In this document: positions 1 to 64,000 of the stretch, piece by piece
How the letters are laid out: every line of letters begins with the position of its first letter
Position numbering within the stretch: the stretch's first letter is position 1
Source of the DNA: a virus
IMG/VR virus record: IMGVR_UViG_3300037882_004127
Span: 13,860 to 77,859 of that record
DNA: 64,000 bases
Strand: one strand, 5' to 3'
Position numbers and translations under genes: made by a program
The notes under the pieces: model-generated
Database searches by the model: none
Told to the model about the DNA's origin: nothing
Seen by the model: the letters and a program-made list of their open reading frames with translations, nothing else

Positions 1-415
1 TTACGAAATTTTTGGCAAGAAATAAATTCCTAAATCCATCTTCAAGGTTAATTGTCACAAACCCGCAATAATCGCGCTCTTTACACCATTCAATTTTGAA
101 TTTTACCGGGTAAACAACGTTCTCCAGTATATCGCCCTCAAAAATATCTTGCCCGTCCATATCTTTTAGCCCGGTAAACTGTTGAACTACATATCTTTTC
201 TGCGCAAACCATGGTAGATTATCTGGATAAGTGAGGGCCGATTGCTTTTCAAATAAGGGTTTATCCTCCCTGTCTGGAAATCCCGCGTCAAATTTTGTCA
301 CTAAACCATTCAGGCCGATAAAGGTTTCTGTGAACGCGTGAGTTCCGCTGACTAACTCCTCAACCCATTGATTAAGGGCGCGGTCCCAAATGCGGAATTT
401 AAATCGGTTAGTCAT
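1..415 (-). CDS. YopX-family protein (runs off window start)
   Basis: Manual translation MTNRFKFRIWD...QQFTGLKDMDGQDIFEGDIL; YopX signature KFRxWD / QFTGLKDxxGxxIyEGDI. Confidence 0.8.
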   Translation of the reverse strand, partial: MTNRFKFRIWDRALNQWVEELVSGTHAFTETFIGLNGLVTKFDAGFPDREDKPLFEKQSALTYPDNLPWFAQKRYVVQQFTGLKDMDGQDIFEGDILENVVYPVKFKIEWCKERDYCGFVTINLEDGFRNLFLAKNFV

Positions 416-416
416 T

Positions 417-1397
417 TTAATACTCCTTAATAAATTCTTTCACGCTAACATAGTCCTTGTAAATATCCTCGTTAGCCATTCCAAATATATTATCATAACT
501 GTATTTTCCACTGCGAAACACCCTCCCATCACCATCCCAATTCTCACCGATACAAGAACTAATTTCATCATAAATTAATTGATCCGCCTCCGTTTCAATG
601 TTAAATCCACTTAAACCGGATTCCGCATAAGAATAACCATCATTCCAATCTTCGCGGTTCTTCAATAAGTAATGAGCCAACCGCAAATATTTATCCTTCT
701 CTAAAATAACATCCAAAATTTCACGCGCATTGGGAATACCATTTTCAACGGGAATATCATACTTTTTGACCAGTCCAATAATCACCTTATTTTCTTTCTT
801 TTTGCTTTGTTCCTCATCTTTCTTTTTTTGAATTTCAAGGTCAGCTAGCCGCTTTTTCTCCGCGCGCTCCTTAATTGTCCGTTCAATTGAATCCCAATCT
901 GGCATGGAGGGTTGGTAGGTTTTGCATTGCGCCTCAATTTCACGAATAAAATCAGCCCTAATTTGGGGCTTAAACATTTTGCGCGACTTGGAATCCGTCA
1001 CGGTCTGCTTGATTCCCATTGTAGTCATCAAATCGGCCAACTTTTTAAAGCAGGCTGAATTCTGCGCGGCAATTACTTTATTTTCTTCATGAGTCGCGGC
1101 ATCTTGGGTCTTCATCGCGGCGATTTCCTCGCGGGTCGTCTTTAATTCCATGTCGTCGCCCTTGAATCCATATCGGCCATCTGGTTTAGACCAAGTGAAC
1201 TCAAAAGTATCGCGCAAATAAGGTTTGAATGGCTGAATTTTCCAGTTTTGTTCCGCTAAATCTTTGTATTTTGTAACTTCGGCCTGAGCTTCGTTTAGGC
1301 TATCAATCATGTATTCAATGGCTAATTTCGCCTTATATGGGTATTTAGTTTCGTCGTAAGTTTTCATAAATTTATCCTCTAATTGTTGCGTACCCAT
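417..1397 (-). CDS. hypothetical coiled-coil phage protein (326 aa)
   Basis: Long ORF in the minus-strand gene run; no recognisable motif. Confidence 0.6.
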   Translation of the reverse strand: MGTQQLEDKFMKTYDETKYPYKAKLAIEYMIDSLNEAQAEVTKYKDLAEQNWKIQPFKPYLRDTFEFTWSKPDGRYGFKGDDMELKTTREEIAAMKTQDAATHEENKVIAAQNSACFKKLADLMTTMGIKQTVTDSKSRKMFKPQIRADFIREIEAQCKTYQPSMPDWDSIERTIKERAEKKRLADLEIQKKKDEEQSKKKENKVIIGLVKKYDIPVENGIPNAREILDVILEKDKYLRLAHYLLKNREDWNDGYSYAESGLSGFNIETEADQLIYDEISSCIGENWDGDGRVFRSGKYSYDNIFGMANEDIYKDYVSVKEFIKEY

Positions 1398-1697
1398 CTC
1401 CTTCTAATGTTACATCAGATGGTTCACAATTATTTCTTCTACAAATATTTTTAATAAAATCATTTTGAACCTGTTCTCTTTCTCTCTCAACTTTCTTTAC
1501 CTTGTCCTCCAAATCCCTTTTCACGACTTCCAATGGATGGGGAATACATTCTTGGCCGGTGGCTTCCCATTCCATATCAGCAATTCCTATGATTGCGTCA
1601 ATAAATTCACATTCTCGTTCTTTTGGTAGTTTAATTTCAAACTCACTTAAGACTTCTTCCAAACAATCTGTCCAGTATTTTTGAGATGCCATGTTGA

Positions 1698-1975
1698 TTA
1701 ACGTTTAATATACAATCCATTCACGAATCTCTTGTCAACGAATTTCTCTGATTTTTCTGTCCACCACGTAGGAATCTTTTCCAGACTTGGCCACCGCGCA
1801 AATTCAATCTTATCCAGAATGTAAAACCTTTGGTAAGCTTTGACTGTATCAGGCTCTTCACGGTCAAGCTGCTCTTTAAATGAACTAAAACAACGCGCGA
1901 ATGGGGTTAAGCCACCATTAGGGAAACTTATGGACCGATAATTATTCAATATCCAATTTAAATGCTGCGCCGCGC
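1698..1975 (-). pseudogene. C-terminal fragment of a pyrimidine-dimer glycosylase/DenV-like protein
   Basis: GLTPFARC...V.AYQ.FYI.DK..FARW....IPTWW resembles the C-terminus of this family; N-terminus absent. Confidence 0.5.
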
Positions 1976-2257
1976 TTGTTTGTGGAACGCCCGAATCTGT
2001 GACCAAGGAAAATTTCCGATAGAAAAGTCGTAATGAAAATTAGTTCCATTCGTATATTCAAAAAAATCAATACCTTCGTCAATTTCACACCACGCGCTAA
2101 CACAATGATCGGGGAAATTATTATAGAAGGCCCCCTTCCCACGACATGGGTCTAATATGGAACCGTAAGGTTTAAAATGTTGAATGATGGCTTTGGCTAA
2201 ATAATCGGGCGTAAATACCTTATCATTTCCGTTACGAGGAACTAGAGGATTGCTCAT
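1958..2257 (-). pseudogene. truncated DNA adenine methyltransferase
   Basis: D.VFTP, LDPCRGKGAF (motif I) and GNFPWS (NPPY-like motif IV); ORF stops soon after motif IV. Confidence 0.6.
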
Positions 2258-3213
2258 TTTGTGCCTTTAATTTCTTCCCAAGTTTGTTTAATTACATTTT
2301 CAAGTGACATAAAGGGCTCTTTATAGCCAAATTCCTCAACTAATTTTCGATTATCACTCTGCGTAAAATACTGGTATTGATTTTTAATCGCATCGGGTAA
2401 TGGCATAAATTCAATCAAATCTTTATTTAGCCCGCGCGTTTCGAGCACACAATCGGCAATGTCCAACCAAGTCCGCGCCTTTCCGCTACCTAAATTCACG
2501 ATTCCCGAAAGTTCCATTTCTAATTCGGCGATATAAATAAGAACCGCGCAAACATCCCAGACCGAGACGAAATCCCTCGATTGAAAACCCGATTTAATTT
2601 CAGGCCGCAAACTTTCAAACAATTTAATTTTATTCTCCGGGGTAATATCTTGGGTTAGCCAGCGATAAACCACAGAACTCATATCTCCCTTAAACCTTTC
2701 GCGCGCGCCACCGAAAACATTGAAAAACCTCGCGCTCACTGTTCGCGGGCAATTTCTCTCAATAATATACTGGTCAACAGATAATTTCGAGTAGGCGTAA
2801 AAGGATTGTGGTTTTAAATCGTAAACTCGTTCGGTAAAGTCTTTTTCTTCGGAACCATAGACCGAGGCGCTACCCGCGAAAATGAATTTAACCTTATTCT
2901 TGTTGGCTTCCTTAATCAGGTTAACCGAATATTCATAATTTTGCGCCCAAACTTCGGGGGAGTTTTCAGCCTTAGTACTGCTGTTCCCGCCCATATGGAA
3001 AATAACATCACAATATTTGATATGATTTGTAACTTCGTGGGGCTCTAAAATTGGTCGATTAAAACGTAAGCCGACAATATTTTGCCATTTTTTTGTCCAA
3101 TTATAGTCGCTTACATAAATGTTATAATGGCCCTTATCGTTTAAAGCCTTAATTAAGGAGGCTCCTATAAAACCCATACAACCTGTTATTAAAAATACTG
3201 GTGACTTGTTCAT
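2254..3213 (-). CDS. hldD: ADP-L-glycero-D-manno-heptose 6-epimerase (extended SDR)
   Basis: ITGCMGFIG Rossmann motif, YAYSK catalytic motif, RFFNVFG..E.FKGDMSSVV, SRDFVSV, NQYQYFTQSD typical of HldD/RfaD. Confidence 0.85.
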   Translation of the reverse strand: MNKSPVFLITGCMGFIGASLIKALNDKGHYNIYVSDYNWTKKWQNIVGLRFNRPILEPHEVTNHIKYCDVIFHMGGNSSTKAENSPEVWAQNYEYSVNLIKEANKNKVKFIFAGSASVYGSEEKDFTERVYDLKPQSFYAYSKLSVDQYIIERNCPRTVSARFFNVFGGARERFKGDMSSVVYRWLTQDITPENKIKLFESLRPEIKSGFQSRDFVSVWDVCAVLIYIAELEMELSGIVNLGSGKARTWLDIADCVLETRGLNKDLIEFMPLPDAIKNQYQYFTQSDNRKLVEEFGYKEPFMSLENVIKQTWEEIKGTK

Positions 3214-3641
3214 TTATTTAAATTTTGAATTATTTGTGAGGTTGAAATTCCGGGCAGTCTTTCAATAATCACTGTTCGCCCGCCCCATTGCTTAATCTCT
3301 TGCGCACCAATGATTTGCGATTCATTATAATCCGAACCTGTGATGAGAAAATCAGGTTTAACCATCATTATCAAATCAATAGGATTGCAATAAAAACCAT
3401 GAACCTCATTGACTAAACGTGATTCATAAAGAGCGCGTCGCCTTTTAAGCCAAGAACTAAGTGGTTGTCGTTTTTTATAATCTATAATGTAGCCGTCTGA
3501 ATTTAGTCCGATAATCACTTGACCAGTCGGGCCAACTAATTTGCGCATTTCATTTAATAGAAAGAGGTGGCCTGAATGAGGAAGATTATCGGGGGTTGAA
3601 TCAAAAACTCCGGCGCAAAACGCTGTTTGAATTTTATTCAT
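3210..3641 (-). CDS. RfaE domain II / HldC-like heptose-1-phosphate adenylyltransferase (cytidylyltransferase fold)
   Basis: GVFD....HSGH, GLNSD, KPDFLITGSDY, GISTSQII; adjacent to hldD. Confidence 0.8.
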   Translation of the reverse strand: MNKIQTAFCAGVFDSTPDNLPHSGHLFLLNEMRKLVGPTGQVIIGLNSDGYIIDYKKRQPLSSWLKRRRALYESRLVNEVHGFYCNPIDLIMMVKPDFLITGSDYNESQIIGAQEIKQWGGRTVIIERLPGISTSQIIQNLNK

Positions 3642-4404
3642 ATTTTTTCCATCCCTTATATTCAGAAAGTCGATTTTTATTTAAAAGTCTCATTGAGCCA
3701 GACGATAATTCATTATCTCTACAAAATTTTTCTAGATTAAATATCTCTCTTTTGTTTCCGTCTGGGTCAAAAAAATAGTAGGTCTTTGGTCCTATTTTCA
3801 CTCCCTTTTTACCCCACATTGGATTTTTCTCTCCGATCCTAGCTTCGCTCATTTTTAATTTTGTTTCATCAGGCAACTTTCTATCTCTTTGGAAATCCCT
3901 CATCTTAAATTTGGCTTTTAAGTCATGATTTTTCCCATAAAAATGATTATCCTCCCCCATTGAAATACTCCTCAGATATGCTTTCTGCTCTTCTGACAAA
4001 GGGCCTCTTTTATGCCCTAGTATGCTCCCAGCGGTTGGCAATATGTTAAAAGCTTCCTTGTTGGCAGCTATTCCATAATAATCAATATATTTCTGTTCCG
4101 CGCGAAGTAAATCTTCTTTTGTCTTTTCCGTCTCTTCTAGTCCAAGAAAAACTAAATTTTCTGCTCCATATTTTTTTAAATAATGCAAGAGAGGCAAATT
4201 GGGGTGAGAATCAAGCTCTAAAGAGGATTGATGTTTATAGTATCTTCCTTCAACATCTTTAGAGGAGCCTACGTAAATAGGAGTTTCAAAACTTTTTGTT
4301 TGAACTAAACCCGAAAAAGCATAAACACCAATATAATTCATGCCGCTCTGAAAAGCATTGTAGTTCCCCGACATCAGAACGATTGGATTGCACCCGCTAA
4401 TCAT
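3634..4404 (-). CDS. GIY-YIG homing endonuclease with NUMOD3 repeats
   Basis: GVYAF...IYVGSS...R...H, EQKYID, FN..PTAGS, NHFYGKNH and NPMWGKK NUMOD3 repeats; start set at ATG 4404 (ATGA overlap) rather than 4416. Confidence 0.85.
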   Translation of the reverse strand: MISGCNPIVLMSGNYNAFQSGMNYIGVYAFSGLVQTKSFETPIYVGSSKDVEGRYYKHQSSLELDSHPNLPLLHYLKKYGAENLVFLGLEETEKTKEDLLRAEQKYIDYYGIAANKEAFNILPTAGSILGHKRGPLSEEQKAYLRSISMGEDNHFYGKNHDLKAKFKMRDFQRDRKLPDETKLKMSEARIGEKNPMWGKKGVKIGPKTYYFFDPDGNKREIFNLEKFCRDNELSSGSMRLLNKNRLSEYKGWKKYE

Positions 4405-4574
4405 TTTACCAACCATTTCAAGTCGTTTTCTTTAATTAGGATTTTTCGTTCAGAGATTTTATAAGTCTTTAGCTTGCCGGATTTTACCCACCTGTGGAGC
4501 GTCATAAGGGAAATATCAAGAAATCGGGTAGATTCTTTGAGCGTTAAATAATTTTCATTGTCTATTGTTATCAT
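4401..4574 (-). CDS. small excisionase/MerR-like HTH protein (57 aa, not in ORF track)
   Basis: MITIDNENYLTLKESTRFLDISLMTLHRWVKSGKLKTYKISERKILIKENDLKWLVK; HTH_17-like pattern; stop overlaps GIY-YIG ATG. Confidence 0.75.
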   Translation of the reverse strand: MITIDNENYLTLKESTRFLDISLMTLHRWVKSGKLKTYKISERKILIKENDLKWLVK

Positions 4575-4616
4575 AAGTTAATTAGGGATACACTAGATTG
4601 TAATGAAATTATAAAT

Positions 4617-5003
4617 TCATTTTTGGCTAGCCCCTTTGCCTATCCGGTATGAATCAAATTCATGGTGTTTTGAAGACGCTTCGAGTATGGTCGCCGATGT
4701 TTTCGCCGTTAATTTATGTGGGTTTCCCGCTGGAATGTGGATAATATCACCCGAACGTAATTCCTTCTTGAGTAAGTCCGCATTCGCTAAATCATAATAC
4801 TCCATAAGTAGTTCACCATCAAGTACATACCACGTTTCTTCCTTGAGAAAATGCTGGTGGAAACTAAAATCCTTCCCAGCATCGAAACGTAAGATTTTCA
4901 GGCAGTATTTTTCAAAGTTTTTGACCCAGTATTCCGAGCCCCAAGATTTAATGTGAAGTTCACCCGCTGGAAAACTGATTGGTTCTATTGGTTTAATGTC
5001 CAT
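4617..5003 (-). CDS. cupin-domain protein (sugar isomerase-like)
   Basis: K.WG.E.W, FSFHQHFLKEETWYV, HIPAGNPH cupin motifs. Confidence 0.75.
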   Translation of the reverse strand: MDIKPIEPISFPAGELHIKSWGSEYWVKNFEKYCLKILRFDAGKDFSFHQHFLKEETWYVLDGELLMEYYDLANADLLKKELRSGDIIHIPAGNPHKLTAKTSATILEASSKHHEFDSYRIGKGASQK

Positions 5004-6214
5004 GTTTAAGTTAGTTTATATGCAATAACCGGTTTAACCCGCAAGAATAATCCCGAGCCAATTTCGCCCGAACCATAAATCGGTTCAAGCTTTTTCGTTT
5101 TAACCGCGCGATTAAAACATTCTGAGTTAACAAATTGATCTAAACCTATATGCTCCTTAATTGCACGCCGCTCTGCTTGGCCGCCCTCTGATTCAACAAA
5201 AGCAATTATTTTTTCGCGCATTTCTTTAATTTGATTATTCTGTTTCATAGTATCCTAGTTTAATTAAATTTTTTAAATCCTCGGCGGCAGTCAGTAATCC
5301 AGCGGCAGAATAATAATTATTCCAATTTTTCTCTATCTCGTGCTCTTTTAACCGAGTATTCGCCCAACCCTCCCATGATTCGGCAAGACGAATCAACTCT
5401 TTTGTTTTAATTGATTTAATCATTATTTAGAGTGGGGTTAAAAACCGCTCAACTTTCCAAGCATCCGGCAATTTCTGCCCAAGCCATCTATACTTGCGAA
5501 ACATAAACCTAATGCCGCGAGCATACCATATATAAGGTCGCATATACCATTTATTCAATAAAACCGTGCGTTCATTTTGTGCATCCCAAAATTCTTTTTC
5601 ACGCGCCTTTCGTTCAGCATTCGGTTCAACCTCAAATTTCACCAACTTAATTTCCGACTCCGCATTGAATGAATACTGATATTCAACCCAATAGTCATTT
5701 GACTCTTTATCAAAGGATGTATAAAAATTGATTAACTGCGGTTTACGAACCACCCTCACCTCAACTGCGCCGGGACCATCGGAATAAACTTCCTCGCCAA
5801 TTGAGCCGTCACCGTAAATTGTATAATGATCCATCCCAGAACTTAAATCTTTGGTTTGGAAATCCCCTTGATAAATCTCGTCTACTGTTAGTTCGCCCAA
5901 ATCGGACGGCATCGGGAGACTGAAACCTCGGTGAATTTTGATAGTGTTGAAAATTCCCATTATTTTCGCCCTTTCATCGCATCATTTTTCATAGCCCAAT
6001 CAGACCTTTCCTTCATAATATTCGTATCAGCGGATAAATTATTTACAATTCCACGCAACTCTGAAATCACATTCACGGCGTTATTTAGTATAGCCACGGC
6101 ATCATCTCGTTCAAGGGAGTCATCCTCAATTAATTTGTGAATATAATTAATGTCAAAATTATGGGCCAATAACCCGCGCATTGATTTAAGTCTCATATTT
6201 AATAGATTACTAGG

Positions 6215-6766
6215 TTAAACGCCTTGGGTCAAGATTAATTTCAACTCGGCTATCCGTCGTGCGGCTTCTTCGGTTTGGCTGGGGTGAAGTTCTGACCAAT
6301 GATAGAACATCGCATCCTTATGGGCGGCAAGCCATTCGGTTCCGTTGGGCTCCATTTTATCGTCCACGAGTAAACGCCCCGGTCCAGACATATAAGATTT
6401 TGAGCCCTTATTCATCCACAGGCGATTTTTATGTTTTTTGAAAAAACGATCTATAAATTCGCACTTCCCACTAGCCACTCCGTGGTTAAGAGAGCACTTA
6501 GTTAGAAAAATCCAATCAATACCACTTTTATCAACCATATCCACCAAATTAAGCGACCATTGATATAAGGGTAAATTTGCAAACCAATTATGCGTTCCAA
6601 ATTCGGTCCAGAAATTTTTCTTTCCGCCCGCTAATTCATAAACCAATTCATCGCTCGGCATGTTGTCCGCTTCACACGGAATACCTAATTTTTTGCAAGC
6701 TGTTGGTTTAAAGGGGGTTAGGAGCCCGTCCACGTCCAAACAGATTAAATTTATTTTTTGAGTCAT
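6215..6766 (-). CDS. HAD-family 5'(3')-nucleotidase-like phosphatase
   Basis: CLDVDGLL motif I, LLVDD motif IV. Confidence 0.7.
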   Translation of the reverse strand: MTQKINLICLDVDGLLTPFKPTACKKLGIPCEADNMPSDELVYELAGGKKNFWTEFGTHNWFANLPLYQWSLNLVDMVDKSGIDWIFLTKCSLNHGVASGKCEFIDRFFKKHKNRLWMNKGSKSYMSGPGRLLVDDKMEPNGTEWLAAHKDAMFYHWSELHPSQTEEAARRIAELKLILTQGV

Positions 6767-6768
6767 GT

Positions 6769-8388
6769 TTAATTCAGTAATAATTGATTCTCCCCAATCC
6801 TAAACGAGTGATTAAAGAATTTTTGCGCAATTTCGGGGCTAATGTCAACTTCTTTCGCGGCTTCTTCCTCGGAACCTAACCATTTCAACAATTTTCCCGT
6901 CTGAATATTTAAAGCGTGAATAAAATCTGGATTAAACGAAAAATGTAAGTTCCTATTATAGAACGCTTTAACCTTGAAAAGAAACTCCTTTTGCCCGTTT
7001 TCCCCCTTAAAATGATAATTAACCGCTTCGGACGAATCCCATTGATAGGGGCGCGGCTTATCTTCTACTGGAACAAAACCTAAATTATTCGCAATAACGA
7101 GCAAATCACCAATAAAATCCGCCGCATGAGGCTCTAAACCAGTGCTACATGGGGAATAGCCCTTAACCAAACCGCCGCACCTCTCTAAGACCATTCGATG
7201 TCCGACCTTTAATTTCACATGGCTGACCTCATTTGATTCATCGCGATAATAATTGTAACGGAATTGATTCTCCGAGAAGACCCTTCGATTTGAAGAATAA
7301 TTCTCAACATTGGCGAACTCAAGTAGTCTTTTATAAACTTCAACTAATTGACTGTCGAATTTTAGATTGGCGTTCCGTATCACGTACAAAACGACTGCGT
7401 AAGCATTATCTGAATTAAAATCAATCCCGCTACTTTTATTTGTTAGCCCAAGTATCTGATCGCGCGAAGATTTTGTCAAAAGCCTATTAATATTTTTCAT
7501 GCCGTCGAATAAACGGTTCCAAAATAATTTCTTCTCACTCGCCAACTTCATCTTTAAACTCGCGATTAAGCCAGCCTTTGTTATCTCGAATTCCTTCAAT
7601 AAACCATTATCAAGGGAGCAAATGGCGGAATAATTCTTTTGTAAATCGGACATTCTTTCATTATACAAGAAAACGAGGGCGTCAATGAGGTTGCGACCCG
7701 CTACCAATTGCTCATTCTTAATTTTATCCTCCAAAGGATCTTTTAAAACGGGCTCCGGGTATTTGAAGTTATCATTAAAGAATCGCGCGAATGGATCGTT
7801 ATCTTCAGAGTATCTTTGCCCCGTCCTGATTAGAAGTAAATTCACTTTGGCCCGCGCCTTTCTATCTTCAGACTCCATGAAATCAAAAGATCCTAGAGTT
7901 TCTGGATTTAACCCGCGCGCTTTAATTTCAAATTGAATATCTTTATTGTCGGCCCATCGTTCAGGAATCACCAAATAAAGTAAACAGTTAGGAGGCGATT
8001 CTTTAAGGATTTTTATTGTCCATTCAACATACTCGCTAAAGGGACAATTCGAATAAATAACATCTAACTCTTTGTCAAATAAGTTGATATGCCAGAAGTC
8101 ACAACCAAGAATGAGGTAGCTAGGGTTTAAATTACTTAAGTGAGTAGATGATTTCTCAATGGCGTAAATTGAATCGAATATACCTAATTCCGCGAAAGCA
8201 TCTAAAACTTTTCCTCCACCTGCGCCTATGTCCACAACACTCTTTAACCTTTTATAATGATCCTCATTTATGGATTTAATTGATTTCGCGGCGCATTCAA
8301 TAATGGAATTCATCGTTGGGTAATATTCATAATCTTCTAGGGAATCTTTTAATAGATTTAGTTCTTTATTAAACTTCATGGACTTCAT
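6769..8388 (-). CDS. class I SAM-dependent (DNA) methyltransferase with DUF4942-like C-terminus
   Basis: EYYPT, VDIGAGGG, YAIEKS, SNCPFSEY (NPPY-like), LVIPERW, C-terminal KAFYNRNLH. Confidence 0.7.
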   Translation of the reverse strand: MKSMKFNKELNLLKDSLEDYEYYPTMNSIIECAAKSIKSINEDHYKRLKSVVDIGAGGGKVLDAFAELGIFDSIYAIEKSSTHLSNLNPSYLILGCDFWHINLFDKELDVIYSNCPFSEYVEWTIKILKESPPNCLLYLVIPERWADNKDIQFEIKARGLNPETLGSFDFMESEDRKARAKVNLLLIRTGQRYSEDNDPFARFFNDNFKYPEPVLKDPLEDKIKNEQLVAGRNLIDALVFLYNERMSDLQKNYSAICSLDNGLLKEFEITKAGLIASLKMKLASEKKLFWNRLFDGMKNINRLLTKSSRDQILGLTNKSSGIDFNSDNAYAVVLYVIRNANLKFDSQLVEVYKRLLEFANVENYSSNRRVFSENQFRYNYYRDESNEVSHVKLKVGHRMVLERCGGLVKGYSPCSTGLEPHAADFIGDLLVIANNLGFVPVEDKPRPYQWDSSEAVNYHFKGENGQKEFLFKVKAFYNRNLHFSFNPDFIHALNIQTGKLLKWLGSEEEAAKEVDISPEIAQKFFNHSFRIGENQLLLN

Positions 8389-8397
8389 GGAATTGAT

Positions 8398-9732
8398 GAA
8401 AAGGAAACTCTCGAATTTATTTGAGAGAGGAGTTTTCGCATAAAAGGTTAAAAATTTTCACTGTATGAAATAAAATAGACAAAATTGGTGTATTGAATTA
8501 TAATCAATAAGCTAACCCGTGCCCAACTTAACCTACAAGGCAGAATTGCTTTTCCAAAGTCAAGAGGATTTTGGGAAAATTCTTAATGTGTTAAAGGCTG
8601 AGCAGCAAGTATTTAACGAAGCGTCCAAAATCCATTATGGAGACGGTTCAAAACGAAAAAATAGCATTGTTGAGCTTCACGCTGGATTTTATAGCAAATT
8701 TAGGTTAGCTCATCCTGAAATTCCATCACAAATTGTTATTCGTGGGGAACAAGCATGCTTATCGGCTTACCGTTCAATTAAATCCAATAAACACGAAATT
8801 CATAAGGCAATAGAGAAGAAGAATTTAAGCATTAGGCTAGATAAAAGAATTTATACTTATAAAGAAGACAAAATTAAATTAACCTCGTTAGACAAGCGTG
8901 TCACCGTAGATTTTAAGCGCTACCCAAAAATCGAAGAAATGCTAAAATCTTATGAATTTTGCGATCCACTTCTATTTGAACGAGACGGTAAAATCTGGAT
9001 AGCTCTTACATTTAAAGTTCCCGCAAAACCAGAATCTATTGAAAAATTAGCCGTGGGCATAGATTTGGGTGTGAATCGAGTAGTTGCTACCTCTGAGGGT
9101 AAAATATTTCAGGATAAAAAATTTAACAAAACAAAAAGAAAACTTCGATTTTTAAAGCGCCGACTCCGGTCAAAGGGGACAAAATCGGCAAGACGGCACT
9201 TAAAGAAGATCCGCCACAAAGAGGCAAATCGAAATAATAATCAATCTCATCTATTAGCGAACACCATTATTAGCTCGACCAGCGCAAATGTTTTGGTTTT
9301 GGAAGATCTGACGGGTTTAAAAAATCCCAAGAGTAAGAAAAAGAAAATGAGTAAGTCTAATAATAATAAAATTGGGCAAGTCCCTTTTGCTAGACTTAGA
9401 GAAATTTTGACCTACAAGGCACCCATTTATGGGAAAACGGTTTTACTTATTGACCCAAAATTCACGAGTCAAATTGACTCAAGAACAGGGTTAAAGGATG
9501 GGTTAAGAAAAGGCAGTAGATATTACTGTTCGGACGGAGTGATATTGGATGCAGATTTAAATGCGTCAATCAATATCACTAAACGTTCAAAACTCCCCGT
9601 TTCACTCGGTAGAAATATCGAGACTTACGGGCAGGCTGTTGTCACCCAGCCAATTGTATTTAAGTCGTTTAATTCTAAGTAATTAGAATTTTATGCATTA
9701 CAAACACTCGAATTTATTCGTGGGTAGGTGAC
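8398..9732 (+). mobile_element. IS200/IS605-family non-autonomous (IS1341-type, tnpB-only) element
   Basis: Follows TTGAT (8393-8397); left hairpin AAACTCTCGAATTTATTTGAGAG and related right hairpin AAACACTCGAATTTATTCGTGGG; ends GGTGAC; removal restores an in-frame ORF on the minus strand. Confidence 0.8.
8519..9682 (+). CDS. tnpB: RNA-guided nuclease TnpB
   Basis: RuvC motifs GIDLG, VLEDL, DADLNAS intact. Confidence 0.9.
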   Translation: MPNLTYKAELLFQSQEDFGKILNVLKAEQQVFNEASKIHYGDGSKRKNSIVELHAGFYSKFRLAHPEIPSQIVIRGEQACLSAYRSIKSNKHEIHKAIEKKNLSIRLDKRIYTYKEDKIKLTSLDKRVTVDFKRYPKIEEMLKSYEFCDPLLFERDGKIWIALTFKVPAKPESIEKLAVGIDLGVNRVVATSEGKIFQDKKFNKTKRKLRFLKRRLRSKGTKSARRHLKKIRHKEANRNNNQSHLLANTIISSTSANVLVLEDLTGLKNPKSKKKKMSKSNNNKIGQVPFARLREILTYKAPIYGKTVLLIDPKFTSQIDSRTGLKDGLRKGSRYYCSDGVILDADLNASINITKRSKLPVSLGRNIETYGQAVVTQPIVFKSFNSK

Positions 9733-9750
9733 CGAGCTATACCATTCGTG
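9600..9750 (+). ncRNA. omegaRNA (reRNA) scaffold plus guide of TnpB-1; 5' boundary approximate
   Basis: Stem GGCTG/CAGCC with loop GTCACC complementary to terminal GGTGAC; predicted guide from 9733 CGAGCTATACCATTCG. Confidence 0.65.
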
Positions 9751-9798
9751 GTCTTCTGATAAATCTTGAAGTTTCTTTAAAGTGGATAGATAGGCCAT
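9733..9798 (-). pseudogene. orphaned 5' fragment (22 codons) of the 6769..8388 methyltransferase gene
   Basis: MAYLSTLKKLQDLSEDHEWYSS joins in frame to INS-MKSMKF when 8398..9732 is removed. Confidence 0.7.
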
Positions 9799-10298
9799 TT
9801 ATTTAATTTAACAAAACAAAAGTAAACATCAAGCCTTTTTATCACCAAAACCAATAAATTTAAATATTTTCAAAAACGTTGCCTCATTCCCGGCCCAAGT
9901 CATTCCTCCTCCACCATGTTTATCATCATTATGATTACTCCAAGTGATTATTTCCCCTTCAGTTAAAACGCCCCCTTCCTCCTCTTCGCCACCAACTTGC
10001 ATTACTGTATGCTCAACGCCTTTATGATTTTCCGCTGTTAAGGCAAACCAACGGGAACCTTGTTTAATGTTTTTATTATTCATAGTTTTAAATAGGTTTT
10101 AATTTCCTCATCGGTCATATCACCTCGCAAGGAATCAACCAAATATTTAATTACATCAAGGGTAAAATCACATTCTGCGAAACGCAAATCAATTGCCTTA
10201 ATAAGTTCGTGGGCATCATCGCGGCTGATTGAATGGGTGATTGCCATAATTGGGATGCTGACATTTAAATCAAAGTGGTTGTCGAGGATTTTCATATT

Positions 10299-10847
10299 TT
10301 ACTGGCCTGAACTTCCAAAGCCACCCTTATTACGTTCAGTTTTATCCAAATCGTCAACTAAAACCCAATCAATACCTATATTTTTAACGGGACGAATTTG
10401 CATGATTTTATCATTTGCCTTATAACATTTATCCAAATTGACGCGCGCTCCTAAGCGATGTCCGTCAAAAATGGTAATATCACTCATTTGCACTAAATAT
10501 TTAAAACGAACCATAATTTGGCCGCGAAATCCATTGTCTAATGTGGGGCAAGAGTTTGCCATGATTAAATTATATTTGCTAATACTTGACCTAGGCAAAC
10601 CTTGAATCCACCAATCATTATAGTCTAAATAGGTATCAAATACAGTTAAGGTCTGTTGCGGAGCGATAAATAAATTAGTCCCATATTCAATATAATCAAT
10701 TTCGCTGTAAATGCCGCCGCCGATTTCATCACCCTTAATAAAGGGGCCAGATGTCGCAAAAACATCATAACAAGCATCTTTTTCCGTGTTTTTAACGGGT
10801 AGTTTTAAACCGTCAATTTTCTTAACGTGAATTTTAACTTTTTGCAT
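10299..10847 (-). CDS. dut: trimeric dUTPase
   Basis: DACYDV, PRSSISK, LDNGFRG, DKIMQ, RNKGGFGSSG motifs. Confidence 0.9.
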   Translation of the reverse strand: MQKVKIHVKKIDGLKLPVKNTEKDACYDVFATSGPFIKGDEIGGGIYSEIDYIEYGTNLFIAPQQTLTVFDTYLDYNDWWIQGLPRSSISKYNLIMANSCPTLDNGFRGQIMVRFKYLVQMSDITIFDGHRLGARVNLDKCYKANDKIMQIRPVKNIGIDWVLVDDLDKTERNKGGFGSSGQ

Positions 10848-11203
10848 ATTTTATTAATCTGTAAATTCCGCCAAACAATTTTCTTCCTTAATATCCGCGT
10901 AAGCCAACATATCTTTCACGGGCCAACTAATCGTGCAGTCCACCAACCGCCGGTCAAATTCCTTACGAGTAATAAGTTCGGCCATAGATTCGTCAAGATT
11001 CGCGCGGTCGAAACCATCATGATCAAGGATAGTTAGATTTTTAAACTCGGGCTCCTTCAACCAGTCGTGAGATGACCGAATCAACCCCGAATCTGTGGCC
11101 CAATCGCCCGTCGCCTCTGGGTGGAATTCCCAGAACATGCCGGAACTTTTTAATTTGAGATAAGTTTCCTTATCTATATTTTTAAGTCTCTCAATCATAA
11201 AAT

Positions 11204-11410
11204 TCAATAAGGTTTTTCGATTTCTGCCCAATAAATTACTCCAACCAATGGTTTTGATATGTGTCGCTCTTCCCAAAAATTCCCCTGTTCGTCAAGCCAC
11301 ACCACGAGGGCATAATTATTACTCCAAGCTGGATTTCTATGCCCATCAATCCAAACCAACACCTCTTTGCCGCGCTCTGGCAATTTATCTTTAATATTTA
11401 TCCAGTTCAT
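11204..11410 (-). CDS. DUF551-like small phage protein
   Basis: WINIKDKLPE...VLV...VIYW..I.KP pattern. Confidence 0.6.
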   Translation of the reverse strand: MNWINIKDKLPERGKEVLVWIDGHRNPAWSNNYALVVWLDEQGNFWEERHISKPLVGVIYWAEIEKPY

Positions 11411-12313
11411 GTTTATTTTCCTAGTGAAGTATAATATTTATTAATGTGCTGCGAAATAGTTTGGGGCGTCCATAAAGCCTTCATGAATTTACCTTTAAGA
11501 GCATCCTCGTCACTTAACTCGTGATTATCAATGACAATGCACCAACCTGATTTAACACGGTTTCGCCAGAATTCCATGTTCGGGTTAATTGCACTGATTA
11601 GTTTGTCCGAGAATAAAAATAGGTTATCGGGAATCTCAATAACATTTTCCTCGTACCATTTACCCGACTCTTTGTACCAGTCGTATTTAATTTTCATAAT
11701 TATTTATATTTATCAGCTTTAGGTAATTCGCCAATCGCCACGTAACGAACATATTCCGCCCAAGTCCATCCTAAATATTCGTAAATTTCACAATTAATTG
11801 AATCATCGTTGTACCATTCATCCATTGCCGAATCAACTTCTTCGTATGCAAGTAATCTTGGGTAATTAATCTTCATATAGCCCTTTCATTCCCAACGCCT
11901 TTCTCATCTCATCTGCCTTTTCCCCGCAAACGCACTCAAAATCTTCGCCAGTCCGGACCTCCTCTAAAAGTTCAGCGGCTTGTAATGCGACTAACTGAAC
12001 TTTTTCTAAATCTTCAATAATACGCGTGAGTTCGTCATCAGTCGGCAGAGGTATATCGCCATTTTTATTGAGTATGTATTTGAGTAATTTCTCAAGCGGT
12101 GTTTTAATATCATTTTCCATATTCAGTCCTCAAAATTCAATTCAGTTTCAGGGTCCAAAGGCTCGCCGCACGATGTTAAATAGGGGTTCCCGTCCTGATC
12201 GAAACGGATAGTTTCCGCGTAATAAAGTTCCCAAAGAGCGGTGCTAATAGCTTTTTCGCTCAACCCCTTAGCTGCGCATTTGTCAATAGCCTCTTTAATT
12301 GTTAGCTTTTTAT

Positions 12314-12670
12314 TCATGGTTTTAGTAAATCTGAATTTTGATGAATATTCCCGACCACTTCACATCTATACCAGCGTCTCTTATCAGCAAAAACATCAAT
12401 CCAAGTTAAATCTTCCCCCTCCAGATAAAAAGAGCCGTCCTCATTATCATATTTTACCACCGCTAAACCATCGCGATCATCATAAGAAACAATATCGTTT
12501 TCAAAAATTTGTTTTTTATTGGCATCTTTAATGCCTGTTCCGCGATCAATTTCAAAACAATCGTAAAAACCAATCGGTTTGGGTTCAACCAAGTCCCCAT
12601 TGCCATCCATCAAACAATCTTCCGGCTTAAAGAAGTAATCATCCTTAACGTTATAAACGCGATATTTCAT
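12314..12670 (-). CDS. YopX-family protein
   Basis: KYRVY, TGIKDANKKQIFENDIV, EVVGNIHQN. Confidence 0.8.
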   Translation of the reverse strand: MKYRVYNVKDDYFFKPEDCLMDGNGDLVEPKPIGFYDCFEIDRGTGIKDANKKQIFENDIVSYDDRDGLAVVKYDNEDGSFYLEGEDLTWIDVFADKRRWYRCEVVGNIHQNSDLLKP

Positions 12671-13053
12671 TTTAATAAATCTGGATTTTGATAAATGTTC
12701 CCGACAACCTTCATGGAATCATAAGCAACGGGCCAGCCACCATAAAAATCATACTCCTTCCAGTTTAAGTAAAACGGAGAAAAGGCTAAATTTGAATAAG
12801 TTTTCGCCCATTTTATTACAAGTAAGGGTTGAGGATCATCAAAATCAAACCATTGGATAATGTCACCCTCATAGATATTTTTCCCATTAGAATCGGTTCG
12901 CCCGGTCCAACGCATATATTCCGTTTGGAAACCTCCGTAGCCCCGATAATCGGTACAGCCAAAGAAGGCTTCCATTGAGAGGAAATCGCCATCATCTGAA
13001 TAGTGCATTGTATCCCCATCCCACGCGCGTAATTTTAGTTCGTTTATCTTCAT
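12667..13053 (-). CDS. YopX-family protein (start likely ATG 13053)
   Basis: KLRAWD, WTGRTDSNGKNIYEGDII, VVGNIYQNPDLL. Confidence 0.8.
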   Translation of the reverse strand: MKINELKLRAWDGDTMHYSDDGDFLSMEAFFGCTDYRGYGGFQTEYMRWTGRTDSNGKNIYEGDIIQWFDFDDPQPLLVIKWAKTYSNLAFSPFYLNWKEYDFYGGWPVAYDSMKVVGNIYQNPDLLK

Positions 13054-13614
13054 GTTTTTGACCGGATTTCCTGTGCTGTCAACTCCCCGCACATTAATCT
13101 CAATTGAGAATCAGTCGCATCTTTAATTTCTTTAGCGCGCTTAGTTGTCTCAATCTCAGCACTAAAATCATCATAATCGCCATTAAACATTGTCGGTCAT
13201 CCTTTCGAATTCCTCTGTTAACTCGTCACTGAATACCAACTCGTTAATCACCGGATAAGCAATCATACAAACAAACGCCATAACGCAGGGCGCGACCACA
13301 TACATTTCACAATTATTTACAATGTCATCCCCGCAAAACCCCTCCTTCTCTAAATATCCCAATCGCCCATTTTTGTAAACAATCCCGCCAAATCGCCCTT
13401 CATTCGCGGTGATTAGGCCAGCATAATTTAGCCCATTCAATTCGATTGAGTAAATAATTGTTGAATTTTTTGTGGGGTCGGGATCAACCTCATAATTGGC
13501 GCGAAAGGGGATTTGATTTTCTATAAAGCAGTTAACCACTTGGTTATGGATTTTTAACAGATCGGATTCTTTGATTTTTAGAGGATTAAACATGTGAGGG
13601 ATTACGTGGGTCAG

Positions 13615-13643
13615 AGTATGGGAGATTATTCTTGGGGTGTCAA
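13615..13643 (-). promoter_or_regulatory. sigma70-type promoter
   Basis: TTGACA-N17-CATACT upstream of the ORF starting at 13593. Confidence 0.6.
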
Positions 13644-15612
13644 GGGGGAAAGCGCCGCGTTAGGCTGAATTATCCGCCAATATGTTGCGATAACAGGTCT
13701 CAATCCATTCTTTGGCGTCCTCTAATTGAGAGTGCCCAAAAGGTGCCCAGTTTATTAGCTCGGGGTCGTGATCTTCGCGCCACTCAATAGCATTATTCAC
13801 CAATCTCTGTTTAAGGCGGAATTTGAAACCTTCTTCATAAGGGCTGGTTAAAACCCAGATGGAATTATCATTGTCGTCAAACTCCTCAATCCAATTATAT
13901 TCAGTAGGCATGTTTTCAAGTCTGGTTAAATCCGCGTGTTCAGTTTCCCGGGGGGCAATCTCAGCTTTATAAAAGTCGCCCAATAGCGGCAGGGAATCTA
14001 TATATTTTTCAAATGCCGGTGTGATTAATTTATTAAATTCGTCTTTAGCAGTGGCGACAAGCGATGGATCTTTCGAAGAGAGTCTGCGAACAATATCTTC
14101 ATTTGTCATTTTAGTAAAACCGCCACCTTGCCCGAGGCATACCATGAACGGAAGTCTTTATTTAAACCGACGAACCTTTTAACCGCTTCGTTGAACTCCG
14201 CAAATCCATTGAAGTCAGCCGGACATAAATCTTCTTGTCCTTCAACCGCTTGATCAATAATATCGGAAGCGTCTAAATTCAGGGTTGGGATAATTTTGTC
14301 AACTCCCCAAATGTACTCGGGCAATGGAGCCTCATCGTTCTCCTCGTTCACTTCTAGGTAATCATCAACCGTCTCATAATATTCTGATTCATCCCAAACG
14401 GGAAACAGCCAATTTGTCGCCGGAACTTTTGTCGCCAGTTCAAATTTAATCTTTTCATTCGCGCGCTACCATTCAGAATTCCCATATTGATTGAGTTTCT
14501 TTATTTCCTCCTCATTCAATACGTATTCAAGGATAATCTTATTTCTAGACCACTTACCGTCCGTCATAAAATACTTATTAAAAATATCTCCCGTGACCTT
14601 ATGCGACCACCAATCAGGAATTTCGCGGCCACTTTTCAAAATGGCGGGCTCAAATTGAGAGTTGCACAAATAAGATTCAATTTCGGCGAAACGGGCGGGG
14701 TCAAGCAAACCAGAATCACGTAATGAGGCAAAATTAGTAAAGATAGTCGCGTAAAGACTGGTTAGTTTTGGTTTATCGTTCATAAAATTAAATTATTGGG
14801 TCATCGACAAATATATAATCAGCCTTTACACCATTTTGTCTCGGCGTATAAATTTGGGACTCAATCAATCGAGTTTCCAAAGGAATGTCGGGCGCAAATT
14901 TTGATAGTTCGGAAAGAAAAATACCAAAAGTCAGACCTTTTCTTCCAGTGATTGTCTTGTATCTCTGATAAGCATCAGGCAACCAATCAAGGCACTCCCA
15001 ATAATCGGTCCTATTCGGAAATACTTCGGCGAATTTAATCAATTTACTCATGATCAATCCTCAAATGCGCTCCACCCTGAATAATACCAATAATTCATTT
15101 CGTCTTCCCATGTTGTATCTCGTTCATGGCCGGAGGGTTTAAAAAGCTCATGATAATCTAACCCATTTTTCGCATCATTAAACCCTTTATCATAATATTT
15201 TTTATAAGTTTCCCATGAGAAACTGTCATCTTCTGTTGGTGGTTCGTAAGCCATTTTAATCAAAGTTTAGGTTTTCCTGCAGCGTCTGAGGCTAATTGCA
15301 AATCAGTTGCTTCTTCGGGGAGGGTAAAATTAAGTGAGGCCATCATATTTAAAATTCTAAGCTTTCTTTTTTAATTTCAAGTTCCGCTCCAATTTTAGCC
15401 GCGATCATTTCAGCAACAGCCTTTGGAGTATCAATATCCTCCGTCCATTCTTTTTTAAAAGAGATTGTTTTCCCGTTTATTTCAAAATCGGCTCCATGGG
15501 TTCCGGGATGAAAATCCCAAAAATTACCAAGGAAAAGTATTTTTTTGCCAATTTTAATTTGGGCCATCTCAGTATCCCCGTCGATATATAATGTGATTTT
15601 ATTTTTCATAGC

Positions 15613-16062
15613 TTAATTGATCTGTAACTTAAATGGAACAATAAACTGTAATCGGCTAATTTTAACTTCGTGGTCATAAGCCTCATTCTCGGGATTTGGG
15701 TCATGAACTACCCTTAACTCGGTGCCTTGCTTATCTTTAACAAACTGCCCAACCACCGCGTGACTTCCGCCCGGGAATTTTTGTGACGGGACACTCATTA
15801 TACAATAGACGTTTCTTAAATGAGTCCAATTTAACGCGCAATACCACTTTAGATCGTTATGAAGATAAATTTCAAGAATGAATAAACCACGTTCAGCCAG
15901 CCATTTTCGCGCTAAATCCTCCGCAATAATCCCTTTTGAATGATCGGAGTCGCCGACAAAATTTGGCACATCATCCGCATTTAATTCGAGAATTGACGCA
16001 ATGCAACACCTCCAACAATCGCCTTTGCCTTGACTAATTACTTTTTGGTTAACAGGTTTCAT
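15613..16062 (-). CDS. papain/C39-like fold conserved phage protein
   Basis: Q...GDCWRCCIASIL, HAVV, VHDPNP (candidate Cys-His-Asp triad). Confidence 0.5.
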   Translation of the reverse strand: MKPVNQKVISQGKGDCWRCCIASILELNADDVPNFVGDSDHSKGIIAEDLARKWLAERGLFILEIYLHNDLKWYCALNWTHLRNVYCIMSVPSQKFPGGSHAVVGQFVKDKQGTELRVVHDPNPENEAYDHEVKISRLQFIVPFKLQIN

Positions 16063-17026
16063 GTTAAAAGGTTTGTTAGAAAATTAAGCCTACTCTCTAC
16101 ATTCTCTTTAGGGGAGAGCCTTAAAATAGGAATTGGATAGGAATCTTCGCCGTCCCAAGTCCAAGGGGTTTGTTCGGTTAGTTTAATCAAAACGCCAAAT
16201 AACTCGGGGTCCGATGGGGATGCGCAAATTTTAAATTTTGGATATTGATTCATGATTTATACAAATTATACATTTTTTCTATTTCTGGCTCCTCTATATA
16301 CTTTAGAATTTTTTCAACCTCAAAAGCCGATCCCCAAAAGAAAATGTTTTTTGTTTTTGCGTTTTTAGCCTTTATAAAAAGTTTCAATTTTAATTGGTTT
16401 GGTAAATTATAAATGCTCTCTTTATTTTTTACCTTTTCCTTCAAAAGGAAATTTATCTCTTCTATTTTCGGCTTATATTCTTTCGGGAGGAATGTCGTTA
16501 TTTCTTTATCTCCGGGCTCGTAAATTAATTTTAATAATTTTTCTTCAAAATAGACTTCGTAATAATTTAACCCTCTAGTGGGGACACTTCCTTTAACGAT
16601 CTCTTTAATCTTGGCTAAATTTTTCTCCTCAATATCTTCCCCGTAACGCTCAAAGTATCTTTTTCTTGAATGCGACCATTTAGCGTAATCATGGGAAAAC
16701 ATAATCAAATCATTTCTTGCTTGGCGGTCTTTTATCCAGTTCTATTTTAATATCAGTCATATCCAAGCCTCTTCCAACCAATCTTTTCGCCACTCTAATT
16801 TTCATCTGCTCCTTGGTTTCAGGTGGAGCCCAAGTTTTTGCGACAGTTTTCCGAAAGCCTTCTCCTCCTTGGGTCAATTCGCTCTTAATGTATCTGGCAC
16901 CGGAATTAAAACCAGACTCCCAAAATCTAATCAAGAAACCAATGGTTAATAATAATGGAGAAAATATTAAAATTAATACGATTAATATTCGGCGGAAAAG
17001 GTTTGATGTTATGTATGCAATAGTAA

Positions 17027-17401
17027 TCATTTAATATAGGGCTTCAAAATCTCTTCAATTTTATTCTTAATTATTTCCGCGTGACAAGGCTTAAATAACG
17101 GTGGCCCCGAACACCAGCATGCTAGCGCTATATTTTCCCCTCTATAAACGCGGCGGGCGATTTTCTTAGTTTCCTCTAACATCGGGCCATTGTTTAAACA
17201 GTCTTTCTCAAAGTCAACTCGATATTTATTTATCACATCAGCGCGCTCCGAATCATCTAAATGATTATGAAGTACATGTCGGTTTCCTAAAACTGGATTT
17301 TTGCGATCAACGTCAATTCGAACAAAGGAAGAATCAGCCTTTTCGCCACCCTTTCTTTTGGAAATTATTTTAATTTGGCCGAAGGACATAAAACACAACA
17401 T
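17027..17401 (-). CDS. DUF4326-domain protein
   Basis: R..VLGN, LACWC....PCHAEII. Confidence 0.7.
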   Translation of the reverse strand: MLCFMSFGQIKIISKRKGGEKADSSFVRIDVDRKNPVLGNRHVLHNHLDDSERADVINKYRVDFEKDCLNNGPMLEETKKIARRVYRGENIALACWCSGPPLFKPCHAEIIKNKIEEILKPYIK

Positions 17402-18736
17402 TTTTTCGCGCGGTCACGATAGATTTTTAACGAGAGATTATTTAAATGACGATTTTCTTCCTTGCTCGATCCATATTCCCGCCCCTCGCAATAATAACCG
17501 CCATCAGTGGCCTCGCAGCTTTCGCCCAAAACTCTCTCTTGATGTTGTAAATAAACGCAATTATTACAATTCTTTTTCATATTTAAATTCCCGTTCGGCT
17601 AAAATGATTTCGCTCCATAAATCACCAGTTAACCCAGTCTCCAACATTCTTTTATGTAATTCTTTCAAAACCCGCATCGCGTTCTTATTGACTAGACCAA
17701 TCTCATAACCCATCGGGATTATCGAACCATTTATAACCGGCCCCGTGCAAACCGAACGATCATATTCCTCGCATTTTTGATGATATTCAAGGGCGAGTTC
17801 GCGGAGTTTAAGCCTATCTTCATCCGGCAGCGAATTTAAATATTGATTAAAGAATCCCCCACTCATATTCCAAAATGATTTGTTCCAAGTTCCTCATCCA
17901 ACCGACAATATTCGGGCAAGCCATAATTTTTCTTTAATTGCAATGAGCAAAAAATAGCCTTATTAATCTCTGGGTCAAAAATAAATGAAATCTCCCCCTT
18001 TCCAACGCAAGCCCCTTTTTTTTTCCACCCTTCAAATGTTTGAAAGAACCGATCTAAAGTTTTTTCCGCGAAAAATAGTTGGTCCTCCGTGGAGTTAGGA
18101 TTCTTGATTAGGTCTTTCAATTGAAAATAACCAGATTTTAACTGATCTTTAAATTCGTTGGTCATGTTTATTCATTTCATCAACTTGCTTTTTAAATTCG
18201 GGGTCACTCTCGTATTTATCGAGAAGTTCTTCAAATTGTTTAATCACGGAATCGTAGAATCCCGTTAATTTCGCGCGCCTTAAATGAGGCTCGTAAGTTC
18301 CGGCCTTAATCTGTTTCCTGCGTTTGTGATAGCCTTTACTCATATTTAACCTCCCATTTTTCCGCGCCCACATCAACATAAATCTTTTTCATCTCTAGAG
18401 CTTCCCTATTTTGAGTATAGTTAAACCGGGGGTCGGGCGGAATATCGTAATGAAACCAGTCGCCGCCAATGATTGGGGAAACTCGGCTAGACGGGTCTTC
18501 AATATTTTCTACGTAAGCCGTTCCCTTTTCATCCCAGCCGCAATTGTTGTAAACTTTATCCTGATAATAAACTTCGGGGACTGTATAATAATCTAGCCAT
18601 TCCTCGTAAGTTAAGGGGATATCGTAATATATTTTGCGCGTGTGTTCGGCACGTTTAGATGTGTGGAAGGGGCCACTTAAGGTGCCGTCTTTTCGGTGGA
18701 AGTGATATTTCCCGCTGATAAAAGTTAATTCTGCGT

Positions 18737-19135
18737 TCATGTTTTAATTAACTCGGGGTTATCAAATATATTTCCAACCACGCGGCACTGCTCATTATAA
18801 TCATACAGCCAGATTAAGCATTCGGGATCATCAGGATCTTTCGTCATAAAACACCCATTATCAAAGACTACCGAACAATACTCTCCAGAGTCGCCGCCGC
18901 AATCAATGATGTCACCTTCGTAAATTTCTTTGCCTTCGGAATCCTTTAAACCAGTAAATTGCAACGCGACAATCCTATTTAAATCCTTGATTGAAACGCC
19001 ATTCAGTAAGTTGCCAAACATGATATTTTCGCCGAATAGGTTCACCCCGTCTAAACATGCCTCTGAGTGGGGACCATGAATCCATTTTTTGGTTTTTTGG
19101 TTGTAAACGCGAAATTTAATAGTTCGATTAGTCAT
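18737..19135 (-). CDS. YopX-family protein
   Basis: IKFRVY, QFTGLKDSEGKEIYEGDII, VVGNIFDNPELI. Confidence 0.85.
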   Translation of the reverse strand: MTNRTIKFRVYNQKTKKWIHGPHSEACLDGVNLFGENIMFGNLLNGVSIKDLNRIVALQFTGLKDSEGKEIYEGDIIDCGGDSGEYCSVVFDNGCFMTKDPDDPECLIWLYDYNEQCRVVGNIFDNPELIKT

Positions 19136-19138
19136 AAA

Positions 19139-21721
19139 TTATTCCTTATTCTCTTTCTCCTCAAGTTCCTTACGAATAGTGGACACTTTCAAAACGGTGG
19201 GCACTTCCTGTTCAATGATATCCGACACGAAGTATAGGATGTCGCCCGAGTCGAGTTTTTTCTTAGTGAGGTGGAATACACAAACCATACTCTCTTTAAA
19301 CATTTTTCCGCCGCGAGAGTCAAGCTGGAAGTCCATTACAGTTAGGGAATCGGTGTCGTCCTTTAAAGTATATTTAACGTAATCTTTTTTGTTTTTTGAG
19401 ACTCTTTTCTCAACCTCGCCGATTTGAACCACGGATAAGTAAGACTCGCGCGGGGGTGAAGGGGGGAGGGTTTTTATGGATTTTAAATCGTGGAGGTTGT
19501 TTATGTGCTTACTATAGATTGACTTAAGCGAATGTGAATAGGAGAAGCCTAGGTAATAGTTTTCGGCTAAATAAATCGTGAGAGCGCTGAACTTTTCATT
19601 CCGGTGGAACTTGGCGAAGAAGTCAGCAGTATCGCGACGCAAAGTAAGGATTCGCTTTTCTGAGATATGGAGTTTGCCTTTTTCGTTTTTTAGCTCGGTG
19701 GAGGCTAATTTAATGATCAGAGGAAGGTCATAGTTGTATTTTGGGCCTAGGCTATTGATGATGGGAAGCTCTCGGGGTGTCAATTCATTAAATATTTCGA
19801 ACTCTAAGAGGAGCCTATTTCTTGAGTTAGAATTAAAACTATCGAAGGTTCCGCTTAAAATAATAGACGAGATAACTCCCAATGGTAGTTTTGCATTTTG
19901 GCAACTCATGAAGAGTTCGAATTTATTGGTCGCAGTTGCTTTAAATGATTTGAGCTTTTCTAGATTGGCCGTAGACAAATTTCTTAGCGAGCTAATTCCA
20001 GTTCGGATATTCCCATCCTCAATCGTATACTCGAACCCACTCTTAATAATATCTGGCGCAAGTAATTTTATATTAAAGTGTTGGAGTTCTTTTTGAATCG
20101 CAGTTATTTCTTCTAATGGGGCAGCAAGTTCTTTCGTTCCGATAAGACAAGACCAATACCATTGAACTGGATACTTATATTTAAGATAAACTGTTAAAGC
20201 AGAAAGATACGCGGTACTCGCGGAATGTGCTTTGTTGAACGAGTAACTTGCGCTATCATTGAGTAACTTCCATAAAGAATCGGCTACAATTTTTTCAAAC
20301 CCGTTAGCTTGACATTTGTCATAAATTTTTTGTTCCCACTCTTTGACCTTTTGTAAGTCCTTCTTACCTACAATTTTACGAATTATTTCTGATTCGTCTT
20401 TTGTAAAACCAACAGCTACAGACATTTGCATCAGTTGTTCCTGATATAGTGGAACAAATCGAGTGGTCGCCAAAATTGAATTAAAAACTTCGTGAACTGG
20501 TTTTCCGTTATTATTTTTGTAAGTGCCTACATATGAAAGACTTCCTGGCCGAGCCAACGCATTTATATCACTCAGTTCGTTAATGTTTTTCGGCTTAATA
20601 CTCTCGGTAACTCCATAAGCGCAATCTGCCGAAATTTGATAAAGCCCATAAGGTAAGAGTTTACTATCTTGGAATTTATTATAAATAAACGGATCATCGT
20701 CCAAATTAATATCATCCACTTTCTCAGGAATAATATCTGCGACTCGTTTAATAATGGCATTTGTTGTAAGAGAAAGCAAGTCTAATTTTGTGGCGAAATT
20801 GCTCACGATTCTCATGTCATACGAGCTAACTATATCACCCTCTTTATTGATTTCCAATGGGATCAAGTCTGTTAATTCATAAAAAGATACCAAATATCCC
20901 GATGCGTGACTTGACGTGCTTCGCATAATTTCGCAAAGAGACTTACATACTTTAACTGTTTCAGAATGATTATCGGCCCATTCTTTGAACTCTTTATTCT
21001 CTTTATAGGTTTCCTCAATAGATTGAACGACTCCATATTTCATTTCAATCATGTCTGAAACTCTGTGAGCCTCAAACTCGTCCACTTCCTCTAGTGACTT
21101 ATAAACATCTTTAATTAAAATCTTGGTGGTAAATGATGATATATTGCTAATCTTGGAAATACAATTTGGGTAAACCTCTTTGAGCCAACTAACTATAGAT
21201 TCCCTGCCATTTCCAAGATTTAAATCTGCGTCCGCGAGTAAGTCCCCCTTTAAGAACAACTTGCCATCTATGATTTTTTTTCCATTGCGTGCGCGGCTAA
21301 CAAAACGCTCGAAAAACAACCCATGTCGAATTGGATCAACCGGAAAGCCAGTGATTTTTAATAACCACGCGACACAACATCCGCCAATAGAACCACGGCC
21401 ATAATCAATAAAAACCCCTAATTCACGGGCCTTGTTAATTACCATCCATACAAGCAATAGATAATCTACAAACCCCAATTCATCAAGAATTTCCAACTCA
21501 TATTCGATTCGTTGTTTGTATTTAGGATAATCTTCCTTTTTTACATGATTACAACGCTCTTTCCATCCTTGGCGACAGAGAGCTTTACAAAAATCTAAAT
21601 TAGAAACATTTTCTGGTAAATTAAGCTCAGTTTTTTGTTCTTTTGTTATATGGATTTCCGGTAAACGAATATAGCCATAATTTTCTATAGAGTATTTTGA
21701 AAAATTAGAAATAAAATTCAT
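19139..21721 (-). CDS. dnaE: DNA polymerase III alpha catalytic core (no PHP domain)
   Basis: GFVDYLL, GRGS, LFFERF, DAD and KLDLL catalytic Asp, HASG, LYQEQLM, YSFNKAHS. Confidence 0.95.
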   Translation of the reverse strand: MNFISNFSKYSIENYGYIRLPEIHITKEQKTELNLPENVSNLDFCKALCRQGWKERCNHVKKEDYPKYKQRIEYELEILDELGFVDYLLLVWMVINKARELGVFIDYGRGSIGGCCVAWLLKITGFPVDPIRHGLFFERFVSRARNGKKIIDGKLFLKGDLLADADLNLGNGRESIVSWLKEVYPNCISKISNISSFTTKILIKDVYKSLEEVDEFEAHRVSDMIEMKYGVVQSIEETYKENKEFKEWADNHSETVKVCKSLCEIMRSTSSHASGYLVSFYELTDLIPLEINKEGDIVSSYDMRIVSNFATKLDLLSLTTNAIIKRVADIIPEKVDDINLDDDPFIYNKFQDSKLLPYGLYQISADCAYGVTESIKPKNINELSDINALARPGSLSYVGTYKNNNGKPVHEVFNSILATTRFVPLYQEQLMQMSVAVGFTKDESEIIRKIVGKKDLQKVKEWEQKIYDKCQANGFEKIVADSLWKLLNDSASYSFNKAHSASTAYLSALTVYLKYKYPVQWYWSCLIGTKELAAPLEEITAIQKELQHFNIKLLAPDIIKSGFEYTIEDGNIRTGISSLRNLSTANLEKLKSFKATATNKFELFMSCQNAKLPLGVISSIILSGTFDSFNSNSRNRLLLEFEIFNELTPRELPIINSLGPKYNYDLPLIIKLASTELKNEKGKLHISEKRILTLRRDTADFFAKFHRNEKFSALTIYLAENYYLGFSYSHSLKSIYSKHINNLHDLKSIKTLPPSPPRESYLSVVQIGEVEKRVSKNKKDYVKYTLKDDTDSLTVMDFQLDSRGGKMFKESMVCVFHLTKKKLDSGDILYFVSDIIEQEVPTVLKVSTIRKELEEKENKE

Positions 21722-22731
21722 TTTGATAAATCAAGAAATAAAACCCTATCTTCGCAATTTTTTGCCACCGCTCTACAGTAAGAAATAAACTCATCTTGAC
21801 CGTAATCAAGTTTTAAAATATTAATAGTTTTGTGCAACCATTGAACATTGCCCTCTATATATCCTTTTGTTGAATCAATACGGTCTAAGGAGGCGGTTTT
21901 CTCAACTCCCTTACCAAAACAAATATCATAACCACTTAATGCACATTTTCTATTTTGGGAAAGAAATAAACCCCAAATATATTCAGCAGATATGTCAAAC
22001 TCAATGTTCCTATTTCTCGCCCCGAAACCAATTCTCCAAAAATCATTACCCGTTATCTCTCCCCACCCTTGAGTCTTATCACAGCCACAATTAGTGGTGT
22101 GCCCACCCGTTAAAGAATTAGTTCTAGCTGTTTTTCTTCCCCCACATTCACATTCGCACTCCCAAAAACTTACCAAACCTCCATTTTTTACCTCTTTAAC
22201 GATTCGATTAACTAAAGTCAATTTACCAAACTTTTGCCCTTTCAGATGGTCCGCTTTCATTTCTGAAACATCCGATAAAGAACGTATTAGACCCTCTCTT
22301 CTTAAAAATCTTTTTACTGTATCTTCACTGGAAAACCCCGCCTTCTTTACAATTTCAACACAACTATAACCCTCTTCGTATAAAGATGTGATTAGCTTTT
22401 CTTCTTTTTCTGTATATCCAATTAGCTTTTCTAAGCCCATGTGCCAAGCATGAACATAAATAGCTTGTTTGCTGCGTTTTAAATACGCGACAATCTCTTT
22501 AAAGGGGGTTTCGTAATAATTATCTTTTAAGTAATCCTCTTCTTCCTTGGTCCAAAGATTTAATTCAAACGGCTCTAATTCGCCCGATTTGATCAATCTA
22601 GTAACTTTGGCTTGAACAGAATTTCTCTTTCTGCCTAACTTTGCCGCGATCTCTTCGTTAGTTAAAATCTTATGATTGGCTTTCACAAAATCCAACTCAT
22701 CTTCGGACCACTTTATGTTTTCCTTAATCAT
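21718..22731 (-). CDS. HNH/His-Me homing endonuclease with N-terminal Myb-like repeats
   Basis: WSEDE/WTKEEE/YTEKEE repeats, GQKFGKLT..WECECECG..CGC, CALSG..SLDRIDSTKGY..GNVQW...IN. Confidence 0.85.
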   Translation of the reverse strand: MIKENIKWSEDELDFVKANHKILTNEEIAAKLGRKRNSVQAKVTRLIKSGELEPFELNLWTKEEEDYLKDNYYETPFKEIVAYLKRSKQAIYVHAWHMGLEKLIGYTEKEEKLITSLYEEGYSCVEIVKKAGFSSEDTVKRFLRREGLIRSLSDVSEMKADHLKGQKFGKLTLVNRIVKEVKNGGLVSFWECECECGGRKTARTNSLTGGHTTNCGCDKTQGWGEITGNDFWRIGFGARNRNIEFDISAEYIWGLFLSQNRKCALSGYDICFGKGVEKTASLDRIDSTKGYIEGNVQWLHKTINILKLDYGQDEFISYCRAVAKNCEDRVLFLDLSK

Positions 22732-22970
22732 TACTTAATTACTTCCATTCCGAATTTGGACGCAATCTTTTTATCACCAGAAAATACAAAAAAATAATCA
22801 TCTTGCGCCCCATCCGAACAAAGCTCGCATCCGGAATCTCGCATGTCTTCTAGATTTTTAATCTCTGATTGTAAAGCCACGATCATTTCGTCAAAAGTCT
22901 TGGCATTGCCATAAACCCATTTTCCGCGAATAACCGTTTCGTATTTTTTATTTTTAGGCATAATTTTGTT

Positions 22971-22999
22971 ATTAAAAGATATTCCGACCCCTTTGTCAA
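22971..22999 (-). promoter_or_regulatory. sigma70-type promoter inside the polymerase cluster
   Basis: TTGACA-N17-TTTAAT, 9 nt before ATG 22961. Confidence 0.6.
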
Positions 23000-23000
23000 T

Positions 23001-23648
23001 TCAAATCTCCACAGCCCACAAAAGTTTCTGCAAAACCTGAAGATTTATTGAAAGATCATAAATTGAATTATGTAGCTTACTATCATCAACTTGTATCCCG
23101 AATTCCTTCGCCAAAACCCCCAATGAGGTCTTAACCCCTTTTCTCTTTTCCCTGCTCAGAGTCCCCATGGCGTATTGTTGTTGAATAAAATGCGCCCTAT
23201 CCGGCTTGATCCCCAACTTCATCATTCTAGCCACTGCATTAGTATCCAGAACGCGGTGAATATTATAAATTGGCCTCTTCCCTAAATATCGCGCCCATTG
23301 GTTAATAATATATAGATCGAAGAAAAGCACGTTGTGCCCGCAAAGGATAATATCATCATTTAATAATAGCGGTTCAAAGTGATTCCATACCTCAAGTGGG
23401 TCTTTCCCTATTAATTTAACCTTCTCCTCGGAATAGCCCGTAATCCGCGCCGCATCCCGTGACATATGAAATCGGCCACCCCAGTTAATAAAATGATCTT
23501 GCTCTTCGATTATTTCATTTTTTGTCGCTAAAATAGAAGAATGTTGCCAAGGCGGGTTATCAGTTAAGAGGTTAAGACTATATGTTTCTTCATCGAAAAA
23601 ACAATACTGCTGTTTGTCATTAAATCTTAGTAAGTCGGCCCCAATCAT
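23001..23648 (-). CDS. DnaQ-like DEDDh 3'-5' exonuclease
   Basis: FDEET (ExoI), GHNVLFFD (ExoII), LHNSIYD (ExoIII). Confidence 0.85.
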   Translation of the reverse strand: MIGADLLRFNDKQQYCFFDEETYSLNLLTDNPPWQHSSILATKNEIIEEQDHFINWGGRFHMSRDAARITGYSEEKVKLIGKDPLEVWNHFEPLLLNDDIILCGHNVLFFDLYIINQWARYLGKRPIYNIHRVLDTNAVARMMKLGIKPDRAHFIQQQYAMGTLSREKRKGVKTSLGVLAKEFGIQVDDSKLHNSIYDLSINLQVLQKLLWAVEI

Positions 23649-24430
23649 GCTTTTACCTCCGTTAAGTTTAAGTAATCAGTTAGACAAAAATTGGGCGATC
23701 CACAATGATTTAATTCGGGTTTTTGGAAAGTTGTCCGCTCCTTAATAGCTCTGAATATTAGCCAAGATTTCGCGTCCTCATAATCCGGATAGTAAATAGT
23801 TTTAGTATTAATCACCTCATACTCTCCATCCTTAATAAAATTGTCAAGTGCTTCATCAATCAGTGGTGCAAATGGCAATCCACTATTAATTTCTTTCATG
23901 AACACGGGTTTGACCGGAAACTTCGGAATAATCGCGCTCCCATAGTTTAGGGTATTTCTGTGAAGAAAGCTATCAAAATAAGGCACTGACAATGATAAAT
24001 TCTCCGTCCACATTTCACCTAAGACACTCCAAGAAGTTCGATAGTGATAATACTTCCCCTTTGGGTTCGTAAACACTTTACTATACAGCTTAATAATATC
24101 CTTGTACGATTGGCTATTTCTCATCCATACAATCACCTTACTCTCATCATTAACCGATTCAGGGGTATGTTCCTCAGCATTACTACAAACCCATAATTCT
24201 AGCCCGAAAATTAATTGCAAATTATTCTCATCACATAATTTGAGTGCCGAAACGAAATCGTACATTCGAGTTGAGACAAAATAAACCTCCTTTAGTCCTG
24301 CTTTTTTTGCTAAAGTTATAATGGATTGGGGTCCATCAGATTTAGTCTCCTTCTTAGGCCACCACACATTGATTCCACGACCCGATGAATCTGAATACCA
24401 AATCGGGATAATCTCTTGTTTATTTTCCAT
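23645..24430 (-). CDS. stand-alone PHP domain of DNA polymerase III alpha
   Basis: LIFGLEL, N..SYKDIIKLYS typical of DnaE N-terminus; usual HxH metal ligands absent. Confidence 0.75.
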   Translation of the reverse strand: MENKQEIIPIWYSDSSGRGINVWWPKKETKSDGPQSIITLAKKAGLKEVYFVSTRMYDFVSALKLCDENNLQLIFGLELWVCSNAEEHTPESVNDESKVIVWMRNSQSYKDIIKLYSKVFTNPKGKYYHYRTSWSVLGEMWTENLSLSVPYFDSFLHRNTLNYGSAIIPKFPVKPVFMKEINSGLPFAPLIDEALDNFIKDGEYEVINTKTIYYPDYEDAKSWLIFRAIKERTTFQKPELNHCGSPNFCLTDYLNLTEVKA

Positions 24431-24438
24431 TTTAAAAA

Positions 24439-27400
24439 TTACCTAACCTCCTCCACTTCAATCAAATCCCCATCAAACTCATATCTTTGCCAACTCACCA
24501 CCTTAATCCCAAATGACCCATCCAGCGGCACCCAACCCTCATCGTCCTTATGGGGCGGTTTACCATCATATAAAATGTGGTTAGATAATTGTTTAAGCCA
24601 AGTTTTCACATAATCCCCGCCATTATCGTCTAATCTGTGCTCGTAACCGCCCCAGAATTCAACCATTTCCTTAATCACATCCTTGCTTTTCTCCAAGTCA
24701 ATAACAATTGTGGCCAACCAATCACCATCGTAATTTAAATCGTATGTTTTAGTCATATTTACTCCTCAAATTCCCATTCCCAAACGCGCCAATTTCCACC
24801 CATAAAACCCTCAAACGGAAGGTCTTCAATCATCTTCTTTAAAGCGTCTTCTCTGGATAAAGTCAACAGCAACCCGACAATTATGCCCAATTTACTAACT
24901 TGATTTTCAATATAACAGGAGTCCCCGATATATTCCTTGATAACGGTTTCAGGATCAACCTCTACCCGGCGAATTTCCGGAACTTTCTTAAACTTTTTGC
25001 ACCCGGCTTTGTCCACGCCGTTTTCGGCTTTAGCGTTTACTGTGTATTTTTTATAGATTTTCATATTTTAATTTTCCGCGCAATAATATCCATCTTTATG
25101 ATAATAAATTCCCATAGCATCACAATCTAAAAGTTCTGGTGGTAGAATTACCATTTGGTCCGTTTTGGTGTCAACTCCATAATCAAGTCTAACCTCGCCT
25201 TTCTTATCCTTAAATGTATAAATAATAATCATTCAGAATAATTCTCAATTAAATTCTCAATGTCAAGTAAAGTTAACTCATTAGCCGGGCATTGTCAAGT
25301 TGTTTAATCAACTGTTCGCGGGCAATCAAATCCATCAATTGAGACTTAATCTCAGTTGCCCTCTCCTTGGATAAATCACACCAATTACCTTCAGATTCCT
25401 CATAAGCAAGGGAATTTTCGGTTTCGCGCAAAATCCCATAAATTAACAATTGAATTAAATAATTCTCGGCCTCTTCATATGTGTTGAATGTTGAGTAGGA
25501 TTCTAACTCGTGCATAACATAACCGTGATGTTCAACCACGTATTTAACATCTTGGTAAACGGTATATTGAGTGTTGATGCTAAATTCAAAATCCCTTTGT
25601 TTATGGTGGCTGCAACCAATGCATCTTCCCCATAGTTCGAGCAATTCCTTAATTATATCTTGTTTATTCATTTTAAGTTTTTAATTAATCGGTCATACAT
25701 AACCAACGTCCCCGCTACAGCGACATTATATGAATAAGTTCTATCCGACTCAATCGAACAAATCCCATCGCATTTTTTGACAATTTCAATTGGCAGTCCT
25801 TTAATTTCGGACACAAGTAAATAAACCGCCCTCTCAGGATGACAAAAATTCCTCAAATAAGAACCCCCATATTTCGGATCTTCAACTGCAATTAATTTGC
25901 AATTCGCTGGTTTAGTAGCATAGAATTCCTCAAAATCTTTAAAAGAGCGAGCCGGAATGTGTCGCGCCGCGCAACAGGTATCGGAGTGTTGGGTTTTATG
26001 TTTTGATCCAATAACAAATATGCCCGCCGCACCTAATTGGTAAGCGGACCTCATTAAGGTTCCATAATTACATTCTTTCTCGGGGTAATAAATACCAATT
26101 TCAAAATATCCTCGGTTGCTCATAATTAATTAAAAAATTCTATTTTAACCCCACTTAAATCAACTGCTAAAATAGCAATCCCACACCATTCATTCCCGGG
26201 GGAATCAACCTCATATTGCATAATCGCGAAAAATAAATTCTTCCGATTGTGACCTTGCGCAAATTCCCTAATTGCCATATCTTTATTATTAATTAACCAC
26301 TCAATGGCTTTCTTGGGCGAACTGAACGCGCCGAATTCACAATCTAATGAGACATTCCTCTTATCCACGCGACGGTAAATCTTAATGAAATAAACCGATT
26401 TGCTTTTGCTCACTTTTTCACCCCTCCGAACATTTGATTGAATATATCTGAACCGCCCGATGCTTTATGAAAATTTGTTGCAATTCGTTTGCCCTCCTCA
26501 AAACCATCCGCCCGGCCATCATTGCGCGCATATTTACATGCGGTTAGAATAATTTTCTCCAACTGTTTCGCGGTTAACTCAATACTGTCCGAATCACCCC
26601 AATCATTTTTGGCGGCGAACTTTAAATAGATTTCTTTATCAGTCATATTGTCTCCTCAATAGAGATTCTTTAATCTCGTGATATTGTTCATTGGTTAATT
26701 CAATCAACCCATCATCCAATTCCGTCTCCCGATCAATTAGGGTAAACCATCGCCCCAAAACGCGCACCTCTAAAAAACTGATCCTCACATTAAGGGCTCG
26801 CTCATCGCCAACTGAATCGTCATATAAGGCGAGAAAACCCGTGAATAGTAGGGTTAACTCGTCAAATGTGGGGAATTGCCGCTGGATTGATTGAATTTGA
26901 TTAGGGGTTAATTCAATGTGGTTCATAGCTATTTTAGTTTCACACTCATTAAGCGCGACCATTGCTCCTTGGTCAAGCCAGATTCTTCAAATAACTCAAA
27001 TTCCCGATCAATCCAACCGTCTAACCAATCGCAGCCCTTCTGGGTGTAATGTTTAAAAGGGTTTAAGTCGGAATCACTTAACCTATCCCGGGCCTCCCAA
27101 CCTAATTCGTAAGCATCTTTCATAAGCTCACTGTCTCCTTTAGTATTTTTTTAAGCGCATCAACCTGTTTGTTTAGTAACCTAATCCGTTCGCGCGTAAT
27201 GCTGAGACCAATTTTCTTCGCAGTTGCCTTCTTAATGTAGAATTTAGTATATTTATTGTCCCGCCGCCAGATGAATTTGTCCTCTTTGATTAAATGCGCA
27301 TCATAATTATCAGGGGGACCCTCGAAAATATGCTTCTTAACGGAACCTGTTGCATATTCGGTGTCAACGGAATAAACCGTTATGGGATAGGTTAGGGTAA

Positions 27401-27803
27401 AATTTCTCATTTAATTTTCTCCTCGTCACGCATTACTCGTTTACTATTTCTGCGCAAATAATCATAACCCTTCAATGCTTGTTCGGTTGTAACTTTTGGC
27501 TGATTGGCAATCTGTTCAATAGTTGCGCGTTTAATCTTGGGCTTATCGCAAAATAAAATCTCCTCTAAAGAGAAATCTTTATCGACAATTTCTTTCCAAA
27601 TATCTTCAATTATTTTATTGGAATCCATATTATCCTTGCGAACAGCTAAACCAAACATCGCGCGCCGCATCTTCTGGGTTGTTGGGCCAATTGTCAAAGC
27701 GGCTGTCGGATTCCTCTGCAATTTCCACGCGCGTATCTTCGTCCCAATAACCGCGTCTTTCGCAAAAATCAACAAATTCCTTATTCCATTGTTCGCGGGT
27801 CAC
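24439..27803 (-). other. array of small hypothetical phage ORFs
   Basis: Co-oriented coupled ORFs; the 27407..27775 track ORF is better read as two genes (27630..27803 and 27407..27628). Confidence 0.6.
25668..26123 (-). CDS. SpoU/TrmH-family RNA 2'-O-methyltransferase
   Basis: NYGTLMRSAYQLGA, SE..GLP, SYNVAVAG..VMYDR SPOUT motifs. Confidence 0.85.
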   Translation of the reverse strand: MSNRGYFEIGIYYPEKECNYGTLMRSAYQLGAAGIFVIGSKHKTQHSDTCCAARHIPARSFKDFEEFYATKPANCKLIAVEDPKYGGSYLRNFCHPERAVYLLVSEIKGLPIEIVKKCDGICSIESDRTYSYNVAVAGTLVMYDRLIKNLK

Positions 27804-27889
27804 TTAAATGGTCTCCTTTAGGTTTAGGAAATATTCTCGCATAGCTTTCCACTCAGGATTCCTGTAGCCCGGCTCAACCCAAATTTTGC

Positions 27890-29146
27890 AAAAAAGTTCA
27901 CACGGCGATATAAAGTTCATGAAATTAGTGTATTCATTGTTACAAAACAAAATGTCAGTCTTAACCTACAATGTCGAATTGATTCCGAAGAGTCAAGAAG
28001 ATTTCTTAAAAATTGAGAAAATTCTTGATGCGAATCGCTTTGCGTGGAATAAAATATCTAAGGTTTATTACGGGCTAGGGAAAAACACGGATAGAAAAGA
28101 TTTGCATAAACAAACTTATTTCCCAATCCGTAGAGAAAAACCAGAAATTCCCGCACAAGTTATCATTCGTGCTCAAAATGACGTAAGGGCGGCATATAAA
28201 TCAGTAGTTAGCAATAAGCACAAAATTGTTAAACCGATAGAAAAGAAGAAATTAAGCATGAGGCTGGATAAAAGGCTTTATAGGCTTAAGGAGGGCTTAA
28301 TATTTCTGACCACTTTAGAAAAAAGATGTGAATTTACATTTAAAACATTTGAAAAATTTAACGAACTAAAAGCGAAATATGTTTTCGGCGACCCTTTAAT
28401 TTTTATCCGTGGCGGGAAACTTTATGCGGCGATTTCATTTAAGATTCCAGAAATTCCAGTTAGTAGCACCCCATTGGCAGTTGGAATTGACCTAGGAATA
28501 AAAAATATCGCTGCAACATCCGATGGGAAAATCTATACAGATAAAAAATATTTGAAAGAAAAACGGCAACTTAGATTTCTGAAAAGAAAATTAAGAGCAC
28601 GCAAAACAAAATCCGCTCGAAAACATCTAAAGAAAATTCGGCGAAAAGAGGCTAATCGCACCAAGAATTTTGCTCATCATTTGGCTAACAAAATTTTAGA
28701 TACAGAAGCAAATGTTATCGTTTTAGAAAAATTAAAAGGGATTAAACAGAAAATCTCTAAAAAACGAGGAAAAGCGTTTAATAATAAATTTTCGCAAATA
28801 CCAATTGCGATGTTAGCGACGATCATATCATATAAGGCACCCTTAAAGGGGAAAACGGTTCGTTTCGTGAATCCACAAAATACCAGTCAAATTGACCACA
28901 GAACGGGTCAAAAAGACGGAGTCCGCAAGGGTAATATCTATCTCGGAAAAGATGGAATTTTACTTCATGCGGATATCAATGCTGCAATAAATATTGCAAA
29001 ACGTTCTGAACTCCCAATACTAAGCGGAAACGCAAGTTATTGGCAAGCCGTTGTCAACCGGCTAATCGTTGGAAATAGTTTAAGCCGAAAGGTTTAAATT
29101 AATTCGTTTTCGACAAGCCTCTATCGCTTGCGATGAGGTAGTTGAC
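27890..29146 (+). mobile_element. tnpB-only IS200/IS605-like insertion
   Basis: Ends with hairpin CCTCTATCGCTTGCGATGAGG then TAGTTGAC; removal rejoins a 40-aa minus-strand ORF; left boundary inferred from frame only. Confidence 0.7.
27952..29097 (+). CDS. tnpB: RNA-guided nuclease TnpB (start likely ATG 27952)
   Basis: GIDLG, VLEKL, HADINAA RuvC motifs; clearly paralogous to 8519..9682. Confidence 0.9.
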   Translation: MSVLTYNVELIPKSQEDFLKIEKILDANRFAWNKISKVYYGLGKNTDRKDLHKQTYFPIRREKPEIPAQVIIRAQNDVRAAYKSVVSNKHKIVKPIEKKKLSMRLDKRLYRLKEGLIFLTTLEKRCEFTFKTFEKFNELKAKYVFGDPLIFIRGGKLYAAISFKIPEIPVSSTPLAVGIDLGIKNIAATSDGKIYTDKKYLKEKRQLRFLKRKLRARKTKSARKHLKKIRRKEANRTKNFAHHLANKILDTEANVIVLEKLKGIKQKISKKRGKAFNNKFSQIPIAMLATIISYKAPLKGKTVRFVNPQNTSQIDHRTGQKDGVRKGNIYLGKDGILLHADINAAINIAKRSELPILSGNASYWQAVVNRLIVGNSLSRKV

Positions 29147-29165
29147 GCAAATTTTTAATCAATTC
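29010..29165 (+). ncRNA. omegaRNA scaffold plus guide of TnpB-2; 5' boundary approximate
   Basis: Stem AGCCG/CGGCT with loop GTCAAC complementary to terminal GTTGAC; predicted guide from 29147 GCAAATTTTTAATCAA. Confidence 0.65.
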
Positions 29166-29958
29166 TTTAATTTGGTCGTTCACTGGTTTAATTCTTTCTT
29201 TAATTGTTCAAATAATTTCTTTTTCCACTCAATCTCTAAATTTGCGCGGCTCTTCTCCGCAAGCTCTCGTTGTTCAATCTCCTCCTTAGTCTCGGGGCGC
29301 TCATATTTAATGGAGTAAATCAAAACGCCCGCACCATAAGATTCGGTGGCGCTAATATGCAAATAGGCAGACTGGCGAAATTCCTCCGGGATTGAGAGGA
29401 GCTTACCATTCAACCAGTTGATATGTTCCGCTAAATTTGTAGGGAAAGTGTCGAGCCAAGAATTGCCCTCATCGTAAATTGTGATTGTTTTATTCATTTT
29501 TTTTAAGTTCAACTTCAATTTTATCTAGAGCCTCATTTAAGGCAATCCTTAATTCAGAGATATTCCCAAATTCCGATTTGAGGCAACCCTGAGTGAGGGG
29601 ATTGATTTTGCCAAGTTCAACGTTAGAGGGCTTGATGATTGCTAATTGCAAACCATTAACATAAACGTCGGTATGCCCGGGGTGAAAACAGGTTAGGAAT
29701 GAGGTGTAGTTATTCAACGGTGTAGGTTCCTGATAGTTTAACTGTCTTTCCGGTTTCTAACTGTTCAAAAATAATTCCCGAACGGCTCGTTCTAACAAAA
29801 CCCTTAGCTTTGTAAGTTTTAAGAATTTCGCCAGATTGAGAATATAGGGTGACTAAAGAAATCGCCTCGTCCCGCTTTTGTGTTACTTTGAAAACAAAGG
29901 TTAAAGATCCAGCGAGAAATAGTAATAAGATGGTTATAAGTGTGGCTACAAATTTCAT

Positions 29959-30873
29959 TTATTGAGTAAGCCACTTTTCGCGCCAGTTGTCAAACTTAAT
30001 TTCACTTTGTTCTCCGAGAAAGTGGCAATCGGCAAAGTCCTTGGTTTCTGGAAGTGCAATTAAGACTCGCTCTTCTGTAAAAAAATTGTCAAGAGTTTTT
30101 TTAATTGAAAATGCTTTTTTATTCCCTACGCCACCGTTTTCACTACCCAACTCATTATTTGTCGCAATCAATATGCGTTTAGGGTTAAGCGAAATCAAAT
30201 AGGCAATTATTTTTGAACTGATGTTAACCCCGAATAAGCACAGAACATTTTTGATGCCTTGCTCCCAGAGATATAAAACACAACCGGGACTTTCAACTAG
30301 AATAACTGATCCAGACTTTTTGATCTCTTGAGGCTCATAAGGCCATGTCGCATTGCGGATTTCCCCTAAATGCTTCCATTTGCCGATACCATTCTCTTTA
30401 TGCCAATCAGAATAATCAATTAACCGCCCGCTGAATCCAGTAATTTGAGTTTTTTCTTTATTGAAAACAGGAAGGACAACACGCTTATTTAACTGGCCTC
30501 CTAGCGCAACTCCCATGCGAAAATATCTTTGAGTCGCGGCACTAACGCCTCGCTTTTCAAAATAAGAGTAGTCAAAAATTAATTTATCTAATAAGGAGAT
30601 CGGCCAGTTTTTAGGAATTTGAATTTTAGGCTCAGGTGAAATGTAAGGCGTGTAACTTCCATCTGATTCGGTTCCGATTAACTGAAGGATTCGGGCAAGA
30701 TGCTCTTTGTCGCCACTATATTTTAAGCAATTAAATTTTCCATCTCGTTGAACACCAAGATGGTTCTTATTATGGCTGTCTTCATTATTTTCGGCGCATG
30801 CGGGGCATCTCGCTTGCCACCCCGTAGAGGTTGTTACGAGGTTTTCCAACTTTTCTAAATCTATGACGTTCAT
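29959..30873 (-). CDS. dnaG: DNA primase (Zn ribbon + TOPRIM)
   Basis: RCPAC, RVVLPV..GFSGR, KWKH, ILVES, LP..KDFAD; in the replication cluster near DnaB. Confidence 0.8.
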   Translation of the reverse strand: MNVIDLEKLENLVTTSTGWQARCPACAENNEDSHNKNHLGVQRDGKFNCLKYSGDKEHLARILQLIGTESDGSYTPYISPEPKIQIPKNWPISLLDKLIFDYSYFEKRGVSAATQRYFRMGVALGGQLNKRVVLPVFNKEKTQITGFSGRLIDYSDWHKENGIGKWKHLGEIRNATWPYEPQEIKKSGSVILVESPGCVLYLWEQGIKNVLCLFGVNISSKIIAYLISLNPKRILIATNNELGSENGGVGNKKAFSIKKTLDNFFTEERVLIALPETKDFADCHFLGEQSEIKFDNWREKWLTQ

Positions 30874-30893
30874 TGAAATTATTTTAATAAATC

Positions 30894-30934
30894 TTACACA
30901 TGTTTAGATATTCGTGACGAATCTTGTGTATAAT
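30894..30934. promoter_or_regulatory. divergent GTGTA-type promoters flanking a palindromic operator
   Basis: GTGTAA on minus (30894-30899), GTGTATAAT on plus (30926-30934), perfect inverted repeat ATTCGT-G-ACGAAT (30910-30922). Confidence 0.55.
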
Positions 30935-30942
30935 CAATTAGC

Positions 30943-31107
30943 ATGTCAACAACAAAAGATAAGAATCGGCGACTTCAACTCTGCTTAAAAGCGGACGTGG
31001 CACAGAAATTGGAAGAGATTGCGCTTAAGACTAAACTTAAATACGTGGCGATTATTAGTAATGGGATTGAGAAAGAATACGAGAAGATGAAGGAGGGTGC
31101 GAAATGA
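30943..31107 (+). CDS. small ribbon-helix-helix-like protein (54 aa, not in ORF track)
   Basis: MSTTKDKNRRLQLCLKADVAQKLEEIALKTKLKYVAIISNGIEKEYEKMKEGAK; stop overlaps next ATG. Confidence 0.65.
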   Translation: MSTTKDKNRRLQLCLKADVAQKLEEIALKTKLKYVAIISNGIEKEYEKMKEGAK

Positions 31108-32276
31108 TTGGGCGAAATTGGACCGAGGAAGAGATTGCTTTGGCAACTAAACTAGGAAGCGAGGGGAAAACGGCAAAAGAAATCGCCGTGGCTTTAAACA
31201 GAACGCGCGAATCTATTGAGTCAAAATTAAGAAAGGCGAACATAAAATACAAGAAAAATGAATTTTTCGATTTAAACGGGGAGGATGCTCTTTGGTTCAG
31301 AGAGAATTTCAATAAACTTAAAATCAGAGAGTGCGCGGAAATAAAGGGTATGACGATTAACCGTGTCCAACAAATCGCCAACTTACTAGGTCTGTCCAAA
31401 CAAAAGAAAAGAAGTAGCGTCCCACTAGAAATTCAAAATCAAATAGCAGAGGAATATAAAACGCATAAAAATAAGGGAAAATTAAGAGAAAAGTATGGTT
31501 ACGGAATGGCGACAATAAGCAAAATTATCGCAGAAAGGGGAATTAAATTTTCTCTTTACTCTAAGTTTGATGATATTGGGGCTGATGTAATTAAAGATTT
31601 TAACGATGGAATTTTGTCAATGCGACAAATGGAGGTTAAATACAATTACTCAATGGATCAAATGAGAAATAAGTTAAAAGAGCTTGGAATTTATGATGAA
31701 AACAGATGGGAGAAAACGATTAACAAAAAACCATATTATCAATGCTGGGTAGATAAATACGGGCAAGAAGAAGCGGATCGTCGCGAAGTTTTATATAGAG
31801 AAAAACAAGCCATTGCTGCTAAAAATAAAGTTTACGTTTATCGCGATGCCCCACAAGGTTCCGGTAATGGTTGGAAGGGATGGTATGACGGACATTATTT
31901 TAGGAGCTTAAGGGAGCTATGTTTTATCGTGGAAATGGACGAAGCGGGGATCGAATGGAATTCAGCAGAAAAGAAGATTTACGATATTCCATATATTTGG
32001 GACGGGAATCCAAGAATTTATCGTCCAGACTTTGTAATCGGTAATTTATTATACGAAATTAAACCTATCCGTCTTCATACCAGTCCTAAGGTCTCTGCAA
32101 AAGCTAAAGCCGCTCACGAATTTTGCTCTAAAAATGGACTCACTTATATTATAACGGATGTGAAAATAAAACCCGAATTAATTAAAAAGTATTATGATTT
32201 AGGTCGAGTAAAATTCGACAGAGACTATGAAGAAAGGTTTCTAAACTTTCTAAAAAAGAATCAAAAAGCTGGTTGA
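31104..32276 (+). CDS. HTH-repeat protein with C-terminal TnsA-like PD-(D/E)XK endonuclease (free-standing homing-type)
   Basis: FRSLREL, YRPDFVI....EIKP; N-terminal WTEEE/HTH repeats; antisense between dnaB and primase. Confidence 0.75.
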   Translation: MIGRNWTEEEIALATKLGSEGKTAKEIAVALNRTRESIESKLRKANIKYKKNEFFDLNGEDALWFRENFNKLKIRECAEIKGMTINRVQQIANLLGLSKQKKRSSVPLEIQNQIAEEYKTHKNKGKLREKYGYGMATISKIIAERGIKFSLYSKFDDIGADVIKDFNDGILSMRQMEVKYNYSMDQMRNKLKELGIYDENRWEKTINKKPYYQCWVDKYGQEEADRREVLYREKQAIAAKNKVYVYRDAPQGSGNGWKGWYDGHYFRSLRELCFIVEMDEAGIEWNSAEKKIYDIPYIWDGNPRIYRPDFVIGNLLYEIKPIRLHTSPKVSAKAKAAHEFCSKNGLTYIITDVKIKPELIKKYYDLGRVKFDRDYEERFLNFLKKNQKAG

Positions 32277-33781
32277 ACACCGCCCTTATCATCAAGTGGA
32301 ATTTTTGACAACCCACTTTTCCGCAATTGCTCTGAATAAGTCCCGCAATCTGTCACGGCGAAATTAGAAATATTTAAATTAATAAAATTAGGGCGATAAC
32401 TAACGTCTCTACCCTTCCCCACCCGAACATAATCCATAAATTCAGGCCCCTTTTCACCCAAATATCTAGTTTTAGTGGTAATTAGTTTGTGGGTTGGGGC
32501 CTTTATATCTGGTGTGGAATCGGCAAGCATTTCATCATGAGTTCTTTTACGAAGAATTCCCATATAAGACACAAGCCAATTCAAGCGATCAGACATACTA
32601 AGTACGGCCCCGCTGTCATCCAAATCCGCCGCTTTTTTACCATCAACAATACCAGCACGATTCGTTTGAACTGCCGTTATAACTGGGCAAACGCAATATT
32701 CAGCGGCCTCTTTCAAAATCTGCGTCTTGTCGTACGCAGCTATGTATTCTTGTTTGTTCCCAGTATTGTCTGCACTCGTAATTTTTAAATAATCATACAT
32801 CACTAAGAATGGATTACCGCGCCCGACCTTATTCAAGTAAAATCTCTTAATATATTTGTCTACCTCATGACCACTTTTATTCCCAATAGACTCAAAGTAT
32901 AAATTTTTGTTCTTCTGTGAACGAATAATCTCTAATTCGGCCCTGATCTTTTTTGACCAAACCGCGTCATATCTCCATTTTCGCGAATCAATAAGCCAAT
33001 AAGGAACTCCAATCTTACCAGCGATATAGCGTAAAACCGCATCTTCTATAAACATCTCGCTGTCAAGATATAATATCTTTAACTCCTTCGCTTTATCTGG
33101 ATTTGCGTCCGGCATTCTACGCATAATATCAAGAAGAAAGGTACTTTTATTTCCCCCAGACCTCGCCGCGTAAATCATCAGACTTTTTGCTCTAGCCCCG
33201 GATAGATTTTCCTGAATGCTTTTATAGGGCATTATCAAATCGTTACTATTTATTTTCTCCTCCCCATATTCTTCGATAATATCGGGCAAAACTTCAAGTA
33301 AGTTAATAGGTTCTGGTTCATCCCCAGTCAGGCTTACCAACGATTCCCCCAAATATTTATCCGTAATATCAATCATCTCCTTAGCCGTTTTCGGCGCGTC
33401 CTTACCATCCGCCATGATCTCTTGCTGAACCTTGGCGGCATTATTACAGATAGTCCGTTTGAGGGTGACTAATTTTAACTCTTTCGCTAATGAAGTTATA
33501 TTCCGCTTATCAACCGGCCTAATTTTAAGTGCGCCGCAAAAATCGCCAACCTCTAATCCTTCCAAGGTAATCCCTAATGATTTTAACTTTTCCGCAACGA
33601 TAATTTCATCAGGTCGCCCCTTATTCTCTACTATATTAGTAATAACCGCGAAAACAGGAGAATTTTGCTTACTAAAATCCTTGGAATTAACATATGGAAT
33701 TTCCACGTATGTTTCGGGGTATTGTAAAAGAATGGCAAGAACTGACTGTTCAATTTCAATGGAATAAAGCGCTTTAGACAT
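32261..33781 (-). CDS. dnaB: replicative DnaB-like helicase
   Basis: N-terminal EQSVLAILL, ARSGGNKST (Walker A variant), YLDSEM, YDYLK, AVQTNR, KTRY. Confidence 0.9.
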   Translation of the reverse strand: MSKALYSIEIEQSVLAILLQYPETYVEIPYVNSKDFSKQNSPVFAVITNIVENKGRPDEIIVAEKLKSLGITLEGLEVGDFCGALKIRPVDKRNITSLAKELKLVTLKRTICNNAAKVQQEIMADGKDAPKTAKEMIDITDKYLGESLVSLTGDEPEPINLLEVLPDIIEEYGEEKINSNDLIMPYKSIQENLSGARAKSLMIYAARSGGNKSTFLLDIMRRMPDANPDKAKELKILYLDSEMFIEDAVLRYIAGKIGVPYWLIDSRKWRYDAVWSKKIRAELEIIRSQKNKNLYFESIGNKSGHEVDKYIKRFYLNKVGRGNPFLVMYDYLKITSADNTGNKQEYIAAYDKTQILKEAAEYCVCPVITAVQTNRAGIVDGKKAADLDDSGAVLSMSDRLNWLVSYMGILRKRTHDEMLADSTPDIKAPTHKLITTKTRYLGEKGPEFMDYVRVGKGRDVSYRPNFINLNISNFAVTDCGTYSEQLRKSGLSKIPLDDKGGVQPAF

Positions 33782-33826
33782 GTTTTATATAAACTTATTC
33801 AACCTCTTATCTTAACCAGAGTCAAC

Positions 33827-33858
33827 AAAAAAAGCCGCCCCGTTTTTGAGAAGCGGCT
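33827..33858 (-). terminator. rho-independent terminator
   Basis: AGCCGC...GCGGCT stem followed by a T-run on the minus strand, just after the 33873 stop. Confidence 0.7.
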
Positions 33859-33872
33859 CGTTTAATCTTAAA

Positions 33873-35255
33873 CTACTTAACATTTACTGATTTACTAAAA
33901 ATAATCTGTGTCAACCCATCAACCGGGGAAAACAAATACCCTTCCGACCCTTGAATATTTCCGACGTAGGAATTTTCGCTATGCCACTGATCCGGATTGC
34001 AGAGCGCGGCACTAACAAAAATACGAACCCCACGACTATCTAACATCTGCTGAAAAACGTGTTTATGACCTGTGAGCCAGTAAAGGTGTTTATAATTTGA
34101 TATAACCTCCATCTTTTCTCGCATCATCACCGCCCCTAAATCTTCTAGCTTTTTAACTCCGTTTCCATGGGCAAAACCGATTAGTGTTTTTCCATGAGCG
34201 AAATATTTGCGATTCGACGGTTCATTATTAACGTTAATATTAGGATGGTTGCGGAAGAAAGCCTTAATATACGCTCCAAGGGCATATTCGCTTAAATTCG
34301 CATGGTTGCCAGCAACTACCATCACTTCAACAGGGAACTGAACAGCCAACGACTCAACTGTCTCGGCAATTAACTGACAACTCTCATCAAATACTTTATG
34401 CCACCGAGAATCTCCCTCAATTTTTGTTCCCGAACTGGTCTCAACCCTCTGATTCTCGTAATGGATTAGATCCGAACCGATAATTAAAAGCACTTTACCA
34501 ATTTTTCCGACTGGAGCTTCTGAAATTAATTGTTCGGCGGCATCTTTGTAATACTTTTTGGCAATTGAAATATCAAAGTCACCCCATAATGTCTGGACCC
34601 CATGCGCCAATTTCCCAATGTGTAGGTCTTGGATTGATATTACATAAAGATCATCACCAGAGCTAGTTATGGGTTTAATATTGAAGGTGGCCGGGGCGCG
34701 CTCGTTAGCTTGTTTAGTGAAGGTTTCGAGTAGATTTGATAACGAATCCTGATCCACCCGTTTCTTAAACTCCGCCCGCAAATTTAAAACACCTCTCTGC
34801 AAACTCGGCACAAATGATTTGGGCTCCCACTTGTTTAGATCAACTTTACAAAACGCCACTAAATCCTCAAGTGTCCTAATTTCACCTGCATTTTTAATTT
34901 CTAATGTCGCTTTATCGCCACTAACTTTAAACCCGCCAACCGGGGGTTCGCCTAATTGAATCGGTACCCAGTTTGTATCCATAATGACTTCGCCTGTTCC
35001 TTTATCAATAACCTGAGTGTTAAATGAATCCGTTACTACCGTTCCAACAACAGGAGAATCAACGGCAACTTTATAATATCCAAACAATTTTCTAAACTTC
35101 TCATTCGCCGCACTTTTCTTTAAGCCCCATATTTCCCGAATTTTCCGCCTCACCAATTTAGTGGATTCTTTATCGTTTAACCAACCCTCTTTTAGATCTC
35201 CCAATAAAACGTTTAAATATTCCCTTTTGTCAGCCTCGGTGTTTTGATTCGTCAT
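33873..35255 (-). CDS. calcineurin-like metallophosphoesterase
   Basis: DLHIGK, GSDL, GNH, AHG, GHKH motifs. Confidence 0.8.
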   Translation of the reverse strand: MTNQNTEADKREYLNVLLGDLKEGWLNDKESTKLVRRKIREIWGLKKSAANEKFRKLFGYYKVAVDSPVVGTVVTDSFNTQVIDKGTGEVIMDTNWVPIQLGEPPVGGFKVSGDKATLEIKNAGEIRTLEDLVAFCKVDLNKWEPKSFVPSLQRGVLNLRAEFKKRVDQDSLSNLLETFTKQANERAPATFNIKPITSSGDDLYVISIQDLHIGKLAHGVQTLWGDFDISIAKKYYKDAAEQLISEAPVGKIGKVLLIIGSDLIHYENQRVETSSGTKIEGDSRWHKVFDESCQLIAETVESLAVQFPVEVMVVAGNHANLSEYALGAYIKAFFRNHPNINVNNEPSNRKYFAHGKTLIGFAHGNGVKKLEDLGAVMMREKMEVISNYKHLYWLTGHKHVFQQMLDSRGVRIFVSAALCNPDQWHSENSYVGNIQGSEGYLFSPVDGLTQIIFSKSVNVK

Positions 35256-35599
35256 AAATTGTAGTTTACTAGTATTACACTATTTTCAAGTCAACGCAAG
35301 CTTTTAATTCACTTGGCAAAGGCGATCCTCGGTCAATGTGAATTTTAATTTGCCGACGAATATCGTCTTGTAAAAGTTGAATTTGTTTGGCAATCCGCCA
35401 CATGGTTTGGTTTAGATAACATTCTTTTTCAAATTCGCGCAAAGCCTCATCAGTATTTGGCTGAAGGATCGCATTATAATGATACGATTCAAAAAGGCGG
35501 AGTGATTGAAAGTTAAAACCGGCAATTTTCTTAGGCTCGCCATAAAAAACGAAATCGTATTTAATTTCGGTGAATTGCCAATCGGGGAAGTTTGCAGGG

Positions 35600-36517
35600 T
35601 TAATCATGTTGAATTAGATTTTTAAAAATATGAACTATTGTTGGCACGTTCCAGCCGTTACCAATGGCTTTATATCTATTTGTTTTTGCAATGCAGTCCG
35701 TATAATTATCATCAAGTCCCTGCAACCTTTCACACTCTAGCGGAGTAAGCGTTCTATAATGTTCACCGCAAACTAGTTTGCGTTTTGTCCCCGGTGATTG
35801 GGCGCATAGAGTTGGGTATTTTTCAACATAGTAATAATCTTCGGTAATATAACCATGAGGCAAACGGTATAGCAACATCTGGTTCACAGCTTTCGTTTTA
35901 TAATGTTTCCACGGAACGGATTTATAAGACGCATTTAAGGATAATGATTTTGATCTATCAACCTCCACCAATTCGGGATTTTCCAAAATATCCTTAAGAA
36001 AAATTCTCTTATCCTCGGGTTGAGTAACATTGGGGATGTTCGTCCAATATAAACGGTTTCTCTGTTGCGCGGAAACTAACGCAGAATTTATTTTAATTGG
36101 TTGAACGCCAAGAGCTTCCGAAATTACATCCTGATATTCCTTCTTCATCTTTACATTTTCAAGAAGAAATTTTATATTTGGATTTTTAACTTTAAGTGCG
36201 TTTAAAATATCAACAAAAACAAAAAACAATTTACTTCGTTCATCATTAAAATTTAATTGTTTCCCACAAAAGCTGAATCCTTGACAGGGGCTCCCAGCTT
36301 GAATTAGATCTATTTTAGGCAAATCATCAATATTTATTTTTGTTACGTCGCCTATCTGAATTGTATCGGGCCAATTCTTTTGAGTAACTTTAATAGCATT
36401 TTTGTCAATTTCGCTCGCGTAATAATTATTAACTTTGATTCCAGCGCGGTCAAGAGCGATTCTCCCGCAAGAAATTCCATCGAAAAGTGAGAGCACGTTA
36501 AGTCCGTTGTTTTCCAT
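35600..36517 (-). CDS. dcm: C5-cytosine DNA methyltransferase
   Basis: LSLFDG, GSPCQGFS, LENV, Q.R.RLYW, ERLQG, GNGW. Confidence 0.92.
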   Translation of the reverse strand: MENNGLNVLSLFDGISCGRIALDRAGIKVNNYYASEIDKNAIKVTQKNWPDTIQIGDVTKINIDDLPKIDLIQAGSPCQGFSFCGKQLNFNDERSKLFFVFVDILNALKVKNPNIKFLLENVKMKKEYQDVISEALGVQPIKINSALVSAQQRNRLYWTNIPNVTQPEDKRIFLKDILENPELVEVDRSKSLSLNASYKSVPWKHYKTKAVNQMLLYRLPHGYITEDYYYVEKYPTLCAQSPGTKRKLVCGEHYRTLTPLECERLQGLDDNYTDCIAKTNRYKAIGNGWNVPTIVHIFKNLIQHD

Positions 36518-36521
36518 ATTA

Positions 36522-36938
36522 TTATAAATCTAAATCAAAAGTTTCTTTAAACATTTTTTTGGTAAGATTGTTGAGGTGTTCATCGTTCAATTCAATAAAC
36601 TTGAACCCGTTTAATTCGGCAAGTTGCATCTTCTCGCTATCGGCCTTTAACTTTTTTAAATAACCGGCACGCGAACCATGCATGAATTGATTGAATTCAA
36701 GGTGAACGGAATCAGGGCTGACTTCAATAATAACCTTACGAGAAAGATTTACGAGATCTAACCGCTTCTTACCGGACTTTGGTAAAAGCATTTCTTCCAA
36801 CACTATATCGTTTTTCCAAAACTTAAATAAAAAATCTTTTACCGTTTTTTGAGGTCCGCTAACCTTACGCTCCCAATCAATTTTATATTGGGCGGGGTTA
36901 AAATTTACCTCCCGCCCATTTTTAGTTTTCCACTTCAT
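36522..36938 (-). CDS. small PD-(D/E)XK (Vsr/DUF559-like) nuclease
   Basis: EE....RLD.V.....IIEV....H, D.EK...AELNGF.FIE. Confidence 0.55.
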   Translation of the reverse strand: MKWKTKNGREVNFNPAQYKIDWERKVSGPQKTVKDFLFKFWKNDIVLEEMLLPKSGKKRLDLVNLSRKVIIEVSPDSVHLEFNQFMHGSRAGYLKKLKADSEKMQLAELNGFKFIELNDEHLNNLTKKMFKETFDLDL

Positions 36939-36946
36939 CTTAAGGA

Positions 36947-36975
36947 ATTATTGGTTATTTGGAGAATCAAGTCAA
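36947..36975 (-). promoter_or_regulatory. sigma70-type promoter (near-leaderless)
   Basis: TTGACT-N17-AATAAT, 8 nt before ATG 36938. Confidence 0.55.
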
Positions 36976-37017
36976 GTTAATTAGATATTTATTCCACAAT
37001 CGGTGTATAATGATTAT

Positions 37018-37164
37018 ATGGCATACATCCGAACGAACATATTCCTGTCCGAAAAGCAAATGAAAGAACTGCGCGAAATCGCCCTAATCAAGGATATTAA
37101 ATTTTCCGAATTGGTGCGCACGGCGGTTAATGAGTATATTGAGAAGGAGACGAAAAAGCTATGA
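37018..37164 (+). CDS. CopG-like ribbon-helix-helix protein (48 aa, not in ORF track)
   Basis: MAYIRTNIFLSEKQMKELREIALIKDIKFSELVRTAVNEYIEKETKKL; classic RHH pattern; ATGA overlap with next gene. Confidence 0.8.
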   Translation: MAYIRTNIFLSEKQMKELREIALIKDIKFSELVRTAVNEYIEKETKKL

Positions 37165-38150
37165 GTGAAAACAAATCTGAAATTATTAACCTTCATAACG
37201 AGGGATTCTCTGTTGTCCAAATCGCCAGTAAAACAAAATATAGCAAAAAAGATATATTTGAGACTATTGTAGAAGGCGGATTTGTCCCGCGCAAATTTGA
37301 ACCAGATGAGAATATAAAGATTAAAATAATTAATGCTTTTCTAGAGAATAACTCTGTAAACAAAACATCCAAAATGTTTAACTTGTGTTTTCAAGCCACA
37401 AAAAGCATTTTAGTCAAAAGCGGCCTCAAAATTGACCCGGCGAAATATCATGTTATAGATGAATCTTTTTTCGAGACAATTGATTCGCACGAAAAGGCTT
37501 ATTATATCGGGCTAATTATGTCTGACGGGTGTTTGCTCTGGAATAGAAGAAAAGATAAGGTGGGACAATTGCTTATTAGCTTAGTGGAAGCCGATAAATA
37601 CATTCTCGAAAACTTAATTTCATTAACAAAAAGTTCAACAAAATTAAGAGTTCAAATTCACCGATGCAGGGATGGTTGCGTTCGTCAACCAATGAATGGT
37701 CTTTGTATCGCTTCGGAGGTTTTTGTTTCCCATCTGACTAAATATGGACTTTTCCCAAATAAAAGCGTCAACCACCCTTTCTTTAAAAACATTCCAGAAG
37801 AGTTTTTATCCAGCGCTATTTTGGGCTACTTTGATGGCGACGGAAGCGTTTCTATTTTAAGACAAAACACTCAACTATGTGCATCGTTCATTTCCTCAAT
37901 TGAATTTTCAAAAGAACTTTACAAAACACTTTTAAGTAAAAACATAAAGTGCTCTATAAGGGTAAGAAAAACCAAAAAGGGAACTGAGATGGGCGAAGTT
38001 CGACTAAAAGGCAATAACCAATGTCTTAAGTTGTATAGATATATGTATTCCTCCAATATCCCTTCGTTGACGAGAAAGAAGCTAAAGTTTGAAACTATGA
38101 TTGATAGAATCAAACTTGGGCTTACGAAAGATACCTCCCACTATAGCTGA
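37161..38150 (+). CDS. LAGLIDADG homing endonuclease (free-standing)
   Basis: AYYIGLIMSDG and AILGYFDGDGS motifs; antisense, overlapping the recA 3' end. Confidence 0.9.
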   Translation: MSENKSEIINLHNEGFSVVQIASKTKYSKKDIFETIVEGGFVPRKFEPDENIKIKIINAFLENNSVNKTSKMFNLCFQATKSILVKSGLKIDPAKYHVIDESFFETIDSHEKAYYIGLIMSDGCLLWNRRKDKVGQLLISLVEADKYILENLISLTKSSTKLRVQIHRCRDGCVRQPMNGLCIASEVFVSHLTKYGLFPNKSVNHPFFKNIPEEFLSSAILGYFDGDGSVSILRQNTQLCASFISSIEFSKELYKTLLSKNIKCSIRVRKTKKGTEMGEVRLKGNNQCLKLYRYMYSSNIPSLTRKKLKFETMIDRIKLGLTKDTSHYS

Positions 38151-39298
38151 ATTAACTTCGTATACTGTTCATACATCCACTCAAAGACTTTCTTGTTTTC
38201 TTCAATATAATCAAAAACCCCATTAATCCCCTGATGTTGAACCTTAATTTCAATTCCATCTTTTTTAGCTGAAGAAACTAACTCCTCACTAAAGAAATAC
38301 CACGCTCCCTTTCGCGTTAGATGATTGAATTGCATTGCGATATCAACAACTTCCTTCTCTACCCAAATAGCAGAACCGACGCGATTTTTACGAATCGGAA
38401 CCCTAATTCGCCCGCACCCCGTAACATCCGAAGCGGATTTTTTCACTTCAATAGAGGCGAACACTCCGAGAACTTTATTTTTTACGGGATCTGGCTTCTC
38501 GTCTGGTTTTTCCAAAATGTAATCACCCTGATAGCGAGGATGATAGTAAAGGACGTAATCACTTTGATGCCCGATAGAAGACCCACCGCTACCTTCTACC
38601 TGTCTATTTACCCCCGGAGCATAAGGATCTAATTTAATCGCTGCGCTATATTGGGTAATAACAATCATCAATGCGTCGTAATGACTCACCGGAAGAGCAA
38701 ACCGCTTAAACAAAAGTTTTGTAAGTAAGGGCACACCCGCTACTTTCGGGCTTTCTGTCCCTCCCCAAACGTCCTTCATTGCGTCCGCTTTTAAAATTGT
38801 GCCGTCTAAACTGTCCCAGCATATACACAAATGCTCATCGGCCTCATGCATCGCTTTCAACATAGTTTCTAAGGTTGATGCAATAGTTTCAAAGTAATTT
38901 ACCGACCAAATAAAAACAGTCCCGTAATCCCATTCTTCCGAGGTCGTAACATACTTTAATCCCGTTCTCGCCTGAAATTCTTTGGAGCAGCGACCTTCGG
39001 CCTTAACCAAAATTGTTCGGGAGCGCGGAACAACCTTCATGAAGTTTTCTGCGTAAACCATTGCCTGTGAGGATTTTCCGGTTTCGGGGCCTGACGCCGC
39101 GAGACGCAAAACCTGACCAGAACGAACCTTGATTTGAGAATCCAAAATTAGACTCCCGCTTGATATAGGGTAATTTTTAGAAATTACATTATTATAGTGA
39201 TCTTTTTGAGTATCTTTGAGAATCGTTGCAAAAATATCCTTGGTGGATAGCTTTACCTCTTCGCCCTCAACCCCATCAGTTTTTTTCGATTTAGCCAT
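38141..39298 (-). CDS. recA: RecA/UvsX-like recombinase
   Basis: ISSGSLILD, GPETGKSS, WDSL, ITQ, SGG..IGH, KGAWY, QG. Confidence 0.9.
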   Translation of the reverse strand: MAKSKKTDGVEGEEVKLSTKDIFATILKDTQKDHYNNVISKNYPISSGSLILDSQIKVRSGQVLRLAASGPETGKSSQAMVYAENFMKVVPRSRTILVKAEGRCSKEFQARTGLKYVTTSEEWDYGTVFIWSVNYFETIASTLETMLKAMHEADEHLCICWDSLDGTILKADAMKDVWGGTESPKVAGVPLLTKLLFKRFALPVSHYDALMIVITQYSAAIKLDPYAPGVNRQVEGSGGSSIGHQSDYVLYYHPRYQGDYILEKPDEKPDPVKNKVLGVFASIEVKKSASDVTGCGRIRVPIRKNRVGSAIWVEKEVVDIAMQFNHLTRKGAWYFFSEELVSSAKKDGIEIKVQHQGINGVFDYIEENKKVFEWMYEQYTKLIQL

Positions 39299-39328
39299 GT
39301 TAAATTATTGTTCTTTTATCTCTGAATG

Positions 39329-41224
39329 TCAATCCTTCTTTTGCGCCGCGCGCCACTTCACCTGTTTATTGAACTCATCCTCAATTAATTGCGCATCCTT
39401 CTCGGTGATCCCATAATCAACCCAGTGGTCGCGTGACCAATTTAAATCATTATCATGTAACGCCTCTAAAACCTGCATAAATTTATTGCGCCAATAATTT
39501 GCATCGCCCGATGGTTTAGTTTGTTTCATTTTTATTGATAATTTGATGATTCTACATTTAAATAAATCCTTAACTCCTTCGCAGCCTTAAGATAATTTTC
39601 TCTCAACCGATGGAATTCCTCATCCTTAACATCTTTGAAATTACTATATCCAACGAAGCAGTAATGAAAACCCTCGTTTTCGACTTTACTCCGAACGTAA
39701 TCTAAATCTTTGGCGTGCATAATTATTTTAATAGTTCTAGTAAATTCCTATAAGACTTCTTTTCTACAACAATGTCAAATCCTATTTTCTCATTTTCTAA
39801 CTTTACTTCCTCTCGTTTAACCGAAAGGTCGATTGCCCATTTTTTATACAAGTCCTCAACCTCCTGACGATCAATCCAATACAAAAGGGACTTTACTTTT
39901 ATGGCTGGTTTAAACCCCTCCAAAAGAAACTCCTTATGCGGAAACCGCCTCACGAATTTGGCCAACACCATAATCTCCCTTTTGAAATTATCCCGTAAAG
40001 AATCGGACTCAACCAAATCGCGCAAAATTTGCCCGCGTTCTTCTCTAGTTAACTTAACAGGAGGCTTATCCTTAACTTTTTTCTTTTTGGGTTCCGTTAA
40101 ATAAACAATTTGTTCTAAATTAAGCTGAGTTAATTCCCGCGCGAATTTCTTCCGCCCGTAATAAACCCCTAAACATTCTTGCTCAACTTTATATTCAATG
40201 CCATTTTGAGCGATTTTCTCGCCGATTTGAGGTAAACGCATGTTAAAGACGAAAATCCGCATATTCCTTTATGGCGTTCCCTTCACAATCATATTCGCCG
40301 GGTATAAATACTTCACAAATACCTTTGTGCAAACCATACGATTTTCCATCATCCGTAACATTCAACTCGGCATTATGCTTTTTCAATAATTCGTCCAAAT
40401 CGCGCCGAAAATCGGCCTCTCGTTCTTTTGCGGTTTTCATGATTTTAAATAAACCAGCCGTGTGTGCTGATCCTGTTCGTAAGTTCTTTGAATTTCAAAC
40501 CGATGCCCATTCAAGAGCAAATGATCTACCATCGTGCAAGCTAAACCAACCATTTGAGTGGGGGAAACGTTATGAATCGCTACCTCACCAAAATCAATAC
40601 CATATTCCGCGAACTCCCAGTTATCAATAAACGCCTCGCCACCAAAAGTTTGGATGACGGATTTCTCGTTTAAACTGACATAATCATGATCAGTCTCGTC
40701 AAAGTATTTATTCACCGCCGATGAAACTCGCGCCCGCAAACTTTGATGTTCGGGGCATAAGGGTTGGATTTCTTTAGTGATTTTGTTAACTAGCTCAGCT
40801 ATTTGGTGATCTTTCATGTTTATTGGTGTTTCGCGTAAAATAATGTCTCGTTATGATCCTTGATTGATTCGCCAAACTCCTCCTTGGTTAAACCATATTT
40901 ATCCAAATCTAAAGCCAAATCCTTAACTACCTCATAAAACTTTTTGCGCCCATTTTCCGGCATTGAATCATAATCAAAAGCAGATGCGTTATAAATTTCG
41001 CGTAAAATCTCATTCAACCGGTGGATCTCTCCTCTTAACAAATCAATCTCGGGAACTCTTTCCCTTGAGAGAATGTCACCACCATATTTTTCTTGCCAGT
41101 CCCAAGCTTCTTGATAGGAAGAAAATCCAATGGCCTCGTCAAACGACGCTAAATAAGGGTTTGGCGGATAACAGCGGTCGAATTCTCCAGTATAGTAAAG
41201 ATTGCCGCTTTTTACATAGAACAT
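39329..41224 (-). other. small hypothetical phage ORFs upstream of recA
   Basis: Six co-oriented coupled ORFs. Confidence 0.6.
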
Positions 41225-41255
41225 TCAACTAACTTGACATTTTATGTGGTAAAAG

Positions 41256-42086
41256 TCAACTTAATTCGGCCTCTACCTCACTTAAACTCGCAGTTGCTGT
41301 ACCCGATTTTCCGACGACCACCCTAGCCGCAGCATTAGCAAATCTAATACTTTGATCTATATCCTCACTTAACATGTATTTATAACAGAATGCGGAATTG
41401 AAGGTGTCCCCGGCCCCGCAAGCCTGAGGATTGCTCACGGGTTTTGTTGGGAAAAACTTACCCTCATTAACCCATAAAGCCCCTTTCCCTCCCTGTGTTA
41501 CGATCATGTTACGTCCGCACTTTTCATTTTTACCCAATTCGGAATATTCCTTATTATTAATTTTAATAAAATCCGCCTTATTTGCCCAACTTAAAAATTT
41601 CTTGCGCGAATCAATTACTGTTTTCACCCCATACTTATCACATAGTTCAAAAATCAACTCAAGCCAATACTCATCTAATAACCCCTTGCAATAGTCCGAA
41701 ATAACCAATACTTTAACGGTCCTGTGTTCCTCTATGACTTTCTTTAGATTTTTGAACATATCTCCGTCAAAATATTCATGATTTTTTGTGATTACGTCGT
41801 CATTTTCATCAATCCGGACTATCGTCGCTCCGGTCATTTCCTCAACAAAGCGCTTTTTAATAATCGCAGTCTTATTGGTGATGAAACAGATCTCAGATTC
41901 TTTTAGCCCTAATGAGCGCAAATTATTAAAAACATTCTCGGCCATGCCGCCGGTGACGCTTTCTCCAACCGGCTTGGTCACAACTGAGTTTGGCTGCTCA
42001 GGATTAAGGCGTAAGGGACGTAAAGTGATATTGTGGTCGATGCATCTTTCCCCGATTACAATTATCTTTGGCGCAAAATTTGACAT
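41256..42086 (-). CDS. RfaE domain I / HldA-like heptose-7-phosphate kinase (PfkB family)
   Basis: R.NPE, GGMAENV, IKKRFV..RID, ISDYCKGLL, KIN..E, VTQG..GA, GAGDTF. Confidence 0.85.
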   Translation of the reverse strand: MSNFAPKIIVIGERCIDHNITLRPLRLNPEQPNSVVTKPVGESVTGGMAENVFNNLRSLGLKESEICFITNKTAIIKKRFVEEMTGATIVRIDENDDVITKNHEYFDGDMFKNLKKVIEEHRTVKVLVISDYCKGLLDEYWLELIFELCDKYGVKTVIDSRKKFLSWANKADFIKINNKEYSELGKNEKCGRNMIVTQGGKGALWVNEGKFFPTKPVSNPQACGAGDTFNSAFCYKYMLSEDIDQSIRFANAAARVVVGKSGTATASLSEVEAELS

Positions 42087-42118
42087 GTATTATCATATCA
42101 AATTTCATTGTAAAAAAT

Positions 42119-43039
42119 CTATTTATTGAAGGCCGGACACCCCGAATATCTACGAACCTCTACACTTTCCCCTTTTTCTTTGTCAAATTCAGGTTCTTCG
42201 CTAATGTCGTATCCCGCAATGATATTTTTATCTTTATCCAGTTTAACTTTATAATTTCTAGCCTGCTTAAATTGACAGACTCGCCAACAGAATCCATCAT
42301 CGGTATCCTTCTTAAATATTTTCTTGGCCTCAACTTCCGTAAACTTGGAAAATACATATCCCATGTACTCCAGATAAGATTCAATCCCGGCTAATTCCGC
42401 ATCATTTTTTGGCGGGACAATTTGTATGTGCTTTTGGGGATCTTTCTTTGTTGGGGGGTGACGGACAAGAATGAACTGAACCTCGGCGGGTAAACCATAC
42501 TTTTTCTTGCAATAGCTCTGATAAACCGAGGCTTGGATATTTTCGCTTAATTCGGATGGGGTGAATCTCTTTCCCTGTGTCTTATAATCTGTGATGACCA
42601 CCTTATCGGGGAATACCGCGACCCTATCAAGGAAACCTCTCATCGGGTATTTTTTGCCAATGGTTAGGTTAAATTCTTGCTCGGGCGGAAATTTCTGAAC
42701 CGCGCCCTCATCTAGGTAATTGGTTTGGGTTAAGACTAATAAAACCATATCGTCAATCTCGTCAATTAAATTTTGCGGCAACGAATACTTATTTTGCCAC
42801 ATTTGAATTAATCTCGCAATCTGGGGACTGTTGTAGACCGATTTTTTACCGCTCAGAATTAAATCATAATGCTTTTTGTGGCGTGGGTTTAATAGACATT
42901 CTAGAATTGAGTGGACCAAACTGCCACATGTCGTTTTGACGTGGGTTTTTTCGGGTAGTTTTAATACCTCCTTGCAGTAGAATAGCCATGAACAACTATT
43001 AATTTCTTTAATTCGAGACGCTGATAGACGAATTTGCAT
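42119..43039 (-). CDS. Cas4/AddB-like PD-(D/E)XK exonuclease
   Basis: LSAS....C, GSLVH, GFLDR, DYKT, Q...Y, C-terminal cysteines. Confidence 0.8.
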   Translation of the reverse strand: MQIRLSASRIKEINSCSWLFYCKEVLKLPEKTHVKTTCGSLVHSILECLLNPRHKKHYDLILSGKKSVYNSPQIARLIQMWQNKYSLPQNLIDEIDDMVLLVLTQTNYLDEGAVQKFPPEQEFNLTIGKKYPMRGFLDRVAVFPDKVVITDYKTQGKRFTPSELSENIQASVYQSYCKKKYGLPAEVQFILVRHPPTKKDPQKHIQIVPPKNDAELAGIESYLEYMGYVFSKFTEVEAKKIFKKDTDDGFCWRVCQFKQARNYKVKLDKDKNIIAGYDISEEPEFDKEKGESVEVRRYSGCPAFNK

Positions 43040-44226
43040 TATAATTTTACCATTTCTTCTTCAAAAATTGAAAAATCTGCAATATACTTTACTTCTTTTC
43101 CTATATTCGCGGCCTCTCGCACTAAATATCCGTCTTCGGAAAGTTCTCTAGTGGTATTATGTATCAAGCCTAAATCGTATTTGCCTTTAAAATATTCCAA
43201 TAAAGATTTTGGGCTTTGCCATTTTTCTGTTTCGAACATTAAACCCAATACTTCTTCTCTGCATTTAAACTTTTTAACCCCTTTAAACTCTGGTAACTTA
43301 TCAAACTTCTCCTTTTTTCTTTTCAAATAAATTGTCGCATCTTTGTAAAGAAATTTTTTAATCCAATTCATAGCCTCAAAACTGCAAAAATTTAAATACC
43401 CCATTCCGGGAGTGTTATGATCTTCAAAGTATCCCATTCTTATTGGAAAACCTCTTCTGGCTAATTCACCATAAATAGCCCTAACAAACAATTTGGTCCC
43501 CAAAAAATTTACATTCCATTTCTCATACTTTCCTTGTTGCGACATACAAATACATCCATCCCCATCAAAATAACCACGCAAAAAATGTGGCATCAAATCA
43601 AATGGAATTTTATCTACGGGAATTTTATTAAGAGTTAAGCTTTTCCTTGGCTCACATCCTAACTTAATCAAATCGCCTCGAATAATTTTGCTATTTATTC
43701 TTACTTTAGCGGTAGATTGTAATCTGACTACCTCTTTTGTTTTTGGGTCTCGAATTTTCTCTACTCGCTCTTCAAGAATATGTTCTGCCTCAACGCACTC
43801 TTTATAAAGGTTTAAATGATCTATCTCATCTCCTTTCAAAAGAATGTTTACTCCGCTATCGGTGATGCACCCATCCGCATAGATAAAACCGAGCCAATAG
43901 GCTTTTGCTTCGGTGTTAATTTTTTCAAAAAAATCAAAATTACAATAATATTGTTTCCCTCCAGCGCAGCAAAAATGTTTGAGCAATTTATGAGTACGCA
44001 AAAATTTAATTGATTCTCTGGAAATTCTAAATGTATTTATCATCCATAATGGACCCATCTGGTATCTTATGCATTTATATAAATAGCGAAATTCTTCTAA
44101 ATTTAACTTATTCAACCCTTCGTTATTAATAAATTTGGGGTCTTTTCGCAAAGATAAATAAATTTGCTCAGCGGCATTGTCTCTGGCACTAATCTTATTT
44201 TTAAAATCCTTCGTTCGTATAATCAT
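43039..44226 (-). CDS. LAGLIDADG homing endonuclease (free-standing)
   Basis: AYWLGFIYADG and FLRGYFDGDG. Confidence 0.9.
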   Translation of the reverse strand: MIIRTKDFKNKISARDNAAEQIYLSLRKDPKFINNEGLNKLNLEEFRYLYKCIRYQMGPLWMINTFRISRESIKFLRTHKLLKHFCCAGGKQYYCNFDFFEKINTEAKAYWLGFIYADGCITDSGVNILLKGDEIDHLNLYKECVEAEHILEERVEKIRDPKTKEVVRLQSTAKVRINSKIIRGDLIKLGCEPRKSLTLNKIPVDKIPFDLMPHFLRGYFDGDGCICMSQQGKYEKWNVNFLGTKLFVRAIYGELARRGFPIRMGYFEDHNTPGMGYLNFCSFEAMNWIKKFLYKDATIYLKRKKEKFDKLPEFKGVKKFKCREEVLGLMFETEKWQSPKSLLEYFKGKYDLGLIHNTTRELSEDGYLVREAANIGKEVKYIADFSIFEEEMVKL

Positions 44227-45330
44227 TCAATATTCTCCCCGCATTCCTTACAAGAGTCAAACAATAATGATAAAGGTAACTTCTCCTCGATCCTACCATT
44301 AAAATACTTGCTCAGTTTAACCTCTGCGTCCTCAAAATTTTTCCACCCCCGCCATTTACCAGCGCCCGGATAGCCTCCCAAATCCAAAAAGTTGCACCAC
44401 GGGAACTCAACTCCGCCAACTTCCTTTACTTCATAATATGGGCATTGATTCACCTTGCCGCGAAAATTATTCTCAACCGAGGGTAGTTCAACCCAAGTAT
44501 AGCAATAACCGCCGGGTGGAATTTTACTTTTATCTTTAATCATTTGTTAAATTTATTTACAAGCGAAGGAAAAACCCAAATGAGAAGTAAAACTGGGGAG
44601 AGTATAACTAAAATAAAAAACGGTAAAAAAGCAAATAAATTAAAATAAGGCGTCTTATCTAAGATGCTTTTAATCTCATTCTTTAACCCCTCATCTGTTA
44701 ATATTTTGAAGAATAGAATAACCGAACAAATTAACCAAAAAATAATCATTTCGAGCGAGCCTCCCGCCGATCTTTGTTTACTTGTTCGTTCAACATGGCC
44801 TCTTCTAATTTCTCGTAAGCCCTTGATAATGAAGGACATGACCACGCATTGTGCCGCCCAAAATCTTCATTCGACGGGCCACATTCCTTAGGCTCAAATT
44901 TAATCAAAATCTCTTTCCCTTCGACATTTTTCACTAACATTTCGGCCTCCTTACTAACGTGAATTTTAAAAACTTCCCATGCCATTCCCTTACTAGGATC
45001 ACTTTCGAGGAGAGGTTTATTCAAGCATTGCTTAAAAATCGCCCAATCGCCCTTGCGCGTAACCAGTTGGTAATGAAAGCCATTCTTAATGAAATTTGTA
45101 AGTGGTTCCATATCAATAACTTAAGGTGAATTGTTTGACCTTGGCTGTGAAAGCCCCATATTTTTCATGGTTGCGAAACATTTCTAATTTTTCAAATTCT
45201 GTATTCCCATATCCAGAGCAATAGTCTCTTTTAAATTTGGCGAACATCCAATCTCTAGCGGCTTTTTTATTTTCGAATATCGATTGATAGCCATGCCCGG
45301 ACGGATCTTCGTATGATGCAACGTAAATTT

Positions 45331-45795
45331 TCATAGCTCAAAAATATTCCCCACAACCTCATATGCGTAATCATTCTTATGCAGCCAAGCGCTCGCCGCC
45401 CCGCTTTTCGCCCAATCCCCATTTAGCCAGACATATTTCAAAATGAAGGCGCAAAATTCCTCATCATATTTAACTTCAGCTCGCGCATAAATTATGTCGG
45501 GGCTTGGTAAGGGTTTTGTAACATCAACCTCATAAACATTCTCGCCAACTTTGGTCTTAGTAAAATTTAATGGGGAAACGTTTAGTATGTCACCTTCGTA
45601 AATTTCGCGCCCGTTTAGATCAGATAAACCCGTAAATTGTTGAATAATAATTTTGGGGAAATCTCCATCCGCCGAAATCAACCTATCCTCCCTCTGGTAT
45701 CCCGCATTATGGTTAGACACATTAAACCAAGCAAATCCGTTCTCCTCCCACTCTTTCTTCACACGATTCCAGACGCGAAATTTAATGGTTCTCAT
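45331..45795 (-). CDS. YopX-family protein
   Basis: IKFRVW, QQFTGLSDLNGREIYEGDIL, EVVGNIFE. Confidence 0.85.
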   Translation of the reverse strand: MRTIKFRVWNRVKKEWEENGFAWFNVSNHNAGYQREDRLISADGDFPKIIIQQFTGLSDLNGREIYEGDILNVSPLNFTKTKVGENVYEVDVTKPLPSPDIIYARAEVKYDEEFCAFILKYVWLNGDWAKSGAASAWLHKNDYAYEVVGNIFEL

Positions 45796-46304
45796 TACAA
45801 CTTTTTACAATATTTCCTAAGTTTTGTCAAGCCTGTTTTAGAGCCTAAATTGAACAACGGAATCCCTTTATCTTTACAGACCAAAATTCCGGTGCAAGAT
45901 CCGCCAACCTCTTTGCCCTCGGGCGTCCAACAAACAGCCACGGTGGAAGGAGTTTCGTTATCTGAACCCAAAATTAATGCTACGTTGCGAGCGTGGAAAA
46001 TTCGATGATTCAATTTGAGTTGATCCCAATGACCAACATATTTTGACGCCGCTTCCCAATTTTCGGGTGTATGTAAAATTCCATTGTAATGATTATTGTA
46101 GCCTTGCCACGGTAGATAAAGCTCAACTTTGGAATTGGCGACTTTTTTGAACCCGTTGAGCCCAGCGTCATCTATTCCAATGGCTCCTCCAGTGCGTAAA
46201 ACCCATCCTTTCTTGGCGAAAAATTCAGCGATTTGGCCAATTTTGAGTAAGTCATCACCTGAAAATCCTTCGCGCGAACCGAAAATTGAAATATATTTAG
46301 GCAT
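45795..46304 (-). CDS. SLOG/DprA-like nucleotide-binding protein
   Basis: GSR, LRTGGAIGID, LYLPW, ARN...ILG, CWT..G...GGS, IPLFNL. Confidence 0.75.
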   Translation of the reverse strand: MPKYISIFGSREGFSGDDLLKIGQIAEFFAKKGWVLRTGGAIGIDDAGLNGFKKVANSKVELYLPWQGYNNHYNGILHTPENWEAASKYVGHWDQLKLNHRIFHARNVALILGSDNETPSTVAVCWTPEGKEVGGSCTGILVCKDKGIPLFNLGSKTGLTKLRKYCKKL

Positions 46305-46322
46305 TGTTAACTTTATAATGAA

Positions 46323-46350
46323 ATTATAAGGGTTTCGGAAGATGAGTCAA
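46323..46350 (-). promoter_or_regulatory. sigma70-type promoter
   Basis: TTGACT-N16-TATAAT upstream of ATG 46304. Confidence 0.6.
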
Positions 46351-46644
46351 ACTAAATGATTGACCATTTGACCGAAATTCCCAATAATCTCATCAGTGGC
46401 TCTAAACCGATTTTCAATTCCTAAAAGGTTAACCCCCTCCCAAATCAAAAGTATTTGTGAAAAGTTTAACCTAACTGATACCCAGTTCAGAGAGGGGACG
46501 GTTGGCCGCAAGGTAAATTTTCAATTATGCGCCTACATTTGTATCCTCTTAGGCTATAAAGATTGGTATCCAAAATATTGGCCCAAAAGAATGAATAATT
46601 GAAAATAATTTGATTTCCCGCATAAAATTAGTGTATACTTATTT

Positions 46645-47160
46645 AAGGTCTAATAAAAGCGCGAACAAACGCTACAATTACGCCAAGCTATCGCACAGGT
46701 CCTACCACGACGCAATTCGTGCCTGTGAATAGACCACTTTTTATTCAGACATTATGAATAAATGGGCCGCGAGAGTGACGCGGGATAAAAAATCGTTGAG
46801 GTAATACCTTAACACACCAGTTAAATACCAAGCTAACCGCGTTTCTTCCTAACAAGGATAGAATAGAACGAGATTGTATCAAATTTGAATGGGGCTAATT
46901 ACTGGAGCCTGTCTCGCAAGACTTAAAAGTAGTTCGATGGCGAAATTAAGTTGCGCTTCACGTTTGGGCAAATGCCGGTTAATCCCGGTAATCCCCGGTT
47001 TTCGTAAGAAGATTTCCGATAATAGAGCGTGTTTGGGTTAGCCGACCCAATGTTGTCACTTTGTCTTTTGGCTATACCGAACTGAGTTCCCAAAAACATC
47101 AAGCCTATTTACGGATTTTCCGTTTCTAGGCAGTGTTGTGTCTATGCGTAATAAATTACG
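46645..47160 (+). ncRNA. candidate large structured noncoding RNA (family unknown)
   Basis: No ORF >=60 aa from 46603 to 47137; preceded by GTGTAT (46631); many nested hairpins. Confidence 0.45.
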
Positions 47161-48388
47161 TCAAGCTACCCGAAATAAGCCCCGGCCCCTAAAGTGGCCA
47201 AGCTTAAATACTTATGAAAAACCTCCGATCATTTCCGTAGGAAATAAAGGCGAAGCCTTTTCTCTGATTAACGGGGAAAATAAAAAACACCCAGAATTCA
47301 ATCTAAGTGTTTACCTAACCAAGGAATTAAGAGCTATATGATCTAGCACAATAAATTATACGCCCCAACCTTATATCCATAGCCCCATGCCAAACTAGCC
47401 GGAATTAAAAACACAACAGACAACCAATCCCGAGTATCATTTCTATGCGCGCACAATCCCGCCGCAAAGGCCAGCCAAACACACATAATCAGAGCTAGAC
47501 TTTCTACGAATAAGCGAAAAGTAGATTTAATCATTTATGCTCGTTAGTTTCCAAAATTTCGCCGCAATAAGCTCTTCCTGTTCTTCCTCGCTTAGCTCCC
47601 CGTTTCCCGCTCGTGCGGCATATGACCAAGCATCCGCATTCTCAATCAACTTCCTTAACCCATCGTTATTCCCGCACACACAGAATAAGTTAATCTTATG
47701 GAGAAAGTCCTCGTAAACCTTAATTTTCTCCTGATCTGTTGGGATTTTAATCATTTTCGGCCACCTTTCTCATCAACTCGTTAAATTCTTCTCCATATCC
47801 GTTGATAATATATTTTGGGTTAGATGTTGGGTCTCGCCCTTCGTGAATGCAAGTAAAATCCTCAATAATATCATTTAATGGGACATCAAAATCAATTTGC
47901 GCGATTAGTTTACCATCTTTCTTGATCTCATGCCAGTATTCACCTTTTTTATATCGGCAATCCCATCCAACCTTATAACCCAACGATTCAAAATATCTAA
48001 TAACTTCTTGGTTTTGATGTGTCATATTAAGCATCCCTAAGTTTCATTAACCGCGACCGTTCCTCAAGCAACTCGTTCAATCGTTTATACCATTTCGTTT
48101 TATCCTCGTTTGATCGGGCATCCATCCAACACCCGCGCGCCATGGATAAAGTCTTGTCAAGTTCTTCAATTAATTTAACGTAATCTTTGTTCATGCAATT
48201 TTTAATGTTACTTTATCCACAATAGGAATCTGTAGCCCAATACTCGCGGCGTCAAGTGATTTTCCGACACCAATTTTCTCCCAACCAGTTTCAACGTGAC
48301 TTAATCGTTTGAAAATAACCTTTTTCCCGGAACCAAAAGATAACAATCCGCGCCGTTCTTCCAAACTTACAAAAATCCAAATAATTAC

Positions 48389-49624
48389 TCATTTTGACTT
48401 TTTGTTGGACTTCTGCTTCATCAAGGAACTAATCGGATTCGCAAGCGAATCTAATGAACTTCCCTCTCCACAGACTTTAATTCCCGCAGAACTTGCGGTA
48501 TTTTTGTTATGCATATCGTTTAGATAATAGTTTTTCAGGTTAATAGCGACGTTGAGATCGCGGTCGGTAGTTGTATTATCGTCATGTATAGTCGTTCTGT
48601 CCGCCAAAGTCAAGGAATTATTTATTTTTCCTGATTTGTGGTCCAGTTTTGAACTGGGATAGAAGCGATTCGCGATAATCACTGTCCGACCATACCATTT
48701 TGCCTTATATTCAATCATTCGACGAAACGCATAAAATGACGCATCGCCAATAGACTGAGCTAATTTATGATTTTTCATCATATTAGAAACAGATAAATCC
48801 TCTAAAACAATAACTTGGTTATCGTTTACTATTTTAGTGGTTGCTTTGTGTATGGCGTCTTTTCTAATATTTGAAATTCTATAATGTAATTTTGCTAATT
48901 TTTTCTTTGCTTTCTCTCTGTTTTTAGAACCTTTCTTCTTTTTGGATAATTGTCTTTGTTTGCGTTTTAGTTTCTTTAAGTTCTTTTTTAATGCCTTGGG
49001 ATTTTCAAAAATTGTTCCGTCTGAGCAGGTGGCCAGAACCTTAATTCCCAAATCTATACCGACCGCTTCATTTGCGGGTGTGGGTGCGACCTTTACCACA
49101 TCTTCAATCAGGCACGAGACAAACCACTTTCCCGCCCTACTACTAACTGTTACCGATTTAATCTCAGCATCTAGCGGAATATAATCTGATTCTTTCAATT
49201 TTACTTCGCCAATTCTAGGCAATTTAATATGGTTTCTATCTGAGATGTAAATTGAACCATCTAATTTGAATGATTGTTTTTCGTTTTTCTTAGATTTGAA
49301 CTTCGGAAAACCCTTTTTACCTTTAACTTTTTTCTTGCAACGGGCGAAAAAGTTCTTAAATGCAATATCACAATTTATCAGGGCTGATTGCGGAGCAGAT
49401 TTACTTGAATTATACATCCAACCAAGTTCGGATTGCTTTAACTTATTCAACTCTCTATGTAACTCTATTGCATTTGGGATTTTCTCTTTTTTCTCAAACG
49501 CCTCCTTCTTCTTCGCTAACGCCCAATTATAAGCAAATCTCGCACAACCAGCATGTTGCGATAATAAAGTTCGTTGCTTATTATTAACGTCTAATTCTAT
49601 TTTATAAGCACGAAGAAAGTTCAT
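48389..49624 (-). CDS. tnpB: IS607-type TnpB
   Basis: RAYKIEL...HAGCARFAYNWAL, GFPKFKSK, GIDLG, VLEDL, DRDLN. Confidence 0.92.
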   Translation of the reverse strand: MNFLRAYKIELDVNNKQRTLLSQHAGCARFAYNWALAKKKEAFEKKEKIPNAIELHRELNKLKQSELGWMYNSSKSAPQSALINCDIAFKNFFARCKKKVKGKKGFPKFKSKKNEKQSFKLDGSIYISDRNHIKLPRIGEVKLKESDYIPLDAEIKSVTVSSRAGKWFVSCLIEDVVKVAPTPANEAVGIDLGIKVLATCSDGTIFENPKALKKNLKKLKRKQRQLSKKKKGSKNREKAKKKLAKLHYRISNIRKDAIHKATTKIVNDNQVIVLEDLSVSNMMKNHKLAQSIGDASFYAFRRMIEYKAKWYGRTVIIANRFYPSSKLDHKSGKINNSLTLADRTTIHDDNTTTDRDLNVAINLKNYYLNDMHNKNTASSAGIKVCGEGSSLDSLANPISSLMKQKSNKKSK

Positions 49625-50782
49625 TCAATCACAATATTTAAAAACATATCCGTTTTTTGTTTTTTTGTTTCTCCCGCCGCATATTGCCCAAATAGCTGGT
49701 TTAGATATATTAAACTTGCTAGATACTTCATCGGAGGAATTGAATTTTCCTACTAACTCACGATTTTTATCAAATACTAGTATGCTTCGACTGTCTCCTC
49801 CCACCTTTTCCATGTCAAAACCTAATTTTTTCCTCGCTTTTAGCAAGGTGCTAGGATGGATTCCAATATCTTTTGCTACGGCTTCCCAGTTATTTCCATT
49901 TTCTTGGTATTTTTTGGTTAAGAAATCTGAAGTTAAGAAATTTGTATCCCGTCTTTGAATCTCTTGAGACAGACATTTTGTATATAAATCATATTTTCTA
50001 TCCAAAGAAACCAACGAATCCTTATAAAAGACATTTAATATTGGTTGACATAAATTTATTCCGCATACCCCAAAGGTAAAAACAGAAGTATTCTTCCTTT
50101 TTTTTCTGACCGCATCAGTTTTTATATGTTTTTTTATAAAGATTTCAAAATCTATAATGATTTGTTCTTTCCCTACGGCTGATATAGACCAATTTTTGGC
50201 AGTTCTATCCTTCGCCACTGAAAAACTTATGCATCCATCTCCATCGAAATATCCCCTCCAAAAATGTCTTTCAAATTCGCTTGGAATGCCCGCTGGATAA
50301 GAAGCCGTTTCTGTTTTATTTGGGACTATTCCATATTTAGAAAGATCGGAAACCATTTTTTTACAGCCTATAAATAAACCACAAGCAGAATATAACTTTT
50401 CTTTTATTTTGGCGTTAATTTTTTTAATTAAATGATTAGACTCAATAAATTTTCTAAATTTTTCAACATGACTTATGTCGGCTAAAGCCAATCTAATTGC
50501 AAAATGTTTCTTCCCAGCGACATACCCATCTGCCATTATAAATCCTAGCCAGTATGCCTTTTCTTCAGTGTCGATTTTTTCAAATACACTTTCATTCAAA
50601 GAATATTTTTTGTAAATAGGGTCTCGGCTTTTTCTTATGCAAATCCCTCGCTTTTTTAGCTCTCTAATACAACACGAATAACTGAGCCCAAACCGAGCCG
50701 CTGATACTTTAGCCGTATCGCCGCTCATATAACAATTGACCATTCCATCTTTTTGATTTTGATTTACGATTTTACTTGGCAT
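49625..50782 (-). CDS. LAGLIDADG endonuclease with C-terminal HTH/NUMOD1 (start likely ATG 50782)
   Basis: AYWLGFIMADG, FWRGYFDGDG, C-terminal V.VFDK....GKF.S..E...GYVFKY. Confidence 0.9.
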   Translation of the reverse strand: MPSKIVNQNQKDGMVNCYMSGDTAKVSAARFGLSYSCCIRELKKRGICIRKSRDPIYKKYSLNESVFEKIDTEEKAYWLGFIMADGYVAGKKHFAIRLALADISHVEKFRKFIESNHLIKKINAKIKEKLYSACGLFIGCKKMVSDLSKYGIVPNKTETASYPAGIPSEFERHFWRGYFDGDGCISFSVAKDRTAKNWSISAVGKEQIIIDFEIFIKKHIKTDAVRKKRKNTSVFTFGVCGINLCQPILNVFYKDSLVSLDRKYDLYTKCLSQEIQRRDTNFLTSDFLTKKYQENGNNWEAVAKDIGIHPSTLLKARKKLGFDMEKVGGDSRSILVFDKNRELVGKFNSSDEVSSKFNISKPAIWAICGGRNKKTKNGYVFKYCD

Positions 50783-50845
50783 ATATAAGTAATACACCAA
50801 ACATCGTTGAAAGTGAAAGCGTTTTACATCGTATTTTCATTTTAC

Positions 50846-51094
50846 TCACGATTTACTAAAAGCTATGATTTTTTCAATAGCGTCTTTAATTTTTTCTAAT
50901 TCTGAAACCGGAATGTTATCCTTAATCTGGTCTTTCACTATAATTTTTTCAATATCAGTTTTATAATAACGGCGGTGCCCGCCTTCGGTGTGAAATGGCG
51001 TTAGTTTTCCGTCACGCTCCCAATTTCTTAGGGTTTCGTCAGAAACGCCCAAAAGAGACGCGGCTTCACTGATAGATAGGATGTTTTTATCCAT
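50846..51094 (-). CDS. MerR-type HTH protein (IS607 TnpA DNA-binding domain only)
   Basis: LSISEAASLLGVSDETLRNWERDGKL...TEGGHRRY; no YARVS serine-recombinase motif; start likely at MDKNIL. Confidence 0.8.
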   Translation of the reverse strand: MDKNILSISEAASLLGVSDETLRNWERDGKLTPFHTEGGHRRYYKTDIEKIIVKDQIKDNIPVSELEKIKDAIEKIIAFSKS

Positions 51095-51776
51095 TGTTAT
51101 TAATAATTCTCTTCTTAGCGGTATCAAAAGAATCTTGATCCTTTTCTATTCCGATAAATCGCCGGTTTGTATTTTTCGCGGCTGAACATATTGTTGCAGA
51201 ACCAGCAAACGGGTCTAAAATTAAATCTCCTTCATCAGAACTATTCGTCACTAATTTTTCAATAAAATCATATGGCTTCTCCGTCACATGTAGTTTGCCA
51301 GATTTTGCGGTTGGCGTTTTTACAAACTCATAATCACGCGAGGTCATATCGTTAATAGGTTTAGCCGCACCTTTTCTAAAAAATAAAACAAACTCAGTAT
51401 ATTTTAAATACCAACGATTTGGCATTTTTGTATCCTTAATCATACTGATGATATTATGCAGTTTGAAACACGCTTTTTGAGATTGATTTAAATAATCTTG
51501 GATGCTGTTGATATTGGCGAAAGTGTAAAAATGGGTATCATCTTTTAAGACTCGAAAGCACTCACTCATCCAAGCGTAAGTGTCTGGCAATTTTCCATCA
51601 AAGAGATTTTCGGAAGAACTCGCAGGCATATAATTTGGGCGACAACTTTTCCCATTTTTCGTCATTTTATATGGCGGGTCAGTGATTATTAAATCAACGG
51701 ATTTATCAGGAACCGAAGCAATCAGCTCTAAACAATCACCATGATAAATGTTATTAGGCTCAATCAGCATACTCAA
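51087..51776 (-). CDS. N6-adenine/N4-cytosine DNA methyltransferase (beta class)
   Basis: GDC, TDPPY, HVTEKP, LDPFAGS, IGIE. Confidence 0.9.
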   Translation of the reverse strand: MSMLIEPNNIYHGDCLELIASVPDKSVDLIITDPPYKMTKNGKSCRPNYMPASSSENLFDGKLPDTYAWMSECFRVLKDDTHFYTFANINSIQDYLNQSQKACFKLHNIISMIKDTKMPNRWYLKYTEFVLFFRKGAAKPINDMTSRDYEFVKTPTAKSGKLHVTEKPYDFIEKLVTNSSDEGDLILDPFAGSATICSAAKNTNRRFIGIEKDQDSFDTAKKRIINNNG

Positions 51777-51943
51777 ACCAATCCTTTCTGTTGAAACAAT
51801 CTAAACCATTCATCATAAATCTTCTGAAATTCCTCAACGGTGGGAATCTCATCCAATTCAAACGGAATCTGATGGATTTCCCCATCGTCCGTTTCAAACT
51901 CTGTTTTGGTAATTCTAGTAATCATTTTAAGTTGTGCTTTCAT
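51773..51943 (-). CDS. small acidic hypothetical protein at the IS607 left end
   Basis: ORF directly behind a GTGTAT motif inside the element. Confidence 0.55.
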   Translation of the reverse strand: MKAQLKMITRITKTEFETDDGEIHQIPFELDEIPTVEEFQKIYDEWFRLFQQKGLV

Positions 51944-52024
51944 ATATAAATACACGGAAAATCTACAAAAGTGAAATTATTTTTGACTATTTTGTAGTTA
52001 TTTTAGATTTTTAAGCTACTGTTG

Positions 52025-52105
52025 CCGACCCTCGGGGTAATGAAGTTGATCGCCGAAAATATTAAAGGGGATTTTCCCGGCGTATAGTTTTTGTTTTTTA
52101 CTCAT
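52025..52105 (-). pseudogene. 5' fragment of the gene interrupted by the IS607-like element (3' fragment 48191..48352)
   Basis: MSKKQKLYAGKIPFNIFGDQLHYPEGR joins RGLLSFG...KIA* in frame; ATGA overlaps at both outer ends. Confidence 0.65.
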
Positions 52106-52992
52106 TTTTTGATAACTCGACTATCAGTTAGATTTTGATCATTAAAGGTATAGCGCAACTGCTTAAAACCGCAAAAATTACCAATATATTCTTCCGAATC
52201 AAGTGCTTGTGCGGCATGTTCTGTTGGACTTAAATGGCGCGGAACAGAACCAAATAATTTGTCACAGGTTTTAATATCTTGCTCATAGTCGTCTTTCCCG
52301 TCAAAGTTCCAATAAGAAACGCGGGCGCATCTTGCTACACCAACCTTAACTTTCAACATGTTAAAGTCGTGGTCGCTGTATTCAGCCATATCTAAATGCG
52401 GATTCAAAGATTTTCGATACAAGGTATCCAATCTCTTCTCATCTATCTTATCGCCCATTGGAACATGCCACTCGCCCGCCTTTAATTGTTTTGGCGCGCT
52501 ATTATTATATTCATCTAGCATTTTATAAGCCAAATCTGCAATATGAATCTCGGCGTCCTTGTGGGCGCGAAGGGCAAAAAAGTTTTGAAAATCCGTTCCA
52601 CTAAGAATAACCCGATGCCACATAAAAGGTTCAATTAGGCGATTTTTTAACTGTTTTGTTATCGGATGAATAAAAGCGCTAGCTGCTTCAATGGCCTTAT
52701 CCCGTGCGTTTAACCAGTCCTGAATACAATCTTGATGCTCTTCGCCCTCGAAATATTCTGTCCCCTGCATTCCTTTGTGATCTTTTTGAAAACGAATCGG
52801 AACAAAGGGGTTTGTCTTAACCATTTCTAGCATCTTTTCAAATGGAATAGCCCGACTTGACGCACTATTTTTGGAAAGGGCACGATGGGTATTAAGCTCA
52901 GCCAAAAGTGGTCGGGGGAGGCAACATAAAAATGTCGTAAGTCGCTTGCCGCGAGGGTTTAACGAGTCTGCAATAATTTCAGCTTTAATCAT
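52102..52992 (-). CDS. thyX: flavin-dependent thymidylate synthase
   Basis: AELNTHRALSKNSASSRAIP, KQ..NR.IEPF, LR.H.DA, ARCARVSY, HLSPTEH. Confidence 0.9.
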   Translation of the reverse strand: MIKAEIIADSLNPRGKRLTTFLCCLPRPLLAELNTHRALSKNSASSRAIPFEKMLEMVKTNPFVPIRFQKDHKGMQGTEYFEGEEHQDCIQDWLNARDKAIEAASAFIHPITKQLKNRLIEPFMWHRVILSGTDFQNFFALRAHKDAEIHIADLAYKMLDEYNNSAPKQLKAGEWHVPMGDKIDEKRLDTLYRKSLNPHLDMAEYSDHDFNMLKVKVGVARCARVSYWNFDGKDDYEQDIKTCDKLFGSVPRHLSPTEHAAQALDSEEYIGNFCGFKQLRYTFNDQNLTDSRVIKK

Positions 52993-53607
52993 TTTTTTGC
53001 CTTAGTCAAATCTTGAATATCTCATAACCCCAACCATAATAACCATTTGAATCGTGAACCATTTCAATTGACCCCGTTCCATTATCAGTTTCAATGATTA
53101 AAAATGCCCCATCTTTACTCGGATGATTTTGCTCAGTGGCAGAAATGATTTTTTGGCCTAAAATACCATCTAATTTAATTTCTTGAAAAGAAGCATAACT
53201 ATCATTACAACCGCACCAATCATCCTCTAGTATAATTCTAAATTCGGAAGATTGTTCGGTAAGGATGATTAATTCCTTATCTCCTGCCTTATCAAAAGAT
53301 TTAATTGTAAATCCAACTAACTCATTAATGTCTAGTTTTTTCATATTTATTTAAATAATTAATTTTACCCAAATTAAGTATCAGTGGTAATATTTACCGA
53401 GATAATTTGCTCTGATTTCATTCCAATTTGAAAATAATGATTTTCAATGCTAATTCGCTCAACCTTAACCCCGAATTCGTCGGAGAAGGTATTACACAAC
53501 TCGGTAATTTTCGCACCTAAAGCGGCCCGTTTTGATTTGAATTCCGTAAATGATTGGTTTGCCATCACGGAATTTAACTAGATTCCACGGGTTAAGTCAA
53601 CTCTAAA

Positions 53608-54651
53608 TCAAGGAAACAATTTAAAAACGTCCGGTCTAATTGGGGTTTGGCCGCTTTCTACTTGCTTGTCCCACTCGCACATTAAACCGATATGATCTTT
53701 AAAGGGCATACGATTTGGTTTCCATCCAATCTTCTCTATCGCCAACGCCGGATTTACCTCTAATTTTACAACTTCATTTTTGCGTAAAAATTTTTCATCA
53801 AATGTAATATGATCCTGCCATTTTAAATTGAAGTAATCAAACGCCAATTGAACATACTCCTCTCCCCATTTGGTATTTCCATTCCCAATCACCATATCTT
53901 GAGGCTCGTTTAATTGAAGGAGTTGATAAGCAGCCTCCATTGCGTGGTCCGCCCACATTTCATCGCGCGCCCAATTTAAATGCCCGATGGCGCAAGATTT
54001 CTGTTGTCCGAGAGCTATTTTTGCGGCAGCTTGAGTAATTTTCTTAATAAAAAATGAAGGATGTCTATATTGGCAAGAATGATTCGCCAGAATGCCAGAT
54101 AAAGCGAAAATGCCAAATGTTTCTCGAAAATATTGTGTCCAGTAAAATCCTAGACATTTTGAAATACCATACGCCGTTTTGGGGCAAAACTTACTTTGCT
54201 CGTCATATTTCTCATCCTCTACGTTACCCGCATACATTTCTGTCGTGCTCGCGAAATAAAATTTAGTCTTGGGGGTCAACGTTTTAATAGATTCAAGGAA
54301 GTGAAAGGCTGACATTCCGTTGGTGTTAATATTAAGGAGGGGGGTGTCATAACTAAAACCGACGTTCGAGGCTGCACCCAAATGATAAATCTCATCAATC
54401 TGATTTTGAACCAGAATCGTTTTCATGCCCTGCTCAATAGAAAAGCCATCCGATAAATCAATATAAATCGTTGATAGTTTGGAGCTTGGGTATAATTTTA
54501 GATAATGATCAAAGTGGCACGTAAATTGAGAAAACTCAAAATTAGTGCTGCGACGAGCCGCGATATAAACGTGATAATTTTTAGATAGAAGAAATTCGGT
54601 TAAAACCCGAACGTCCATACCTTTTCCAGTTAAAAGAGCTACTTTTTGCAT
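53608..54651 (-). CDS. gmd: GDP-mannose 4,6-dehydratase-like SDR
   Basis: EIYHLGAASNV..S, FYFASTTEMY, P.TAYGISK, GILANH, F.IKKIT, RDE. Confidence 0.8.
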   Translation of the reverse strand: MQKVALLTGKGMDVRVLTEFLLSKNYHVYIAARRSTNFEFSQFTCHFDHYLKLYPSSKLSTIYIDLSDGFSIEQGMKTILVQNQIDEIYHLGAASNVGFSYDTPLLNINTNGMSAFHFLESIKTLTPKTKFYFASTTEMYAGNVEDEKYDEQSKFCPKTAYGISKCLGFYWTQYFRETFGIFALSGILANHSCQYRHPSFFIKKITQAAAKIALGQQKSCAIGHLNWARDEMWADHAMEAAYQLLQLNEPQDMVIGNGNTKWGEEYVQLAFDYFNLKWQDHITFDEKFLRKNEVVKLEVNPALAIEKIGWKPNRMPFKDHIGLMCEWDKQVESGQTPIRPDVFKLFP

Positions 54652-54660
54652 GATTATAAG

Positions 54661-54689
54661 ATAATAATTGTTTTTTGCGTGTTTGTCAA
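54661..54689 (-). promoter_or_regulatory. sigma70-type promoter (near-leaderless)
   Basis: TTGACA-N17-TATTAT, 9 nt before ATG 54651. Confidence 0.6.
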
Positions 54690-54730
54690 TGAAAAAGAAT
54701 TATAAACCAAGTTCGTTCATGTGTATTGTT

Positions 54731-54796
54731 ATGGACATGCAAATTTATTTAATAGAAAACTTAATCAACGAGATGAAATATGTTGGCCAGACGATC
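54731..54796 (+). pseudogene. 5' remnant of a GIY-YIG endonuclease gene
   Basis: MDMQIYLIENLINEMKYVGQTI after GTGTAT; similarity stops at the junction with the tnpB fragment. Confidence 0.7.
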
Positions 54797-55327
54797 TTCT
54801 GGTTTGATTGGGTTATTAATCGGCTCTTCAACTAAAATAGAGATAAAATATTTACCTGCCGCATTTTTAGAGACCGTAGAGGTTTTAACTTTCCCCTCAA
54901 AAGTTCTATGAAAGACGCATTTGATTCCATCTTTAAATTTCGGAATAAAAACTCGTCCAGTTCTGAAGTCCACACGTGTACTCTGTGGGTTCTGGAAGGA
55001 TTGTTTGTCGTATTTACTTTTAAATTTCGGAAATCCCTTTTTCTCTTTAAAGAATTTAGTAAAGGCCGAATCTAAATTTCTCAATGACATCTGTAAGGAC
55101 TGAGAATTAACTTCGTTTAACCAAGAAAATTCCTCTGATTCTTTCCAGTCCACCGTCTGATTCATGAGTTCAAAAACCGAAATCCCCTTCTTTTCTTTTT
55201 GATAGATGGAATTTTTAATATCTAAGGCACGGTTATAAACAAAACGGACACATCCAAAAGACTTAGAAATTAAAATTTCTTGTTCTTTGGTTGGATATAT
55301 CCTGTATCTGTATGCTTTTTGTCTCAC
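54761..55327 (-). pseudogene. tnpB: TnpB truncated before RuvC-I
   Basis: AYRYRIYPT..Q...FGCVRFVYN, WL.EVNSQSLQ, FPKFKSK; similarity ends at IKPE, no GIDLG. Confidence 0.85.
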
Positions 55328-56042
55328 TATCTTAGATTACACTATTTTTAGGGAAAATCAACTTATTCTATAAAATTTAAGCTATCCTCTAACCTATTTA
55401 CGCAGGCGAACGGCAAGGAATACGGAACTGTATAAAAATATTTACAGTGATCTAGTAGAAAACGATATAATTTAACTCCGGGTGTCATTTAAAATACTCC
55501 TCAACCGCCGCTTTTTGCGTATTATGTTTATTCAATGGGTGATCATCACTCCACTCCCCAATATCGGCTTCTTTGGTTGATAAAATACTCGGGTAGTAAT
55601 AACGTAAATCTTTAACCGCGCGTTTAATATTTTCTTCGCCGGAATTTTCGTGATCAATAATCAATATTTCCAGTTTATAGGCTTTCATAATTTAAAATGT
55701 TGGTTTTTCCATTAAGTCCTCTGCCAAATTCAATTCCATTCTCGCGCGATTTAACTGGCCGCTCAAAATCTTAACTTGCCGCTGTTTTCTCATCAAGAAT
55801 GATTTTGCCGCCTCCTCCTTGGTTAAACAGGCAAACTTTTTGCGCGCCTTTTTACGAAAAATCTTTGGATATTGGGAGTGGGCATCCCAGTCTTCAACCA
55901 CCTTATAGGATTTTAGGGTTTCCTTGATTAGGTTGAACTCGGTTAATCTTAAGGTTGGGAAAGAAGAACTGATAAGTCCGTCTTCGTCCACCGAACCTGT
56001 ATATTCAGCATCGTAACGATAGAATTTGATTTTCATAATTAT

Positions 56043-56417
56043 TCACTCAAATATATTCCCAACCACCTCCGCGAATTGCCACATTGCTTTACCCGGTCGC
56101 CCCTTAAGGAAGGTGTGTAAAAATTGACCCGCCGATTCATCGTAATAAACTTCTCCATTGAATGGTTTTTCGTTTAGAAAGCGAACTTTAACAATATCGC
56201 CCTCGTAAATATCTTTACCCTTAATGTCTTTTAGTCCGGTAAATTGTTGAATAGCGCAACTATCTGTATTCTTATTACTGATTGGGATAGAGAAAGTGAA
56301 TGCTAGTTTTGAAAAAAGTTGGAAAATCTCAGATTTCTTCTCTAGTCCAATATAGGTCATACCGTCAGAATAATGATATTCCTTACCGTCCCAAATTCTA
56401 AATTTAATTTCGCGCAT
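56043..56417 (-). CDS. YopX-family protein
   Basis: MREIKFRIWD, QQFTGLKDIKGKDIYEGDIV, EVVGNIFE. Confidence 0.88.
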   Translation of the reverse strand: MREIKFRIWDGKEYHYSDGMTYIGLEKKSEIFQLFSKLAFTFSIPISNKNTDSCAIQQFTGLKDIKGKDIYEGDIVKVRFLNEKPFNGEVYYDESAGQFLHTFLKGRPGKAMWQFAEVVGNIFE

Positions 56418-57493
56418 ATTAGTTGGTCCAAGTTCTTAAATCCACGATCTCAACCCAATCATAAGTCACCCCATCAATTACATAATTCGCGAACCTTATA
56501 TTTGGTTCCGGGGCAGACAGATCCGTGATGGCACACTTGGCTAAGTGTTTGGTTTCAAAACAGGCAATCCAATTTGAAGTGCCCGATTCGGGGTGGTAGT
56601 GATAACCCGCGATTAACAAAAACGGTTTATTCATAAATCTCCCTTTCAAAACTGAAACCCTCTGGGAATTCTAAACTATCCTTCAGGGCAATTTTGAATG
56701 TGGCATCATTCGCGCTACCATCATATTCATTGCCAATTACTTGACTAAACTCATATTTAGTGGGCGTTAAACGGTCAGGGTTGTCTAAGAATCCCCAACG
56801 TAAATGGCCGCCTCGATAACGAAGATAAATTTCTCGTCCGCATTCCGTTAGGGCCGATAATTGGTATGGGCACGCGCCCCCTGATGATAGGATTTTTGTT
56901 ACTTTAGTCATGTTTGAGAATCTCTGTATTGTTCAAGAATATATTCATCTCGTTCTCCAAATCCCAAAACTTTAATTCTATTTATGCGGCGCTTGCCTAC
57001 ATTATATCCCCACTCGGAATATAAGTGATGATAGCTAATTATCCATTCGTTCCATTGTCCATGATACCATAAATGGCCGATTTTCCTTTTGCTATCTTCA
57101 ACGAAAGAAATTATAGACCCGTCATAGACAGACTTAAAATGTCTATCGAAACCAAAGAATTTATTGTTTCGCATTAAATAAACTCCGTTTCGCCAATTGT
57201 TAAAGCAACCGAATCTTGGCTATAAGTTTTTCTAATACTAGCTAGGGTATCCTTTAATGGTGCCAAATCCCCGTAATGTTCGGCAACAAAGCAATAATTC
57301 TGCCATCGCTCAGCCGGATTGGAACCTCCCGCGAAATGGATTCTTTGGCAATTAGCGAATAAAGCGCGGCGAATATCTACAATGAATTCTGACCATGCGT
57401 ATTGGGATAGTTTATCATCTGAGTTGCCGATTTGAATAACTAAAGTTGACATCCCCTTATTTAGGGATTTTACGGGCTAAATGTCAAGACTAA

Positions 57494-57946
57494 TCAACCA
57501 ATTAAATTCAAACTTTTCGCAATCCAAGCAACAAACATTAAAAAAGCCCCTGATTGCCATAAAATGAAGGTCGTTACGAAAAAACCTATGGCGAAAGTCT
57601 TGTTTAAAATGTATTTCTGAATAAAATTTTTAAGCGCCACAATTTCCGCTATATCCGGTTGACTCTTATTAATTTCCGTAATTTCTGCTGTGTGTCGTAG
57701 CACAGAACCATTCGTTTTTTTTGTCTGAAACTCCACGCTTTCAATCTTCTTGTCTAATTCCTCTAATTTTGCCGATTGTTTTATCATTTCCTCAACTGTC
57801 CACGTATTTGACTGAGCAATAACACTTAATGAGTTTAAGATATATTTATCCTTGTCGCTTGCGTCATTCAGGAGGGGGGAGGGAATTTGTGAAACGAAGG
57901 TTGGGCGTTCGAGGGACATTTGTAAAAAATTACACGCGGTTGACAT
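57494..57946 (-). CDS. coiled-coil protein with C-terminal transmembrane segment (possibly holin-like)
   Basis: Hydrophobic C-terminus FAIGFFVTTFILWQSGAFLMFVAWIA; own GTGTAT motif upstream. Confidence 0.45.
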   Translation of the reverse strand: MSTACNFLQMSLERPTFVSQIPSPLLNDASDKDKYILNSLSVIAQSNTWTVEEMIKQSAKLEELDKKIESVEFQTKKTNGSVLRHTAEITEINKSQPDIAEIVALKNFIQKYILNKTFAIGFFVTTFILWQSGAFLMFVAWIAKSLNLIG

Positions 57947-58278
57947 AGGTTTTATTCAATTGGGGTTAAATTAACATACACCTTTCCAATCACCGCCCCT
58001 TAATAATTTCCGCCATTAGATTGCATCTGGTGTAAAGTTCCGCCTCACAATGACTTAGGAATAAGAAACGGTTGCCCCAGTGGTCGTAAAAACCATAGGG
58101 GTCAAAGGGGCTTAATTTGACTAGATTTCTCATCGAAAAGCGCTTTTAAATAGGGGATGCATAAACCGCATTTTGTTGCGCAGATTTTATTTAACTGAAG
58201 CTCCCTTAAAGAGGATTTTTTAAGAGTGGCCTCTTTAAGGGGGATTTGGTGGCAGATGCAGTTCACTTTAATTGAATT

Positions 58279-61200
58279 TCACCCACACTGACTCGATCCG
58301 CAATCACCGCATTTTTTGCAACTTTCAGAGCGAATTATATTATGGCTTCCACAATTTGAGCAGGTTTCCCCGTGGACAATAGTCCCGTCCTTAATGCATT
58401 TTTTTAATGCTCGGCTAAGAGAACGCGCGAAACACGTCATTTCTCCCTCTGTCTTTTCCAATTGATGAACAATGAACGAAATATCCGCCCCGTGTCGCAA
58501 CGAAGTCGAAATCATGCGTGTCAAGGCATCCGCGCTAGAATCTGAGTGGCCATTAGTCAAATCGAATTTTTCTTCGTCACTAACCAAAGAATAATTACCA
58601 CGGGAGTTTTTCACAATCTTTCCGGAAGTTACAGATTTTGGAATAAAAATAATTCCATCTTTTTCATTTGTCCCCGTGAATACCTCATAAGGCTCTCCGT
58701 CCATTAACCCAACAATTCCATAATATTTAACCCCTTTTGAAGTTAGATGTTCAACCGTGCAATCTAGTTCCTTGGGTCGTTTTGGCGCAGTGGTCTTTTT
58801 AATAGCTGACTTAACCTCCTTTGGCTCTTCTTTGGAAGATAAAACCGCCGTCATTGTGCCCGCGCGATAAGTGGTAATCCCCTTAATTGTCCCCGTTTTG
58901 TAAGCATCTAAATATACGTTAGAGAACTTTTCAAATGGATAATCATTAGGAATATTGATAGTTTTACTACAGCTCGCATCTAACCAACGAGTAAACCCTT
59001 TTAAATCGGTAATATGATCCTCAACGGAAATATCTACAGTTGTTTTGGCCCATTCGGCAGAAGGATTCCATTCGCCTCGATTTTCAAGCTCTCTTACTGC
59101 ATAATCTTGGCATAAGACCTCTTTGGTTAAACCGCGACCCTTATCAATTTTATAAGTCACCCCATCCTTCACCGCTCTAAGAATCGTTTCGTCACCCTCT
59201 TTTGCAAATTTAAAAATACCAAATTCAATAAATTCGCCCTCCCAATATTTTGGACAAACAGAAAGTAAATCTTTTGGACACTCAGGAATAATCACGGTCC
59301 GGATATACTCATGCATGAAAATGGGCTCACACCCACCACTTACGACATTGGCCAAAATTGAAGTATTCCCTGTTGGCTGAATAGAAAATAACGATGAATT
59401 ACGAATGCCGTTTTTGCGAATTTTATTCTTTAGTTCATTTGGAATACCGATTGAATTAAAATAATTTACATTAGCCTGCTTCTCGGGTTCACATCCAACG
59501 AACATCCCCTTTTCCGCCGCTAAATTAGCTGATTCATCAATAATGCTAAAACACATTTTTGACATAATCTTTTCTTTTAGCTGCTCAGCCTCATTAGAAG
59601 CAAACTTGACCTTGAGCATATAAAGAAGAGACCCCCAGCCCATAATGCCAACACCTACGCGACGCAATTCCTTAATCGTTTTAATATACTCTGGTAATGG
59701 GGCATAAGTAAGATCGTTGATATTATCAGAGAAACGAAGAGCAATTCGGGAAAACTTCTCCAACTTATCAAAATCAAACCGATTATCAGCGCCAATAAAT
59801 TGCGTTAAATTGATGGAGATTAGATTGCAAGACGAAAAGGGCGGCATTGTCTGCTCGGAACAATTAGAAACATTACATCCGCCCGTCCAATAAGTGTGAC
59901 TTTCATTATCTACGGTAATATGAAAAACCTCCTCTTCGGAAATTAATTCTATTGATTTTATATCTCTATTTTTTATTCTTTTATTGGTGGAGAATTGCTT
60001 ATTTAAAATAAGTGAGTGAAGTTTTTCGTTTTTATAAGACTGTATAAAGCCAATTATTTTGAAAAACTTATCCTTATCAGCACAAATATTTAAATCATAA
60101 GACTGTTTGCATGTATAATCCCCATTGGAAAATTTAATAGTTGAGGGTTTATTCGTGGTATAATATGAATTTATACCTAAATAAGATAGCATCAATTGAA
60201 CCTGCTCTATAACAGCAAACGAAGTTTGTTTTAATGATACTCTATCTCCACAAATCCCACCATTAGCAGTAAATAAGCCGCGCAAAAATCCACATACCTT
60301 ATTTCTGTTTCCGTTAAAAAACCTACTTGGAATTACGCGATTATATGTTTTGGGCAATTCTTCGGCTGTTATAGTTGTCTTTATTTCATATGCGGTGTCC
60401 GACATTGCACGCCGATCTTTCCCTATTAGACTAGAGATTTCGGAGTTAAAATAATCTTGATCTTTTTCGCCGATACATAAAAATACAAGGTTGTTCGATG
60501 CTTTATGCACAGATCCATCGCCTAAAACAAGACCATCCATAACATCTTGTGGGTCTATATTGATAGACGACAGGAATTCACAGGAGAACGTGTCTACGGA
60601 TTCACATTCCTTGGCCTCTTTCTTTGTTCCGTTTTCAACCAAACGGTGGTCGTCCGTGCCAAGAAAAAACCCAGACGTTGTCTTGTATTTATAGACCTCG
60701 CGCATTCCGTTTGACCATTTTTTTGAAACTTTTGTCCATCCATCTGCCGACCAGATCAAATCTCCTTCATTAATATCTCCAAATGTTTTAATTCCACCGG
60801 GGGTCAAAACCGTGGCAGATTTAGGCTGGCACGCATTTGTTTCTTGTATTTCAAGACTTCCGTAATTAAATAGATACTTCTCGTTGGCCCGGTCTAAGAA
60901 TAAGACACCCGGCTCAGCCCGATTGTATGTAGATTCCGTGATAAGGTTCCAAATATCAATGATTGGGGCCGACTTAAAAACGACCGTTTTATACCCCTTC
61001 TTCTCCCATTTTTCAATATTCCCATCCCATTCGGATTTATATTTTTCGTGCTCGGTGTCCGGGTATCGGAAATCCCACATGATTTTGCGTGCTTCGTCAA
61101 TTCCATGTTTGGATTTGATCTCTTCCGCCTTTGAGACCTTATCCATAAAGGAATTAGAACAGTTAATCGACATATTAAATTTCGACAATCTACCCGGAGT

Positions 61201-61806
61201 TTGTTTGGCCGTTATAAACTCTTCGGCATCAGGATGTTCGATATTCAAGATGGCCATTTGCGCCCCTTTACGAATCTTATTCTTCTTTTTATTCGTTTTG
61301 ACGAAATTAATCCCACTCCCGGCTGTGATGATTTCTGAAGATTTATCAAAAATCTCCATATACTTTACCGCGCCCGGAGACTCTACGCCGATTCCCTTGA
61401 TTAAGGAGCCCCTTGGTCGAATAAAGGAGAAATTTAAGCCCCATCCGCCCTCTGACTTAAGGGTGAGGGATTGTTCTAACAAGACCTGTAAAATGCCAGA
61501 AAGAGAATCACAATCGTAAGATGGGCGACCACCGGTATAACAATTGATTAGGGTTGTGCCCTTATGTGAGGTCCCCGCGTTTGCGTAAATTCTTCCGCCG
61601 CATGTGACAGTAAAATCACAAAGCATTTCATAAAACTTGTGATACCATTCTTCCTTTAGTTCGTCCGTTTTCTCCACGGAAGCCGCAGACTTCGCGACCC
61701 GTTTAAATGTGCAATCAATGGATTCATCTAGATAGTCCTTATAGGTTGATTTCCATACTTCTTCGGAAAATTCATCTTTAAAAATCTCAGCGTTAGTCTT
61801 ACTCAT
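58279..61806 (-). CDS. nrdJ: class II (B12-dependent) ribonucleotide reductase with intein
   Basis: GGRI..NAG, NC, GG.G.NFS.IRP, RKGAQM, FNMS, EPG..F.D, CNL, R.G.G.MG, QPTG, SKTIN, YR.G; C-terminal Zn ribbon; no ATP cone. Confidence 0.9.
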   Translation of the reverse strand: MSKTNAEIFKDEFSEEVWKSTYKDYLDESIDCTFKRVAKSAASVEKTDELKEEWYHKFYEMLCDFTVTCGGRIYANAGTSHKGTTLINCYTGGRPSYDCDSLSGILQVLLEQSLTLKSEGGWGLNFSFIRPRGSLIKGIGVESPGAVKYMEIFDKSSEIITAGSGINFVKTNKKKNKIRKGAQMAILNIEHPDAEEFITAKQTPGRLSKFNMSINCSNSFMDKVSKAEEIKSKHGIDEARKIMWDFRYPDTEHEKYKSEWDGNIEKWEKKGYKTVVFKSAPIIDIWNLITESTYNRAEPGVLFLDRANEKYLFNYGSLEIQETNACQPKSATVLTPGGIKTFGDINEGDLIWSADGWTKVSKKWSNGMREVYKYKTTSGFFLGTDDHRLVENGTKKEAKECESVDTFSCEFLSSINIDPQDVMDGLVLGDGSVHKASNNLVFLCIGEKDQDYFNSEISSLIGKDRRAMSDTAYEIKTTITAEELPKTYNRVIPSRFFNGNRNKVCGFLRGLFTANGGICGDRVSLKQTSFAVIEQVQLMLSYLGINSYYTTNKPSTIKFSNGDYTCKQSYDLNICADKDKFFKIIGFIQSYKNEKLHSLILNKQFSTNKRIKNRDIKSIELISEEEVFHITVDNESHTYWTGGCNVSNCSEQTMPPFSSCNLISINLTQFIGADNRFDFDKLEKFSRIALRFSDNINDLTYAPLPEYIKTIKELRRVGVGIMGWGSLLYMLKVKFASNEAEQLKEKIMSKMCFSIIDESANLAAEKGMFVGCEPEKQANVNYFNSIGIPNELKNKIRKNGIRNSSLFSIQPTGNTSILANVVSGGCEPIFMHEYIRTVIIPECPKDLLSVCPKYWEGEFIEFGIFKFAKEGDETILRAVKDGVTYKIDKGRGLTKEVLCQDYAVRELENRGEWNPSAEWAKTTVDISVEDHITDLKGFTRWLDASCSKTINIPNDYPFEKFSNVYLDAYKTGTIKGITTYRAGTMTAVLSSKEEPKEVKSAIKKTTAPKRPKELDCTVEHLTSKGVKYYGIVGLMDGEPYEVFTGTNEKDGIIFIPKSVTSGKIVKNSRGNYSLVSDEEKFDLTNGHSDSSADALTRMISTSLRHGADISFIVHQLEKTEGEMTCFARSLSRALKKCIKDGTIVHGETCSNCGSHNIIRSESCKKCGDCGSSQCG
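59863..60831 (-). mobile_element. LAGLIDADG intein (323 aa) at the RNR active-site cysteine
   Basis: TNA|CQPKSATVL...GGCNVSN|CSEQ; internal GLVLGDGS and FLRGLFTANG; splicing restores NACSE. Confidence 0.9.
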
Positions 61807-62121
61807 GATTATAATAAATTTGATCCCTTAATTGGGGAAAGTTAAATACCCGCCACGCCATTCCCCAAAAAAGCAATTTCACTCCCCCTTGAATTTAACA
61901 AAATCTCTATCTAGCTTAGTGTAGGATTCCCCGCAGGCTTCGTAAATCATCTTGGTAATGAACTCCCCAATTAGTTCATCTGTAACGGGTTGTCCAGTGC
62001 GTTCCACGTAATATTTGATGAACTTATCATCCACGTTGAAATTATAATTTGCCGTGCCGTCCGCGAACTCTTCAATTTGTCTTAGGGTTATCATGTTGAC
62101 TTGAATTTAATAAGTTTCGGA

Positions 62122-62928
62122 TTAAGTGTCAATAGAAATTTTCATAGTTTTCGGCATTGGTAAATCATGTTTTTTGTAATATTCCTCATTAAATGATAAC
62201 CCCTTAATATCGTCCCACTTATACGAACATAACCCAAAGTGACGCATTTGGTACTCCTGTTTTCTCTTTCCAGAAATGTTATTCATCCAAGTCATATGGG
62301 TTATCGGGCTATTACGAATTAATTTATGTGGCAAATCATCCTGTCTAACCTCTTTGCGGCAATTTTTATTAAATTCAAAACAATCTGTTCCGTATATTAC
62401 GTTGTTGTCCCATTCAAACCTCAGTAATTTATATCCATTCGTATTAACTCGAAAAATTCGCGGCGGGCAAAAAGATTCTGTAAGATAAGTATTAGAATCA
62501 AAAACGAAATTTTTATATTGGATAGAAAACCAGCTAATGTATCGCTCTAGCAAAACCTTACTCAAAATCTCCTCTAATTGAGATTGAGTCGCAATTTCAT
62601 CTGAGTCCCATAAAATGACAGTTTCAACGCCCCGACTGAGAAGATATTGTAGGGCTAAATCGCGCGCGACGTGTTCCTTGACGTATTCGGGTTCCGTGAT
62701 TAGGCGGTCGATTTTAAAATTTTTGTAATAATCACGTAAAGCCTCTTGGGTGGAGTCCTTGAATGGGTTGTCTTTATACTCAAAAAAGGGCACCGAAACG
62801 GCGCAAATTACGAATTCGTAACCCAGTAAATTGTTCGCGCGAGCTTCAACCCATGGTTTAATTGATTCGTCAATATACTCTTCGGTGTTATAGCCTGTAA
62901 ATAAAATGCCAATCTTATTTTTATTCAT
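62122..62928 (-). CDS. GT-A fold (GT2-like) glycosyltransferase
   Basis: YNTEEYI, R..AL, WDSDE (DxD), PRIFR. Confidence 0.65.
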   Translation of the reverse strand: MNKNKIGILFTGYNTEEYIDESIKPWVEARANNLLGYEFVICAVSVPFFEYKDNPFKDSTQEALRDYYKNFKIDRLITEPEYVKEHVARDLALQYLLSRGVETVILWDSDEIATQSQLEEILSKVLLERYISWFSIQYKNFVFDSNTYLTESFCPPRIFRVNTNGYKLLRFEWDNNVIYGTDCFEFNKNCRKEVRQDDLPHKLIRNSPITHMTWMNNISGKRKQEYQMRHFGLCSYKWDDIKGLSFNEEYYKKHDLPMPKTMKISIDT

Positions 62929-63824
62929 GCTTTATGATTTAACTTTTCGACGATTTTCGCAAGAACTAAATCCATATCAATATTGTCTGTCCCGCTGAAT
63001 GAGTAGAATGAATAGTTATTGGGATTATTGGTTGAAAGGGCCGTTGGATTATTCTCGTTACCCCAATGTATTGGAATCATGGATACCATTTGCTTTTGGT
63101 AAGCCCCACATATCAATGACATACCACTATCTGAACCCACGATTAAATCGGCCTCATTCGCAATTTGAATCTGTTCAAAAAATGACCGGTCATTAATTCT
63201 TAAATGTTTTGAACGATCTAATGGATAAATTCCATCCCGAAACCAATGTTCGTCTTGTTCCCCGCCACTTTGAATAACGTAATACCCCGATCCAATTAAC
63301 CTTATCGCCAAATCTTCTAAATATCTTTTGCTAACCCATCTCTTAGATTCGCGCCCAAAGTTTGGCATTCCAGTAAAAAAGACAGTCTTTTTATCGCCAA
63401 AGGGCCGTTTAACAGGATTCCACCATTTTACTAGTTTGGGGATTTTTTCGGATTCTAGCATATTTACTTCCCACAGCCAATCCTCAAAGCCCTGCATATG
63501 GAACGACTCCCAATAAATATCCCTCTTCTTAGCCGGATACTCGTTATCCCTATGAGAAGGGTTTAAATTGAACTTTATATCACACGAGTTCATCTTTTGA
63601 AAATCCTCGTATGATTCCGGCCCTTCAGCGCCATCACAGATATAGATTTCGTCGATTGCGGGATGCCGAAAATATAACATAGCAGACTGCCCGCTTTTTT
63701 TGCCCATAGCCCAAACGATTGTGCAATTTTTATAAATTTTCTTTAAATAAATTGCCACCGGGATAGTTGCTAAAATGTCTCCCAGCATGGTTCCGCGCCC
63801 CAACCAGATACGTGGATTGTTCAT
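62925..63824 (-). CDS. GT9 / ADP-heptose heptosyltransferase-like glycosyltransferase
   Basis: LGDILATIPV...LK, HPAIDE, K.W, GG..D, I..ADL.VGSDSGM....A. Confidence 0.75.
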   Translation of the reverse strand: MNNPRIWLGRGTMLGDILATIPVAIYLKKIYKNCTIVWAMGKKSGQSAMLYFRHPAIDEIYICDGAEGPESYEDFQKMNSCDIKFNLNPSHRDNEYPAKKRDIYWESFHMQGFEDWLWEVNMLESEKIPKLVKWWNPVKRPFGDKKTVFFTGMPNFGRESKRWVSKRYLEDLAIRLIGSGYYVIQSGGEQDEHWFRDGIYPLDRSKHLRINDRSFFEQIQIANEADLIVGSDSGMSLICGAYQKQMVSMIPIHWGNENNPTALSTNNPNNYSFYSFSGTDNIDMDLVLAKIVEKLNHKA

Positions 63825-64000
63825 GATTGGCCTTCTGGTTTAAAGCAAAATCCCCAAACGCAATCTTCCATCCAATCACAAAACACAAATCCATTCTTAT
63901 CCGCCTCCTCCTTAATATCCGCGTAAGTGCATTCTAACCAATTCCAAACCTTCCCCTTAATATTCTCGTCAAAATATTTCTGATCCTTAGCAAAATCATG
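63821..64000 (-). CDS. C-terminus of an ORF entering from beyond the window (possibly a SAM methyltransferase)
   Basis: HDFAKDQKYFDENIKGKVWNW...; stop overlaps the GT9 ATG; function tentative. Confidence 0.4.
   Translation of the reverse strand, partial: HDFAKDQKYFDENIKGKVWNWLECTYADIKEEADKNGFVFCDWMEDCVWGFCFKPEGQS

Follow-up and report, generated by a model that had tools for sequence, protein, structure and literature searches.

ROOL and GOLLD are large ornate, multimer-forming RNAs of phages and prophages with families of their own in Rfam; such RNAs are few and their functions are largely not understood. They often adjoin tRNA genes in phages and prophages. The candidate RNA described here resembles them, by prediction, in its size class (~0.5–0.8 kb), its multi-domain hairpin-rich fold and its place among phage-borne accessory cargo. 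It differs in that it matches neither covariance model at E values up to 10, and in that no tRNA gene is found in the 64-kb window (the whole stretch of DNA analysed, 64,000 nucleotides); the candidate instead follows a small protein gene. The omega-RNAs of TnpB elements (IS200/IS605-type; HEARO in Rfam), present in the same genome, are structured RNAs tied, as is proposed for the candidate, to a mobile cassette, in this genome frequently in opposite-strand orientation. An omega-RNA overlaps and follows the 3' end of a tnpB gene on its own strand. However, no tnpB gene abuts the candidate: the nearest one (48389-49624) lies 1.2 kb away on the opposite strand. No TnpB-like frame exists in the gap, HEARO gives no match, and comparison of the candidate with three omega-RNA regions returned one 18-nt match at chance level.

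Two further types of phage cargo are relevant. Morons, promoter-gene-terminator units that are inserted between core genes, are recognised by their own promoter, variable presence and independent orientation, and all three are found here: the locus has its own sigma70-like promoter, is oriented opposite to its neighbours, lies in a slot whose content differs between relatives and recurs in near-identical strains only. Unlike morons, it is mostly non-coding and its terminator is weak or missing. Free-standing homing endonuclease cassettes provide the second comparison, as one of them (DUF7487, relative locus L019) occupies the same slot, between a homologue of the neighbouring 75-aa protein P0002 and the DprA-like gene, in the same opposite-strand orientation, whereas neither a nuclease ORF nor a detectable remnant of one is present here.

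The window corresponds to bases 13860-77859 of a 77,859 bp IMG/VR virus fragment, whose CheckV completeness of 36% points to a phage genome of ~200 kb. It encodes a DnaE-type polymerase, a ribonucleotide reductase with a LAGLIDADG insert, YopX, a DprA-like protein and several TnpB and LAGLIDADG genes. The minus strand carries ~145 of the 157 called genes of the contig. Blastn against GenBank phages gave no match and all tblastn matches of the DnaE-type polymerase among them were below 30% identity, which indicates that there is no cultured relative. The source is a fragment of an uncultivated freshwater giant (jumbo) phage.

With genes called by coding score, the largest gap of the 78-kb contig is 46305-47342 (1038 nt) and the next one measures 538 nt, in agreement with an earlier reading of the sequence alone that had singled out the longest ORF-free stretch of a packed window. 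On the right side of the gap two minus-strand terminators close one operon, and on the left a minus-strand promoter opens the next, ahead of the DprA-like gene. The sequence-only reading had placed a noncoding unit of ~500 nt at 46631-47170. The hairpin-rich stretch itself was found, but the proposed extent is too short, since a promoter and a 68-aa gene (46360-46602) form the start of the cassette. The features of the locus are as follows.

46323-46350, minus strand: sigma70-like promoter, TTGACT-16-TATAAT (11/12), which would drive the DprA-like operon; back to back with the cassette promoter.
46360-46388, plus strand: sigma70-like promoter P1, TTGACC-17-AATAAT (10/12), by consensus match.
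46396-46602, plus strand: small gene of 68 aa with a GTG start, predicted all-helical; homologue P0038.
46599-46639, plus strand: two overlapping promoter-like sites, TTGAAA-18-TAAAAT (10/12) and TTGATT-18-TATACT (9/12), by consensus match only.
46630-46958, plus strand: predicted RNA domain I, multi-branched and closed by a long-range helix.
46961-47150, plus strand: predicted RNA domain II, a junction of four hairpins.
47151-47267, plus strand: 3' tail with hairpins, including a weak terminator-like AAAGGC-GAA-GCCUUU-UCUCU at 47247-47267.
47138-47341, plus strand: ORF of 67 aa on the right flank, judged not coding.
47181-47312, minus strand: two intrinsic terminator-like hairpins with U-tracts (47312-47285 and 47202-47181), which would end the convergent minus-strand operon.
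47343-47534, minus strand: convergent gene of 63 aa with two hydrophobic stretches, the right-hand neighbour of the cassette.

We tentatively read this stretch, with a little less than an even chance of being right, as a moron-like plus-strand cassette in which a promoter and a small protein accompany a long and structured, as yet unclassified non-coding RNA. It would combine the sigma70-type promoter at 46360-46388, the gene of the 68-aa helical protein at 46396-46602 and an RNA of ~550-650 nt, which would run from ~46630 to ~47150 in two well-defined multi-hairpin domains with a tail to ~47267, the likely right end of the cassette. The whole would occupy a slot of variable content in a jumbo-phage genome that has most of its genes on the minus strand. 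We infer the transcription of the candidate RNA, its start and end points and its role. Host RNA polymerase would transcribe it, and the RNA would form either the long 3' part of the small mRNA or a transcript of its own from the second site at 46599-46639, where the promoter-like sequences could give a separate start near 46635-46646. Once folded, the stable RNA may act in trans by serving as a scaffold or a decoy, perhaps in concert with the small protein.

The left part of the cassette is, as judged from sequence conservation, a real gene. The -10 hexamer of P1 ends 7 nt upstream of its GTG start. A homologous protein (P0038), encoded on a 10,990-nt JGI contig, shares 63 of 70 residues (90%) and 68 of 70 positives in a gapless alignment with the same C-terminus. 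The changes are conservative, and sequence upstream of the GTG start is unalignable, with indels. Under the genetic code, one Ser-to-Glu replacement requires two or three nucleotide substitutions, which indicates that the DNA is well diverged and the protein retained. Back-translation of the upstream residues A-N-N of P0038 is compatible with a retained AATAAT. No match to the 68-aa protein was found in Pfam, PHROG, NCBIfam, PADLOC or PDB, and a related-locus search with it returned nothing in viral_contigs or genome_contigs; the ESM Atlas gave unnamed clusters and a faint HTH_3 lead only. An AF2 single-sequence model (pLDDT 54, low confidence) places helices at 14-23, 28-32, 38-51 and 57-61. 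The sequence-only reading had flanked the noncoding unit with two small plus-strand ORFs, and only the left one was retained as a gene.

The right ORF (47138-47341) is judged not coding on several observations. Its sole library match is the window's own 65-aa gene call (P0039), and a 99-aa frame at the 3' end, compared with 1.84 billion protein representatives, likewise matched only the window's own gene call. In a near relative from a freshwater metagenome one nucleotide is missing at 47273, inside the ORF, and 3 of its 9 substitutions fall at third codon positions, i.e. without bias. The ORF also crosses the minus-strand terminators.

In order to evaluate the fold, its energy was compared with that of dinucleotide-shuffled sequences, a check suggested by the sequence-only reading. 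The region 46631-47170 gave a z-score of -2.91 on the plus strand (1 of 100 shuffles as good) and -0.62 on the minus strand; 46622-47161 gave -3.11 (0/100) and -0.95, respectively. Domain I scored -2.91 on the plus strand (0/100) and -0.69 on the minus strand (22/100), and domain II -3.93 (0/200) and -2.69. Taken whole, 46631-47170 folds better than expected by chance on the plus strand and not on the minus strand. The ensemble of the plus strand is well defined, too: its diversity (mean base-pair distance) is 68.6 versus 136 +/- 30 in shuffles, none of 40 being as low, while the minus strand equals its shuffles. In domain II, where the minimum-energy and centroid structures coincide, two of the hairpins are long irregular stems (47025-47089 and 47095-47137) and one has a GUAA loop; pair probabilities in this domain are 0.9-1.0. 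The asymmetry between the strands, in folding energy as well as in ensemble definition, argues for selection at the RNA level, rather than for duplex palindromes or rotted sequence.

As a positive control, the truncated tnpB and omega-RNA at the start of the contig gave a z-score of -5.1, and the candidate's z of about -3 falls well short of it. The negative control, the only other gap of similar size (538 nt, L017:2744-3283), gave -0.7 and +0.7. When 177 of 288 windows of a 540-nt grid were folded (61% of the genome), the omega-RNA window and the candidate stretch were the two outliers and only the omega-RNA was stronger; a third window that had seemed to stand out came down to a z-score of -1.9 when 100 shuffles were used.

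Most of the stems and motifs named beforehand are present in the sequence, and many of them are recovered when the stretch is folded by computation, at pair probabilities of 0.7-1.0. These include CACAGG/CCUGUG (0.95), CACGA/UCGUG (0.89), GUUGAGGU/ACCUUAAC (0.97), UCCU/AGGA (0.89), GCCUA/UAGGC (0.98), ACGGA/UCCGU (0.95) and CGUAAU/AUUACG, which lies inside GCGUAA/UUACGU (0.73). On the other hand, the helix that was thought to close a first domain at 46648-46750, together with CCGCG/CGCGG and TTGGGT/ACCCAA, is missing from the minimum-energy folds, where competing pairings take their place. The tandem repeat CCGGT(T)AATCC was found in two units.

By these tests the candidate is not an intron, a tmRNA, an RNase P RNA or an omega-RNA, and it is filed under no known family. 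Covariance models of Rfam gave no match at the gathering score in the whole window and the first 13.9 kb of the contig. At E values up to 10, eight matches over 46100-47600 were all at chance level and none was to ROOL, GOLLD, OLE, raiA or HEARO. The failure of the sequence-only reading to find tRNA, tmRNA, RNase P or group I/II hallmarks was reproduced, as ARAGORN detected neither tRNA nor tmRNA in the 64-kb window and no such Rfam match was obtained. A group I or II intron was considered and rejected: no model matched at E values up to 10, the DprA-like neighbour is full length against 30 homologues, and the ORF that would serve as right exon is not conserved. A literature search returned nothing specific.

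A more far-reaching proposal is that the locus represents a new class: a two-domain phage RNA of ~0.55-0.65 kb in a mobile promoter-protein-RNA cassette, whose 68-aa helical protein would be dedicated to the RNA as its partner. We consider this doubtful. If true, the locus would constitute an RNA-protein module without a described counterpart among ROOL/GOLLD-type RNAs; being tied to a small protein and sigma70-type promoters, it would lend itself readily to expression and probing in E. coli and could reveal a role in infection.

The distribution of the cassette was examined at two distances. Near-identical copies within reach are three 151-nt Logan contigs from two studies (DNA runs X1 and X2), which cover small shares of the stretch; no RNA run was listed among the sequencing runs that carry it. 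Contigs of the freshwater run match 46921-47071 at 98% identity and 47188-47337 at 90%. The 98% identical contig carries 3 substitutions, which lend no support to the fold: 2 of them lie on predicted long-range pairs that they would break. A contig from a drinking-water metagenome (run X2) matches 47136-47267 at 97% and then diverges from the window. P0038 probably sits at the edge of its JGI contig, and none of the homologues listed for the DprA-like protein and for P0002 is on a contig of that length (10,990 nt). The break at 47267 and the absence of these homologues from contigs of this length suggest that the cassette, from ~46360 to ~47267, moves as a unit.

Among more distant relatives, six were reached through the DprA-like protein, and in these the DprA-like gene is packed against its upstream genes with no gap; the loci of two of them, from metagenomes, are distant and without the gap. 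A further 45 IMG/VR loci, reached through P0002, showed no DNA or covariance-model likeness to the gap. Two of these 45 (L019 and L020) have the DprA-like gene as well. In the slot between it and the P0002 homologue, L020 has three small genes on the same strand, and L019 has the homing endonuclease on the opposite strand (DUF7487 / phrog_3339). The contents of these two slots indicate that the slot is variable and open to opposite-strand insertions. Searches of whole relative records by DNA (G001-G003) or by covariance model (G001, G002, G004 and G005), and of 53 fetched loci by a covariance model of the best domain (45 of them also by blastn), returned the stretch itself only. Four exact or gapped patterns had 0 matches in viral_contigs and genome_contigs. 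When pseudo-proteins of the gap were used as related-locus queries, one locus (L016) was found, and the common part is a 43-nt terminator hairpin only. The cassette is absent from all the more distant relatives that were fetched.

The other plus-strand units of this genome raise the question of whether the cassette is the remains of a selfish element that once joined a promoter to genes for a small DNA-binding protein and for either a homing nuclease or TnpB, and whose nuclease gene has rotted, leaving functionless hairpins. Several plus-strand genes of the contig are indeed selfish elements with sigma70-like promoters of their own (TnpB genes, a LAGLIDADG nuclease and a nuclease preceded by a small gene), the L019 slot holds an opposite-strand homing endonuclease, and the frame 46889-47341 is open over 150 codons but for one TAG, an openness that by our own estimate is borderline unusual. 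The translation of this frame is, however, rich in Cys, Arg and Ser and unlike protein, and it was rejected as a coding sequence. The stop-free fragments of the gap that were tested had no match in Pfam or PHROG, to the L019 endonuclease or in the library of 1.84 billion proteins, and a search with the proteins of the same genome revealed no paralogue remnant. The inner ORFs of the gap received negative scores from a coding model for which the genes of this phage had served as training set, and the period-3 signal of the gap is 0.88 versus 1.7-4.0 in genes, leaving no remnant of periodicity. The GC content of the stretch (41.7%) is above the genome mean and above the 35-37% of the plus-strand selfish genes of this genome. 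Moreover, decaying DNA is expected to resemble its shuffles in folding, whichever the strand; the 538-nt gap does so and the candidate does not. The core of the gap has the properties of neither a protein-coding gene nor a recent pseudogene, and we regard a decayed nuclease cassette as unlikely; it would provide an example of the turnover of selfish-element slots in jumbo phages.

Other coding candidates were examined and set aside. Reading TGA as Trp, or TAG or TAA as Gln, opened no credible ORF in the stretch. A C-terminal TnpB fragment aligned to the minus-strand frame 46332-46442 (tblastn E value of 0.002 among 302 queries); this was judged to be chance, and Pfam shows no OrfB domain there.

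The gap could also be an ordinary regulatory spacer, in which terminators, promoter-proximal elements and chance stems lie side by side and do not form one RNA. Its ends are rich in such signals: divergent promoters occupy 46323-46388, and the minus strand has two good terminators (47312-47181) as well as two terminator-like hairpins of lesser quality (46783-46767 and 46673-46658). The strongest local z-scores are found toward the gap ends (on the minus strand at 46300-46500, on either strand at 47000-47300), and 47275-47320 folds on the minus strand at -12.8 kcal/mol with a z-score of -3.6. No convincing terminator was found on the plus strand of the cassette, where the AAAGGC-GAA-GCCUUU-UCUCU hairpin is no better than shuffles, and this counts against the structured-RNA reading. 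What a spacer does not explain is the middle of the gap, whose ~500 nt exceed the needs of terminators and promoters in a genome with other gaps of 35-540 nt. Domain I is significant on the plus strand and null on the minus strand, and a well-defined plus-strand ensemble is not expected from scattered signals. This explanation is, in our view, distinctly unlikely.

The structured-RNA reading of the stretch survived the tests that were run. The replication origin that the sequence-only reading had offered as its alternative is not supported. More generally, a DNA-level element (a replication origin or a site of single-strand initiation, packaging or recombination) would use the hairpins and the motif AATTACG(C/T)CAAGCTA. 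This motif forms a 15-nt direct repeat (14/15 matching) at 46676 and 47154, and a third CAAGCTA lies at 46829. The three copies of CAAGCTA noted in the stretch are all on the plus strand, and the whole 64-kb window contains 8; after correction for the choice of word the enrichment is borderline, with p at ~0.1 by our own estimate. The locus also lies beside replication and recombination genes (DprA-like and YopX, with the DnaE-type polymerase further off), and domain II is structured on the minus strand too. Nevertheless, no DnaA box occurs between 40907 and 48213, the repeats are in two copies only and form no iteron array, and the GC content of 41.7% is not lowered. Cumulative GC skew, the check that had been suggested for an origin, is monotonic, with no turn. 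An essential origin should keep its position, yet relatives have no gap here, and the strand asymmetry of the folding favours an RNA over duplex palindromes. We consider a DNA-level element very unlikely.

The overlap of a cassette transcript with the 3' end of the 63-aa protein's mRNA (47343-47534) could in principle make the RNA a type I-like antitoxin acting by 3'-end pairing, since that gene is convergent and small, encodes two hydrophobic stretches and has its terminators (47181-47312) inside or next to the plus-strand tail, but this is hardly credible given that the X2 contig keeps 47136-47267 and diverges right after, so that the RNA is not always beside this gene, that the 63-aa protein matches no toxin family and that known antitoxin RNAs are several times shorter than the candidate. 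The 63-aa gene itself has a positive coding score, and its product is possibly a membrane protein, a character judged by eye.

In the folding tests, the energy of each region was compared with that of shuffled sequences and expressed as z, more negative values indicating better folding than the shuffles. Two regions of the contig (L017 coordinates, which include sequence outside the window) served in these comparisons:

L017:1-540, start of the contig, outside the window: 3'-terminal part of a further tnpB gene, which runs off the contig end, with its presumed omega-RNA
L017:2744-3283, flanked by minus-strand genes: gap of 538 nt, the second largest in the contig

The tnpB fragment, which bears the zinc-finger/RuvC motif CPVCQTNHDRDLNAAINI, was used as the positive control and its plus strand gave the strongest fold signal in the contig (z -5.1). 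The 538-nt gap had no match in the Rfam search, and neither strand showed a fold signal (z -0.7 and +0.7). The 200 nt at window 48500-48699, at the 3' end of the tnpB gene 48389-49624 on the minus strand, gave z -3.9 on the plus strand and -2.7 on the minus strand; they are probably the omega-RNA region of this tnpB element.

Three features lie within or beside the candidate RNA, the structured RNA predicted on the plus strand at about 46630-47150:

46676-46690 and 47154-47168: direct repeat AATTACG(C/T)CAAGCTA, 15 nt, copies 478 nt apart
46426-46472: imperfect hairpin of 20 bp within the 68-aa gene
47343-47534: ORF of 63 aa with two hydrophobic stretches and a positive coding score, convergent on the candidate RNA

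The repeat copies flank most of the candidate RNA, and CAAGCTA occurs a third time at 46829. Scanning IMG/VR with the gapped two-copy pattern gave no match. Folded as minus-strand sequence, the hairpin reaches -15.5 kcal/mol (z -2.9) and is far more stable than its plus-strand counterpart, at -8.6 kcal/mol. Because the S-to-A change of P0038, the homologue of the 68-aa protein, would break one of its pairs, this hairpin may be due to chance or may serve as a signal on the minus strand, upstream of the DprA promoter. With this start, the 63-aa ORF is absent from the protein collection.

The interval between the homologue of P0002, the neighbouring 75-aa protein, and the DprA-like gene is hypervariable. 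Two IMG/VR relatives (loci L019 and L020) carry there:

L019:4204-5268, minus strand of the locus, opposite-strand: homing endonuclease of 354 aa (DUF7487/phrog_3339)
L020:4241-4855, same strand: three small genes (66, 70 and 74 aa) of no family

In L019, the 3' end of the P0002 gene is present in a second 63-nt copy (5190-5252), a pattern suggestive of target duplication by the insertion.

Elsewhere in the window lies:

58279-61806: ribonucleotide reductase large subunit

A LAGLIDADG domain occupies residues 504-553 of this protein, mid-barrel, which is consistent with an intein.

Follow-up and report, generated by a model that had tools for sequence, protein, structure and literature searches.

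A probable decayed IS607-family element with cargo genes beside a phage thyX gene

The window analysed here, a 64,000-nt stretch of a 77.9-kb viral record, contains an element of 3,676 nt (48353-52028, minus strand) just 3' of a phage thyX gene, in which a 56-aa ORF, a methyltransferase gene, a tnpA remnant, a LAGLIDADG gene, tnpB and a predicted omegaRNA scaffold follow one another. The features of the element and its immediate flanks are as follows.

52016-52105, minus: 29-codon ORF after thyX, running into the left end; the element supplies its last four sense codons and the stop (13 nt)
52029-52032, minus: flanking AGGG, target motif and predicted TAM, outside the element (RGGG flank rule in relatives)
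51944-52028, minus: left end (LE), beginning TCGGCAACAGTAG... and containing both AAAAATCTAAA and the promoter-like TTTCACTTT-N-GTGTAT (51976-51950)
51773-51943, minus: accessory 56-aa ORF of this IS607 subgroup, with homologues upstream of tnpA in other elements
51087-51770, minus: beta-class N6/N4 DNA methyltransferase (PF01555, E=1.9e-34; phrog_67), slot-1 cargo between the small ORF and tnpA
50846-51091, minus: TnpA remnant, consisting of a winged-helix/MerR-type DNA-binding domain (residues 1-50) and an unrelated 32-aa tail
50792-50818, minus: second promoter-like TTTCACTTT-N-GTGTAT, ahead of the LAGLIDADG gene and also found as repeat D1
49625-50782, minus: predicted free-standing LAGLIDADG homing endonuclease (motifs LGFIMADGY and RGYFDGDG; PF14528; phrog_4645, E=4e-57)
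48389-49624, minus: tnpB, 411 aa (Pfam and NCBIfam matches), with RuvC D/E/D present and the zinc-finger cysteines replaced
48353-48564, minus: predicted omegaRNA scaffold and right end (RE), overlapping the 3' end of tnpB and ending ...GTAAGTTTGGAAGAACGG
48337-48352, minus: predicted guide-matching flank CGCGGATTGTTATCTT, directly after the RE, its length being presumed
48191-48346, minus: downstream host ORF, 51 aa from the TTG at 48346, with an open frame that reaches back into the RE as far as 48364, without relatives

The element is a single real unit, since both of its ends recur in ~20 related elements at unrelated sites. DNA homology with the related elements L191, L167, L160 and L168 starts at 52031-52035 on the left side, and that with L191, the nearest relative, extends from 52031 to 48353. 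It probably represents a degenerate form, with cargo, of an IS607-family lineage carried by phages, and is one of a large and apparently undescribed set of phage transposons that carry cargo. The canonical form of the lineage (~2.15 kb) comprises the LE, a promoter, the 56-aa ORF, tnpA (DNA-binding and serine-recombinase domains), tnpB and the omegaRNA/RE, and is inserted at RGGG without duplication. Cargo is accommodated at two slots, the first preceding tnpA and the second lying between this gene and tnpB; in the relatives these contain various classes of orphan DNA methyltransferase, LAGLIDADG genes or other genes; slot 1 of L191 and L160, for example, holds a methyltransferase too. The original prediction of one IS607-family unit with a methyltransferase, a LAGLIDADG gene and TnpB is borne out by the ends and gene order found in relatives, and the gene content that it listed is all seen in the sequence: a 56/60-aa ORF, a PF01555 methyltransferase, a MerR-type HTH, a LAGLIDADG gene and tnpB, the last starting directly after the LAGLIDADG stop.

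The small ORF, which had been placed inside the unit, is kept upstream of tnpA in every relative examined, with 45-90% identity to ORFs in this position in 15 other elements (60-90% in 12 of the 15). Its AF2 model (pLDDT 91) is composed of three strands and a helix and has no fold match in the PDB, and the ORF has no match in Pfam or PHROG. The methyltransferase is assigned to the beta class because DPPY (motif IV, near residue 32) precedes FAGS (motif I, FxGxG, near residue 190).

The TnpA remnant is 84% identical over 51 aa to the full-length TnpA of L160, L167 and L168, after which homology ends, and its best GenBank phage matches are IS607 transposases. The serine-recombinase catalytic domain (PF00239; Ser in ...Y(A/C)RVSS...) was not found in it, nor was any remnant of this domain by tblastn, in agreement with its earlier description as a MerR-type HTH devoid of the recombinase motif; only TnpA residues 1-50 are homologous. 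Loss of the catalytic domain therefore leaves the element non-autonomous, as had been proposed, and unable to excise or integrate by itself. Serine-recombinase TnpA is present in the siblings L191 (near-complete, its 198 aa lacking just the final ~12 residues), L168 and L161, and this copy is thus a decayed derivative and no autonomous IS607 member. No resolvase domain was detected in the 77.9-kb record; the record is ~36% complete, which leaves room for, but does not imply, a helper TnpA elsewhere in the genome.

The region between TnpA residue ~51 and the start of tnpB has been replaced by a promoter copy and the LAGLIDADG gene, whereas in L191 it holds the catalytic domain and, in place of the endonuclease, a D12 Dam-type methyltransferase. 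The promoter-like TTTCACTTT-N-GTGTAT occurs twice in the whole window, both times within the element. The LAGLIDADG ORF (alternative start, TTG at 50800) contains two motifs with acidic residues, as in the monomeric type, and additional HTH-like parts at the N- and C-terminus. Its product is 39% identical to the homing endonuclease gene (HEG) product nested in tnpA of L167. In L167 and L160 the HEG occupies the same tnpA site (after ...EKVEE) with the helix-E region removed, and each HEG ORF terminates in SSQNRKKKEKE, the tail of tnpA.

In TnpB the RuvC D/E/D triad is intact (GIDLG, LEDL and DRDLN, in line with the motifs of the family), and the protein aligns to an AI-designed TnpB-like nuclease (9yyg) and matches ISDra2 TnpB (8h1j) with E=3e-63. 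All four cysteines of the CCCC zinc finger (TNB domain) are replaced, as they also are in the TnpBs of L191 (88% identical) and L014 (63%); both CxxC pairs are kept in 17 of the 19 other relatives, the remaining two sequences being cut off. The predicted omegaRNA scaffold, for which no Rfam family was matched, folds in a 16-sequence alignment into 25 pairs, 95.7% paired as against 40-53% when slid, with compensatory changes in 14 pairs; for four of the five measures the shuffle count was 0/500. Of the 25 pairs, 22 are retained in this copy, with helix 1 mismatched at 3/10; given the loss of the four cysteines and these mismatches, the activity of TnpB may be reduced or lost. The guide CGCGGATTGTTATCTT was correctly predicted and directly follows the exact RE; it is unique in the 77.9-kb record, where the next-best site has 2 mismatches.

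The boundaries follow from a junction rule shared by the family. The LE starts right after RGGG in 16 elements and in L191; the base before GGG, in the flank directly preceding TTGACAAC, is A in nine of the 16 related left ends, G in six and T in one, and the L191 left flank is GGGG. At the other end, 18 related elements share the RE up to ...GAACGG and diverge thereafter, making the right boundary at 48353 exact; the sequence 3' of tnpB here reads ...GTAAGTTTGGAAGAACGG/CGCGGATTG (the slash marking the junction). A natural empty site is provided by L206 (...TACTGGG/ACAACAA..., without insertion), and L169, at the same place, reads TGGG-LE ... RE-CCGG-ACAACAA. Because the empty site keeps the entire TGGG, the whole NGGG stays in the flank; uninterrupted orthologues end in DYW[ND][NS]K, matching the prediction of the rule. 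The junctions at the present locus (flank AGGG/element ... ACGG/flank) fit an IS607 GG core and a (G)GG target without duplication, and the rule agrees with published IS607 behaviour, which comprises these same three features (PMC6188088), and with the CboIStron, which has a TGGG TAM and a scaffold ending in UCGG (bioRxiv 10.1101/2023.11.20.567912). The end motifs noted originally are present, and related elements likewise have their core AAAAATCTAAA in the left end and an inverted copy of it in the right end. The left end of this copy differs from the family consensus at 2 of the first 4 bases (TCGG vs TTGA), which could impair mobilisation in trans. By the family rule, the empty allele here would be ...CCCCGAGGG/CGCGGATTG..., that is GAGGG/CGCGGATTG. 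Pattern scans of viral and metagenome contigs for this allele gave 0 matches, thyX relatives show 54% identity at most and no synteny, and no relatives of the flanking host ORFs were found; the insertion event at this locus is read from the family alone, because its own empty allele was not found and the host ORFs are without relatives.

Several other readings of the locus were weighed. The original prediction had recombination at the GG of TCGG splitting an 80-aa host gene in frame, with GAGGGTCGGCGCGGATTG as the empty allele and a TAM ending in TCGG, and this version is now improbable. The ORF from 52105 does lie on the minus strand in an ATGA overlap with the thyX stop (it reads ...HYPEGRQQ and then stops), the downstream frame does reach the ATGA overlap at 48191-48194, and joining at GGTCGG/CGC does yield an open 80-aa frame with its start and stop both in ATGA overlaps with neighbouring genes. 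However, an in-frame join is expected by chance in one case out of three, the host fragments have no relatives to show that they form one gene, and TCGG belongs to the element: it aligns gaplessly to the family TTGA in GGG/TTGACAAC, the same 4 nt are TAGG in L014 and TTGC in L165, and canonical ends have GA there, not GG, which excludes a crossover at this point. In the natural empty site the junction comes directly after NGGG; under the rule verified on it, the two fragments are out of frame with each other, and the in-frame host gene of 80 aa is an artefact. Of the boundaries first proposed, the right one stands and the left one lay 4 nt too far in; by the family rule the TAM is AGGG (52032-52029), TCGG being the first 4 nt of the element, and the empty allele becomes GAGGG/CGCGGATTG.

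It is very unlikely that the locus contains no single mobile unit at all, and that a solo TnpB inserted beside ordinary phage genes (small ORF, methyltransferase, HTH regulator and free-standing HEG). The same phage does carry further stand-alone TnpB genes and HEG cassettes, and the closest methyltransferase homologues (64%) are found in methyltransferase arrays without IS parts, but the small ORF, LE and HTH are 74-79% DNA-identical to their counterparts in elements from unrelated loci, L191 has small ORF, methyltransferase, tnpA, cargo and tnpB between the same ends, and flanks are unrelated across all copies, with similarity at chance level. Somewhat less remote, though still doubtful, is the possibility that TnpB is no homing nuclease but decaying or exapted (e.g. 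as a TldR-like RNA-guided regulator), the element being a fixed relic. The loss of all four zinc-finger cysteines and the three mismatches in omegaRNA helix 1 would fit this, and transposase loss removes the need for 'restorative' cleavage. By contrast, RuvC D/E/D is intact, the 411-codon ORF has remained open in DNA of 35% GC, the guide fits the flank as in active elements, and the same zinc-finger-less TnpB occurs in L191 beside a near-complete TnpA, while the more distant form in L014 indicates persistence through much divergence.

For the element as a cargo-carrying IS607 derivative, a mode of spread can be proposed. During co-infection, TnpB-omegaRNA would cut those alleles of sibling phages that lack the element (AGGG and then CGCGGATTGTTATCTT...), and recombinational repair would copy the entire 3.7-kb package, the ACGG of the RE escaping self-cleavage as TCGG does relative to TGGG in the CboIStron. 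The methyltransferase would modify phage DNA against host restriction and so pay for carriage, the LAGLIDADG gene may have arrived as a nested selfish element homing into the 3' part of tnpA, and a cognate TnpA provided in trans could still act on the conserved ends and mobilise them. The analysis itself establishes the ends, the junction rule and the family membership, together with the missing catalytic domain, the complete RuvC triad and the conservation of the omegaRNA fold, and TnpB homing, methyltransferase protection and a role for the HTH remnant are what we infer. It is conceivable, though only tentatively suggested, that the lineage is a cargo platform with fixed ends, a promoter, the 56-aa protein and two swappable slots, in which TnpB-omegaRNA acts as a natural RNA-guided gene drive, passing copies of anti-restriction methyltransferases, as well as of nested homing endonucleases, from one co-infecting phage to another even once the transposase has been destroyed, with the TnpA DNA-binding domain and the 56-aa protein as regulators of the drive.

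IS607 elements are textbook two-gene insertion sequences, and to our knowledge a group I intron is the only extra module described for them. The full TnpA of this lineage resembles those of IS607, IS1535 and ISC1926 in its N-terminal winged-helix domain and a serine-recombinase domain from near residue 51, and the classical family is also matched in the downstream tnpB, the GG core at both ends, the (G)GG target without duplication and the subterminal repeat motifs. To the classical plan the lineage adds a third, conserved gene (the 56-aa ORF) and two slots for cargo, with repeated orphan methyltransferase cargo of at least four classes and LAGLIDADG genes that invade one fixed tnpA site, disabling the transposase; the present copy retains only the TnpA DNA-binding domain, with methyltransferase and LAGLIDADG cargo and a zinc-finger-less TnpB. 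The Clostridium botulinum CboIStron (TnpA_S, TnpB, omegaRNA) is similar in that the flank NGGG is both TnpA target and TnpB TAM, the RE/scaffold ends NCGG so that position -3 separates self from empty site, and the guide is the sequence directly after the RE. It differs in carrying a group I intron in place of protein-coding cargo and in its TGGG TAM, compared with a presumed RGGG here, where this copy has no working TnpA.

The promoter-equipped LAGLIDADG gene inside another gene's territory recalls Seg and Mob, the free-standing homing endonucleases of T-even phages, and HEGs nested within various mobile elements, and the one fixed tnpA site that it occupies in two relatives is as homing would predict. 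Here the invaded gene is itself a transposase gene, such that one selfish element disables another, and the endonuclease is a predicted one. The solitary beta-class N6/N4 enzyme without a partner nuclease resembles phage orphan anti-restriction methyltransferases, but here and in several relatives it lies between transposon ends beside an RNA-guided nuclease, a location that gives it a way of spreading. Provided that TnpB still cuts empty alleles, an anti-restriction gene would spread among phages by RNA-guided homing with no transposase needed, and the zinc-finger-less TnpB clade offers a natural test of the need for that finger.

The element is located downstream of thyX on the minus strand of an IMG/VR virus record of 77.9 kb, for which 36% completeness is estimated. 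The locus contains every raw sequence observation of the original prediction, and is arranged as follows (a slash marks the junction):

52992-52102, minus strand: thyX, upstream of the element genes
52105 (start), minus strand: 29-codon ORF, ATGA overlap with the thyX stop
minus strand: AT-rich stretch between the 29-codon ORF and the 56-aa ORF
51943-51773, minus strand: 56-aa ORF (small ORF)
51770-51087, minus strand: PF01555 methyltransferase, DPPY ahead of FxGxG
51091-50846, minus strand: MerR-type HTH ORF, 82 aa
minus strand: 60-nt spacer between the HTH ORF and the LAGLIDADG gene
50782-49625, minus strand: LAGLIDADG gene, two motifs
49624-48389, minus strand: tnpB, starting directly after the LAGLIDADG stop
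36 nt beyond tnpB, minus strand: right-end (RE) junction ...GTAAGTTTGGAAGAACGG/CGCGGATTG
minus strand: downstream frame, open to an ATGA overlap at 48191

The methyltransferase is assigned to the beta class because DPPY precedes FxGxG. The window has just two copies of a promoter-like TTTCACTTT-N-GTGTAT, one ahead of the small ORF and one ahead of the LAGLIDADG gene.

A search of IMG/VR with TnpB identified loci with TnpBs 54-63% identical, including a canonical tnpA-tnpB pair (L015) and a locus in which a homolog of the 56-aa ORF precedes tnpA (L056). Use of the small ORF as the query added 18 viral loci, together with 16 from prokaryote assemblies (several cyanobacterial), and the gene order small ORF, tnpA, tnpB was constant across the relatives (tblastn). 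The RE is conserved through ...GTAAGTTTnnA(G/A)GAACGG in 18 elements, beyond which the sequences are unrelated, and the left end (LE) in 16 elements and in L191, the nearest relative, has the form flank-RGGG-TTGACAAC(A/T)G..., with no relatedness left of the GGG. Similarity of flanks between copies is at chance level; a left-flank similarity with L014 that at first seemed real was rejected for this reason. With its ends placed by this comparison, the window element is a single unit of 3,676 nt (48353-52028), against 2.14-2.17 kb for canonical copies. The predicted right boundary (48353) was exact, and the predicted left boundary (52026) fell 2 nt short. Among GenBank phages, neither a near nor a distant DNA relative of the locus nor a homolog of the small ORF was found; thyX relatives are at most 54% identical, and downstream synteny is absent. 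In filamentous cyanobacteria, long contigs (L196-L204) contain the small ORF and tnpA at about 50% identity, with tnpB adjacent only in L200 and, in L201, farther away and on the other strand; the three-gene form is thus not confined to viruses. In another relative, a stretch of the left flank (L162:5880-5912) located 16 nt ahead of the GGG target resembles a tRNA gene 3' end (GGTTCGACTCC ... CCA).

For IS607 elements, exchange takes place at a GG core, the target is (G)GG and no duplication arises (PMC6188088). In the CboIStron, TGGG is both the TnpA target and the TnpB target motif (TAM), the scaffold ends in UCGG, and at the donor joint the TAM is directly joined to the target (bioRxiv 10.1101/2023.11.20.567912). 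The published junction rule was tested within the family by comparing an occupied locus, L169, with an uninterrupted one, L206. The L169 element breaks the tail of a 612-aa gene, whose uninterrupted orthologues end in DYW[ND][NS]K. The uninterrupted sequence is ...TACTGGG/ACAACAAATAA..., and the occupied one is ...TACTGGG-LE...RE-CCGG-ACAACAAGTAA..., demonstrating that the entire NGGG is left in the flank and that the terminal GG of the RE is element sequence. At the left end of the window element, the sequence across the junction is CCCCGA-GGG-TCGGCAACAGTAG, where TCGG aligns gaplessly with the family TTGA and L014 has TAGG. By this rule, the empty allele at the window locus is predicted to be ...CATTACCCCGAGGG/CGCGGATTGTTATC..., with the joint CCCCGAGGGCGCGGATTG, as against the alternative GAGGGTCGGCGCGGATTG.

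The original prediction had instead taken GGGTCGG as host sequence, with the join after TCGG, and proposed that the element splits an 80-aa host gene in frame. A join at GGTCGG/CGC does yield an 80-aa frame, although the chance of an in-frame join is one in three, and this placement of the junction is contradicted by the family alignment and by L206 versus L169. In the predicted empty allele the ORF starting at 52105 and the downstream ORF lie in different frames, and they stay unfused in the one remaining joint that the mechanism would allow, which is shorter by one G. Since neither possible joint fuses the ORFs, the 80-aa gene is an artefact, produced by setting the junction 4 nt too deep into the element. 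The site might alternatively have held a 51-aa gene starting from TTG 48346, with the flank GAGGG, 6 nt ahead of this start in the predicted empty site, as its ribosome-binding site. This reading is given little weight because the phage makes weak use of Shine-Dalgarno sequences (a Shine-Dalgarno-like 4-mer precedes 22% of its long ORFs versus a 9.5% background); among the relatives, few right flanks begin a gene within 12 nt. For the window locus itself, an exact-pattern scan for an empty allele (TTCATTACCCCGA-N0-9-CGCGGATTGTTAT, covering all junction models) gave no match in metagenome or viral contigs. Neither of the host ORF fragments flanking the element has relatives (for the C-terminal fragment, among 5.8 billion proteins). 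L191 was set aside as a frame test of the junction: the sequence on its right belongs to a fragment of another tnpB, and the left flank joins this fragment in no trustworthy frame.

Over 51 residues, the HTH ORF shares 84% identity with the full-length TnpAs of three relatives (L160, L167 and L168), and among GenBank phages it best matches IS607 transposases from Nodularia and Microcystis phages. The homology ends after ...DIEK, where full-length TnpAs continue to ...YCRVSSHEQK...; in the solved IS1535 TnpA, the catalytic domain starts at residue ~51 (PMC6188088). No remnant of the catalytic domain was found in the element, and a resolvase domain is absent from the 77.9-kb record, which is incomplete, so that the genome may hold one elsewhere. 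By these alignments, the TnpA of the element retains only its DNA-binding domain. The nearest relative (L191), whose 4.8-kb contig was placed in the bin of a Patescibacteria MAG, has a TnpB 88% identical to that of the element (DNA 84% over 1,266 nt). It contains, in order, the small ORF, a PF01555 methyltransferase in the position before tnpA (slot 1), TnpA, a D12-class Dam methyltransferase between tnpA and tnpB (slot 2), and tnpB, and is bounded by GGGG/TTGAC... and ...GAACGG. Its TnpA is near-complete (198 aa, without only the last ~12 residues). Homology to L191 covers window 52031-51671, 51182-50946 and 49617-48353; the comparison indicates that the intervening 50945-49618, comprising the HTH tail, a promoter copy and the LAGLIDADG gene, replaces the catalytic domain and Dam gene of an L191-like ancestor. 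In two other relatives (L167:6738-7769 and L160:7725-8780), a LAGLIDADG gene occupies the same tnpA position, after ...EKVEE, where TnpA loses its conserved helix-E region, and the LAGLIDADG ORFs end with the surviving TnpA tail SSQNRKKKEKE..., the insert being fused in frame. This looks like homing into tnpA, and the window element is a further decay step beyond these two. The L191 element directly adjoins a 5'-truncated tnpB of another IS type (L191:3832-4385), which may represent an insertion into another element.

The TnpB of the element retains the RuvC D/E/D triad, and all four zinc-finger cysteines are replaced. Such zinc-finger-less TnpBs are limited to the window element, L191 and L014. 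Because the L191 TnpA is near-complete and the L014 TnpB is 63% identical, this form has persisted through much divergence, and its persistence argues for retained function. From the junction rule, the TAM of the window element is predicted to be AGGG (52032-52029), and RGGG family-wide, replacing the TCGG originally proposed. The originally predicted guide, CGCGGATTGTTATCTT, was right, and is unique in the 77.9-kb record. Beside the guide template, the RE has ACGG, and the CboIStron has the same self/non-self difference at position -3 as this ACGG versus AGGG. An alignment of the last 240 nt through the RE in 16 elements gave a conserved omegaRNA fold of 25 pairs, with 95.7% of cells paired versus 40-53% when the partners were slid, and compensatory changes in 14 pairs. 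In shuffled controls, 0/500 reached the observed value on four of five measures, and 1/500 on the fifth. The fold pairs the codons of the RuvC DRD motif with RE TAGATTTTTGT, enclosing two inner hairpins; the window element keeps 22 of the 25 pairs, and the three it lacks are C-U mismatches confined to the long-range helix. No Rfam family matched the locus at E<=1.

Gene content across the family indicates that methyltransferases are recurrent passengers of this IS607 lineage. L160 contains a C5 methyltransferase in slot 1 and, after tnpA, the LAGLIDADG gene, a PF01555 methyltransferase, a PF05869 Dam and a D12 methyltransferase; L167 contains the LAGLIDADG gene and a split PF01555 methyltransferase, L168 a methyltransferase, and L175 a ResIII-type helicase pair. 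In L014 (5620-7245) and L016 (RE at 7248), a C2H2 zinc-finger ORF (PF13912) replaces the small ORF and tnpA; both have the family RE, and L014 also the family LE. An 879-nt deletion derivative (L050:5939-6818) joins the LE to the 3' half of tnpB and keeps the omegaRNA region and RE. The 56-aa protein has a confident small predicted fold (pLDDT 91), for which a PDB fold search gave nothing at E<=0.001 and the protein atlas only unnamed viral clusters. In the literature, no paper was found on IS607 elements with methyltransferase or LAGLIDADG cargo or a third conserved gene, and non-restorative homing of transposons from one co-infecting phage to another is presented in a recent review as a concept only. 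We propose that the element would be unable to move by itself, and that TnpB-omegaRNA would cleave AGGG-CGCGGATTG... alleles carried by co-infecting sibling phages, with subsequent repair copying the entire package. The methyltransferase would bring the carrier phage an anti-restriction benefit, and the LAGLIDADG gene would be a nested parasite of tnpA.

The phage carries many selfish elements. Additional TnpB genes, which belong to other subfamilies and share 32-36% identity with the element TnpB, are present in the window at 8519-9682 (plus strand), 27886-29097 (plus strand) and 54761-55327 (minus strand), two of them full-length and oriented against their neighbours and one cut to its N-terminal 188 aa; a fourth is found outside the window, where the record begins. 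A ribonucleotide reductase ORF (58279-61806, minus strand; 1,175 aa) contains, by eye, a putative intein/LAGLIDADG-type insert in its middle. Ahead of a second LAGLIDADG gene (37003-38150, plus strand; 28% identical, E=2e-26) lie a 53-aa ORF and GTGTAT...TATATG, which repeats the promoter-like motif of the element.
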